A stretch of 64,000 nucleotides of DNA from Trichosphaerium sp. ATCC 40318 (taxonomy: Eukaryota; Protista; Tubulinea). Numbering within the stretch: the first letter of the stretch is position 1; every line of letters starts with the position of its first letter. The DNA lies in NCBI GenBank assembly GCA_038496445.1, contig JALMLS010000621.1, forward strand, positions 1 to 64,000. Reading direction: 5' to 3'. The notes beneath the pieces were generated by a model. The model searched no databases. It saw nothing but the letters and a program-made list of their open reading frames with translations, and was not told where the DNA came from. Positions 1 through 64,000 of this stretch are shown here, piece by piece. The translations under genes and the position numbers were made by a program.

Positions 1-179
1 AAAAGCCACCTCCATCTCCAAAGTCAGCACTGAGAAGATCACCATCGCCAGGTACATCACCCTCCTCTCACTTGTTTTCTGTTTAATGAATATCCTCTCT
101 AATGTATTGTTAAGGTGCTGATAGTTCAAGACGTGTTCGGTTTGCCCTGGAAGATAATGTACTTCATTACGAAGAGTAA
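1..179 (+). CDS. 3' end of a gene truncated by the window edge (Pro/Ser/Arg-rich tail ending ...SRRVRFALEDNVLHYEE*)
   Basis: Exon KPPPSPKSALRRSPSP, GT..AG intron 52-114, last exon to TAA at 177-179. Confidence 0.5.
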
Positions 180-825
180 ACAACAAATAATTAAAGAAAA
201 AGCAGCAGGACTTACAGAACGCCCAAGCCTTAACTTTTTGTTGAATTTTGTTACTATCTATCCCAAACAAAGCGTTAAGACCAGATATAGTTGTGGTTAC
301 CACAAGATGTGAAAAATGAATTTTGTGGCTGTCTGAGAGTAACGTAATGCACGCCATTATCCCAAGAACCGTTGGAGGTTGAAATGAAGTAGTACTGTAA
401 GAACAACGCTGTTGGACACTTCATACGCTGAAGTATCCTTATGCAATCGCCTTTGCTATCATGCCAAGAAGCGTTCGCCATTGTAGTAGAGTTAAATAAT
501 GCTACGTCAAGTCGCCTTCAATCAATTACCTTTTACGCTTAAACATTGAACAACCTCGTCAAGTATTTGCTCACACCGAAAACTCACAAGACATTGAAGT
601 CTAGAGCAAAAAAAAACAATGAAGAATCTTTCAAGAACATATTGGATTCAAAAAACGTATGTATTTTGTTTCATTTTGATATGCTCAAGTGCATTAAAAG
701 AGATCAACATTGTTATGAAAAGGTAGCACCAACTACTAGAAAAGACAGTCACGTGATTTTTTCAATGGTGCGTATTGGCTTTACAGTTATACAATACCAA
801 GCGCCTAGAATTGTTTGTTATCTGT

Positions 826-1689
826 TTATCTGTAGATCTTGTGAGCTCCCAAACTTTTAACACCTTCATTTGTCACATTCCAACATCTCCATAGGCCTAT
901 CTCATAAACACCAGCAAGCACTCTGATACCTTCATCTGTCACTGAAGTGTAACCAAGGTAGATGGTATGAACACCTTTGAGTGCTTTAATACTTGCATCA
1001 GTAGTATTTGTGTATTGTAAATTAATCGCATATACACCTGCCAATGCTGCAATGCCTGAGTCTGTTATTGACGTACAACAAGCCAAGTCGATAGTGTGAA
1101 CACCTGCCAATGCCTTTAAACCTTCATCTGTGACACGTGTGTGAGCTAAACTAATCTCATGTACACCTGCCAATGCTGCAATGCCTGAGTCTGTTATTCT
1201 CTCACAAGTAGACAGGTAGATAGTGTGTACACCTGTCAATGCCTTTAATCCATCATCTGTAATATTTGTGCGTGATAAGTTGATACAATGTACACCTGCC
1301 AATGCCTCAACCCCCTCATCTGTTATTGAACAACAGTCATGCAAGTAAATAGTATGAACACCTGCCAATGCGATGATACCTGAATCTGTTACTGACTTAT
1401 TAGTCAAGACGATGGTATGTACACCTGATAGTGCCGATGTACATTCATCTGGCTCACAAAATCTCAAGTCAATTATCGTATTCTGTAGTAATGGACTGCC
1501 TGCAAGCAACTGAGCTTGATTCTCACTTCTTATATAGATACGGCCGTATCCAACGTGGTTGTGAACAATTTCTCTCAATAGGTGGCATGTTTGGGCTGCC
1601 CGGAGCGCACAAACAGTTGTCCCTTGTTTCAGAATATGCACTATTAGTTCAATTGGTAGCACAATAAAGTCAGTGTCTTTTTCTTCCAT
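826..1689 (-). CDS. F-box/leucine-rich-repeat protein (intronless)
   Basis: N-terminal F-box-like LPIELIVHIL, then about 9 LRRs of form GVHTIxLxxxxITDxGIxAL; ATG at 1689. Confidence 0.85.
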   Translation of the reverse strand: MEEKDTDFIVLPIELIVHILKQGTTVCALRAAQTCHLLREIVHNHVGYGRIYIRSENQAQLLAGSPLLQNTIIDLRFCEPDECTSALSGVHTIVLTNKSVTDSGIIALAGVHTIYLHDCCSITDEGVEALAGVHCINLSRTNITDDGLKALTGVHTIYLSTCERITDSGIAALAGVHEISLAHTRVTDEGLKALAGVHTIDLACCTSITDSGIAALAGVYAINLQYTNTTDASIKALKGVHTIYLGYTSVTDEGIRVLAGVYEIGLWRCWNVTNEGVKSLGAHKIYR

Positions 1690-2720
1690 TTTGTATGTTG
1701 ATCTGTTTAAACAGGTTTGGTTAGTTTTATTCAATGTAAAAACACTTTAACGTAAACCTTACTTCACACCTTGTACGATACTTTAGGGTTTTGAATTTAG
1801 CCTCTATCAGCCTTTTATAACAAAATTTACGTTTAGCGGTAAAACAAGGAAGCGCTGGGGTTCGCACTACCTTTTTGCGAAATTGATTAGAGCCACAATT
1901 GACTAAAAAATGCCACTGTTTTCTTCCAAAAATGTTGTACAAAATGCCGCCAAAGAACGGACTTTGAAGAAATACAACATACCGCCTAATTTCGCGAAAT
2001 GTAGTGCAAACCCAGCTGGCCTACCCACTACTTTTTTTGTGTCAAAACGTGCCTGTGGTGACAGTATTTTGACATTTGGAACAAAATCACGTGATGTTAG
2101 ATACTTTCACCCAAACCTCTTTTTGTCACTTTGCGCGTAGAGAAATGTATAAAAGTGTATTACTTACGCGAAATATAGTTTCTAAACTAGTTTAGGCTTA
2201 TGCACAAAAAGGAATAGGTTTTATCATGTGATAAGAACTGTGGACTTTATTTAGGTGCAAAAACTGACTTTTATTTCCACACTGCAAAGAACTGCTAAGG
2301 TGTAGAATGAGTCATAATTTAAAGTATCGAACCCAATATCAGAAAAAAGGAAGAAAGCTTCTAGAAGTTTGTAAAATAAAAACTTATTCCGACCATTTCG
2401 ATGTCCAAAAAAAAACTTTAGAAGGATCTCTCGTTGAAACGGTGTCACGTTCCGATATTGTGTATGCTAGTACCTCATTTAGCTGCAAACTTGAATACCT
2501 CATAACCCTGATAAGGAGCTTTATTGTAGGGAAGTGTATGGTGCACAAGATCACCTCACGCAGAAATAGAAAAAACTTTTCATAAATACCCAATTTTCAC
2601 GTGATTTGTTTACATCAAATGCCAAAAACAATTTACTTAGTACATAATTTATGCTCACTATAAGTGTTGTGAACTTCACGAACTCTTAAAGTTACAGAAA
2701 ATAAAGTTACACGTGTGTAA

Positions 2721-4231
2721 TTACTTATCAGTCTTTTTTGATGTTTTTGCTTTTTTTGTTGTTTTTTCTTCTTCTTCTCCTTTAGGTGCTCTCTTTCTTT
2801 TTCCTCTTTTTGTCTTTTTAACTTTTGGTTCAAACCTACGCTTAGGTATAGCCAAAGTGAATGCCTTTTCCCAATCATTTGTTTCAGCAAAAATAGCCAA
2901 AATCTCATACACTTTAAAAAAAAAGTCAGAAAGGCTTCAGTCGTACGATGTGGTCTCAGATAAAAATGAAAATGTCAATTATAAGTTTCTATATATTTAC
3001 CTTGATTAATAGTCAATACTTTACGACCTACAAGATCAACATATTCATCTATGAAACAAGGAGTAAGCATACAAAAAAAAACAATAAAAATTATTTGTAA
3101 ATTGAACACGTACCAATTGGAAGTCTTGCAGTTTCTATGCGTCTCTCATTTGCACGTTTATACGTGGCTCCTTTACATTGGTTGTGATCAAGTAATCCTC
3201 CAATGACATAAACCTTTTTTCATGTTAATAAACGGAGTAACGCAACAAAGCACTCACCATGCCAGGATCCAGTTTTGTAAGAACATTTTCTAAAGTAAAA
3301 AATATTAGTTTAAAATCCGCCATTTCAACCGCTCTTTGAAGGACGCACTTGATTCAGCGGTGAGGTACACAATTTTTTCAGGGTCATGTACTTCATGGTA
3401 AGGCTTTTCATTCCATTGTACCTTGAATACATAAGCAAAGAGAACAAAGGCGAAGTGTATTTAAAAAAAAAATTAATCCCTTACCTTCCATTTAGTATGT
3501 CCTGCGTGTTTATGAACGTGTTTTACTACTTTCCCTTTATAACTACAAAAATCAAGGTGAAATGGGTTATCCATCTTTTTATTCACGCCATAGCACTTAA
3601 CAAAAACAGTCAGCAAAAAACCAAAGATGTCGTTCAAAAAAACGCCTTTTGTCGCCCTAGTGCGACTTTTTTTTTTCGACATTTACAATTGGAAATATAA
3701 ATTTTGTAGTAGCCTTGTTCTAAGCTACTTTTTGTAAAATCAACGCAAACAACATTTTGACACTTTTTTCCCAATTTTCAGAATTTTTTTTAAACGCGTT
3801 ATTTGCATACCTGAAGCATTTGAGGTACTACTTTCCGTACATCTAGTAATTTTAACAAAAATTAAAGCAAGAAAATTATAAATTACCTTTATCCGTCATT
3901 TCATCCTCCCATTCCAAGTCAATTACTACCGTGTTATCCCTACACGCATTAAAATGAGAAATAATGTATTTTATGCTACAAATACCTGTATGTTGCAGTC
4001 TCAAGCCTTTTCTTACTCGTTCCAGTAGAATCTCTACCGTCTAATGCAAATATGCGTTCTCGTTCTTTTTCTTCAAATCTTCGTTTTTTATGTTTCTGAA
4101 TAACGTGAGCAATTTATATACGCTATAGGTGTTCGTACCTCATGCCAAAAATTTTGTAGATCATCACGGTTGTTCTCTGGCTTTTTGTACTCTTTTTTAG
4201 TTTTAGTTACTGTTTCCTCGTTCTCTGCCAT
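2721..4231 (-). CDS. TRM10: tRNA (guanine-N1)-methyltransferase, Trm10/SPOUT family, multi-exon
   Basis: Exons encode [32 protein letters not shown] and [24 protein letters not shown], which are Trm10 hallmarks. Confidence 0.85.
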
Positions 4232-4328
4232 GGTGTCAAGCGAAATATACAACAGACAGATCAAATAAACTTCGGCTGAGAACAAGTTTGAAAAATCGCG
4301 CTTTCGCAAAAATCTAGCGTCGTGAACC

Positions 4329-7300
4329 ATGAGTGAAGACGCTGCACCAATAACAGGTACACACACTATTTTATTAACCCTGTGAGGGTAAAAACGCATT
4401 CAAATAATATTTATTGTTAATTTGTTTTGTTGTAGAGCAAAGCGTATCTCCTGGTACTATTAGATGGTTTTTAAAATACCAATAACATTTTTAGATGAGA
4501 CAACGCCAAATGAGCCTCAAAATGATCCTATGGGTACATTTATTCCTTGAACATAAATTTTAAAGGCGTACTAATGAACTAAAAGAGACTGAAAGTGTGG
4601 TTCAAGCGACACCGGACACTAATTCCGCAGAAGTGCCTCAAGATGCGCCAGTACGTAGAAAACAACGTCTCAGACGAAGAACCAAAAGCAATGACACTTC
4701 AATTTTACAAACCCGTTTATCACACTAACACGTCCACAAGGCTCCTCAAAAACAGTTTGATATACCACCTGAACCAGAATCATCCCTGGACGACTGGAAG
4801 ATGCATACAACGCCAGAAGGCACACCATACTTCCATAACGCTGTAACCAATGAAACAACATGGATAAGACCGCCAGGATTCTTATCGGTGCGTTATTGTT
4901 TAGAAAACGTGGACTAGAAGCAAGTTTACAAGCTTTTTATTTTTTTGTCAAAAATCTGCTTTTTCTTCGTTCAGATGTCATTATAGAGACTTATATTTAC
5001 TACCTAGGAGGAAGAGAAAAAGAGGCCAGTGTCATCGTACGTACCTTGGATCGCGCTATGTATGTAAAACGCTTTTCTTTTCGTTTCAGCAAGACAAAAA
5101 AACAAAAGTTGGTAAAAAAAATTCATGACGTTTTTTCGCGATTTTGTTCGTTCATAGACCGCCATTATGTATTGAAATTGCATAGTACATATTGTTTCTT
5201 TATTATTTTTGGTCTATTCTTTTAGTACATGTTAGTGGAACGTTTTTATTTCGGGGTCTTTTGGCGGCGTATTTTTTTTTTGTTTTTTTTTTTTAATATG
5301 GTCTCGTAGCGATCGCATTGGAACTACTGATTGGATGATTGTACATACAGCTGGTGGAACACCTTATTACCACAATAGTGTCACTAATGAAACTACTTGG
5401 TCACTACCAAGTAATTTAAACTCCAAACCACAACTCCAAGACGAAGCTGAAAACAAAAGAAAGGTAACCAATTTTTTTGGAACAAAAAAAGACTTCAGCT
5501 CTCCATACTTCTATCATTTTGAGGTTATTTTAGTTTATATTGTAAGGTGTATGTATGCTAATAAGTGATAGGCTGATGAAGCGGGACTTGATGAGAATGC
5601 CCCATCACCTAAAAAAGCTAAAAAAGATGAAGGTCCTCCTCCTTTAACACATGATGAACGTATTGAGCTTTTTAAGACTTTACTACGTGAACACGATATA
5701 ACACCTGTCACTACATTCCAAAAACTAGCTCCACAACTTGTTTACGATAAGAGATTCACAGGCAAGCATTGAAACACCAAAAACCTTTTTTTTTTGTTGA
5801 AATCTTGACACTTTTTTTCCTTAATTTTGTGAGCCTGTGGCTCGTTTGTGTTCACATTTTTTTGGTTGGATTCTTATTTGGAGTTTTCATCTAGCTATTC
5901 AGACGCAGTCAGAAAGAAAATCAGTGTTTGATGGGTTTGTTCTTGAGCGTCAAAATGAAATCTTGAAAGAAAAAGAAATGGCAAAGAAGAAAGCTAAAGA
6001 AAACTTTGCTATTACTATTGAGGATATGGTAGATGATGAAAAGATTGATCCTGATATTACTTGGTCTGAATTCAAGAAGAAGGTTTCAAAAGAAAAATGG
6101 TATCAAGTCGTTAAAAGTAAGGCAAGCGTGTACCTCTTTTTTTTTCTTCTTTTTTTCTGAGAAAGTCAGAAAAAACAACCAAAGACATTCTTGAATTGTT
6201 CTTGTTCTTATATATTTTTATAGGATCGTGAAAAACTATTTAATGAAGTTATTGAGCCTATACGCGATGAATATCTTGCACGTACGCCTTAGAATTGTTT
6301 CTTATACTCGTCACAACATCAACTCTAGTCTGAATTTTTTTTTGTTTTTGGCGCTTGTTTTTTGTTTCAAATATCTGACTTGTGTTCTCTTTTAGAATTG
6401 AAGTATGCAATGTCGGATTTTAGAGAGCTTCTTGAAGAACAGGAAGATATTACAGGAAGTTCTAAATTTGATGAGGTCATGGAGATTATTGAGAAAGATG
6501 AACGTTTTGGTAAAGATTCTCTTCGAGAACGTCATAGACGTCGCATTTTTAAAAAGTATGTCGGCGAGCTACGAAAACAAGAGGATGAAAAGGCAAAGAA
6601 AAAGAAACGTGAGGAAGCAGCAAGACGTGCTAGGGAGGCTGAAGTTCGTCGTATTAAGCGAGAGCAGGCAAGAACATGTTTTGGTTTTTTTTTGATTATT
6701 TTGGTTTTTTTTTCTGGTCAGAAGTTCTTCTTTTGGACGGGTTCGTCGTGACCTATCTATTAAAAATATAAGCAAGTGTTTGTAGCTTAATTGGTTAGAG
6801 CCGTCCGCTGTTAACGGGAAAGATGGTGGTTCAAGTCCACTCAAACACGCTTGTTTGGCATACTTTTTGGGGAATATGCATAACGCGGCTTTTTTCGTTT
6901 TTTGTATTGTTATTTGTTTAACTGCTTTGTCGTCTAATGGAGGTTTTTTAGGATAGAAAAACTAATAGTAGAAGGTCTAGGCTGGAAGAAGACGAAGCAT
7001 ACGCTAATTTTAAAGCTTTACTTGCTGAGAATATTCAAGATCCATCAGTACGTCCTTGTTGGTTTTTTTTTTCAAGTTTTGTTTGTCCTTTTTCTCGTTT
7101 TCTTCTTATTTGCTTTTCTGTCGTATTTGAAGTATATGCTTATTTTTTATTATCTAGACTGTATGGGAAAAGGCACAGCAGAGGTTAGAACACGATAGAC
7201 GGTTTTTGACACGTTTGATTCCGAGAAGCGAAAAACAACGTATGTTTGTTGATCACTTACAGGATTTACAGAGTGTACGCTAGTTGTTTTATGTTTTTGT

Positions 7301-8425
7301 TACTAACGATGTAACTAGGTAAAATACAGAGACTTTAGACAGCTCCTTGAGGAGCAAGATATAAAGATAACATCTAGATGGCCTGATGTTTGTAAAGATA
7401 TTGAAAAAGATGAAAGATTTTCATCTGTTAGTAAAGATAGACGTCGTGAGTCTTTATTTGAAAAGTACAGATCAGAACTTGAACGTAAAATATACGAGGT
7501 ATGTATAATCATGTTTACAACGTAAAAACAGATGACCCTGCAGGCTGAAAACAGTTAGGATCTTTTTTGAGAATCTGTTTCCCAAAATTTTCCTTGAATC
7601 TTGTGCTTACTGACACTGTCTTGTAGCAATTTGATAAATTACTCAATGATACACCACAAATTAGTTGTGCTACTCCAATTGAGGGAGACGAATTTGATCA
7701 AATAATAAACTACATGCGGGTACCCAAAAGCTTTTTTTTTTTGTTTGGTCTTCTTCAAAAACAATCCTTTGTTTATTTGTCTTGTGTAGGGCGATAGGCG
7801 GTGGAAAGAACTTGATGTAGTACCAGAAACACGTTTACGTAAATTACGAAACTTTATAAAAGACTTAAAGGCCAAGGCAGAGAAAGGTATTCAACCAAAC
7901 CCCAACCAGTTTTTTTCTCTTGATTTCAATTTTATTTTGTTTGTGTGGTTTCTGATATCACGTGTTTTGGAGGTTTATCCTTTTTTTTTATTTTTTACCC
8001 TTGTCTCTTGTTAATTTCTTTGTAGCAACGAAAGGAGGTAAACTAGAACTCCCTTCACGTGATTCTAGAGATAAAAGAGACAGAGGAGATAGGAGAGGTG
8101 ATCGCCGTCATAGAAGAGATGACAGAGATCGTGATAGACATGATCGTGGTGATAGAGACCGTAGAGATCATGGTGGAAGAAGTGACAGGAATAGAAGGAG
8201 CGAGCGTGATCGTTACAGAGACAGCGGAGATAGAGATAGGTAAATGATATTGCTCAGTTGTTTAGAAATGACTTTCCTTTTACGTTCTTTTTATTTTTGC
8301 TATTGCTGATGCTTTATCATAGGCGAGATGATCGTGATGACCGTGATAGAAGGAGAAGAGATCGTAGAGATCATTCTAGAGATAGAGACGACAGCAGGCG
8401 TAGTGATAGAAGATCAAGACATTGA
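4329..8425 (+). CDS. WW- and FF-domain splicing/transcription factor (TCERG1/Prp40-like) with RD/RS-rich tail, multi-exon
   Basis: Two WW domains (WKMHTTPEGTPYFHNAVTNETTWIRP; WMIVHTAGGTPYYHNSVTNETTWSLP), several FF repeats (e.g. FRELLEE..KDERF..RRRIFKKY), RD-dipeptide C-terminus. Confidence 0.88.
6776..6849 (+). tRNA. tRNA-Asn (GTT), intronic
   Basis: Acceptor GTGTTTG/CAAACAC, D-arm GCTT/GAGC, anticodon loop CT-GTT-AA, T-arm GGTGG-TTCAAGT-CCACT, downstream T-run at ~6864. Confidence 0.88.
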
Positions 8426-8603
8426 TGTTTGTAATAAAAAAAAAGAAACAAATTATTGTCTAGTGAGTTCTGAAGTTATTTTTTTTCCAGCTGGAAAGCT
8501 ATCGATTCTATCGAAAAAGTTTTCCGACGTACAAACTTAAAATCTGTTACAGAGCACCAAGGTACGCCATTCTGCCATTACTCATCGCTGGATTTTTCCG
8601 TAA

Positions 8604-11600
8604 TCATAAGCAACTGCACTGAAATTGAAGTGAGCCCTTGAGAGAGCAATACTACCAATAACGCACGGTTATGGACCTTAGATTTTTCTTGCCCTTGATG
8701 TTGAAATTGTACTATAATGTGGTTTTAACGGGTTCTATTCCAGACCATTTTCAATATTAATGAGCTAGAATAATCATTGTGCACTCCGTTTGGTGACGGA
8801 TCGATTGAGCTTTGGGACTTCATTGAGATATCCTTTTTTGGAGGGTTCGAGTTAGTGCTCTCTTCACGTTAAAATACACTTCTTTTCTCAAAACAGATAG
8901 GTAATATCAACTCATATGTCGTCTATCTACGTTGTCGCATTTTTACTTACAGCTGAAATATTGTGCGTACCTTCACACGAGTAATTGAGGGATAACCTGC
9001 ATAATTTTTCGGCTGGCTATCTCTATGCTTTTTTTACCACTTTATTTGTACCTGTCACATGACTCAACAAAAAACTCTTTTGGACTAAAACCAACTTTTA
9101 TTTAACGTGTGAGGTTGTGTACAGCTGCTGCAAGAAAGACAAGGTAGTCCATTTGGATGGCTGGCCCAAACCACGCTTTTGATAATTTTTTGAATTTATT
9201 CTTTATCTGGCCAAATGGGCACTCCACTCGTGCACGGAAAGTTCTGATAGCTGCATTGTACTTGCGCTGTTTCTTAGTGAGTACTTTGATACTTCTCCCA
9301 GTTTTTGTCTTGGTGCTATTCCGTGGTTCTTTTAAATTAGCATGTATTGTTAAAGTTTTAAAGTATTGCTGTGCCTTTCTGAAGTGGTTGTCAGCAATGA
9401 TTGTTGCACCTTCAAAGGTCCAGTACTAAAATGAAAACGGGATTTTTGTAGAGAATCACCACAAAATCTCTAAAATTGGTGATTTTGTAGTGATTTCCAC
9501 CAAAAATCTCATTTTCCTCCAGAGATTTTTGAGAGATTCTCTCGAAAATCTCATTTGGTGAGAATTTATGGAAAACTCTCTTTTGATTTTGAGAATTTTG
9601 GAGAAAATCTCTTTTATTTTGAGAATTTTGGAAAAAATCTCTTTTTGTTTGAGAATTTTGGAAAAAATCTCGTTCAATAGAAGATCATATGTACAAATGG
9701 TTTTATTGAACAAGATTGTCATCAAAGTTTCTGTTATCAATTGGGTATAGATTGTTGATAGTAATTTACCAAATAAATGTTTTCATCAACTGGATCTGGA
9801 ACAATGCATGCCAGTTTAAACACCATAAACAGCGGAACGCAAGCTAAGCATTTTTGACGTTGTAAACTAACATTTAAATTAATACATATATCACACTTAT
9901 AATCACGTACGACACCAAGTTTGTTGCAGCATCGTATCTACTTTGAGGATCAACGAGAGTATACAATCTAAAACAATTAAGCTATTTTACTATGAAAAAC
10001 AGTCTCTAACCTTCCAAACACATAAATCTCTTTGCTTTGTTGTAATTGAATGATATGTGTTGTTTCAAGATAAATGCAATCACTTCTACTTTCATATTTG
10101 TTATTTAGTCTCCAAGTTTTGAAACATGTGTTTTTCTTTGGTGACGTAAATATTGACATTTCTCGAACTACGCATTTTGCTGAAGAATAGAGAAATACAG
10201 GATAATGTATGTCTATTGCTTGTGCTATCGAAGTATCTCGAATGAGTGCATCCATCATATCTGAGGATAAATGATGTAATTTTTTTTTACCATCTATAAA
10301 TTGTGAAAAGAAGTTTGGTTTTTAAAAAACAATGTACGTAAGGTCCAAACAGATTCTACATTGTTGTGTACTCTTTGTGCAATATAAGTATTCTGTATTG
10401 AAGGCTTTTTTTTCCCATTCAATGATATGAACGTTGAAATATGGTTTTGAAAGTCACCAGCTAAATATGATGAAATGGAATCACATTCTCTGGCCATAAT
10501 ATCGCTGTCTTTTGTTATTGTCAGGTATACAAAGACAACGTACTCAATTTTTTTGCATCCTTTGGTGCTGTGTTTCCAATTTTTGATTTTTTTATGCTTT
10601 GATTCACAACTGTAAGTGCTATAAGGGCAAGTCATTAGCTGTAATAGTACACAAAAAAAAAGTTAAATTTCTTTACTTACCTATAATGTTTTGGCATACC
10701 AAACATCTTTATTGACTCTTCGTGGTGAAGTATAGCATGGAAATTTGGTGTTTTAATGTTGACTTCTAGTAACACCTTGCAATCAATACAATTTCAAGGT
10801 AGTTAAGTACCATTATTAAACAGTACCTGGCAAGTATTTTCTAATTTTTTTTTTTAGTCTTTTAGCTTCTTTTGTAACGCGGTACAAGTGTTGTGCCTTT
10901 AAAAAATCCTTGGACATAAGAGCAACATATCCTAACAATACTTGCCTATTGTACATATTATATACGTCGTAGCGTTCTAAATGCGTACCATGTCTTTAAG
11001 ACTTTTTCAGAACAAAGTGGCTTGAAAACAAACAATGCCATTTGTAGAAATGATCTAACGTCAGTACCATCCCATTTTTTCTGTACTGTACAATTTCCTT
11101 GAGAGTCCCATATTGGTTTTATTCTGTATACAAATGAGTATGTATTAAACATGATACAAACGCACTTTGCAATTACCACATGTTTTTGACTTTTATACCA
11201 CTCGATTGCATCTTTTATTTTGGTTCTAGCTATCGCCTTCACTTCTTCATTTGTTTCTAACAGCGCAAATGTCCCTATCATGACTTGTTTTGATATACCC
11301 AAAATAATGTTATGAAAAGGACAAAAAGGAGTGTGTTGAAAGATGTCAAAGTTATGTAGAAACAAGAATGGTGACTAAAAAATGTAAGCAATTGTAAAAA
11401 AAGATTTAATTGCAAAGCAAAAAAGTCATGCCCATGCATTTAAACAAAGATTGTGTAAACTGTAATCTGTATTGGCCAATCGATAGAGCTTTTTTGCTTC
11501 TTGGGCTGTTCGTAATGTTTGACATTCTTGAAGATCAGCCATTGCCTCTTTAGTCAATTTGCAAACTCGGCATGGTAGATTTGCTGAGAATGATTTTATG

Positions 11601-14600
11601 GCTATAATTGTTAGATCATATTGCTTGTATTACCGTACAAACTACTTTACATGTTCCTGGCATATCACCTAATAGCTTTTCAAGTCGAAGATAAACTGTA
11701 AATGTCTATGCAATGGTTAGAATGTAAATAAGAGAGTTGAATATACTTTGTTCAATTTTGGAGAAAACATTTCAATTCCATCGTATAACAGTTTGAGATC
11801 ATTCACAACATAACTCATTGCGTCTTCCATTTCAACATCTGTGGGAAGTACCATTAAAGTCATTTTTCCTTGCATTTCATCGCTATTAGGCATGTTCCAT
11901 ATCACAAGGTACATTGGTCCCAAACTTTCTTTTTTATCATAAGTAAAATCGTCATGACACAAATAAGCTACTAAAGATAAGAGAGTGTGATAAATGATAA
12001 CAATGTTAGGATACCTGCTAATTTGATATTGTTAGGTATGTTAGATACATCATCATACATATCCTTGTATCTAATTCCTGTTTCAGGCCCAGAAAAAATG
12101 TGTATTTTTTGTACATCTCCATTTACGTCAACCCTTGAAACTTTATGAGGATACTTGGAATTGTCATTGATGGTATTTCGATCATTTAAATGATACATGA
12201 GCAATCTAACATATTCAGATGGAGGGATGTAAGGAATTTCTATGGGTTTTTTCTTTTTTCTTTTTACGAATATTTTTTTCATTGTCAATTTTGGAGTGTA
12301 CTAGTAAAAATTAAATGGATACACTTGGATCATGGTATTATTCGTACTCTTTGAAATGCTTGTTTAGCCAACGATGGTGTTAGTTTAGTTTGATTTAATT
12401 TAATGTCAATGGAAGGTGTGAGAGAGGAGAATGCATTTGTACTTGAGGTGGACAATAATTTCGTTGTTATATTATAAAATTGCAACCACAGTTTTACATT
12501 TTCATCTGATAATTGTTGCTCTAATTGTAGCTTTCGTACAAGATATAACAGTTTATCAACGCTTGATGCCTTGAAAATAGATGGCATTGTTGTTTGTAGC
12601 CTGTTTTGTAATTCTAATTGCATTTGTTTTGTTACGTAAGTTGATGGAAATTGTTGTTGAGGTTGGATAGATTGTTGGCGTTGAATACTGACACTGTAAT
12701 TGCTCATTAAAATGGCGCTTTGCTGTTGAAAATCGTAAACATCTTCCATTAGTAAATCATCGTCATTTTGTAGGTTATACGCGGATTCGTTGGCTGTGAT
12801 ATCACAAGAAACAATTTCAGAGAGATTCTAAAAGAAAATTAGTTAAAACACTGAAAAAGAAGTAATTTTAATGCCAGCACGTTAGATTCGTTTGTTTGGG
12901 TGTAACGAAAGCGTAATGAAAAACATTTGTCACTTTTTTGATGACGAGCTAAATTAGAACGTGTCACAAGTGAACCACAAAGAGGACAGTTGATTGCGTT
13001 CATTTGTAAACACAATTTTACACTACATGTACTTTATTCAGTCAAACTGTTTAGACGTTGTTACAATTCTCATTTTTACATAATCTTTGAGCAATATAAT
13101 CTATTTTATACAAAGAGAATTACCTTATCCACGAATGGATCACATAGATGTAAGGTGTGGATCAGTTTCAACCAATCCTTTTGAAACCAATAACGTTTTG
13201 CAGTTTTTCTAAAGCCCTAAATCCTGAATCTGACAAGAAGCATGCTGAACAGACATGGTTGACGGAGAAAATACAGTTAAAGTCTCTTACCATTATATTG
13301 ATATTGTTCACTTCCATATTTAGTTGCTTGAAAAACAACTTACTTTCACTAGCCCTTGCAAGCGCGTAAACAACGCCAATACAAACCTTGATGTCATTTT
13401 TCGTGAAAAGTGCAGAGACATAATGTCTCTAAGGATCAATAATCTCTTCTGAGATTGTCACTGACTTCACAGTGAGTATAATTGTATCGCTATGTCAGAT
13501 ACTGGGCTGTGGAGCCCAAGTCACATTAAATTGGCTAAAACAGGAAGGAAATCCTATAACAAAAGGGTTAATAGCCTTTTTACACGCAAAAAGACGTTGT
13601 CAATGCACCTTTGTGACCACAAGTACTTTTAACAAGTGAAACACCATTTTATTGCCCGCACCTGCTTTCCAAGCCTTGCTAGTGCGACCATTGGCATTTC
13701 AGCCTATATTAATCACTACCAATGCATTCTTTGAACTGACATGTGTAACACGGAGGAGTGAGCTTGATACTGGGATTATATAGATGCCAGTAAAGCGTTT
13801 TAGCCAGACATGGGAACTTCATAAACACTTTGTACTTGAGTTGTACCATGTGGCGTTGTATTGTAGCACATAAATAAAAAAAACAAAGACAAAATTTGAT
13901 TAAGGCGTTTATTTTATGCACTTTTAGTCTCAGCACTTTTGCAATCATCTTCAATACCATCATCAAGCGCCTGCTCATCATTTGCGTTCACAGTGTCTAT
14001 TGCATTACCCATTTGCTGCGCATTATACTCATCTGCAGGTTCTGTACGCAGCTGGTCCATGATAGCGTGTATAAAGCTTGTAAAGCTGCGTTCTAGACCT
14101 GCATCGTCAGTGTTTGGGTCAAATCCGTTTAATTCACAAAATTCTATCCAGAATTGTTGGAAAACGGGGTTTCTACGCGACGTTGGAGGTGTGGAGTGCT
14201 AAATTGCGTTTTAGGGAGAAAAGTTGGAATACGCGCTCAAATTACGCGTACATCTTCATTGCGTTCAGGTACGGACATGGTGCAAGGTGTTTAGCGTATT
14301 TAATACAATAAACGTTGTTGCAACTTAAAAACTCAGAAACTTAAACAATACAGGAGGGCGCGGTCATTTATTGGTACATGTTTAAAGATAGCTCTGGCAT
14401 ATGAGCTAATAGGTTAAATGTTTTTTTTTGTTTCTAGTGACTAACACTAAAATTAGAACAACAACACAAAAAAATTGAAAAAATTGATTGTTCGAGCAAA
14501 CGCACGTTATGTATTTTCCCTCCAATTTTTTTTTCGGTTACAATGAACGCTAAAGTACGTTGCTTACCCCTAAATCTAGTTAATGCATTAAACAACAGTG

Positions 14601-17600
14601 ACTACGTACGTTTGCAATTGCAAATGATGTTCCGTAACTGTACACAGGCAAACAACCTACTGACAACGCTTGCCAAAGCCACGCAGGCAAAAGGAGGCCA
14701 ATCCTTTTCGGGGCACAGGCAAACGATGTCGAGTTGGCTTGTTTTTAGTTGATATGAAGTCATTGAAAAGTCATGACTTTTCATATCAGCCAAAAAACAC
14801 TAAAATGATGAATCGGAAGCGCAAATGTACGTATTTAGTGCAAAGAGCACATACAAACACAAAAAACGTACGTTTCTTTTTCTTTAAGGCGTTTTGTCCT
14901 AAAAAAAGTTATTTATCCCTTATTTTGCGTGTAATCAACGCTAAACGCTATATCTACGCGTATTTTGGCCATTTTATTCACTTGTGCACAATTTATGTGC
15001 TAAAACATTGTTTGTTTTCCGTTTTGCGCATTATCGACACTAAACGCTCTATCTACGCGTATTTTGGCCATCTTATTCACTTACGCACAATTTATGTGCT
15101 AAAACATTGTTTGTTTTTCATTTTGCGCGTTATCGACACTAAACGCTCTATCTACGCGTATTTTGGCCATTTTATCTCCTTGTCTATTTTTTTTGTTGTT
15201 ATATCTCTGTTTGCTGTTGTCTTATTATTTGTAGGTTTAGCCTTGGACAATCTCTTACTGTGTGGTTGGTTGTACTCACGTTTATGTAGATAATATGAAT
15301 CCTAGTGTTAGAAGAAGGACAAGGCGAAAACGAACTGCCATTTTAGCAACAATAAAAAAACTGTTGCAAGAAGAAGTGCAGGTATTGTCAAAGAACAAAG
15401 ATGCCACCATTGCAGTCCTTTCTTTTAAACCTGTTACCTCTGATCTATATGGCTCAATAGTTTATACCTGTGACAAGATTGAAAACACTGTGTAAGAGAA
15501 TTTTGGTGTTTTATCTCATTTCATTTTAGGTTTTTCAGTATGTTTGATGTGAGAAAAGGGATTGTTTCATTTTACGGAAAAGAGTCAAAAGATTCGCAAC
15601 AAATATTTGACGTTTGTAGAGACAGTAAGTGCACACATTCTCTAATTGGTTATTTATTTACTTGTGATGTTGTAGGGCATTATGTTGCCAACAATGATGG
15701 TGTCAGTGATGATACCTTCAATGACGCCAATGACAAAGTCAGCCTCAGAAATGATGGCAGCTCCAAAGATGGCTTCAATGACTGTGGCAGCGTCAGTAAC
15801 AACAACAGCTCCATTGACAGCTCCAATGACGCCAATGACAGTGTCAGTGATGACAATGACTCCAATGACGGCTGTGACAGTGTCAGTAACGATGACAGCT
15901 CCAATGACGCCAATGACAGTGCCAGTGATGCCAATGACGGCTGTGACAGTGTCAATAACAATGACAGCTTCGATGGTCGTGCCAATGACTGTGACAGCGT
16001 CAATAACAACAACAGCTCCAATGATGCCAATGACAGTGCCAGTGATGACTGTGACTCCAATGGCGGCTGTAACAGTGTCAGTAACGATGACAGCTTCAGT
16101 GTCAGCTCCAATGACGCCAATGAGAGTGCCAATGATGTCAATGACTCCAATGACGGCTGTGACAGTGTCAGTAACGATGACAGCTCCAATGACGCCAATG
16201 ACAGTGCCAGTGATGTCAATGACTCCAATGACGGCTTTGTCAGCATGAATGACAATGACAGCTCCAGTGGCAGCGTAAATGACGCCAATGAGAGTGCCGA
16301 TGATGTCAATGACTCCAGTGACGGCTTTGTCAGCATGAATGACAATGACAGCTCCAGTGGCAGCGTAAATGACACCAATGAGAGTGCCGATGATGTCAAT
16401 GACTCCAATGACGGCTGTGACAGTGTCAGTAGCGATGACAGCTCCAATGACGCCAGTGACAGTGCCAATGATGCCAATGACTCCAATGACGGCTTTGCCA
16501 GCATGAATGACAATGACAGCTCCAGTGGCAGCGTAAATGAGAGGTATTATTGTCAACAACTCTATTTTGTATTAATTTGAAAATAGTGGCACACAACTTG
16601 CAGCTGTCCAAAAACAAGCGCTGATAAACATCTTGAAAGAACAATTTAGTGTTGAACTGACAGCAAACTGTCCTATTCGTGCCATCACTGCAACAATCTT
16701 AGGCTTGGATGATGTTGAGACCAAAAAATTGAATGCCTTGTTCTTGCAGTAAGTAGTTTTTTTTTGTGGTAATTCATTTCTTTGACGTCAATTAAGGCCT
16801 GAAGCAAAAGCTAAACAACACATCATGAAAACAGTTAAACACAAATTGCTTAACATCAGAAACGTGTGGACACCAGCAACAAGACTCATCATAAACGACG
16901 TTGGTATGGATCAAATGAGCATTGAAACAACAACAACAGGACGGAAACATCCAACTGGCAGGTATGTAATACTTAGAGTTATTGTATTTTATTGACAGGC
17001 TCAGGATTACGTCAGCTATTCATCCCAAAGATGGCGGTCACATATTCTCTGGCAATCTGTTTACATGTAATATGGAAACAGACGCTGTTCCTGTTGGCAT
17101 AATACCTCTTATTTTTTTATGTTTAACACACGCTGAAATCAAAAATGGGTACAACTTAAAGGAAATAGCCCAAAAGAATGTCAAGAACTCATTTGACTTA
17201 TCTATTTCTTGTCATGTGTATCCAGGAGTATCAGCTGATGTTAAAACAAAGAATAAGAAAGCAACAGGCTTAGTATATCACCAAGACAAAAGCCCGTCTT
17301 ATGGCAACCAAAAAGAGGTAAATTTGATTTTTATTGTAGCTATTTAACCAATTTCGTAGGTTGCTGTACTCACTGTATATGACTTTGCTGAAGTAAGCTA
17401 TCCCAAAAAACTTATTGATCCTAACATAGAGTGCTTTGACAAGTTTCAGTTACATTATAGTGTAATGAATGGCAAAACGCCTGTTTCAACCACTAAAATT
17501 TCATCAACTCCAAACAGCGTCATTTACGCGCCTCCAGAATGTCAACAAGGCAATGTAAATCACAAGTACAAAACCGTTATGGTTGAATGCCATTGATATT

Positions 17601-20600
17601 CTTTTTAGAGCCACCATTTCAAGCGAGTATGTAAAGAAAATATGGGCCATAAGAGTGTTCAACTACGCATTGTTCCGTGAAGAGTGTGCAAACAACAAAA
17701 TTGGAAGATATGACATCTTCAAGCCATTGACAGACCTTTTGTGTGATCCACATCTGAAGGAAGCTGTCATTCGACAATTTGGAGGTGAAAAAAAAAAGCC
17801 AAAACTGAAATCAAACCCAAAAAAAGATGATACTGTTGAAGGTGATGTCGCTTCTGTCAAGTGCGAGCAACGATCAACTTGAACAATGTGGTTACATTAA
17901 TTTTTATTTAGACAATGTCAGCAAGTACGAGATACTGTAGACAGATTTAATAACATGAGGATGTGCTTGTTTAAAAATCCTTTACAGATATATTGTATTG
18001 ACTGCAACAAAACGTTTGTTAATTTTGCAAACCATTTGAGAGACAGCGACACCTGCGCTAAAACTGGTTATTACGGACCATTTTTGCGAAACAAAAAGGC
18101 TTGTGTCTGTGTCAATGTAGCGGAGCTATCAATATGCAGATTTAGACGGAATAGGTATGCTGTGTTGAAATTTTCCAAAACTAATGTTATTTTTGCAGTT
18201 GTACTGACTTTGCAAGCAACGGAATAGCAGCAAAGTATCCAGTAGACTCTTTGAAGATTGATTTTGCCAGTGCCAGATCTTGTAATTTCTTGTTTGAAAC
18301 AGATGAGTTGACGTACTTTACCACAACTGGCATAGGCGGAATGGAAATAATACGAAACAAAGCTCAAAGAACTCACCCAGATGTACCAGCTCCTTCAAGA
18401 CAGAAACAACAATTTTGATTGGACTTGTGCTTCAAATACAGAAATCCCGTGCGCGTGTTGGCTGTTTGTGGAGTCAATTACGCCAGTATTGGTGTTTGGG
18501 TGTGTTGTTTTAAAAGGTACATAAGTCTGCAACTGATGTAATTGTAATATACACCATTTAGAGGCTATACAATGAAGAATAATTGCAACGTCACAGTGTA
18601 TTCATTTTGTCCTTTGAAAATGTACGTCATTGGAGATCCTCAGGCTATAGAAGCAGCAGTGGACAGTAAAGAAACTGCCAGATTGAAACCTATATTGTAA
18701 TAGTCAACGCATGTAGCAAATCATAATAAATAGAATCCATGTCATCGCTTCCGTCTAGAAAAAGGCGTCGCATAGTAAATACTATCTCAGAACTTGATGT
18801 GGATGAAATTGATTTGAAATTGGTGGTAGAACTTTGCCAAAGTACCTCTATCACTCCGAATGATTTAGAACAGTTCTTATAATTGTAGATGGCTTTAAAA
18901 CAATACTCCGAGTTTTAAAAGCTCAAGATGACCTACTTTCAATATTAAAGTGCGATTTAAACAAAACAGCGAACAACGTAGAAGCTTTGAAGCTCTCTTT
19001 GGGAAGTAAGTCAAAAGCAAAAGTACGTTCTGAACATTTTCAACTATTGCTGTATCGTTTGTTTACCTTGTGTGCCAGGCTTGGAAAGGTGCTATGCTTC
19101 AAAAATATCTGTGGACAACAGGGAAGTTTGCTGATATTGAACGCGGAGCCAAACTGTTAGTTGATATACAACAAGTGTACAAAGAAATGACGCTAAGCAA
19201 TGATGTATCTCAATGTGCGAACGAAATGGACAAATACAGAAAAGGGGTTTTTAGACCTTTTACCAAAATTTACAATCACTTTATGGAATGCGCATCTACT
19301 TCTGCAGAACATATAGAGACAAACAGTACGAAATGTGATTTTATTTGGTTTTTTTTTAGCCTTACAATACTCTTTAGCGCATAAACTGGTGGCATGTGCT
19401 GAAATTACGCTTAGTAAATGGTTTAAAGACCCGTCTGATGGCTTTTATTTGCAAGCGTTCGATTACATTAAATCGGTATTTTTGGCGTTTTTTCTTGTTA
19501 TTGAAATGATACTAATACGTTTGTGATAGAAGATAAAAATGTATTTGGACAAGAACAACGCCCACCCATTCAACCAAGAGACTTACAATCAATTTAAAAC
19601 AGAAAATCCTGATGTTGTTCGCATTACGTTCGCTGTACACAATATTGTTACTGGCTCATTTTTTAATTAGCGACTGTGAAAACTATCGACACAATAAGTG
19701 TATCTTCATCTTTGAACCAATTGGGCCTAGATTAACCCAGTATGATATGCCAGAGCCAGCATCACTACGTCAACAACAAACGCAGGTTAGTTATTGAATT
19801 TTCTGGTTAAATCAAAAACTTAATTGGTTTAGCATTCAAACAGACGTCCAACACAAACACATCATACTAATATGAACCAAATTGATGTTGTTTCAAACCT
19901 ACGATCAAATGTCGCCTTAAATCAACAACGTGAAAGTGCACAAAATGAACAAAACAACCAAGCCTCCAATCAACCTCGTAGAACTCCCTCAAATGAACGC
20001 TACAGTCAAAGCCGAAATCAATCTCACAGAGTTTCTTCAAATGAACGCTACAGCCAAGGCCTGAATCAACTTGAAAGGACTCCTTCTGGTGAACGCTACA
20101 GTCAAAGCCGGAATCAATCTCACAGAGTCTCTTCAAATGAACGCTACAGCCAAGGCCTGAATCAACTTGAAAGAACTCCTTCTAGTGAACGCTACAGCCA
20201 AAGCTTGGATCAACTTCGCAGAACTCCCTTTAATGAACGTTACAGCCAAAGCTCAATGCAACATTTGACAACTGGCATTCAACATCAAAGAGTAACATCA
20301 AACCAAAATCACAGAAGACAACGTTCAATCTCACAACATGACAACCATGTACATGAGCAATCTGACTTGGAGCACAGTAGTTCATCACATGATGAGTCTT
20401 CTAGGGTATATTATTTTCATTCTTTGTTGTTTTTCACTAACTTTTCAATAGAATTACCAATTGTCATTTCCTAACAAAAAACAGCCTGGCTCTGGCTCTT
20501 TGTTGGATTCAAAAGATGAAGAATCTTCAGACATACACGTAAGATGAATCTTTACTGTGACATTTTAATGTATTTTTAGTTCTTTATACCAAAAACCACT

Positions 20601-22829
20601 GAAATGTATATTGAAGGCGACTACGACAAAACGCCATTGTTTGTAGGGGATTTTTTGCCCTTATTTTGTGGCAAAGATTACTTATTTACTGCCAATGTCC
20701 TCTTTGCTCTTATAAAAAGAGTTTACAATGCAAAGTTGCTTGATAACAGCATTTTTCCGCCACCTACAAAGGTATGACAGTATCAAAAAAAAATGATGCT
20801 AACTAACGATGTTAGGCTTTGTCTCATGTGAGTACAAGTTCTTGGATCGCACCAATTCCTGTTCAACACTTAGAAAACAACGACGTCATAATTTGCAACG
20901 CCCCCACACTTGATGGGCTTGGAATCCAAAAAAAATGGTAAAGTATATTCAAGTAAATATGCTTTAACATTTATTGTAGGTTTTGGACAGCACTCATAAA
21001 ACACAAAAAACAATATGTCTTTGTAGGTATGTTATTTGTATTATTTAAAATTGTTTACAAGCATTACGTTGTTAATCATTTGCTTAGCATCAAGCACATT
21101 ATTTGAACAAAGCAAAAAGGTTGTTTTACAATCGTTATCTGTTCCAAAAACTAAAATAGTCTATGACTTTACCTTACGAAATTGCAACACACACGGAGGA
21201 ACAGGCATAGGAATTATCAAAGCAATTACAAAATATGATAATTCAAAAGGCAAAATCTTTTACAATCAAATAAGCACCATGCAAGGCAAGCACGAACAAT
21301 TAAAAAAGTATACAGAGTACTTTAAAATTAAAAAAAATGGAGGACAACTACTACAACAATACAGTTTGTGTACGTGATAGCTCTTACCATTTGCTGAATG
21401 CGAATTTTCTTACTTGTTATTGTTTTAGTACAATTTGATGCTACTACATTGAATGATATTTTTTCAGACTATGCTGATGACACTAGCGATGACTATTGTT
21501 TTGACAAGTGATGTATTTGTATATTGTTTTGTACAATTGTTGTAGTAAATTTTGTTGAGAAACGTCTTCAATTTTTTTGAGAAAACACTAGAGATTTCCT
21601 TGAAAAAACACCAGAAATTTCTTTGAGAAAACACCAGAGATTTCCTTGAGAAAACACCAGAGATTTCCTTGAGAAAACACTAGAGATTTCCTTGAGAAAA
21701 CACCAGAAATTTCCTTGAGAAAACACCAGAGATTTCCTTGAGAAAACACCAGAGATTTCCTTGAAAAAACACCAAAGATTTCCTTGAGAAAACACCAGAG
21801 ATTTCCTAGAGAAAACACCAGAGATTTTCCAAAGAAAACACTAGAGATTTCCTTGTGTTTTTCACTGGTGATTTTCTAGAGAATTCTCAGGTTATTTTAG
21901 GAAGAAATTCACCGAGATTGGTGGTCCAAAATCTCTGAGATTTTAGGGGGTGAATCTCTTGATTTTTCTCAATTTTTTTTAGTACTGTCCTAGTAAAGGG
22001 CTCTCGCATTACCTCAAGGAATGTGCTGTCATACACCTTTGGAGAGTACCCACCATAGATCTTTCGAAAATGGCCTTTTCCATCCATTATGGCCATGTAT
22101 CGTCTTCCAGGAGCATTCAGTTTGTATGACCATAGGTCACTCTTTCTAGATGTGGTGCGTTTGCCTGTTAGCCTAAAGTCTGAAGAATCCATCCATAAAT
22201 TAACAGCTTTAAGTAGTTCCGGTTTCTTAACGTTCCTTGCTGCCGCTGTCCAGTCGCTGGCTGTACCCACCACAAGCACTGTATTTGCCCAGGCATAAAG
22301 AACTTCTCTAATTTTGTACACGTTGTGTTGTACAGAATTGTTGCCTATTTTGATCCAATTTTTTGTTTTTTGGCGTAAGTGAGACATGCCAATACCAACC
22401 AAATCAAGGTAAAGTGTAAAGACCAACATTTTGGCTAAAAAACCACGTGATCTCTCAAGAGCCCACAAAATAGGCTCATGCTTTTCAACATATGCCTGCA
22501 TTGCCCAAAACGTTGTTCGGGAAAGTTTTTTGTGCACGTGGTCACGAGCTGAGTAGTAAGAAAGCATTTTATGATAGAGATAAGTGAACAAAAAAATGTG
22601 CGACTTATCCACATAGAGATAGCCAGCCAAAAATTTTTGCGGGTTATCCCTCATTATTTAAATGTTTGACTTGGAGGGCACGCAATAACATAAATACCAC
22701 CCTCTTTTGTTGATTAATCACGTGATAACTGATGCCTTTACCAAAATCGGCGCTCACGCAAATGCTCACTGTGATAAATATGCCAACCGCGAATATCATC
22801 GCATAGCTTCTTGGTAGTCTTGTTAGCAA
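8604..22829 (-). CDS. Putative small secreted protein whose first intron contains the nested transposons
   Basis: Exon 1 (~22800-22697) has a signal-peptide-like MIFAVGIFITVSICVSA followed by a GT donor. Small AG/GT-bounded exons at ~8970-8951 and ~8830-8604 read openly to QFQCSCL*. The joins are tentative. Confidence 0.35.
9102..9418 (-). pseudogene. Harbinger-type DDE transposase, 3' part (interrupted)
   Basis: TFEGATIIADNHF (second D)...YNAAIRTFRARVECPFGQIKNKF (E)...AAAVHNLTR*; missed by the ORF track. Confidence 0.85.
9440..9672. repeat. Left subterminal repeats (AAATCTC motif; ~30-bp tandem units)
   Basis: Repeated TTTTGAGAATTTTGGArAAAATCTC. Confidence 0.85.
9737..13003 (-). CDS. EnSpm/CACTA-like DDE transposase with N-terminal zinc finger, multi-exon
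   Basis: MNAINCPLCGS..NLARHQKSDKC; LCHDDF..SLGPMYLVIWNMP; LGDMPG; LPCRVC; CPFHNIILG; PNFHAILHHEESIKMFG; CESKHKKIK. Confidence 0.8.
13050..14278 (-). CDS. Transposon cargo gene 1, unknown function (multi-exon, possibly decayed)
   Basis: MSVPERNED spliced to HSTPPTSRRNPVFQQFWIEFCELNGFDP..; acidic segment; downstream exons uncertain. Confidence 0.4.
14923..15175. repeat. 99-bp tandem repeat, ~2.5 copies
   Basis: Units start at 14923, 15022 and 15121 (TTTTGCG...CTAAACGCT.TATCTACGCGTATTTTGGCCAT). Confidence 0.9.
15294..17950 (+). CDS. Transposon cargo gene 2 with an Asn/Asp/Ser low-complexity repeat domain, multi-exon (may start at 14543)
   Basis: Basic N-terminus MNPSVRRRTRRKR, GT-AG-bounded exons, ~280-aa ND/DS repeat exon (15677-16543), further open exons to ~17950. 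Confidence 0.55.
17955..18700 (+). CDS. Transposon cargo gene 3, small Cys-rich/zinc-finger protein (possibly pseudogene)
   Basis: YCIDCNKTFVNFANHLRDSDTC zinc-finger-like motif; a later exon has an in-frame stop. Confidence 0.35.
18739..21511 (+). CDS. Transposon cargo gene 4: 16-aa NERYSQ repeats plus a possible degenerate Ulp1-like C-terminal domain, multi-exon
   Basis: ATG 18739 with NLS-like RKRRR; series of GT-AG exons; 48-bp coding repeats at ~19992-20250; TGA at 21509-21511. Confidence 0.55.
21570..21900. repeat. Right subterminal repeats (22-23-bp GAGATTTCCTTGAGAAAACACCA units)
   Basis: About a dozen head-to-tail copies; core GAGATTT is the reverse complement of the left-end AAATCTC. 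Confidence 0.92.
21988..22567 (-). pseudogene. Harbinger-type DDE transposase, 5' part (interrupted)
   Basis: LWMDSSDF (first D), WSYKLNAPG, GGYSPKVYDS. The frame continues at 9418 once the insertion is removed. Confidence 0.85.
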
Positions 22830-23093
22830 CCGTTAAACGCGCAACAAGCGAAAAATGACTGAACATGGTTTATATTGCAATATGACGCGTATTTTATTAA
22901 TAGATTAACAGAAAACAACGCACAAATAACTCGTGAGTGTTCTCTAACAAACCTCCGAAAAACTCGCTACCTCCACGCTTCAATGCTAAAATATATCCGT
23001 AAAATAACTTTAATAATGAAGACGACAAGCTGTATTGCAAGAGAAGGAGTGTGAGAGCGAGAGTTTCCGCGTGAGATCCTTTCACTGAAATAT

Positions 23094-25072
23094 ATGACGA
23101 CATCTCACAACCAAAACGAAACAAATCAAAAAATAACATACAATGAACACAACAACAACAAGGTACTAAAAAACAAGAGAAAACCAACCTAAAACAAGTA
23201 CTGTTTGATCAAACACGTGACCTTTTTATTGGTTTTTCCTCAACTTAGCGTTAAAAAAGGCTTATCGACTATCTAGAAATCTTCTTATCTCGTGTATACT
23301 TCTTTTATGCACAATAACACCAATACACTCATTCGGCGATGCTCTATTCTATAACGTTACAGACTCTTTCGGGGAGTACTCATCTACATCAAGACAAAGC
23401 CTTGCATACGACGCTATAAATGATAAATACTTACTTACCTGGATGATATCCGGAGAGTTTTTTGCAACACCGTACGTCACAAAGCCTTTCTCCTCACAGC
23501 CACATTATACACTAAGTGTCAATGTCTTATACTCCTGTTTTAGTGTGTACCAAGGTAGATTCTATGCTAGCAATGGAACAATCTTACAAGACACTTTTTC
23601 TCTCAACGTCAGCAAAGTTTACACTCCAAGCTTACCTGGACTTGTCGGAAATGGTGAAGGATCGTATTTATACTACTATATAGCACCAAGCAGAGATGAT
23701 TACATAACCAGAGTACAAGGTATAATACTTGGAAGCGATGGATCAACAGTCAAGACTGTTTTTCAAATAAGCCCTGAATCAAACGAATACGCAAGTTGGC
23801 CAAGTGCTACATACAACAAAGATACAAAGAAATATCTCGTCGTTTGGGTATCTCGAGATACTTCCATATCTGATTTCAAATATGGTGTATTTGGCGCTTC
23901 TATTGATTCAGTAGACGGAACTGTATCATCCCAGTTCAGAGTATCTTCTTCTACTACTTCCTTCAGTGTCGCTTCAAATGTTGCTCCAAAAATAGCTTAC
24001 AATCCTATCGTCAAGAACTTCTTTGTCGCTTGGCAATACGACCCATCAACTGGCTTGGAAAACTATGTAGCTGGACGCAATATAGATGACAACGGGGAAG
24101 GAACGTCAATAGAGCTTGATTTTGGACAAGGAACATCAAGACCAAACGTGATAGCTCATGAATCGAAAAGCGAATACTTGGTTCTCAGAAAAGGATCCAA
24201 CACAATCACAGCTCAAAGAGTTAGTGCCCTTGGTGCTAATATTGGATCTTCTGTAGATATCGTTACAGACGTCACAACAGGGAACCCTTTTGGAGCATAC
24301 TCTGCCTCTGAAGGGTATTTGATAGCATACGGTGTAGCAGGCGTATCATACACTCTTGCAAAAGTGGATGACAGGTACTATTTTCTTTTGTTTTCCAGCT
24401 TTGATACTGACTCGCTTTTGCTTTAGTTCTCTTTCAGTCACAGAATCTTTTGAATTTTTCAACGGCACAAGATCAGTTGGCGACATAATTATTAGAACAG
24501 ATACAAGCAACATTCTCGCATTCATGCCAAGGTCAGACGCTCAGTACACAAACTACCTTGCTGGAGTTTCCATCATCCCAGTGGTCCCAACTGTAGCTCC
24601 AACTGAAGCTCCAACGCAAGCTCCTACCCTACCACCTACTACCCTACCTCCTACTACTCTACCGCCAACAACCGAACCTCCTACTACAATTTTGGCAACC
24701 ACTGAAGCTCCAACAACTCAACCAACAACGACAGCAGTACGTTTAAACACAAAAAATCACGTGACTAATATATACTTTTAGCCAACAACTGCCGAAGCTG
24801 TTGCTTCTCCAACCGGTTTGTCTAGTGTTATATTGGCACTCATTATCGTTGGTGTAATAATATTGATCATAATCATTGCAGCAATCGTTGTGACAGCGTA
24901 TTTCTGCCGTCCTAAACCAGGAGATCAAGAAATTGTCGTAAATGTTAACACACCAGCAGCATATGAACCTGCAGAACCACAAGAGATACCTGTTGGGGTA
25001 CCTATTGGACAACCTTTACCTAATCCTGAGTTCCATCCTCAAGAAATACCATTACAGTTTGCTCCACACTAA
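23094..25072 (+). CDS. Type I membrane protein: signal peptide, beta-repeat ectodomain, Thr/Pro stalk, TM helix, Pro-rich tail
   Basis: LLISCILLLCT signal; AYDAINDKYLLTW / TYNKDTKKYLVVW / AYNPIVKNFFVAW repeats; PTTLPPTT stalk; VILALIIVGVIILIIIIAAIVV TM. Confidence 0.75.
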
Positions 25073-26053
25073 AATATTTTTGTGCGATGTAAAACAATTT
25101 TTCTCTTTGAAACAAAAAAAAAAACTTGTAAATAAATATTAATTAAAGAACAACAATTATTAAAGTTTGCTCCCTTGTTCACTTGTAATTTCGTACAGAG
25201 AATGATCTCACTGACTATTTTCCTCAAAAAAAACTGCTGCATTTTAAAAAACACAAGAGCCTAAGCCTTATGAACAAGTTAAAGCCCAAGTTCTGTCAAT
25301 GGTATTTAGAATATCAAGTATGAACTGTGTTTGTAGGCCACTACGAACTTCGCCCTAGTAGAATCGACATGAGGACAAAAGATATAGCGTACCATTAACA
25401 CTAAGGATAAGACAGCCATTCATGAAAAAGCGTTAATGGCAGTGTTTTATTAATATTATCACGGTAAAACTAAAGTCCTTGAATTCACGTGTGAGATTTA
25501 AACGAAATTTAAAAAAAAACGTTCGTAAGTTGTGTTTAGGATTATAAAAATAGGTGGTACAATGACATTACACTATTGTTTTTATGTATACAGAGTATAG
25601 CGTGAAAAACAGACAAGAAGAGTAGAATTTTCGTACAACCTGCATACAACTTTTATCGTACACAATGTTGGTAGGTGAAAACTTTTTGGTACTTTTCTGT
25701 GCACGCTAGGCTCATCAAAAATTCGTGGTATTATTAAGAACGGTTTTCGGTTTGTTAAAACCAAAGGAAGCACTATAGTTGGCCGATTGATTGAAATAGA
25801 TGGTAGATCAGATATAGACAAGTTTTTTGTTTTTTGTGTTGGTTTTCTCTTAACAATTTTCATTGGACCTGGTCTCTGTCTTTGAGATATCTAATGTATA
25901 CCTGAATATGCTACCTCTAGTTTACTCTTAGTTTTACAATCGGATAAAAACTTTACCGAGACTATTTTGTATCAAAATCCAGTGCACAACACAAAAAAAA
26001 TATTGGTTCCTTAAACAAAAAACATTACACAATTGACCATAACTCTCAACAAG

Positions 26054-27211
26054 ATGACACGTACTGTAACTCTCGTCATCTGTATCGTTTCTTTCCTATC
26101 GATTATCTATGCCAACACCTACAACACTCTCGCCTCTGGATCGACACTGACTTGTCAAGGATGTAGAAAAGACATGCATTCTGGACGCTTTGTCTACTGC
26201 GATGGATACTACGCTGGATCGACTGTAACACACTGCGACTGGGTGGGTGGTGCAGGAGAATGCACCTTTCCAAGGGATACCTCTGTTACGAAAGCAGAGT
26301 GCCAACAAATGTGCGACAACGACTCTCGATGTGGATTCTATACTAGCTACTACAACTCTATCTGTAACTTATTCTTCATGACCTCCTGCAATCTCATTTC
26401 TGGCGGTGCCTCGGGAGATACCTTAGAAAAAGTTGTAGCAGCAACAACTGCACCCCCAACAGATGCCCCAACAACCCCACCTCCAACGGACCCACCTACG
26501 ACTGAAGCACCAACAGATCCACCAAGAACCTACAGCGCTCTCGCAACAGGATCAACACTCACATGTCAAGGATGCCGTAAAGATCTTCACGCTGGTCGAT
26601 TTGTTTACTGTACTGGGTACTACGCTGGCTCTACAATTACCACATGCGATTGGGTAGGTGGTCCTGGAGAGTGCACTTTCCCACGTGATACTTCCGTAAC
26701 ACACGCTGAATGCGAGCAAATGTGTACTGACGATCCAAGATGTAACTATTTTACTACGTACTATAACTCCATCTGTAATTTGTTCTACATGACAAACTGC
26801 AACCTCATCAGCGGAGGAGCTTCCGGTAATACATATTCTAAAGATCCTGTAACCGAACCACCAACGGTAGCACCAACAGAACCTCCTCAAACCTACACTT
26901 CTTTGGCGTCAAGCTCAACTCTCACTTGCCAAGGATGTCGCCGAGATATGCATGCTGGAAGATTTGTTTACTGTACTGGGTACTATGCTGGATCGACTGT
27001 AACCCATTGCGATTGGGTAGGAGGTCCTGGAGAGTGTTCGTTCCCAAGAGACACATCTGTGACTAAAGCTGAATGTGAACAACTTTGTACAAATGATGCG
27101 AGATGTAACTATTTTACAAGCTACTACAACTCTGTCTGTAACTTGTTCTACATGAATAGTTGTAACTTAATCTCTGGTGGCGCATCAGGTGATACTTACA
27201 GTAAAGATTAG
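26054..27211 (+). CDS. Secreted Cys-rich protein with three ~105-aa repeats (PAN/apple-like half) and PT linkers, intronless
   Basis: Signal peptide; 3x TLTCQGCR..GRFVYC.GYYAGS..CDWVGG.GEC.FPRDTSVT.AEC...C..D.RC..FT.YYNS.CNLF. Confidence 0.85.
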   Translation: MTRTVTLVICIVSFLSIIYANTYNTLASGSTLTCQGCRKDMHSGRFVYCDGYYAGSTVTHCDWVGGAGECTFPRDTSVTKAECQQMCDNDSRCGFYTSYYNSICNLFFMTSCNLISGGASGDTLEKVVAATTAPPTDAPTTPPPTDPPTTEAPTDPPRTYSALATGSTLTCQGCRKDLHAGRFVYCTGYYAGSTITTCDWVGGPGECTFPRDTSVTHAECEQMCTDDPRCNYFTTYYNSICNLFYMTNCNLISGGASGNTYSKDPVTEPPTVAPTEPPQTYTSLASSSTLTCQGCRRDMHAGRFVYCTGYYAGSTVTHCDWVGGPGECSFPRDTSVTKAECEQLCTNDARCNYFTSYYNSVCNLFYMNSCNLISGGASGDTYSKD

Positions 27212-28459
27212 AATTATCAATAAAGTTTCAACTCCCCTTCATAATGTCTAGTTTAACTTTTACGGTTTTTTTGTGTCACGTTCTTTTTTTTCAATCTATG
27301 CAAAGACAAAACTCGCTCTGTTTCTTAGGGAGTTATCCATACAGGGCGTGTAATGCCTATCAATTCATTTTTTTTGACTTAAAACCTAAAACCGAAGTAA
27401 TTGGTATGAGTGCGACCTGTAATTACTTGGATTGTTGTAATCATTGCGACACTTGCTAACGTATATGTTCACGTTGAAATTCGAGTATTTGTGTTTGATG
27501 CAAGATCGAAAAGTGGTTCAAATTTCTGATTGATTTGCAAAATGCAGCAATGAGAATAACAACGTTTTGAGTGTTTAACAGTACCCAGAGGATATGTGGA
27601 CTACTTTAGGTGTTACCACAATTTTTTTCCTATCAAGTATTTGGTATGATAAAAAGAAATACTTTGGTACTTTCTCTCGACAGCAGATTTGTCATCTGCG
27701 AGAAAACAAAACAAAAAAAACCCCAAGGAATTGACAATTCCAAACAAAACTCCCAAAAAAACCTGAGCAGTAGCTGGCTGAGGTGGACGCCTGTATGATT
27801 TCCCGTCCTTAAAAGGTTACAGCAATATAAAAAAAAGCAATGTACAATACATAAAGATTGTTGGCAGCTACCGGTTGAGTGCAAAAAAAGTAAGCCTCAA
27901 TGTGATAACAATAAGTACAAACAAAAACGCTTTTTTTGTTTTCCTTCGTTTTCATTACATCTTCAAGGCGTGAATAGTGGGTTCACCTAACTTCCCTGGT
28001 GCACGTAATTCAATATATTTATCAACATATTATAATGACACTTCAACGAGTAATGAAATTGAATGGCTCAAATGCGAAAACAATACAAGAAAAAAAAAAC
28101 TGAGAATGCAACGATGAATGGCAATGACTATGAACAAACAACAACTTACAATGTTATCAAAGGAATGATTCTTTTATTAAAGAGGCAAACTGTTACAGAA
28201 TAACCTGTCACGCACACACACAATACGATCAAGGAAACAGAAAACACCTAAAAAATAAAAAAAAGTAATCCAATAAAAAAATAAAAAAAATTATGTCTAG
28301 CCCTTTTGGTTCGTCCCACAATACCAAACCAACAAGGGTACCCTTTAAAAACATAAATATAGAGAGAAATGAGGGAAGACCTTTGGTTCATACCACAACC
28401 CAAAACCAAAGATCCCACCTACAATTAAAAAAAACTCTCTGAAAAAAAAACTCCTTTGC

Positions 28460-29548
28460 GTGGTGACCATGGAGTTGCGATAGCAATGCCCAGAGCTTAT
28501 GGGTCCGTGTTGGATGTGTTTGCCAATCCTTCGATAGACACTGTGGCGGTTGTAGCTGAGAGTACGTTATCTACGCTCACACAACTACACAGAGAAGGTT
28601 TAGTGCATAACAACATCACGCCGGATAACATCTTGGTGTTCCCTTCAATGGACATAATGCTCACTGATTTTGGCGCTTCTGGGTATGTAAAGGATACCAG
28701 AAAGCTCAAAACCTTTAAGGGCACTCCTGGTTATGTGTTGCCTTCTGTTGAGCGCAAAGGGTACACAACGCAGAATGACCTTTACGCAGTCGGTGTGACG
28801 ACAATGCGTATTGCATTAGGCGACGAATACGTGCCGTGCGATGAGTACTCTGGTGAAGGTGAGTTCGAGGCTAACCGCCTCTGCTTTCAAAAGTTGAAGG
28901 AAGTATTCCTGAAACGCTTTGAGCACTCGCTTCACCATGATGAGTGCTTGCTGGTCGATTTTGTTCAGGCTTGCTTGGAACCATCAGCCGAGTATCAGAG
29001 TGCGTCAGATTTGATGGAACATGAGTTCATCTCATTAGCGTATGACTGAAGGTCGGTGTAGAATCTCTTGGGGGATGTCATTGTTTTTGGCAAAGTGTCG
29101 ATTGAAGGATTGGCAAACACATCTAACACAGATCCATAAGCTCTAGGCATTGCTATCGCAACTCCATGGTCACCACTCAGGAACTTCAAGGGTTTGACGA
29201 CGCCTTTACACTTGAGACTGCTTGCGAAGTCATATTCGCGCTCCTAGAGAAGTTGAGTAAGTATTTGTGCCGGTTGGTGTAAAAATAAAAAAACCTAATA
29301 AAGGAAAAAGTGCTTACAAGTGCCTCAGCGTCCTCCTCATACTCATCTGTGCCTCTATTAGCCGTTTCGATAATTTTGAGAGCTACACTCTGTCCATTAT
29401 CATTTCGTCGCGCTTTTAACACACGACACCTCTCACTACTTCCCAATGGCTTTGCCGACATTATCGTCGCCCAACCTGTACCTTGTAAAGTACACTTTCT
29501 GTACGCAGTTCTAGCAAAGCGAGCGATCGTTCGGAATAAATTGGCCAT
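28460..29548. pseudogene. Rearranged Ser/Thr pseudokinase: 5' half on minus (29548-29094), 3' half inverted on plus (28460-29049)
   Basis: Same protein as 61621-62581; 83-bp inverted repeats at 28460-28542 and 29094-29176. Confidence 0.88.
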
Positions 29549-32500
29549 AGTCTTGTTACAGTAATGCACGAGGTAAGAAATCTGTTAAGTTGAACTAAGC
29601 GAAGCAAGTTGGCGGTAATTGTCCAACCGATAGTTTTCATAACTTTGATAAAAACATGCTTTTTTTACTGAATTAGGAAAACAAAGTGAATCGGCACCAC
29701 AAAGAAATGTGCCTCACAGAATTTAGGAAATGCATGCGAAATGGCACACCAAACAAATAAAGGCGTGGCACGTGAGGGAGCCCTCACAGAATTTTGCGTT
29801 TGAAGTCGTTAGTTGCATCTATGAATAAATCGTGCAATTTTTCGCATTCGCAGATGCTGTTGCAAGCGTTTATTTTACACTGTAATTTTAGTACGTGGCT
29901 ACGCTGTGGTAAGATGAAACTTGATAGTTCTACGTGAAGTTAATTTTTTGCAGTTTAGGGCACTCAGCGTGTAACCTGATACGTACCTCTACAATCTGTT
30001 GTTGATAAATGCATCTTGGAAGAATCACTGTATTTTTCCCTGGTGAGCTTGAGGTTTGCGCCAGCGTCTACCATGTGTCAGCAATAGTGATAGAGTGTTG
30101 GTTCTTTTTTGGTTTTTGGTTTGGATTGAGAACATTACATATGCTTTTACTATCATGCCTGTTTGGTTTAGAAGGTAGATATCAAGATTTGTTTTGTTTG
30201 AGCGAAATTGTTTAAAACTGTCTCAAAGCAACTTGGAGAAGCTAACCAGTACCATTAATACTATCTGGGCTCGTCAAAGCTGCTTATTACAATCCTTATA
30301 TCTTCAACTAATCTTTACAAAGAACAAATAACGGCTAAACACAGCCAGCTTTAGCGTCTGATAATGCGTTGGTGTCGTGGCTTGTGGCAAGTAGTGGAAT
30401 TGTAGATTACCAACAAACCAGCAGTTGGAGGTGCGGTGGTTACCACTGGCGCGAATGTCATGTTATTCTGTTGGTTAAAGATACGTTGTAAGACTGTCAA
30501 ACAGTTTCTAATATAAGATTATTTAAGAGCGTATTGGTACCCTTGGTAGTCATAGTTTGCTTGTTAGTTTCACCACGATATCACGTTTTTGATCCACAAT
30601 TGCTTTGTTGGAGCAGAACCAGCTAAAAGCTTCAAAACGTCATGAATCCAACCAGCAACGCATAGCACCACAACAATTTGAGAGTCAGGTTTTTGAAGTT
30701 CTGGACTAAAATAGCTGCCAAGCAGGTATAAATTGGCGTCCATCTCTCATAGTACATAAACGCTTGTCCCGAGAGCAAAGTAAAAGCACTCGTTACACCG
30801 GCACGATCACGTTTTTTGAAACCAAAAAGGCAGGAAACCGGTTAAAAGCGTCACCAACGCTAAAAATAGTTTACCGTATAAAATCAAGGCATTTAATGAG
30901 AAATATGCGCTTTAAGGAAGCAAGAACAGAAAGATCAAGCTTTTTTGGATCAAAACAATACGGAAACAACTTACTTAACATTAAAAACGTAACTCAAGTT
31001 ACTACAGGTTAATTACGCAATTCTAGTTTTGAGGGATTCCTACTAGTTTGTAATGACTTAATACCCATTGTATTATAGAAAAGGCACATAATACGCCTGG
31101 GAGATACCATACAGAAGAGCCTAAAGAACTGATACATACTCAACTCACCTGCGAGCCAACTATTGATGTTCTCCATTGCACCCAACCACTTCTAGAAAAA
31201 ATGCCATGTATTAATTATCCGACAACACTTGGGGTAGAGGCGAGGAGGGTAAATAACTGTAAATAAAATAACATAAAAAAATAAAAAAATGTTTAGCAAA
31301 AATCTTTCTCTAAAGTTGCACTTGCTTTGAGGCAGTTTGAGATTGAGATATCTACTGAGGCTGAACCAACTTGTCGACTAATTGTCTTGTTCGTAATACT
31401 TAGTAGAGACACGTGGATTCTACTGTATTTATTTCGAAGCCTCGATTGATAAACAGGCGCTATCTACTGTACTTTCCTTATCAAAGGTAGTTTATCAAAA
31501 AGTAACTTGCCACAAATTGTTAAACTTGACATAACTCCATGCTCACCTCACGCATTACTAACCAGCGAATGAGCAATGTGATACATATGTTATAAACAGT
31601 ACAAACTTGTTTACAAAGAACCAGCAATAGTGTGGTACTACAGAATCCTGTCGTAAACAGTTCGATGTCGTGAGTACTGGCTGGGTATGTATCTAAGACA
31701 AATTGACGCCATGGGCGAGGGGATATTTTGATTGCTACTCGCCATTGCCTTGTGTCTATTGTGTCATTCGATATTGACTGTCGTGTTCAGGCCAATCAAT
31801 TGCTTGAAATGTTCCATATCTTCATTCAAATCAGACAATGCAAAACAAATAGTTAAGTGACCTCTTTTTGCTTAATCCTGTTAGTTCGTCTTTACAAGCA
31901 AGGCATTCTAAGGGGTTTTTGCAACGTTAGGTGCATTGTGATGAGGCGAAATTTCATCTCAACAGTATTGTATATTTTAACCCAAACAACTTAATGACTT
32001 ATGAAGCAATCTGCGCGTGTCATTTCTAAGCGTTAAGTTTTTATTTCAGTCCGAAGAATTATGTAGTCATTTTGCCCATAAATGAGGACAAACAAAAGCC
32101 AAGACAACTGTGTATAGCGACACTTTTTCCGACTTTTCATGATTATTTTCGTTCTTCTTTCCTAAACGTTTCTTAATTGTCCAAATATAGTCAATGGAAA
32201 AAACAATCCTCCGTGACAGAAATTTTTTGCAGTACTTGAATTACAAGTACTGCACAGAGTGACAAAAAAGGGTTCTTGAAGGTACTTTTCAAAATACCTT
32301 CACGTCCTCTCGAATGACTCGTTTTCTTTACAAACAGTGCTGCTAGGCTATAAACGTCAAGGAAATCCAAAAAACACCAATAAAAAACTTCAAGACTGCA
32401 AACTTCAGGCACATCCGTCAAAACCTGCCAAAAAAAAAGGAAAGAAAAGAAAAAACTTCATGAAAAGAAAGAGCAGTTTTAACGAACAGTAGGCAGTTAT

Positions 32501-32703
32501 TTAGTTTTATTTTTCTTTCTTTAATAATACAAGTACAAGGTGTTGTTATTTGTTATAGTAGTAATACAAGGGGTGGATATCTGCGACTCCAAAGAGCCGC
32601 GAAAAAAAGGAGGTGGGAAAAATGCTTCGCTACAAAAAAATTGTTGTTGCGAAACGCTGACGTTACCAATCTTTTGATAAGTCTGTTTTTGTGGTAATGT
32701 GGA

Positions 32704-34428
32704 TCACGTGAAGGGTTTGATTAGTATCTCCAGCTTCTTTGTTGTTGGTTGTGGGACCAAGATAACTTTGAAGGCGATTGATGAATGAAAGTCAACATTT
32801 TTTGTTGTGCTGATCTTTGTTGTGGAACAGGCTGCCATACGCTTGTTTTTGGTCCAAGGATTTTAGGAGCGAATCGTACGCTTATGTTTGGTGGGTACTC
32901 GAATCGTAGAGCATTTGCGTAAGGGTTGAGAGGTGTATGATTAACAATAGTGCTAAGAACTGCACGGCGTGTTTGTGGAGCAATGAGGCGTTCCTTTTTT
33001 AGGATTTTTGAGTAGTGAAGTCCGCATGCGTTACAAAGACTAAAGGAGAAGAGAATAAGTAATTGTTCAATGAGTTAAGAAGACGAACAAGGGAAAAAAA
33101 AGCAAAAAAAAAACTTGAACGTACGATTTGTTTCCGTCTGGGCCACGACGCCATTCGGTTGTTTCTTTTGCTCCGCATGATTTACAGTACATTCCGTTAC
33201 CGCTTAGGATAGGCTATTACAAAAAAAAAGTCAGCACCGGCGAAACTAAAGAATTCCAAAAACAAGAAAGTCAAAGTGTTCGAAACACGTACCCTACGTC
33301 TACTGCCATCTCTCATTTTACGTCTGATGATCCTATGAACACGAGGCATAGGTGCTGTATTTTCAATAGTTGTATTCTCTTGCTTTTGTCTAAAAGAAAA
33401 ATCACGTGAGTACACGAATAAATTTAATAAAGAACAAAACGTAAAAATAAAAAAATTAAAAATATTTTGACTTCAGAAAAAAAAACCGTATTTCTATCAC
33501 ACGAGGGATTTTTTTGGTAGTTTTATATGAATATTCTTTTAGTAAAATCTTTTGTGTTTTTAGCAATAAAAAAGAGCAGGGAAGTATGTGCGTGTGAAAG
33601 GAAAGTGAGCAAAACGAAAATCTTTCAGATTTTTTTGGGTTGCCCGGAAAAACTTCAAGTTTTTTGTGTTCACAATAATGCAGCTTATGCAGTAATATTG
33701 TTTTGGCTCTAACGTACTTTACAACATAATTGAAGACAGAATCATGTACTGACTTATCCAGTGATTGTAGTTGTTGAATGAGTTGTATAACATTATCAGT
33801 TATTTCAGATCGTGAGTTAACTTTCTTTGCTCTTGGTTTCTTCACGCCACCCTTAGCCTTTGACATTTTCTGAAGGACTTGTGTTATTGTTTTAAGATGT
33901 TTATCGTTCTGGTAATAGACATTAGCAAAACGAAACTCAAGAGGGTTGTAGAAATCTTAAAATCTCGTCGATTGCATTCGCATTCGTTTTTTGGGTTTTT
34001 TGTAAAATCGTTTGCTGCGTGCCGCAGTTTTTACGTACTTGATGCGGAACACCTTCAGCACGTATTGTAGGATGCTTAGAACATACTTCCATACGTTTAG
34101 GAGTGATAACACTTGAGTCTTGTCCATTAAACCGAGTGCTTCTAGTCTCAACCTTTAACGAAAAAATAAGAACAAGAACCTTTAAAACTGTAGTCGAACA
34201 TCAAAGGAATACAAACGAAGTAGACAGATGATTTGGGTTGGCGTGGTTTTTCTTTTTGTTTTTTTTTTTGTGTTGACGTATCGATAACAACGTACCTGTT
34301 GTAGATATTTGTTTTTTATTTGTGACATTGTTGAGGAGGCGTTGCTTTAACCTTTGTAGTTGATTGAAAATGACGATTTGGGGAAGGTGCAGAATTGGCA
34401 GACGTTGCAGGGAGTAACTGTGCATCAT
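32704..34428 (-). CDS. GATA zinc-finger transcription factor, multi-exon (start uncertain)
   Basis: CKSCGAKETTEWRRGPDGNKS|LCNACGLHY, a CX2CX18CX2C finger split by an intron. Confidence 0.85.
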
Positions 34429-36225
34429 TTTTTTTGTGATTCCGGTCTTGCTGAGAAACGTGTATAAACGTCCAAAAGACAAAAAAGGATACCCCATACG
34501 CTTTCATGTTTACCCACGTGATCAAAAACGTGATAAATTAAAAAACTAAACCATGATATCGGAGATTAACACCATTACTACGAAGGAAAACAACTATCGT
34601 AAAGAAGATCAACACATATAAAAAACATGTTTTAAAATAAAACCGTATTTTGTAGTTTTGGTTCAAAACAGAAACTTTTTCTTTGATGGCCGTACTTGAC
34701 GTCGAACACAAAAACATAGAAACTAAGTGAAACACTCTCGTTTTTAATAAACCAGGAAGGCACGTACGTAGTTTATAAGGACGAATCAGCATTAATCGAA
34801 GCGATAATGGAGTTGAGCGTTGTTTTTGGCGTATATTGCGTTGAAAGAAAACAAAATACCTCTATTTGAGTTGTATTAATCGTACCTATACGTTATTGTG
34901 GCTATCGATACACTTTCTATTTTTTCACGATAGCGTTTACTCTAATACTGCCAGAACACCACTTAGTATCCAAAACGCGTATGCAGATGTTTAAAAAGGG
35001 TTTTGTAATAGGTATGAAGGCGTTACCGGCTGACTGTCAGTTTTTGCAGTTAATGGCGAGCAAATTGTTTTATCACCAATCGCTGTAATAGGATGACACA
35101 GAAATATCCCCTGTGTGATACGAAAGTTTGAATGAAAAAGTAGTAGACACGCACTGTTTGTTTTAGCTTTTTCTGAAAATGGCTATACGTGTAGTACTCT
35201 GCTGTATCATGCGTTTTGTAAAGGTTTAAAGGTCGAGATTGGATTGTGACCCATATTAGTGAATAAAAGTGAGTCAAAAGCATGAAAAGGGTATGAGACA
35301 CCCAACGCATACGCAAGGGTTAGATAGCCAGTTGCGTAGCGCTGTCTGTACTTTTTCCGACTATCAAAAGGTATCACACAGTTTGCGACGCACACGAAGA
35401 GTGAACTACACCAACTTTGTGCCAATAAACGTAGTAGACGGCAATATAAATTAACACGAAGGTTATAATGATATAGAGGTCACTATTGTGTTCTTATCAC
35501 GCGACCACCCGCATCTTGCGATGGTGATGCTGTATCTACGCTTATAACTTTTCGTGCCTTAAATACCAACTTTCGGCATCAACGCAAAATTACTTGCTGC
35601 TAACTACGTATACGTGACGCTCGTGACGGTACCTGGCGAAAACGTCAAGACCTGCTAGTAATACCACAAACGCGTAAAACCACTGATTACCACTGCCTAG
35701 CTCAAGTAGCACCATATGGCTAATCAGTTTGTCGTACTTGCCTTGCAATGGTTTACCAAAAAATTCCTTTCTTACATTGTACCACGCTGCGCTTTATGAA
35801 GGCGAACAGCGACTTTTTAGAAAAGTAGAAAAAAACTTTCGCTCATGTTGGCCTTTACGGCAATGACGGCCAGAAATATTCTTATAACAGTGTGTACTTG
35901 GCAAAAAACAGTACAGTAGACCTCTAGGGTGGCATAGAAAGCACTCCTATAAAGTCCGAAGCCGGTGAAAAGCGTTTTTTCAGTTTTTTTTCTTGTGACA
36001 GTATCTCATTTTCTGATATTGTTTTTAATCTCGGAAACCAGCTTACAACACCATATATGTGATTTATATGCGTTTGAGGGTAGTTTCGAAGCATTTGAAG
36101 ACAATATAGAAAATTGACATTTATAATTTAATAATTACGGTACAGTGCAGGTTATGGTATCTTTTCGCATGTAGGTTTTGTTGTGGGTATGTTGTACAAA
36201 TAAATAAGAGTATCCAAACAAGATT

Positions 36226-37055
36226 TTAGGGTTTTTTGGACTTTTTTTCCGTCTTTGCGAAATGACGTGGAAATTTTATGCTTGTAGGGTTTCTAAGACG
36301 TTGTCAGTACTGGTACAGATACGTTTTCGTACATTCTAGCAAGAAATTTTGCGAGTAGCCTCCTGAATGATTGGAACCACTGTCAACTAGCCTGTCGTTC
36401 TGTAGGGAGTCCTGGGAGTCAAAATAGTATGCGTCAGGCACGCTTGTAGACTTTTTTCGTCCAAATACTTTTGGTAAGGATGAAAACCTCCTTCTCTTCG
36501 TTGGTTCTACAAAGCGATTAGAATGGAGACAAAAGCGTCTGGTACAAATTGGGAAGAAAAACGGTCACAATTTCAATAATGTGTATGCTCAGAACCCTTT
36601 TGATTACTAATACAATAGAATCAAAGATGTTCATGAGGTTTTAAGTTGCAAGTTGCAGAATTCTAGATTCCCGAACACAAAAACCGCATAGTTGCACAGA
36701 CGAACGTTTTGACGCAGAAAAAGCGGTACAAAAGCAAAGATGCATCGTAGTCTTCGATTTTAGGTGAATGCAAAAATAAGCGTCTGTGCCACGTACCGTT
36801 GTTGGTTTGCTTAGTAGGAATGCACCAGCCTTCTTCTCCTTCAAGTAGAGTTGAATCTGCATGAAGTGGTTCGTTTTCCTCAAGGTGGAAAGCTTTATCT
36901 TTGTAGGCGTCTCTGGGTACTCTCAAGTCTTTTTTAGAGCCTCTTTTGAATACGTTTGTGATTTTTGCTCTCCAAGGAGTATTCATCGCTTTAAAGTTGT
37001 CTTCATTATCTGGATGGAAGCTATCAAGGTTGTATTCTTGAGGAAGTGATGTCAT
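36226..37055 (-). CDS. Hypothetical protein
   Basis: Open exon MTSLPQEYNLDSFHPD.. and downstream open exon EPTKRRRFSSLPKVFGRKKS..; no recognised domain. Confidence 0.4.
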
Positions 37056-55368: not shown

Positions 55369-57793
55369 CTACTTTCGGCTTCCTGGAGGTGAAGCACCAT
55401 AAGAAGATGGAGCATCATCCTGTGCTGTAACATGCTTCGGAGCGCTATTATTACTTTGCCTAGGTTTAGATTTACGCTTATTTGATAATGACGGCATTGT
55501 AGGAATAGCTCCATACTGATAACTGGTAGGAGCATTATTTTTCTTCTTTTTTTCTGTAGTTTGATATCGATGTTGTCGTTGTTGTTTCTGTTTACGTTCA
55601 ACACCACTTCTACTTGGTGCCGTGCTACCACCATTTTTAATTGATGGAAATGCACCATATTCTTTAGTGTTTATTGGATTAACCTTATTGGGAGGTGCTT
55701 GAAAAGCGCCATACTGAGGACTTTTTGGAGGCTCAGTGTATTTCTTCTTTTTTTCTGTAGGTTGATATGGCACTGTGCTACCTCCATTTGTAACTGATGG
55801 AAACGCACCGTAATCATTGGCTTGTGTTGGCTTATATTTATTGGGAGGCGCTTGAAAAGCGCCATACTGAGGACTTTTTGGAGGCTCATTATTTTTCTTC
55901 TTTTTTTCTGTTTTGTATCGATGTTGTTGTTTTCTCTCCACTCCACCACTACTGCCTGGTACAGTATTACCACTATTAAGTGGTGGAAAGGCACCGTATT
56001 TCTGAGAGTCTATTCGTTTCTCCTCTTTCTTATTGATAGGAAAAGCACCAAAGGCTGGAGGTTTCTTTAATGTTGTATTGTTATTTGATGGAAAAACTCC
56101 ATAAGAAGAAGGCGATAAGTTAGGCTCAGATACCGCTTGAAAAGAACCATATACTTCTGTAATAGGTGGAATACTACAGTCACCTTCTGTATGACGACGT
56201 TCACCAGTAGTAGTTGGATTACGTAACTCAGAGAGTTTCTGAAGCTTGCTTCTTGTCGAAAAATTCAAACCTGCTACTAAAGACCTGGAACCTCCGTTTC
56301 TCTTTAACTTTGCAGCAGAATGAGATGGTGGTATACTACCATAGTTTATATTATCTCCAATACGCGAAGTAGGAGGTGCCGTAACACTCTTATTGTTTCG
56401 TGAAATACTATCGTTTCTACGAAAGAAATTTAAAAAAAAAAGGAAGGAGTTGGACTTTCTTTTCAATTTCTACGAAAATTAATGGTCGTACTGTGCGCTT
56501 GGTAAGTCATTTGTTGAAGGGAAGCTATGATAATAGCTAGGTTCTGTGCCTACCTTTTCAGGAAGAGCAGGTTTACAATCTTTCTCTCCAACCTTGTACA
56601 AGATTGTGAGCGAAACAATTGAAACCATATTTTTTGTTTCGAACAAAAGATTGTACCTTCGGAAAGGCGTAGTATGTAGTATCACCAGAAACAATAGGTC
56701 CTCCACCATCCATCAAATGACTTGGTTTTGATGTTATTCCGGTGTATGCACCGACTATCAACCAGTAGTTAAAATCCGATTTTTAAAAGCAATGAAAAAA
56801 AGAGTTTCTCAGAAAAAAAAAAGGTCATACCTCGTGTAAGTTGCACACAAGAGATATTGTCACATAGTGTATCTCCAGGTACAATATCACCTTTATCATT
56901 CCTAGTACTAATGTAAGCATAAACACATCTGTGAGAGTAGAAAAAAATTATCAATAAAAGTTTAAAGTTTGGTTGAGACCACATACTTAATCAACCAGTG
57001 TTTCATGTCTGCAGGTACTTTAAGAGCTAGAAATACATTAACATCACAATAAATAATCTCTTGTATAAGTGAGTTACCTTTGGACACGTGTTTTGATAAC
57101 GCAAAACTGACAGGGGCCCTTACATCGACTTGACATTCGATCGTTTCTCTTGTACCTTGAGTTAACTGAATAGTAAGTTGTTTAGTCACCTAATAGCTCC
57201 CAAGTAAGTATTGACTTTATATAGTAGAAAAACGTACAAAGGTTGCTGCTATTGTTATTTTAGAGCGTTTCTTTGAGTCTGAAAGACAAATCTTGAATTT
57301 ATTTTCGGAAGACTTGTAACCACTTAACAGCTCTTTGAAAGTAACATTTGAAGAGAAGAAAGACTTGGATAGTGAGTCCTAAGAGGATGTTTATGAGTGA
57401 TGGCAATATGTCTGTTGTATTACCTCATCTACTACTGATGCTGTGACACGAAAAGAAGTACCGTCAGAAGCTTGAAAAGTGAGTTTCTTTCGTATTTTGA
57501 AAATGTCGTTTTTTTGGACTTTGACATTCCCTGTCATTCCAATTGTATTAGAAACCTCCTTTATCAGCTCATCATCGCCTTTTTCGTTGATTAAGGAGTT
57601 CAAAGGGATTGGTTTAATTTTTTTTTGGTTAATAGCTACGCAAAGGCTTTTCCCTTGCGTTCTAGATGCAACAGACGATAAAAGAGTTTCTACCGTTAAA
57701 ACTAGCACAGTTTAATAGAAATCGCGTTATTATGTAGAAGTTACCTGCTAAAGTAACCCTATACGGTGCTCTGTCGTTGTCACCGCCCTCCAT
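55369..57793 (-). CDS. Hypothetical protein with globular N-terminus and disordered tail of repeated YGAF motifs, multi-exon
   Basis: Long last exon with about 10 YG[AVS][FI] motifs and an internal duplication (KKKK..EPPKSPQYGAFQAPPNK). Confidence 0.65.
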
Positions 57794-58073
57794 TCTAAAT
57801 GAAGGCTAATAACGATAATTTGCACCAAATCTACCTTCTTCGCCGTACTCACAGTGATAAGCTTGTGTACGCGTATCTAGTTCAGAAAGAAACTACTAAT
57901 TTAGTCAACGTAATTCGGAAAAAGTCTTTGTACGTTATTACACCAAACAAAGTCTTAGAAGTTGCAAACAACTCAAATTGATTATAAAAGTAACATAGTT
58001 TATTGTTTTTACATAAATACACGTGATAAAATGCTGTATACCCAAATTTGCTTAAAATTCAATCTTCGTCGTT

Positions 58074-59053
58074 CTAGTGCTTCAATAAACGGAAGATATG
58101 AGGCCAGTAGCTGTCTACAGGCTTGTAACGGCTAGGACAGTAACGTTAATAAAAATAGAAATTGTAGAGTATGAAAAAAAAAAAAAAATAAAGCTTACAC
58201 TTGTTCTCCGTTTAGCACTTTACAGTTATCATTATGCTTTCTCCATATACACATGAATTGATCTAATTGTCCATGATAACAGAAACAGCCAAGACCGGCC
58301 ACTATAAAGTGGTGTGAGTATTAATAAAAAACTAAGAAAAGAAAACCTAACGCCATTTTTCTTGAATTTGTAAAGTCAGAAAACAATTGTACCGGTCAGC
58401 CTGTACAAAACAAAACGAAGACAAATTACGTACTTCCAGATACCATCGGTGCCAGTGTGCCTCTAAGAGGGAGAGTTAAGAAAGATTTACGCCCACGTCC
58501 TACAAGAATAAGTAAGTGTACGCACAAGGGCTACTGAAGAGTATCGTGGTATTAAAAAGTGATTTGACGTCAATAAAAAGCCAAAAACGGCGCGTGTCAA
58601 ATAAACGAAACGATTTTTTAAAACCACGCATCAACGATGATGTCACACTTCAGGAGACCTCATAAGGCTGTTTTGAAGTATTTAAACTTTTAAGTGAGTT
58701 CCAGTCGTAGAAAATGACGTACTCATCCAGTATAGGACGAACCAACGCGTTGAGTAGCCATATACGCCTGCGCAACATCCTGCACGTAAAATTGTAAGCC
58801 AAAATGCCCCTAATTTGCACCAATCGCTTTTAAAACGCTTAGTAAACGCGAAATAGGCTATTTATGCGTACTGAGACGGATAAAAATCGCCAGGCATCGC
58901 TTGTAAACTAATGTGTTCAAGGAAGTTCTCGTCCTTGTCATCAACGTAGATTTGGTCTTGGGCAATGTCACCAAAACCACCAACACCATCATCAAAATCT
59001 TCTGCGCGTTCTAACTCACGTCTTTTACGCGGTGAACCGAATATTTTATCCAT
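58074..59053 (-). CDS. Hypothetical protein, multi-exon (model uncertain)
   Basis: MDKIFGSPRKRRELERAEDF.. first exon and several small GT-AG-bounded open exons. Confidence 0.4.
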
Positions 59054-59278
59054 TGCGTCAATGAATGAGGTTTATTGTGAAGTGTTTTTCTTAACGCTCA
59101 ACTTTTTTGCCACAAAAAGTCAACACGCCCGTATTATTTCACAAAAACAGCGTAATCCATACGCTTCATATTGGAGCTCACTCACTTATACTTCTAACGT
59201 AAGTTGCAGCGTTATTTTGTCACTTTCTTGAATGATTTTCGAAAAATGACGTTCTAAATCTAACCTTGGACCCAGAAT

Positions 59279-60787
59279 ATGCACTCACAGGAAGAGTTCT
59301 TACAAGTAGGCTCAAAATTTTATGCAGAACCATTCAACTCGGATTCATGGCTAAAAATGCCAATGTACGTCTATGAGAAAGCCGTACAATTACTATATAT
59401 GTACCAGTCAACGTTACTGAAGTTTATTCACCATTACATTTAGGAATGCGCTTGTAACCTTTCTCTACATAGGCGTGGGTGTACGTCATGCTCTTCTAAG
59501 CTATAAAATCTAATAAATTGGCCTCAGATTTATTGGATGATGAGGAACAAGAGCCAACAGGTTTACTTTACTATATACAGCATAATGGCAATACTATATG
59601 GCCCAATACAATTTTTTCGTATAGTCACACAACACAAACTACTGGCACTCGCTGATCGATGGGTACGCGTAATGTTAGCGAACAAACGCAATTTCAGTGG
59701 TCTCACAAGTTAGACCCCAAAATGTCTTTCAAAAAATACAAACAACCCCAAAACTATGTCCTAAGGCGCTTATCTCACTCTTGCTCAGCTTAGCTTGCCT
59801 TTCTTTGCCACAATATGGGCCTGGAATATAGGTATGTTCATCCTGTGATTAAGAGTATTGCAGTACTTGTCAACCATATAGCCTGTACTGCAATTTACGA
59901 ATTTGTTTGTTTTTGCTTGCTAACTTTTTACGAACAGGCATTTTTTTGAATTTTCGCGATAACAACGTGACATTGCTGTCAATTGCTCATATTCCATCTT
60001 TGATACTTTATGCATTTACTCTGGTATTTAATACAGGGTTTGGGGTACGTTATATTGGTAGATAACGAAAAGCCAGGCAGTTTTTTCGAATAGAAAATAC
60101 CAAACTGGTTTTTTTTTCGGGCTAAATATCACCCGTTTTATTTTTTTTAATTCGTTGCTTTTCAAATGCCTTTCTACGCGTGCGTGTTGTACGTGTAATT
60201 AATCTCTGTTTTTTTTTATGTAGCTTGCATTGTGGTTCAATGTTATCGTCACTGTTTTGTCCACGTTGATTACATTAACAATTGTTGAACGTCTTACACG
60301 AAGAGCTATGTTTCGCTATTTCTCATACTCACTGCTGAATTGCACAGGGTATGTCGGCTTTTTATAATTTTTTAAAAATGACGTAAACCGTGACATTTAA
60401 TAATCGACGAATTATAGCTTGCTCATTGCTAAATACGCTGACCATGCCATATCTGATTTTTCTCACATGATCTTCGGTACGCGTAAAATAAAAACACATT
60501 GCTCTACAAAACCCCAAAATTATACTCAGCGCTGTTACGTAACCTTGTGGCGATAATGACAGTGTTTTATTGAATTCCTTGTTTTTTTGTGAGCGCGTAG
60601 ACGATGTGTCTCTAATCGGTTTTTCTCTTCAGGAACAAAGCATATTTCTGGCCATTTGATATCTACTGTTTGTGCTGCTATACAGATTCATCTCGTTTTA
60701 AAGTTTTTTGAGACATATCATAAACGAGAACTACGGCCACGAAAGGCTCCTCACCGAACACACTCAAGATTCCTATGGACAGATTGA
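59279..60787 (+). CDS. TMEM187: TMEM187-family membrane protein, multi-exon
   Basis: YAEP..WLKMPMNALV, LYGPIQFFRIVTQ, ADRW, AKYADH and SGHLISTVCAAIQIH resemble TMEM187 motifs as I recall them. Confidence 0.7.
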
Positions 60788-61620
60788 GTTGTACACCAAA
60801 AACAAAACCAAACGTTTTTTTATTCCACAAAAAAGTCCTCACATGGCTTTTTTGTTTGAAGGTTGTTTTTATCAACCATCTTCTATTGTACAATCTTAAA
60901 TAAAAAACATTTTTCCAAAAAAGTCACAGGAGTTCAACGAGGCTCAAGTTCTTGGGACAGTTTAAACAATCTCGCTCAAACAAAACAAATCTTGATAGCT
61001 ACCCTTATGATGCTAAAACAGGCACGATAGCAAAGGCATATGTAATGCTCTTTAAAACCAAAAAAAAAACCAACTATCACTATTGCTGACACATGGTGGA
61101 CGCTGGCGCAAACCTCAAGCTCACCAAGTAAAAATACGGTGATTCCTCCATCCAACCGGTCTACAATACAAACAGATGTTCAGGTACGGTACGTTGCAGG
61201 TAAACGCTGAGCACCTAAACTGCAAAGAATAAACTTCACGTAGAACTAGTTTCATTTGCTTCGCGCGTAGCCACGTACTAAAATTACAGTGTAAAATAAA
61301 CGCTTGCAACAGCATCTGCGAACGCGAACAATTGCACGATTTATTCATAGATGCAACTACCGACTTCAAACGCAAAATTCTGTGAGGGCTCCCTCACGTG
61401 CCACGCCTTTATTTGTTTGGTGTGCCATTTCGCGTGCATTTCCTAAATTCTCTGAGGCGCATTTCTTTGTGGTGCCGATTCACTTTGTTTTCCTAATTCA
61501 GTAAAAAAAGCATGTTTTTATCAAAGTTATGAAAACTATCGGTTGGACGATTACCGCCAACTTGCTTCACTTAGTTCAACTTAACAGATTTCTTACCTCG
61601 TGCATTACTGTAACAAGACT

Positions 61621-62581
61621 ATGGCCAATTTATTTCGTACAATCGCTCGCTTTGCTAGAACTGCGTACAGAAAGTGTACTTTACAAGGTACGGGTTGGGC
61701 GACGATAATGTCGGCAAAGCCATTGGGAAGTAGTGAGAGGTGTCGTGTGTTAAAAGCGCGACGAAATGATAATGGACAGAGTGTAGCTCTCAAAATTATC
61801 GAAACGGCTAATAGAAGCACAGATGAGTATGAGGAGGACGCTGAGGCACTTGTAAGCACTTTTTCCTTTTATTAGGTTTTTATTTTTACACCAACCGGCA
61901 CAAATACTTACTCGACTTCTCTAGGAGCGCGAATATGACTTCGCAAGCAGTCTCAAGTGTAAAGGCGTTGTCAAACCCTTGAAGTTTCTGAGTGGTGACC
62001 ATGGAGTTGCGATAGCAATGCCTAGAGCTTATGGATCTGTGTTGGATGTGTTTGCCAATCCTTCAATCGACACTGTGGCGGTTGTAGCTGAGAGTACGTT
62101 ATCTACGCTCACACAACTACACAGAGAAGGTGTAGTGCATAACAACATCACGCCAGATAACATCTTGGTGTTCCCTTCAATGGACATAATGCTCACTGAT
62201 TTTGGCGCTTCTGGGTATGTAAAGGATACCAGAAAGCTCAAAACCTTTAAGGGCACTCCTGGTTATGTGTTGCCGTCTGTTGAGCGCAAAGGGTACACAA
62301 CGCAGAATGACCTTTACGCAGTCGGTGTGACGACAATGCGTATCGCATTAGGCGACGAATACGTGCCTTGCGATGAGTACTCTGGTGAAGGTGAGTTCGA
62401 GGTTAACCGCCTCTGCTTTCAAAAGTTGAAGGAAGTATTCCTGAAACGCTTTGAGCACTCGCTTCACCATGATGAGTGCTTGCTAGTCGATTTTGTTCAG
62501 GCTTGCCTGGAACCATCAACCGAGTATCAGAGTGCGTCGGATTTGATGGAACATGATTTCATCTCATTAGCGTATGACTGA
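61621..62581 (+). CDS. Ser/Thr protein-kinase-fold protein, probable pseudokinase; intron 61852-61924
   Basis: VALK, alphaC EREY, HNNITPDNIL, DFG, GTPGY, DLYAVG. Confidence 0.88.
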
Positions 62582-63764
62582 AGGTCGGTGTAGAATCTCT
62601 TGGGATGCCATTGTTTTTGGCAAAGGAGTTTTTTTTTCAGAGAGTTTTTTTAAATTGTAGGTGGGATCTTTGGTTTTGGGTTGTGGTATGAACCAAAGAT
62701 CTTCTCTCATTTCTCTCTATATTTATGTTTTTAAAGGGTACCCTTGTTGGTTTGGTATTGTGGGACGAACCAAAAGGGCTAGACCTAATTTTTTTTTTAT
62801 TTTTTATTGGATTACTTTTTTTATTTTTTAGGTGTTTTCTGTTTCCTTGATCGTATTGTGTGTGTGCGTGACAGGTTATTCTGTAACAGTTTGCCTCTTT
62901 AATAAAATAATTATTCGTTTGATAACATTGGAAGTTGTTGTTTGTTCATAGTCATTGCCATTCATCGTTGCATTCTCAGTTTTTTTTCTTGTCTTGTTTT
63001 CACAATTGAGCCATTCTATTTCAAAACTCATTGAAGTGTCATTATAAAACGTTGATAAATATATTGCATGCATATGAGACGATGCAAGAGAAGCGTAGAA
63101 TATCGCAGCTTTGAAAACAAATAAAAAAAGCATTATTGTTTGTACTTATTGTTACCTTGAGGCTTATTTTTTTGCACTCAACTGGTAGCTGCCAACAATC
63201 TTTATGTATTGTACATTGCTTTTTTTAATATTGCTGTAACCTTTTAAGGACGGGAAATCATACAGGCGTCCACCTCAGCCAGCTACTGCCGAGGTTTTGG
63301 GAGTTTTTGTTGGAATTGTCAATTCCTTTTTTTTTTTGTTTTGTTTTTCTCGCAGATGACAAATCTGCTGTCGAGAGAAAGTACCAAAGTATTTCTTTTT
63401 ATCATACCAAATACTTGATAGGAAAAAAATTGTGGTAACACCTAAAGTAGTCCACATATCCTCTGGGCACTGCTAAACACTCAAAACGTTGTTTTTCTCA
63501 TTGTTGCGTTTTGCAAATCAATCAGAAATTTGAACCACTTTTCGATCTTGCATCAAACACAAATACTCGAATTTCGATATAGACGTTTACTTTAGTACCC
63601 TTTTGGTTTATGTAACTGTACAAACGGCACTACAAGGATGCAAAAACCACAACGCCAAAAGCAAAGCGATTTGCAAGTGCTGCAAAAAACAATACCAAGT
63701 GCGTGCTCGGATAATTGCTTCAGCTTAGGTAGTAGTCAAAAAAAATGATAAGCGTTACACGCCT

Positions 63765-63970
63765 GTCAGAAGTATCTTGCAAAAGTACATTGTCCCATAA
63801 CATCCAGTCGCAGTGGGTTACAGCGTATCCATCGCAGTAGACTAAGCGTACAGAATGCATGTCTTTCTACATCCTTGACAAGTCAGTGTCGATCCAGAGG
63901 TTGTAGTGTTGGCACAAATAATCGATAGGCATGAAACAACACAGATGAGGGTTACAGAAGTACGTGTCAT
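63765..63970 (-). pseudogene. Truncated, frameshifted paralog of the Cys-rich secreted gene at 26054
   Basis: ATGACACGTACT..TCTGGATCGACACTGACTTGTCAAGGATGTAGAAAGACATGC, with indels; then jumps to sequence matching ~27340. Confidence 0.85.
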
Positions 63971-64000
63971 CTTGTTTTAGGGTTATCGTCAATTGTCATG

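Follow-up and report, generated by a model that had tools for sequence, protein, structure and literature searches.

The window, as the whole 64,000-nucleotide stretch analysed here is called, belongs to contig JALMLS010000621.1 of Trichosphaerium sp. ATCC 40318, and positions 9421-21987 were found to be occupied by one DNA transposon of 12.6 kb. Its termini read CAGTA...TACTG and lie within 11-bp TIRs, of which the left one (9421-9431, plus strand) is CAGTACTAAAA and opens the element at 9421, and the right one (21977-21987, minus strand) reads TTTTAGTACTG on the plus strand and closes it at 21987; the terminus sequence is CAGTNNTAAAAT. A TC dinucleotide is present at each flank (9419-9420 and 21988-21989). 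The element splits an ORF of the minus strand coding for a PIF/Harbinger-type DDE transposase, with the 3' half of this ORF at 9105-9420 and its 5' half at 21990-22657. When the element and one TC were removed in silico, a host ORF of 328 amino acids was restored, the left half of which matched Pfam DDE_Tnp_4 (PF13359) above the cut-off (E=1.5e-6).

The corresponding empty site was detected in two paralogues of the interrupted gene (C13 and C401, 94-99% identical), which read AAAGGTC followed by CTAGTAAAGG, with one TC only. Therefore, these near-identical uninterrupted paralogues fix both the ends of the element and the 2-bp TC duplication, and what lies at 9421-21987 is a real copy of a cut-and-paste DNA transposon inserted into a Harbinger-type transposase gene. 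The original prediction, made from the sequence of the window, had described a single transposon at this position with exact ends, an 11-bp TIR and a 2-bp TSD, interrupting an ORF, and was borne out on each of these points. TSDs of 2 bp were also found at the insertions of C84 (TA), C30 (AA) and C5 (TG), and a matching 2-bp flank was absent at three of seven insertions.

Both subterminal regions contain arrays of short motifs that are inverted relative to each other, as had also been predicted. The left array (9464-9671, plus strand) holds six copies of AAATCTC (9464-9665) and a 30-bp tandem repeat at 9559-9671, and the right array (21577-21943, plus strand) holds ten copies of GAGATTT (21591-21937) and twelve units of a 23-bp tandem repeat (21577-21855). 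In the sister elements C92 and C5, a GGATTT array with a 23-bp period is located at the corresponding end, and the asymmetric design is common to the window element and its sisters. The first 17 bases of the left end are likewise common to sister copies, with nine occurrences of the exact 17-mer in the genome. Sister termini are frequent in the genome, with some pairs lying around 1 kb apart, and three deletion derivatives of 703-773 bp were found in which both ends are kept at 91-98% identity. Diverged full-length sisters are also present, among them the 23-kb C84 element, whose DNA identity to the window element is only 52-69%. The genome search returned no second copy with more than 90% identity and an intact gene set, and hence none that could be named as the transposase source of the short derivatives, which are young; no relatives were detected among the IMG/VR viral contigs, and the Rfam search of the element was blank.

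Gene models were built from conservation and GT-AG logic, and searches with the spliced models were run exon by exon. The transcription units are divergent and run from the centre outwards, with the transposase gene on the minus strand and two further genes, A and B, on the plus strand. The transposase gene (9737-13003, minus strand) has around 15 exons separated by introns of 37-62 nt. A CxxC...H...C finger at the N-terminus of its product is followed by D1 in the motif CHDDFTYD (exon at ~11973-11747), D2 in LGDMPG (11705-11639), the C(2)C motif PCRVC, the H(3)H motif NFHAILHH (10765-10681) and the catalytic E in STYSCESKH (from 10618), all encoded on the minus strand. This order of D, D, C(2)C, H(3)H and E, the CMC signature, was kept in every copy inspected. 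The motifs listed in the original prediction are all present, and at least 26 further transposase copies in the genome share the ordered set. In the window copy, the splice donor of intron 11431-11375 is GC (11430-11431, minus strand) where six sister copies have GT; if this intron is retained, the frame reaches an early stop and the product would lack the H block as well as the catalytic E.

When a profile of the D1 exon was compared with 1.84e9 proteins, a 616-aa metagenomic protein, P0005, was matched with E=1.6e-4, and it was the sole long one among only five credible relatives of the transposase in that collection. Six exon HMMs were collinear on P0005 (79-139, 155-170, 172-214, 251-286, 391-409 and 418-435), and the D1 HMM scored 32 bits on it, compared to 6 or less for 2000 shuffles. 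The Atlas model of P0005, a predicted fold, aligned to Plavaka-dominated and Transposase_21-dominated clusters with TM values of 0.65-0.69 over 444-473 residues. Neither the exons nor P0005 were matched at E<=0.1 by the Pfam families Transposase_21 (PF02992) and Plavaka (PF18759), the power of this search being limited by the exon-sized queries. A genome-wide scan with PF02992 detected nothing at the element locus, transposase pieces from four copies gave nothing above noise in Pfam, and P0005 was matched by no Pfam family either. Word-based protein searches with the D1-exon profile and with P0005 were blank or returned the query itself, in a length window that leaves out full-length relatives.

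The CMC/CMCT clade comprises EnSpm-Mirage-Chapaev together with Transib, Plavaka, ESTA and Lanisha, and is defined by motifs and termini (PMC12730594). All five of its motifs were found here in order (DDF, LGD, PCRVC, NFHAILHH and CESKH), and so were its 5'-CA..TG-3' termini and a TSD falling within its range of 2-5 bp. The CAC..GTG termini and 3-bp TSD of strict EnSpm/CACTA elements were not, CAGTA and 2 bp being present instead. CACTA families with 2-bp TSDs are on record (PMC6004678), and as CA..TG termini with a 2-bp TSD lie inside the described CMC(T) range (PMC12730594, PMC6004678), the terminus is not truly non-canonical, contrary to what had been claimed.

The central divergent region, which separates the start of the transposase gene from that of gene A (13004-15294, with a 99-bp tandem repeat at 14922-15175), probably consists of promoters and 5' UTRs. 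Its ORFs were not conserved in the C84, C92 and C5 sisters, and a Pfam search of the region was blank. The claim of extra intron-containing genes divergent from the transposase held for genes A and B. In contrast, a second minus-strand gene proposed at 13100-14200 was not conserved in sister elements, and only two conserved genes were found where three to four cargo genes, about three of them on the plus strand, had been expected.

Gene A (15295-18700, plus strand, around 10 exons) encodes a basic N-terminus and a Ser/Asn/Asp-rich low-complexity stretch, followed by some 600 conserved residues. In the window copy, a conserved exon contains an in-frame TGA (18416-18418, plus strand) at a position occupied by Arg in the C84 sister; the frames of C84 and C409 are open at this position, and no alternative intron removes the TGA. 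Gene B (18739-21511, plus strand, around 10 exons) adjoins the 23-bp-periodic array, and its product has a nuclear-localisation-like start (RKRRR), then a helical region and repeats of the SNERYSQ type, with the motif HGGTGIGIIK in a C-terminal part that is conserved. The expectation that sister copies would carry the same cargo proved right for gene B, which was present in every sister element examined (among them C84, C92, C5, C629 and C2), whereas gene A was found in the window, C84 and C409 only. Pfam searches assigned neither gene to a family, no DNA-binding domain was identified in gene B, and a word-based protein search with the gene A profile was blank or returned the query itself. The AF2 models of a 175-aa exon of gene B (pLDDT 46) and of the C-terminal ORF of gene A (pLDDT 33) were both too poor for a fold search.

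At the protein level, genes A and B had collinear matches in the C84 sister, with order and orientation kept, and their dN/dS, measured relative to a sister saturated at synonymous sites (pS ~0.7), was 0.16-0.27. This comparison of coding sequences establishes that the two accessory genes have been under purifying selection. Conserved as they are in copies that have diverged from one another, genes A and B are not host fragments in decay, and as diverged relatives keep both, they belong to the element; decayed host cargo had been named in the original prediction as a refuting condition, and the prediction withstood this test.

Two alternative readings of the element were weighed against these data. 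The lack of Pfam Transposase_21 and Plavaka matches and the mere five credible relatives in 1.84e9 proteins would be accounted for by a transposase from a DDE superfamily outside CMC, resembling the clade through convergence of motifs. However, the order and spacing of the five motifs agree with the clade definition (PMC12730594), the CA..TG termini, 2-bp TSD and subterminal arrays suit CMC, and the predicted fold of P0005 aligns over about 450 residues to Plavaka/Transposase_21 clusters, so that we regard an origin outside CMC as very improbable. The transposase is better read as a member of the CMC clade, with an indirect link to named families that runs through the motifs and the predicted fold of P0005. 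Of its earlier description as EnSpm-type, the CMC motif set stands, whereas placement in EnSpm, with Transposase_21 and Plavaka both without a match, is more specific than the evidence. Judged by its sequences, the lineage appears to be very divergent and to fall outside current family models. The other reading concerns the plus-strand ORFs, which might be captured fragments of host genes (Pack-type cargo) in the course of decay: the in-frame TGA in the window gene A, the low-complexity repeats in parts of both genes and the failure to assign either to a family would all agree with this. Nevertheless, the same order and orientation were found in synonymous-saturated sisters with dN/dS ~0.2, gene B was retained in all sisters examined, genome-wide protein searches matched genes A and B only in such elements or in contigs with pieces of them, and whole-genome protein searches revealed no host paralogue of either gene. 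Captured and decaying cargo is therefore extremely unlikely, and genes A and B are taken here as functions of the element.

For gene A, two identities were considered. A pattern kept in all three copies (Y-H-x-D, about 73 residues, N-H-(K/R), 17 residues, (I/V)-R-x-F) has a spacing that we take to be typical of the HxD...H...R dioxygenases (TET/JBP/AlkB). Towards the C-terminus, YFTTTGxGG, NPVRVL and GLWVCC resemble the SRA motifs YTGxGG, PVRV and YDGxY, and Pfam SAD_SRA matched the C84 gene A with E=0.027. Gene A could then encode a distant TET/JBP-like 2-oxoglutarate/Fe(II) dioxygenase followed by a zinc finger and a SAD/SRA-like domain that binds 5-methylcytosine, a module with which the element would erase or hide the methylation set by its host. 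Genes for a C5 DNA methyltransferase and for canonical SRA proteins are present in the genome, and the CpG observed/expected ratio is moderately depleted in the element genes (0.57-0.78 vs 0.90 in the flank); a signature of CpG confined to spaced ACGAT words was absent in the window element and in C409. With CGA as the ancestral codon, and only then, the TGA at the Arg position of the sister would agree with a CpG-to-TpG change. In fungi, TET/JBP genes are carried by transposons from several superfamilies (PMC12730594). However, a genome-wide scan with Pfam Tet_JBP (PF12851) detected nothing in gene A even with the threshold relaxed to E=10. The best score of PF02182 (SAD_SRA) was 14.7 bits, below its cut-off of 30.7, and came from a single copy (C84) of the three; the window copy and C409 gave no match, and the genome-wide scan did not detect the domain in gene A. 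PDB sequence profile searches with three pieces of gene A were also blank, the AF2 model with its pLDDT of 33 is no help to this identity, the putative dioxygenase core is interrupted by an intron, and four conserved residues at a plausible spacing may be due to chance; all in all, we consider the dioxygenase unlikely. Alternatively, gene A could be a cargo nuclease of the Fanzor/TnpB-like RuvC type, as it contains NDVGMDxMxIET, presumably a loose likeness of the RuvC-I motif, with a CxxC finger downstream, and Fanzors are reportedly carried by several eukaryotic transposon superfamilies. Yet Pfam OrfB had no match in gene A, conserved motifs with the RuvC-II Glu or the RuvC-III Asp were not recognised in the expected order, a single CxxC pair is present, the gene adjoins neither end of the element, although a guide RNA should lie there, and Rfam was blank, which leaves a Fanzor hardly credible.

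CACTA elements encode a second, family-specific protein that binds subterminal repeats (PMC2613891), and by analogy gene B probably encodes a TnpA-like helper. In the mechanism that we propose, the DDE transposase would recognise the CAGTA... termini, cut the DNA and rejoin it, and the gene B protein would be the functional counterpart of TNPA in En/Spm, attaching to the subterminal repeats and drawing the two ends together. One sub-lineage would have gained gene A, without which the core reaction could proceed. Most likely, this gene would modulate host silencing; for the anti-silencing function put forward in the original prediction, there are motif-level hints of a dioxygenase and of an SRA-like domain. 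The whole account, in which the window element is a CMC-clade cut-and-paste transposon with a TNPA analogue in gene B and a sub-lineage addition in gene A, is in our judgement very likely to be right. The window copy has probably lost the ability to produce the full-length gene A protein, and its transposase may be compromised too; if so impaired, it would rely on a sister copy supplying the functions in trans.

The CMC group would thereby gain a very divergent lineage from an amoeba, one missed by family models, with an architecture of a two-gene core (the transposase and a family-wide helper beside a 23-bp-periodic array) and a third conserved gene in one sub-lineage. As a single genome contains elements with and without gene A, derivatives reduced to the ends and empty sites, it offers a good system for the study of accessory-gene function. 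That the sub-lineage acquired, as gene A, a very divergent TET/JBP-like dioxygenase fused to an SRA-like reader, which would find and oxidise 5mC on the element's own DNA, is decidedly doubtful. If true, gene A would be an anti-silencing device parallel to those of TET-carrying fungal transposons, in a host with a DNA methyltransferase and SRA but without canonical TET, and would provide an example, from outside the fungi, of the way in which a transposon counters DNA methylation.

Among known systems, plant En/Spm (CACTA) shares with the amoeba element a large size, short TIRs starting with CA, inverted and asymmetric arrays of short motifs in both subterminal regions, a DDE transposase in which D2 and E are separated by C(2)C and H(3-4)H, a second protein encoded by the element and internal-deletion derivatives that consist of the ends only (PMC2613891, PMC12730594). 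The amoeba element differs in having CAGTA instead of CACTA, a TSD of 2 bp instead of 3 bp, no Transposase_21 match and a third gene. Moreover, whereas the second protein of En/Spm is produced by alternative splicing of one transcript, gene B is separate and divergently transcribed, and it has no similarity to TNPA. Mirage and the CACTA-like families with 2-bp TSDs (ENS1_Cis, Ciona) also belong to the CMC group and have the same TSD length (PMC6004678, PMC12730594), although their termini, compared by description only, are reported as CAC..GTG. With respect to Plavaka, the amoeba element has another type of host, no match to the Pfam Plavaka family and accessory genes without detectable TET/JBP similarity. 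In contrast, fungal PlavakaB elements resemble it in their TSDs of 2-3 bp and their CA-starting termini (CATCA..TGATG), some of them carry an extra enzyme gene, TET/JBP (PMC12730594), and it is to Plavaka clusters that the predicted fold of P0005 aligns.

The DNA transposon at 9421-21987 of contig C129 starts with CAGTACTAAAA at its left end (9421) and finishes with TTTTAGTACTG at its right end (21987), with TC on the outer side of each. The decisive test of these ends is the empty site: near-identical copies of the interrupted gene on contigs C13 and C401 both read AAAGGTC followed by CTAGTAAAGG, with one TC at the exact position of the TC-element-TC of the window, and a 328-aa ORF (minus strand, 9105-9420 and 21990-22657) is regained once the element and one TC are removed. 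A single transposon with exact ends and a 2-bp target site duplication, as claimed in the original prediction, was thus confirmed. The 3' half of the rejoined ORF matched Pfam DDE_Tnp_4 (E=1.5e-6, above the cut-off) and, therefore, the insertion interrupts the transposase gene of another transposon, a PIF/Harbinger-type element. As copies of this target gene on C13, C401 and C57 are 94-100% identical, the Harbinger-type family is also young.

The inverted subterminal arrays described for the element are also real. Six copies of AAATCTC are present in the left array (9464-9665) and ten of GAGATTT in the right one (21591-21937), mostly in a 23-bp tandem repeated 12 times, compared with only seven and two copies, respectively, elsewhere in the 64-kb window. 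A like array design was found in the diverged relatives (sisters) on C92 and C5, one end carrying GGATTT at 23-bp spacing and the opposite end AAATCC.

The element is a member of a mobile family in this eukaryotic genome (70 Mb, 642 contigs, ~37% G+C). Its exact 17-base terminus occurs nine times; deletion copies of 703-773 bp on C228, C30 and C273 retain only the two ends, which are 91-98% identical, and a fourth right end is located at a contig edge. Full-length sisters were detected on C84 (137324-160359; 23,036 bp, TA duplication), C5 (14,982 bp, TG duplication) and C92 (8,838 bp). A perfect 2-bp duplication was present at four of seven insertions (TC, AA, TA, TG) and absent at the other three. 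From its translation, the C84 sister is presumably inserted in frame within a leucine-rich-repeat-like ORF. This sister (loci L006, L015, L007 and L016) has ~8 kb inserted inside its own transposase gene, and because the insert contains a further transposase copy, rearranged and more diverged, along with a gene-B-like segment, it is a nested relative. The terminus variants CAGTGGTAAAATGAAAA and CAGTAGTAAAATMAAAA appear dozens of times genome-wide, several of them paired ~1 kb apart, which suggests that a related transposase mobilises a more abundant family of short non-autonomous elements. At C120:1831-2839, C88:3830-4857 and C49:224040-225036, for example, CAGTGGTAAAATGAAAA faces CAGTAGTAAAATAAAAA ~1 kb apart. 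A fragment at C581:1185-2555 (L010), with 82-88% identity to the element, fuses window positions 11816-12124 directly with 13395-13739 and runs on to 14097-14670, and is an internal-deletion derivative without the transposase 5' exons. On C409 (26,276 bp, L019-L021) and C445 (L011), element matches are arranged in mirror image; the mirrored gene A copies of C409 are centred on position 13,138, exactly half of its length, and both arrangements are probably hairpin assembly artefacts.

Spliced gene models were inspected one exon at a time, by reference. At the protein level, the window and C84 share collinear conserved segments on the plus strand (16576-21508; 30-60% amino-acid identity), which splice logic resolves into two genes, A and B, instead of the three or so that had been proposed on this strand among three to four cargo genes. 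Gene A (~15295-18700) encodes a basic N-terminus followed by a Ser/Asn/Asp-rich repeat region and ~600 conserved residues, and was found only in the window, C84 and the palindromic C409. Gene B (~18739-21511) has an RKRRR start, a helical part, a repeat region and a conserved end with an HGGTGIG motif; its exons are also present in C92, C5, C2, C629 and the nested C84 copy, always placed and oriented alike with respect to the transposase. A second minus-strand gene was not upheld either, as the ORFs at 13.1-14.2 kb are not conserved in C84, C92 or C5. The 13.0-15.3 kb region, which contains a 99-bp tandem, is treated as a divergent promoter and leader region. A 97-bp stretch within it (13755-13851) recurs on C444, C110 and C66 at 88-90% identity, apart from other element parts, and may be either captured sequence or a different small repeat.

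In the window-C84 comparison, synonymous change has reached saturation (pS 0.66-0.72) and non-synonymous divergence amounts to 0.19, 0.34 and 0.29 in the transposase, gene A and gene B, giving rough dN/dS values, from alignable segments only, of 0.07-0.16, 0.16-0.26 and 0.18-0.27, respectively. That genes A and B are decaying captured host fragments is ruled out by these low values (~0.2 at saturated pS) and by conservation in the sisters. Conservation, distribution and dN/dS together argue that the transposase and gene B form the core of the element, gene A being a putative addition in one sub-lineage.

The window copy is young, judging from the 94-100% identity between the gene it interrupts and the paralogues of that gene. 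Its gene A carries an in-frame TGA (18416-18418) within a conserved exon, at a position encoding Arg in C84; the frame is open there in both C84 and C409, and no intron could remove this codon. The transposase intron after ...LNAW has a GC donor (11431-11430) compared to GT in six sister copies and, if unspliced, the frame stops upstream of the H block and the catalytic E. The window copy may depend on another copy; no second copy combining >90% identity with intact genes was detected in the genome.

Pfam, PDB-sequence profiles and a word-based search were all blank for genes A and B, and structure predictions of pieces of both (n=2) were too poor to use. Gene A shows a conserved pattern of YHxD, ~73 residues, NH(K/R), 17 residues and (I/V)RxF, with dioxygenase-like spacing, and SRA-like motifs can be seen in its C-terminal part, where Pfam SAD_SRA matched one of the three copies at a sub-threshold level (E=0.027). 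CpG is moderately depleted in the genes of the element. The genome encodes a C5 DNA methyltransferase and several genes with canonical SAD/SRA domains (C7:645518-646681, C547, C42 and C91/C615 for both), and no Pfam Tet_JBP match was found in it. On these motif-level hints, a DNA-modification gene is an unlikely, though conceivable, identity for gene A, and the anti-silencing function suggested earlier is a candidate only. In CACTA elements, the subterminal repeats are bound by a required second protein, which is specific to each family and has no homology to its counterparts in other families (PMC2613891). Of the genes here, only gene B constantly accompanies both the transposase and the 23-bp-periodic array, and the best-supported idea, by analogy, is that it would encode such a protein.

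By sister-copy comparison, the transposase gene (minus strand, ~13003 to 9737) has ~15 exons and introns of 37-62 nt, typically GTACG...YAG. Seven of the mapped donors are GTACG, each holding a CpG, amid CpG-poor coding sequence (o/e 0.57-0.69). At least 26 further copies are 40-73% identical in the exon bearing the first catalytic D (D1), and all copies inspected retain five catalytic motifs in the order D (CHDDFTYD), D (LGDMPG), C(2)C (PCRVC), H(3)H (NFHAILHH) and E (STYSCESKH), the defining signature of the CMC group (PMC12730594). This part of the EnSpm-type assignment stood; membership of EnSpm itself was not demonstrated, as no Pfam family matched any exon and Transposase_21, scanned genome-wide, was absent at this locus. 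A D1-exon profile run against 1.84 billion proteins gave seven matches, five of them credible: four exon-sized fragments and P0005, a 616-aa protein from a metagenome contig (E=1.6e-4) that carries the five motifs in full and is matched by no Pfam family. HMMs of six separate exons fell on P0005 in strictly collinear order (79-139, 155-170, 172-214, 251-286, 391-409 and 418-435), with 32 bits for D1, compared with at most 6 in 2000 shuffles, and 16.4 bits for the C(2)C exon; tblastn was consistent with these matches. The ESM Atlas model of P0005 aligned with Plavaka- or Transposase_21-dominated clusters at TM 0.65-0.69 over 444-473 residues, and its language-model features scored 0.94-0.95 against such clusters.

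The finding is real and its first description largely right. In the wider CMCT clade, CA..TG termini and 2-5-bp duplications are usual (PMC12730594), and 2-bp duplications are on record for CACTA families (PMC6004678). Because of its motifs, its ends and the indirect fold link through the predicted structure of P0005, the element is placed, with the qualification due to a modelled fold, in the CMC clade, as a very divergent form of a known transposon type with a clear two-plus-one gene architecture.

Follow-up and report, generated by a model that had tools for sequence, protein, structure and literature searches.

A gene of a kinase-like family is broken in two at 28.4–29.2 kb of the Trichosphaerium sp. 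sequence analysed here: its 3′ part is turned around relative to its 5′ part, and 83 bp of its coding sequence (hereafter R) stand at both ends of the turned piece, in opposite orientations. We consider it probable that one balanced micro-inversion, arising in the cell through staggered breaks or through a template switch, split what had been a normal two-exon gene. The window—the whole stretch of DNA under study, 64,000 nucleotides in length—comprises positions 1–64000 of a contig of 176 kb (C129), while genome-wide searches covered the full assembly of 70.3 Mb in 642 contigs.

Organization of the broken gene

The window has a GC content of ~38%, and its introns are short and of the GT..AG type. 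Read from left to right, the locus consists of the ancestral downstream flank of the gene, one copy of R, the 3′ half of the gene, a second copy of R on the opposite strand and, attached to it, the 5′ half (Table 1). This layout, including the 83-bp inverted arms, had been proposed in a first-pass annotation of the sequence, and it is present: a repeat search returned a pair of arms of 89 nt (28457–28545 and 29091–29179; 91% complementary), within which lies a clean core of 83 nt with six mismatches. The pairing of the two arms has a BLAST E-value of 9e-30 within the window and of 5.5e-28 in the 70-Mb genome, and chance can therefore be excluded as the source of the inverted repeat.

The turned piece is also bracketed by a pair of 6-mers, CTTTGC and GCAAAG. 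The pair had at first been described as a duplication of GCAAAG; two copies do exist at the places named, but they are inverted rather than direct, and the last two bases of the second copy overlap the first two bases of the right arm. At junction J2, the turned piece keeps to the ancestral 3′ UTR as far as GCAAAG (29095), after which comes R, entered from its last base and in reverse. R and the 6-mer consist of ordinary sequence of the gene and its UTR, with no extra copies of either at the paralogous loci. A scan of positions 27300–30400 against Rfam gave no match. The neighbour of the locus encodes a PAN-domain, Pro/Thr-rich protein.

Table 1. Features of the broken gene and its relatives. 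Positions are those of the window unless a contig is named; letters follow the proposed ancestral order A-B-C-D-E.
Feature	Position	Strand	Details
A, downstream flank in the ancestral order	27476–28453	.	Collinear, in inverted orientation, with the intact-copy flank 63575–62626; 91% over 989 nt
B, CTTTGC, copy 1 of the 6-bp (4–6 bp) breakpoint duplication	28454–28459	+	Last ancestral bases on the flank side
Junction J1	28459/28460		Gene-side break; flank CTTTGC, then first base of R
D′, left 83-nt arm of the inverted repeat R	28460–28542	+	Codons 23–50 of exon 2
Flipped segment D′-C′-B′	28460–29095	+	R, rest of exon 2, stop codon, 46 nt of 3′ UTR
3′ gene fragment	28462–29049	+	195 open codons + TGA; kinase domain, C-terminal two thirds (with HNN... 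and DFG, to the end)
B′, GCAAAG, second copy of the 6-bp duplication	29090–29095	+	Final bases of the turned 3′ UTR
Junction J2	29095/29096		UTR-side break; 2-nt ambiguity: 29094–29095 (AG) assignable to either side
D, right arm of R	29094–29176	-	Still attached to the 5′ gene part
First 50 codons of exon 2	29094–29243	-	Frame continues through R
Intron	29244–29317	-	74 nt, GTAAGC...TCTCTAG; position conserved in all paralogues
Exon 1	29318–29548	-	77 codons, ATG 29548–29546; glycine-loop region and VALK lysine
E, upstream region	29549–30226	-	Collinear with the intact-copy upstream region (62077–60952); conserved among paralogues
Intact sister copy (61k copy)	61621–62581	+	Exon 1 61621–61851, exon 2 61925–62581, 295 codons; 97% DNA identity
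Intact paralogue (143k copy)	C129:~142.9–143.9 kb		97% DNA identity
Intact paralogue	C11:~150.3–151.4 kb		93% DNA identity
Further copies	C12 (two), C133 (one)		63% protein identity (C12); 50% (C133)
3′ fragment only	C443		
More distant relatives			~30%

Gene family and predicted products

Protein searches were run exon by exon. The Pkinase profile of Pfam (PF00069; gathering cut-off 31.7 bits) matches exon 2 of the intact gene with 77.1 bits and the flipped fragment with 70.4 bits, the latter match (E = 2.1e-19) covering profile positions 99–262. The initial call of a kinase gene is thus borne out, with the + strand reading frame corresponding to the C-terminal part of the Pkinase domain. Among solved structures, PAK and MST kinases of the STE20 group come nearest (E ~1e-14), and the gene would be classed as a small STE20-like kinase. 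The catalytic loop in all close copies reads H-N-N-(I/V)-T-P-D-N where HRDxKxxN is expected. Since the aspartate and the lysine of that motif are missing, these close copies are probably pseudokinases, predicted to be catalytically dead. A search for close relatives among 1.84 billion representative proteins found none; it returned generic kinase-domain matches, the listed identities of which are ≤40%. A word-based protein homology search with exon 2 gave no match.

Both fragments of the broken gene are still open reading frames. On the - strand, the frame of the 5′ part passes through R and enters the reverse complement of the 3′ UTR, where it reaches a stop at 28995–28997. The product of this promoter-side stump is predicted to be 159 aa long, with 127 native residues and then 32 that are unrelated. 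The 3′ fragment is without a gene start or promoter of its own. The locus is a predicted pseudogene or null allele, then, consisting of a 5′ stump that would bear the promoter and a 3′ piece that would have none.

Intact copies and the ancestral arrangement

A DNA search and a six-frame protein search together place the broken gene in a family of at least seven copies in the genome, three of which are intact and near-identical to it. All six other full copies are intact and contain a single R each, and the order 5′ part, R, 3′ part, downstream flank is found in every intact copy. A genome-wide search detected no downstream antisense R in the paralogues, and exactly one R in each close copy. 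The sister copy within the window (the 61k copy), which stood in for the ancestral arrangement in our comparisons, has its single R at 61992–62074 and lacks the antisense R.

When the region 23–34 kb of the window was compared by BLAST with the 61k copy, the 143k copy and the C11 copy, only 28457–29095 was found to be reversed, with both flanks collinear. Against the 61k locus, positions 27476–28459 align with 63575–62620 in inverted orientation, 28457–29095 with 61989–62625 in direct orientation, and 29091–30226 with 62077–60952, again inverted. Flank A is also collinear with the loci at C129:142.5 kb and on C11. As none of the intact paralogues has a second R, the inverted state is therefore taken to derive from a normal gene: the arrangement at 28.4–29.2 kb is best read as derived, through the flipping in place of a piece of 636–639 bp.

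The probable inversion scar and how it may have formed

From the intact 61k copy, we built the product that a micro-inversion with duplicated ends would leave, A-B-D′-C′-B′-D-E, where B is 6 bp and D is 83 bp. Aligned to positions 28283–29700 of the window, this model product gives one match of 1421 nt (97.3% identity, 7 gap positions) that runs through both junctions. The inversion is balanced, in that nothing has been lost in going from A-B-C-D-E to A-B-D′-C′-B′-D-E. Its scar consists of (i) 83 bp duplicated in inverted orientation at the inner break, and (ii) 6 bp (4–6 bp) likewise duplicated and inverted at the outer break. Both junctions are non-homologous, with 2 nt of microhomology at J2 and none at J1.

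Two routes would lead to this layout. In the first, two pairs of staggered breaks would be followed by fill-in and by end joining with the middle piece reversed, yielding A-B-D′-C′-B′-D-E. In the second, a two-jump replicative template switch, copying would proceed to the end of R, move to the other strand 550 nt ahead, run back to the start of R and then jump forward. The layouts expected from the two are the same, and the sequence cannot separate the mechanisms.

Three other origins for the structure were considered. That the assembler mis-joined paralogues is rejected, as both junctions are non-homologous, a configuration that such mis-joining cannot make. Two independently truncated, convergent genes are likewise rejected: the shared boundaries and collinear flanks speak for a single event. 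A transposon-mediated inversion is unsupported, with no element ends at the junctions.

Differences between the two arms

The two copies of the 6-mer are identical; between the R arms, 6 of 83 positions differ. All six differences are synonymous, as had been pointed out from the outset (right/left arm: CCT/CCC, GGA/GGG, TCT/TCC, TTA/TTG, TCA/TCG and ATC/ATA). An alignment of all copies shows that four of the six sites divide the arms by paralogue: there, the right arm agrees with the 61k copy (T, A, T and A) and the left arm with the 143k copy (C, G, C and G). In addition, each arm has one private variant, TTA on the right and ATA on the left. Of its 83 positions, the left arm shares 82 with the 143k copy, 78 with the 61k copy and 77 with its own partner. 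An exact match of the left arm to another paralogue, an eventuality that the first-pass annotation had named as counting against its own reading, is therefore missed by a single mismatch (to C129:143366–143448).

The restriction to synonymous sites had also been attributed to coding selection acting on both arms in place. No such selection is needed: four of the six differences are alleles of functional paralogues and, between members of the family, synonymous and nonsynonymous differences stand at 19:5, 23:5 and 22:4. About 82% of family differences are therefore synonymous, which gives six out of six a probability of ~0.3. In-place neutral decay of arms that were once identical is rejected; the corresponding probability of six out of six is ~5e-4 (assuming that ~72% of random changes are nonsynonymous), and decay would have had to hit paralogue alleles at four sites. 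The apparent recoding is best read as paralogue variation: the differences appear to have been imported from, or to have arisen within, functional genes, and would be synonymous for that reason.

Arms born in a single micro-inversion are expected to be identical at birth, yet these are 7% different, and an extra event must be assumed. One arm, left or right, may later have taken up a short tract (~45–60 bp) from an intact paralogue by gene conversion. Alternatively, the flipped piece could have come from another chromatid or allele. With either conversion or a second donor, one private point change per arm would have occurred besides.

Copying of the flipped piece from an assembled paralogue is rejected, the piece having 16–17 coding differences from each of the 61k and 143k copies. 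Outside R, informative sites alternate between 61k-like and 143k-like states, a pattern that also speaks against such copying and indicates a near-star relationship among the copies. Of the three hypotheses initially put forward—a phase-variation-like switch, a silencing hairpin, and a one-off template switch using another paralogue—the last thus fares best as regards a one-off rearrangement involving paralogue sequence, but not as regards an assembled paralogue serving as the template of the flipped piece. The lineage-specific changes at the broken locus (three synonymous and two nonsynonymous, compared with 5:1 and 7:0 in intact copies) are too few for the break to be dated by dN/dS.

Alternative explanations

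The micro-inversion has to be weighed against an artefact of amplification, in which a phi29 strand switched twice within the locus during MDA and the resulting chimera was taken up as the contig backbone, while the gene in the actual genome would be intact. The published Trichosphaerium sp. assembly, the likely source of this sequence, was made from REPLI-g-amplified nuclei, with Nanopore and PacBio sequencing and with Canu and Pilon as software (PMC10521059). In long-read assemblies of MDA DNA, local misassemblies number in the hundreds (bioRxiv 10.64898/2026.06.11.730069). Among MDA chimeras, more than 85% are inverted, and complementarity of 2–21 nt at the junction is found in most (PMC1855051); J2, with its 2-nt microhomology, has the look of such a junction. 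The arms, however, do not. Templating from one locus, followed by Illumina polishing, should have produced identical copies, whereas these are 93% identical, and four of their six differences are real paralogue alleles. Nor is the flipped piece a copy of any other assembled paralogue. Furthermore, MDA chimeras typically carry an intervening deletion, while the present rearrangement has lost nothing and returns to within 6 bp of its departure point, deep inside a 176-kb contig rather than at a contig end. On this evidence, we think an amplification artefact unlikely.

Two functional readings take the micro-inversion structure as real and give it a role. If the locus were a source of hairpin RNA, transcripts started at the promoter would extend through R, the 3′ half in antisense and the antisense R, and the 83-bp stem and 550 nt of antisense sequence would feed RNAi against the intact sisters. 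Its upstream region, exon 1 and intron are intact, the genome encodes one or more Piwi-domain genes and several RdRP genes, and the - strand RNA of positions 28440–29200 is predicted to fold so that the arms pair into a single long stem (MFE -305 kcal/mol, z -12.9). Against this, the hairpin structure is unique to the broken copy and is explained in its entirety by the mutational scar; on the - strand, four of the six mismatches in the stem are not wobble pairs; and there is no sign of selection for a hairpin. Dedicated production of silencing RNA appears highly improbable, with siRNA as a by-product of stump transcription being a possible outcome. The other reading is a reversible ON/OFF switch at the DNA level, or a ciliate-style scrambled gene, in which recombination between the R arms would make the gene whole again in certain nuclei or stages of the life cycle. 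The geometry allows it: as first proposed, a flip between the arms would restore a whole gene, with 295 open codons followed by an antisense R. That both fragments are still open was also counted in favour of the switch, and the organism is multinucleate and has a complex life cycle (PMC10521059). The repeats, though, are carried by none of the six other full copies; at 83 bp and 93% identity, the arms are poor substrates for homologous recombination; and the second, 6-bp duplication is accounted for by break repair but is not required by a switch. A Pfam scan of long unspliced ORFs within ~6 kb of the locus, which a many-exon gene could escape, found no recombinase. A switch of this kind, originally suggested by analogy with phase variation, is barely conceivable in the light of these results. 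A bolder version of the micro-inversion reading holds that the locus is the product of an unusually active nuclear process of micro-inversion, and that its stump could feed hairpin RNA into RNAi against the three sisters, a small-RNA gene early in its birth. There, arms that have diverged or been converted would mean that the inversion is no fresh test-tube product; as a whole, this version strikes us as distinctly unlikely.

Discussion

Taken alone, the locus would be nothing unusual: a null mutation of a known kind in a gene family that is redundant. It offers a clean, base-resolved, sub-kilobase example of the signature left by staggered breaks or template switching, in Amoebozoa, a group in which structural mutation has hardly been described. 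Its non-identical arms make it a good test case for distinguishing real micro-inversions from MDA chimeras. They also serve as a warning: in a multigene family, differences between repeat arms that are synonymous only can reflect exchange between paralogues, and need not mean selection.

Several known systems resemble the locus in part. With the bacterial Hin, Gin and Fim switches it shares an invertible-looking segment between inverted repeats, the orientation of which decides whether the gene is whole; it differs from them in its eukaryotic host, in that no recombinase was found in the long ORFs nearby, in that the repeats are coding sequence made by the event itself, and in the lack of conservation among relatives. 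Hairpin loci are known to arise from pseudogenes and inverted duplications, as in the case of mouse oocyte endo-siRNAs, and plant miRNA genes can be born when their target genes undergo inverted duplication. The amoeba locus is similar in having an inverted coding duplicate within one potential transcription unit, beside its paralogues; in contrast, its predicted stem is just 83 bp long. The inverted chimeras formed during MDA (PMC1855051) likewise show short complementarity at an inverted junction that spans no more than a few hundred bases, and the source DNA here was likely MDA-amplified; unlike them, the locus is without a deletion, has two reciprocal junctions that restore the register, and has non-identical arms.

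The closest parallels concern the mutation itself. Among Drosophila inversions, 17 of 29 carry inverted duplications of non-repetitive sequence, which have been explained by staggered breaks; in a chromatid variant of that model, the copies of each duplication are drawn from different DNA molecules (PMC1885836). As at the amoeba locus, a segment is reversed and single-copy sequence is inversely duplicated at both of its ends in the interleaved order A-B-D′-C′-B′-D-E, the breakpoints are free of transposons and of pre-existing repeats, and a gene is split at one of these breakpoints. The Drosophila inversions measure kilobases to megabases, whereas the amoebozoan one is 0.64 kb and lies inside one gene, and its duplicates are not simply decaying, one of them appearing to have taken up paralogue alleles. 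Replicative template switching of the FoSTeS/MMBIR type is a second known source of such rearrangements, and a four-point model exists for short template switches. Two-jump copying of this type would yield the exact product seen here, with microhomology of 0 and 2 nt at the junctions and, compared with the rejoining of breaks, a template switch would more easily take the flipped piece from another molecule and so give rise to unlike arms.

Duplication of the two kinase loci

The window carries two members of a kinase-like gene family: the inverted kinase locus, a two-exon copy whose 3' part has been flipped in place, and an intact sister gene, the 61k copy (coordinates of all features are listed in the table below). 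The flanks of both contain a copy of a ~490 bp repeat, with a third copy at 38 kb; the copies at 27456-27943 and 37914-38401 match at 94.5%. The repeat could represent a small mobile element; alternatively, it may belong to the segmental duplication described next. Next to the inverted locus lies an ORF encoding a Pro/Thr-rich protein with PAN-domain matches, which contains three internal DNA repeats of about 363–411 bp. A paralogue of this ORF adjoins the intact 61k copy (78% match at 63767–63996), so both loci belong to one inverted segmental duplication, which spans at least 2.75 kb and probably extends beyond 4 kb.

Coordinates of the kinase family copies and associated features (window positions unless a contig is named)
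Feature	Location
Kinase copy, intact (61k)	61621-62581
Kinase copy, flipped fragment	28462-29049
Kinase copy	G000:C129:142862-143515
Kinase copy	C11:150780-151433
Kinase copies, two	C12:589712-590362 and 620262-620912
Second broken family member	G000:C443:7159-7522
Conserved upstream region	29600-29790 and 61400-61600
Conserved ~170 bp stretch, immediately 3' of gene	28290-28456; 62623-62790; C129:142655-142822; C11; C12 copies
GTGG at R edges	28460-28463 (R start) and 28543-28546 (first bases past R)
~490 bp repeat	27456-27943; 37914-38401; about 63110-63575
PAN-domain ORF	26033-27211

Conserved flanks and inversion edges

Long identical blocks, consisting of an inverted repeat containing CACGTG and a T-rich block, are kept upstream of all kinase copies, including the 75%-identical pair on contig C12; this region looks like a promoter common to the family. 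Even the C12 copies, in which the coding DNA is only 72–77% identical, keep the ~170 bp downstream stretch at ~83% conservation. Within this stretch lies a conserved hairpin (CTTTGGTT...AACCAAAG). Neither covariation support nor an Rfam match was found, so the stretch could serve as a 3'-end or regulatory element. Its edge coincides exactly with the outer inversion break.

An 83 bp exon 2 stretch (R) is present as an inverted duplicate at the inverted locus. In gene orientation, each of its two edges lies directly 5' of a GTGG (..TGA|GTGGTG.. and ..ACT|GTGGCG..), which could reflect coincidence or a nicking-site preference. The DNA behind the assembly was likely MDA-amplified. On contig C443, a second family member is also broken: only the last ~210 nt of the gene and the downstream flank remain (93–94% identity), in ancestral order and abutting unrelated sequence.

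The kinase family

Throughout this small family (295 aa, two exons), the expected catalytic loop HRDxKxxN is replaced by H-N-N-(I/V)-T-P-D-N; DFG and the VALK lysine are retained. No close relative was found in a representative library of 1.84 billion proteins, where the identities listed were at most 40%. Judged by these motifs, the family members look like lineage-specific STE20-like pseudokinases.
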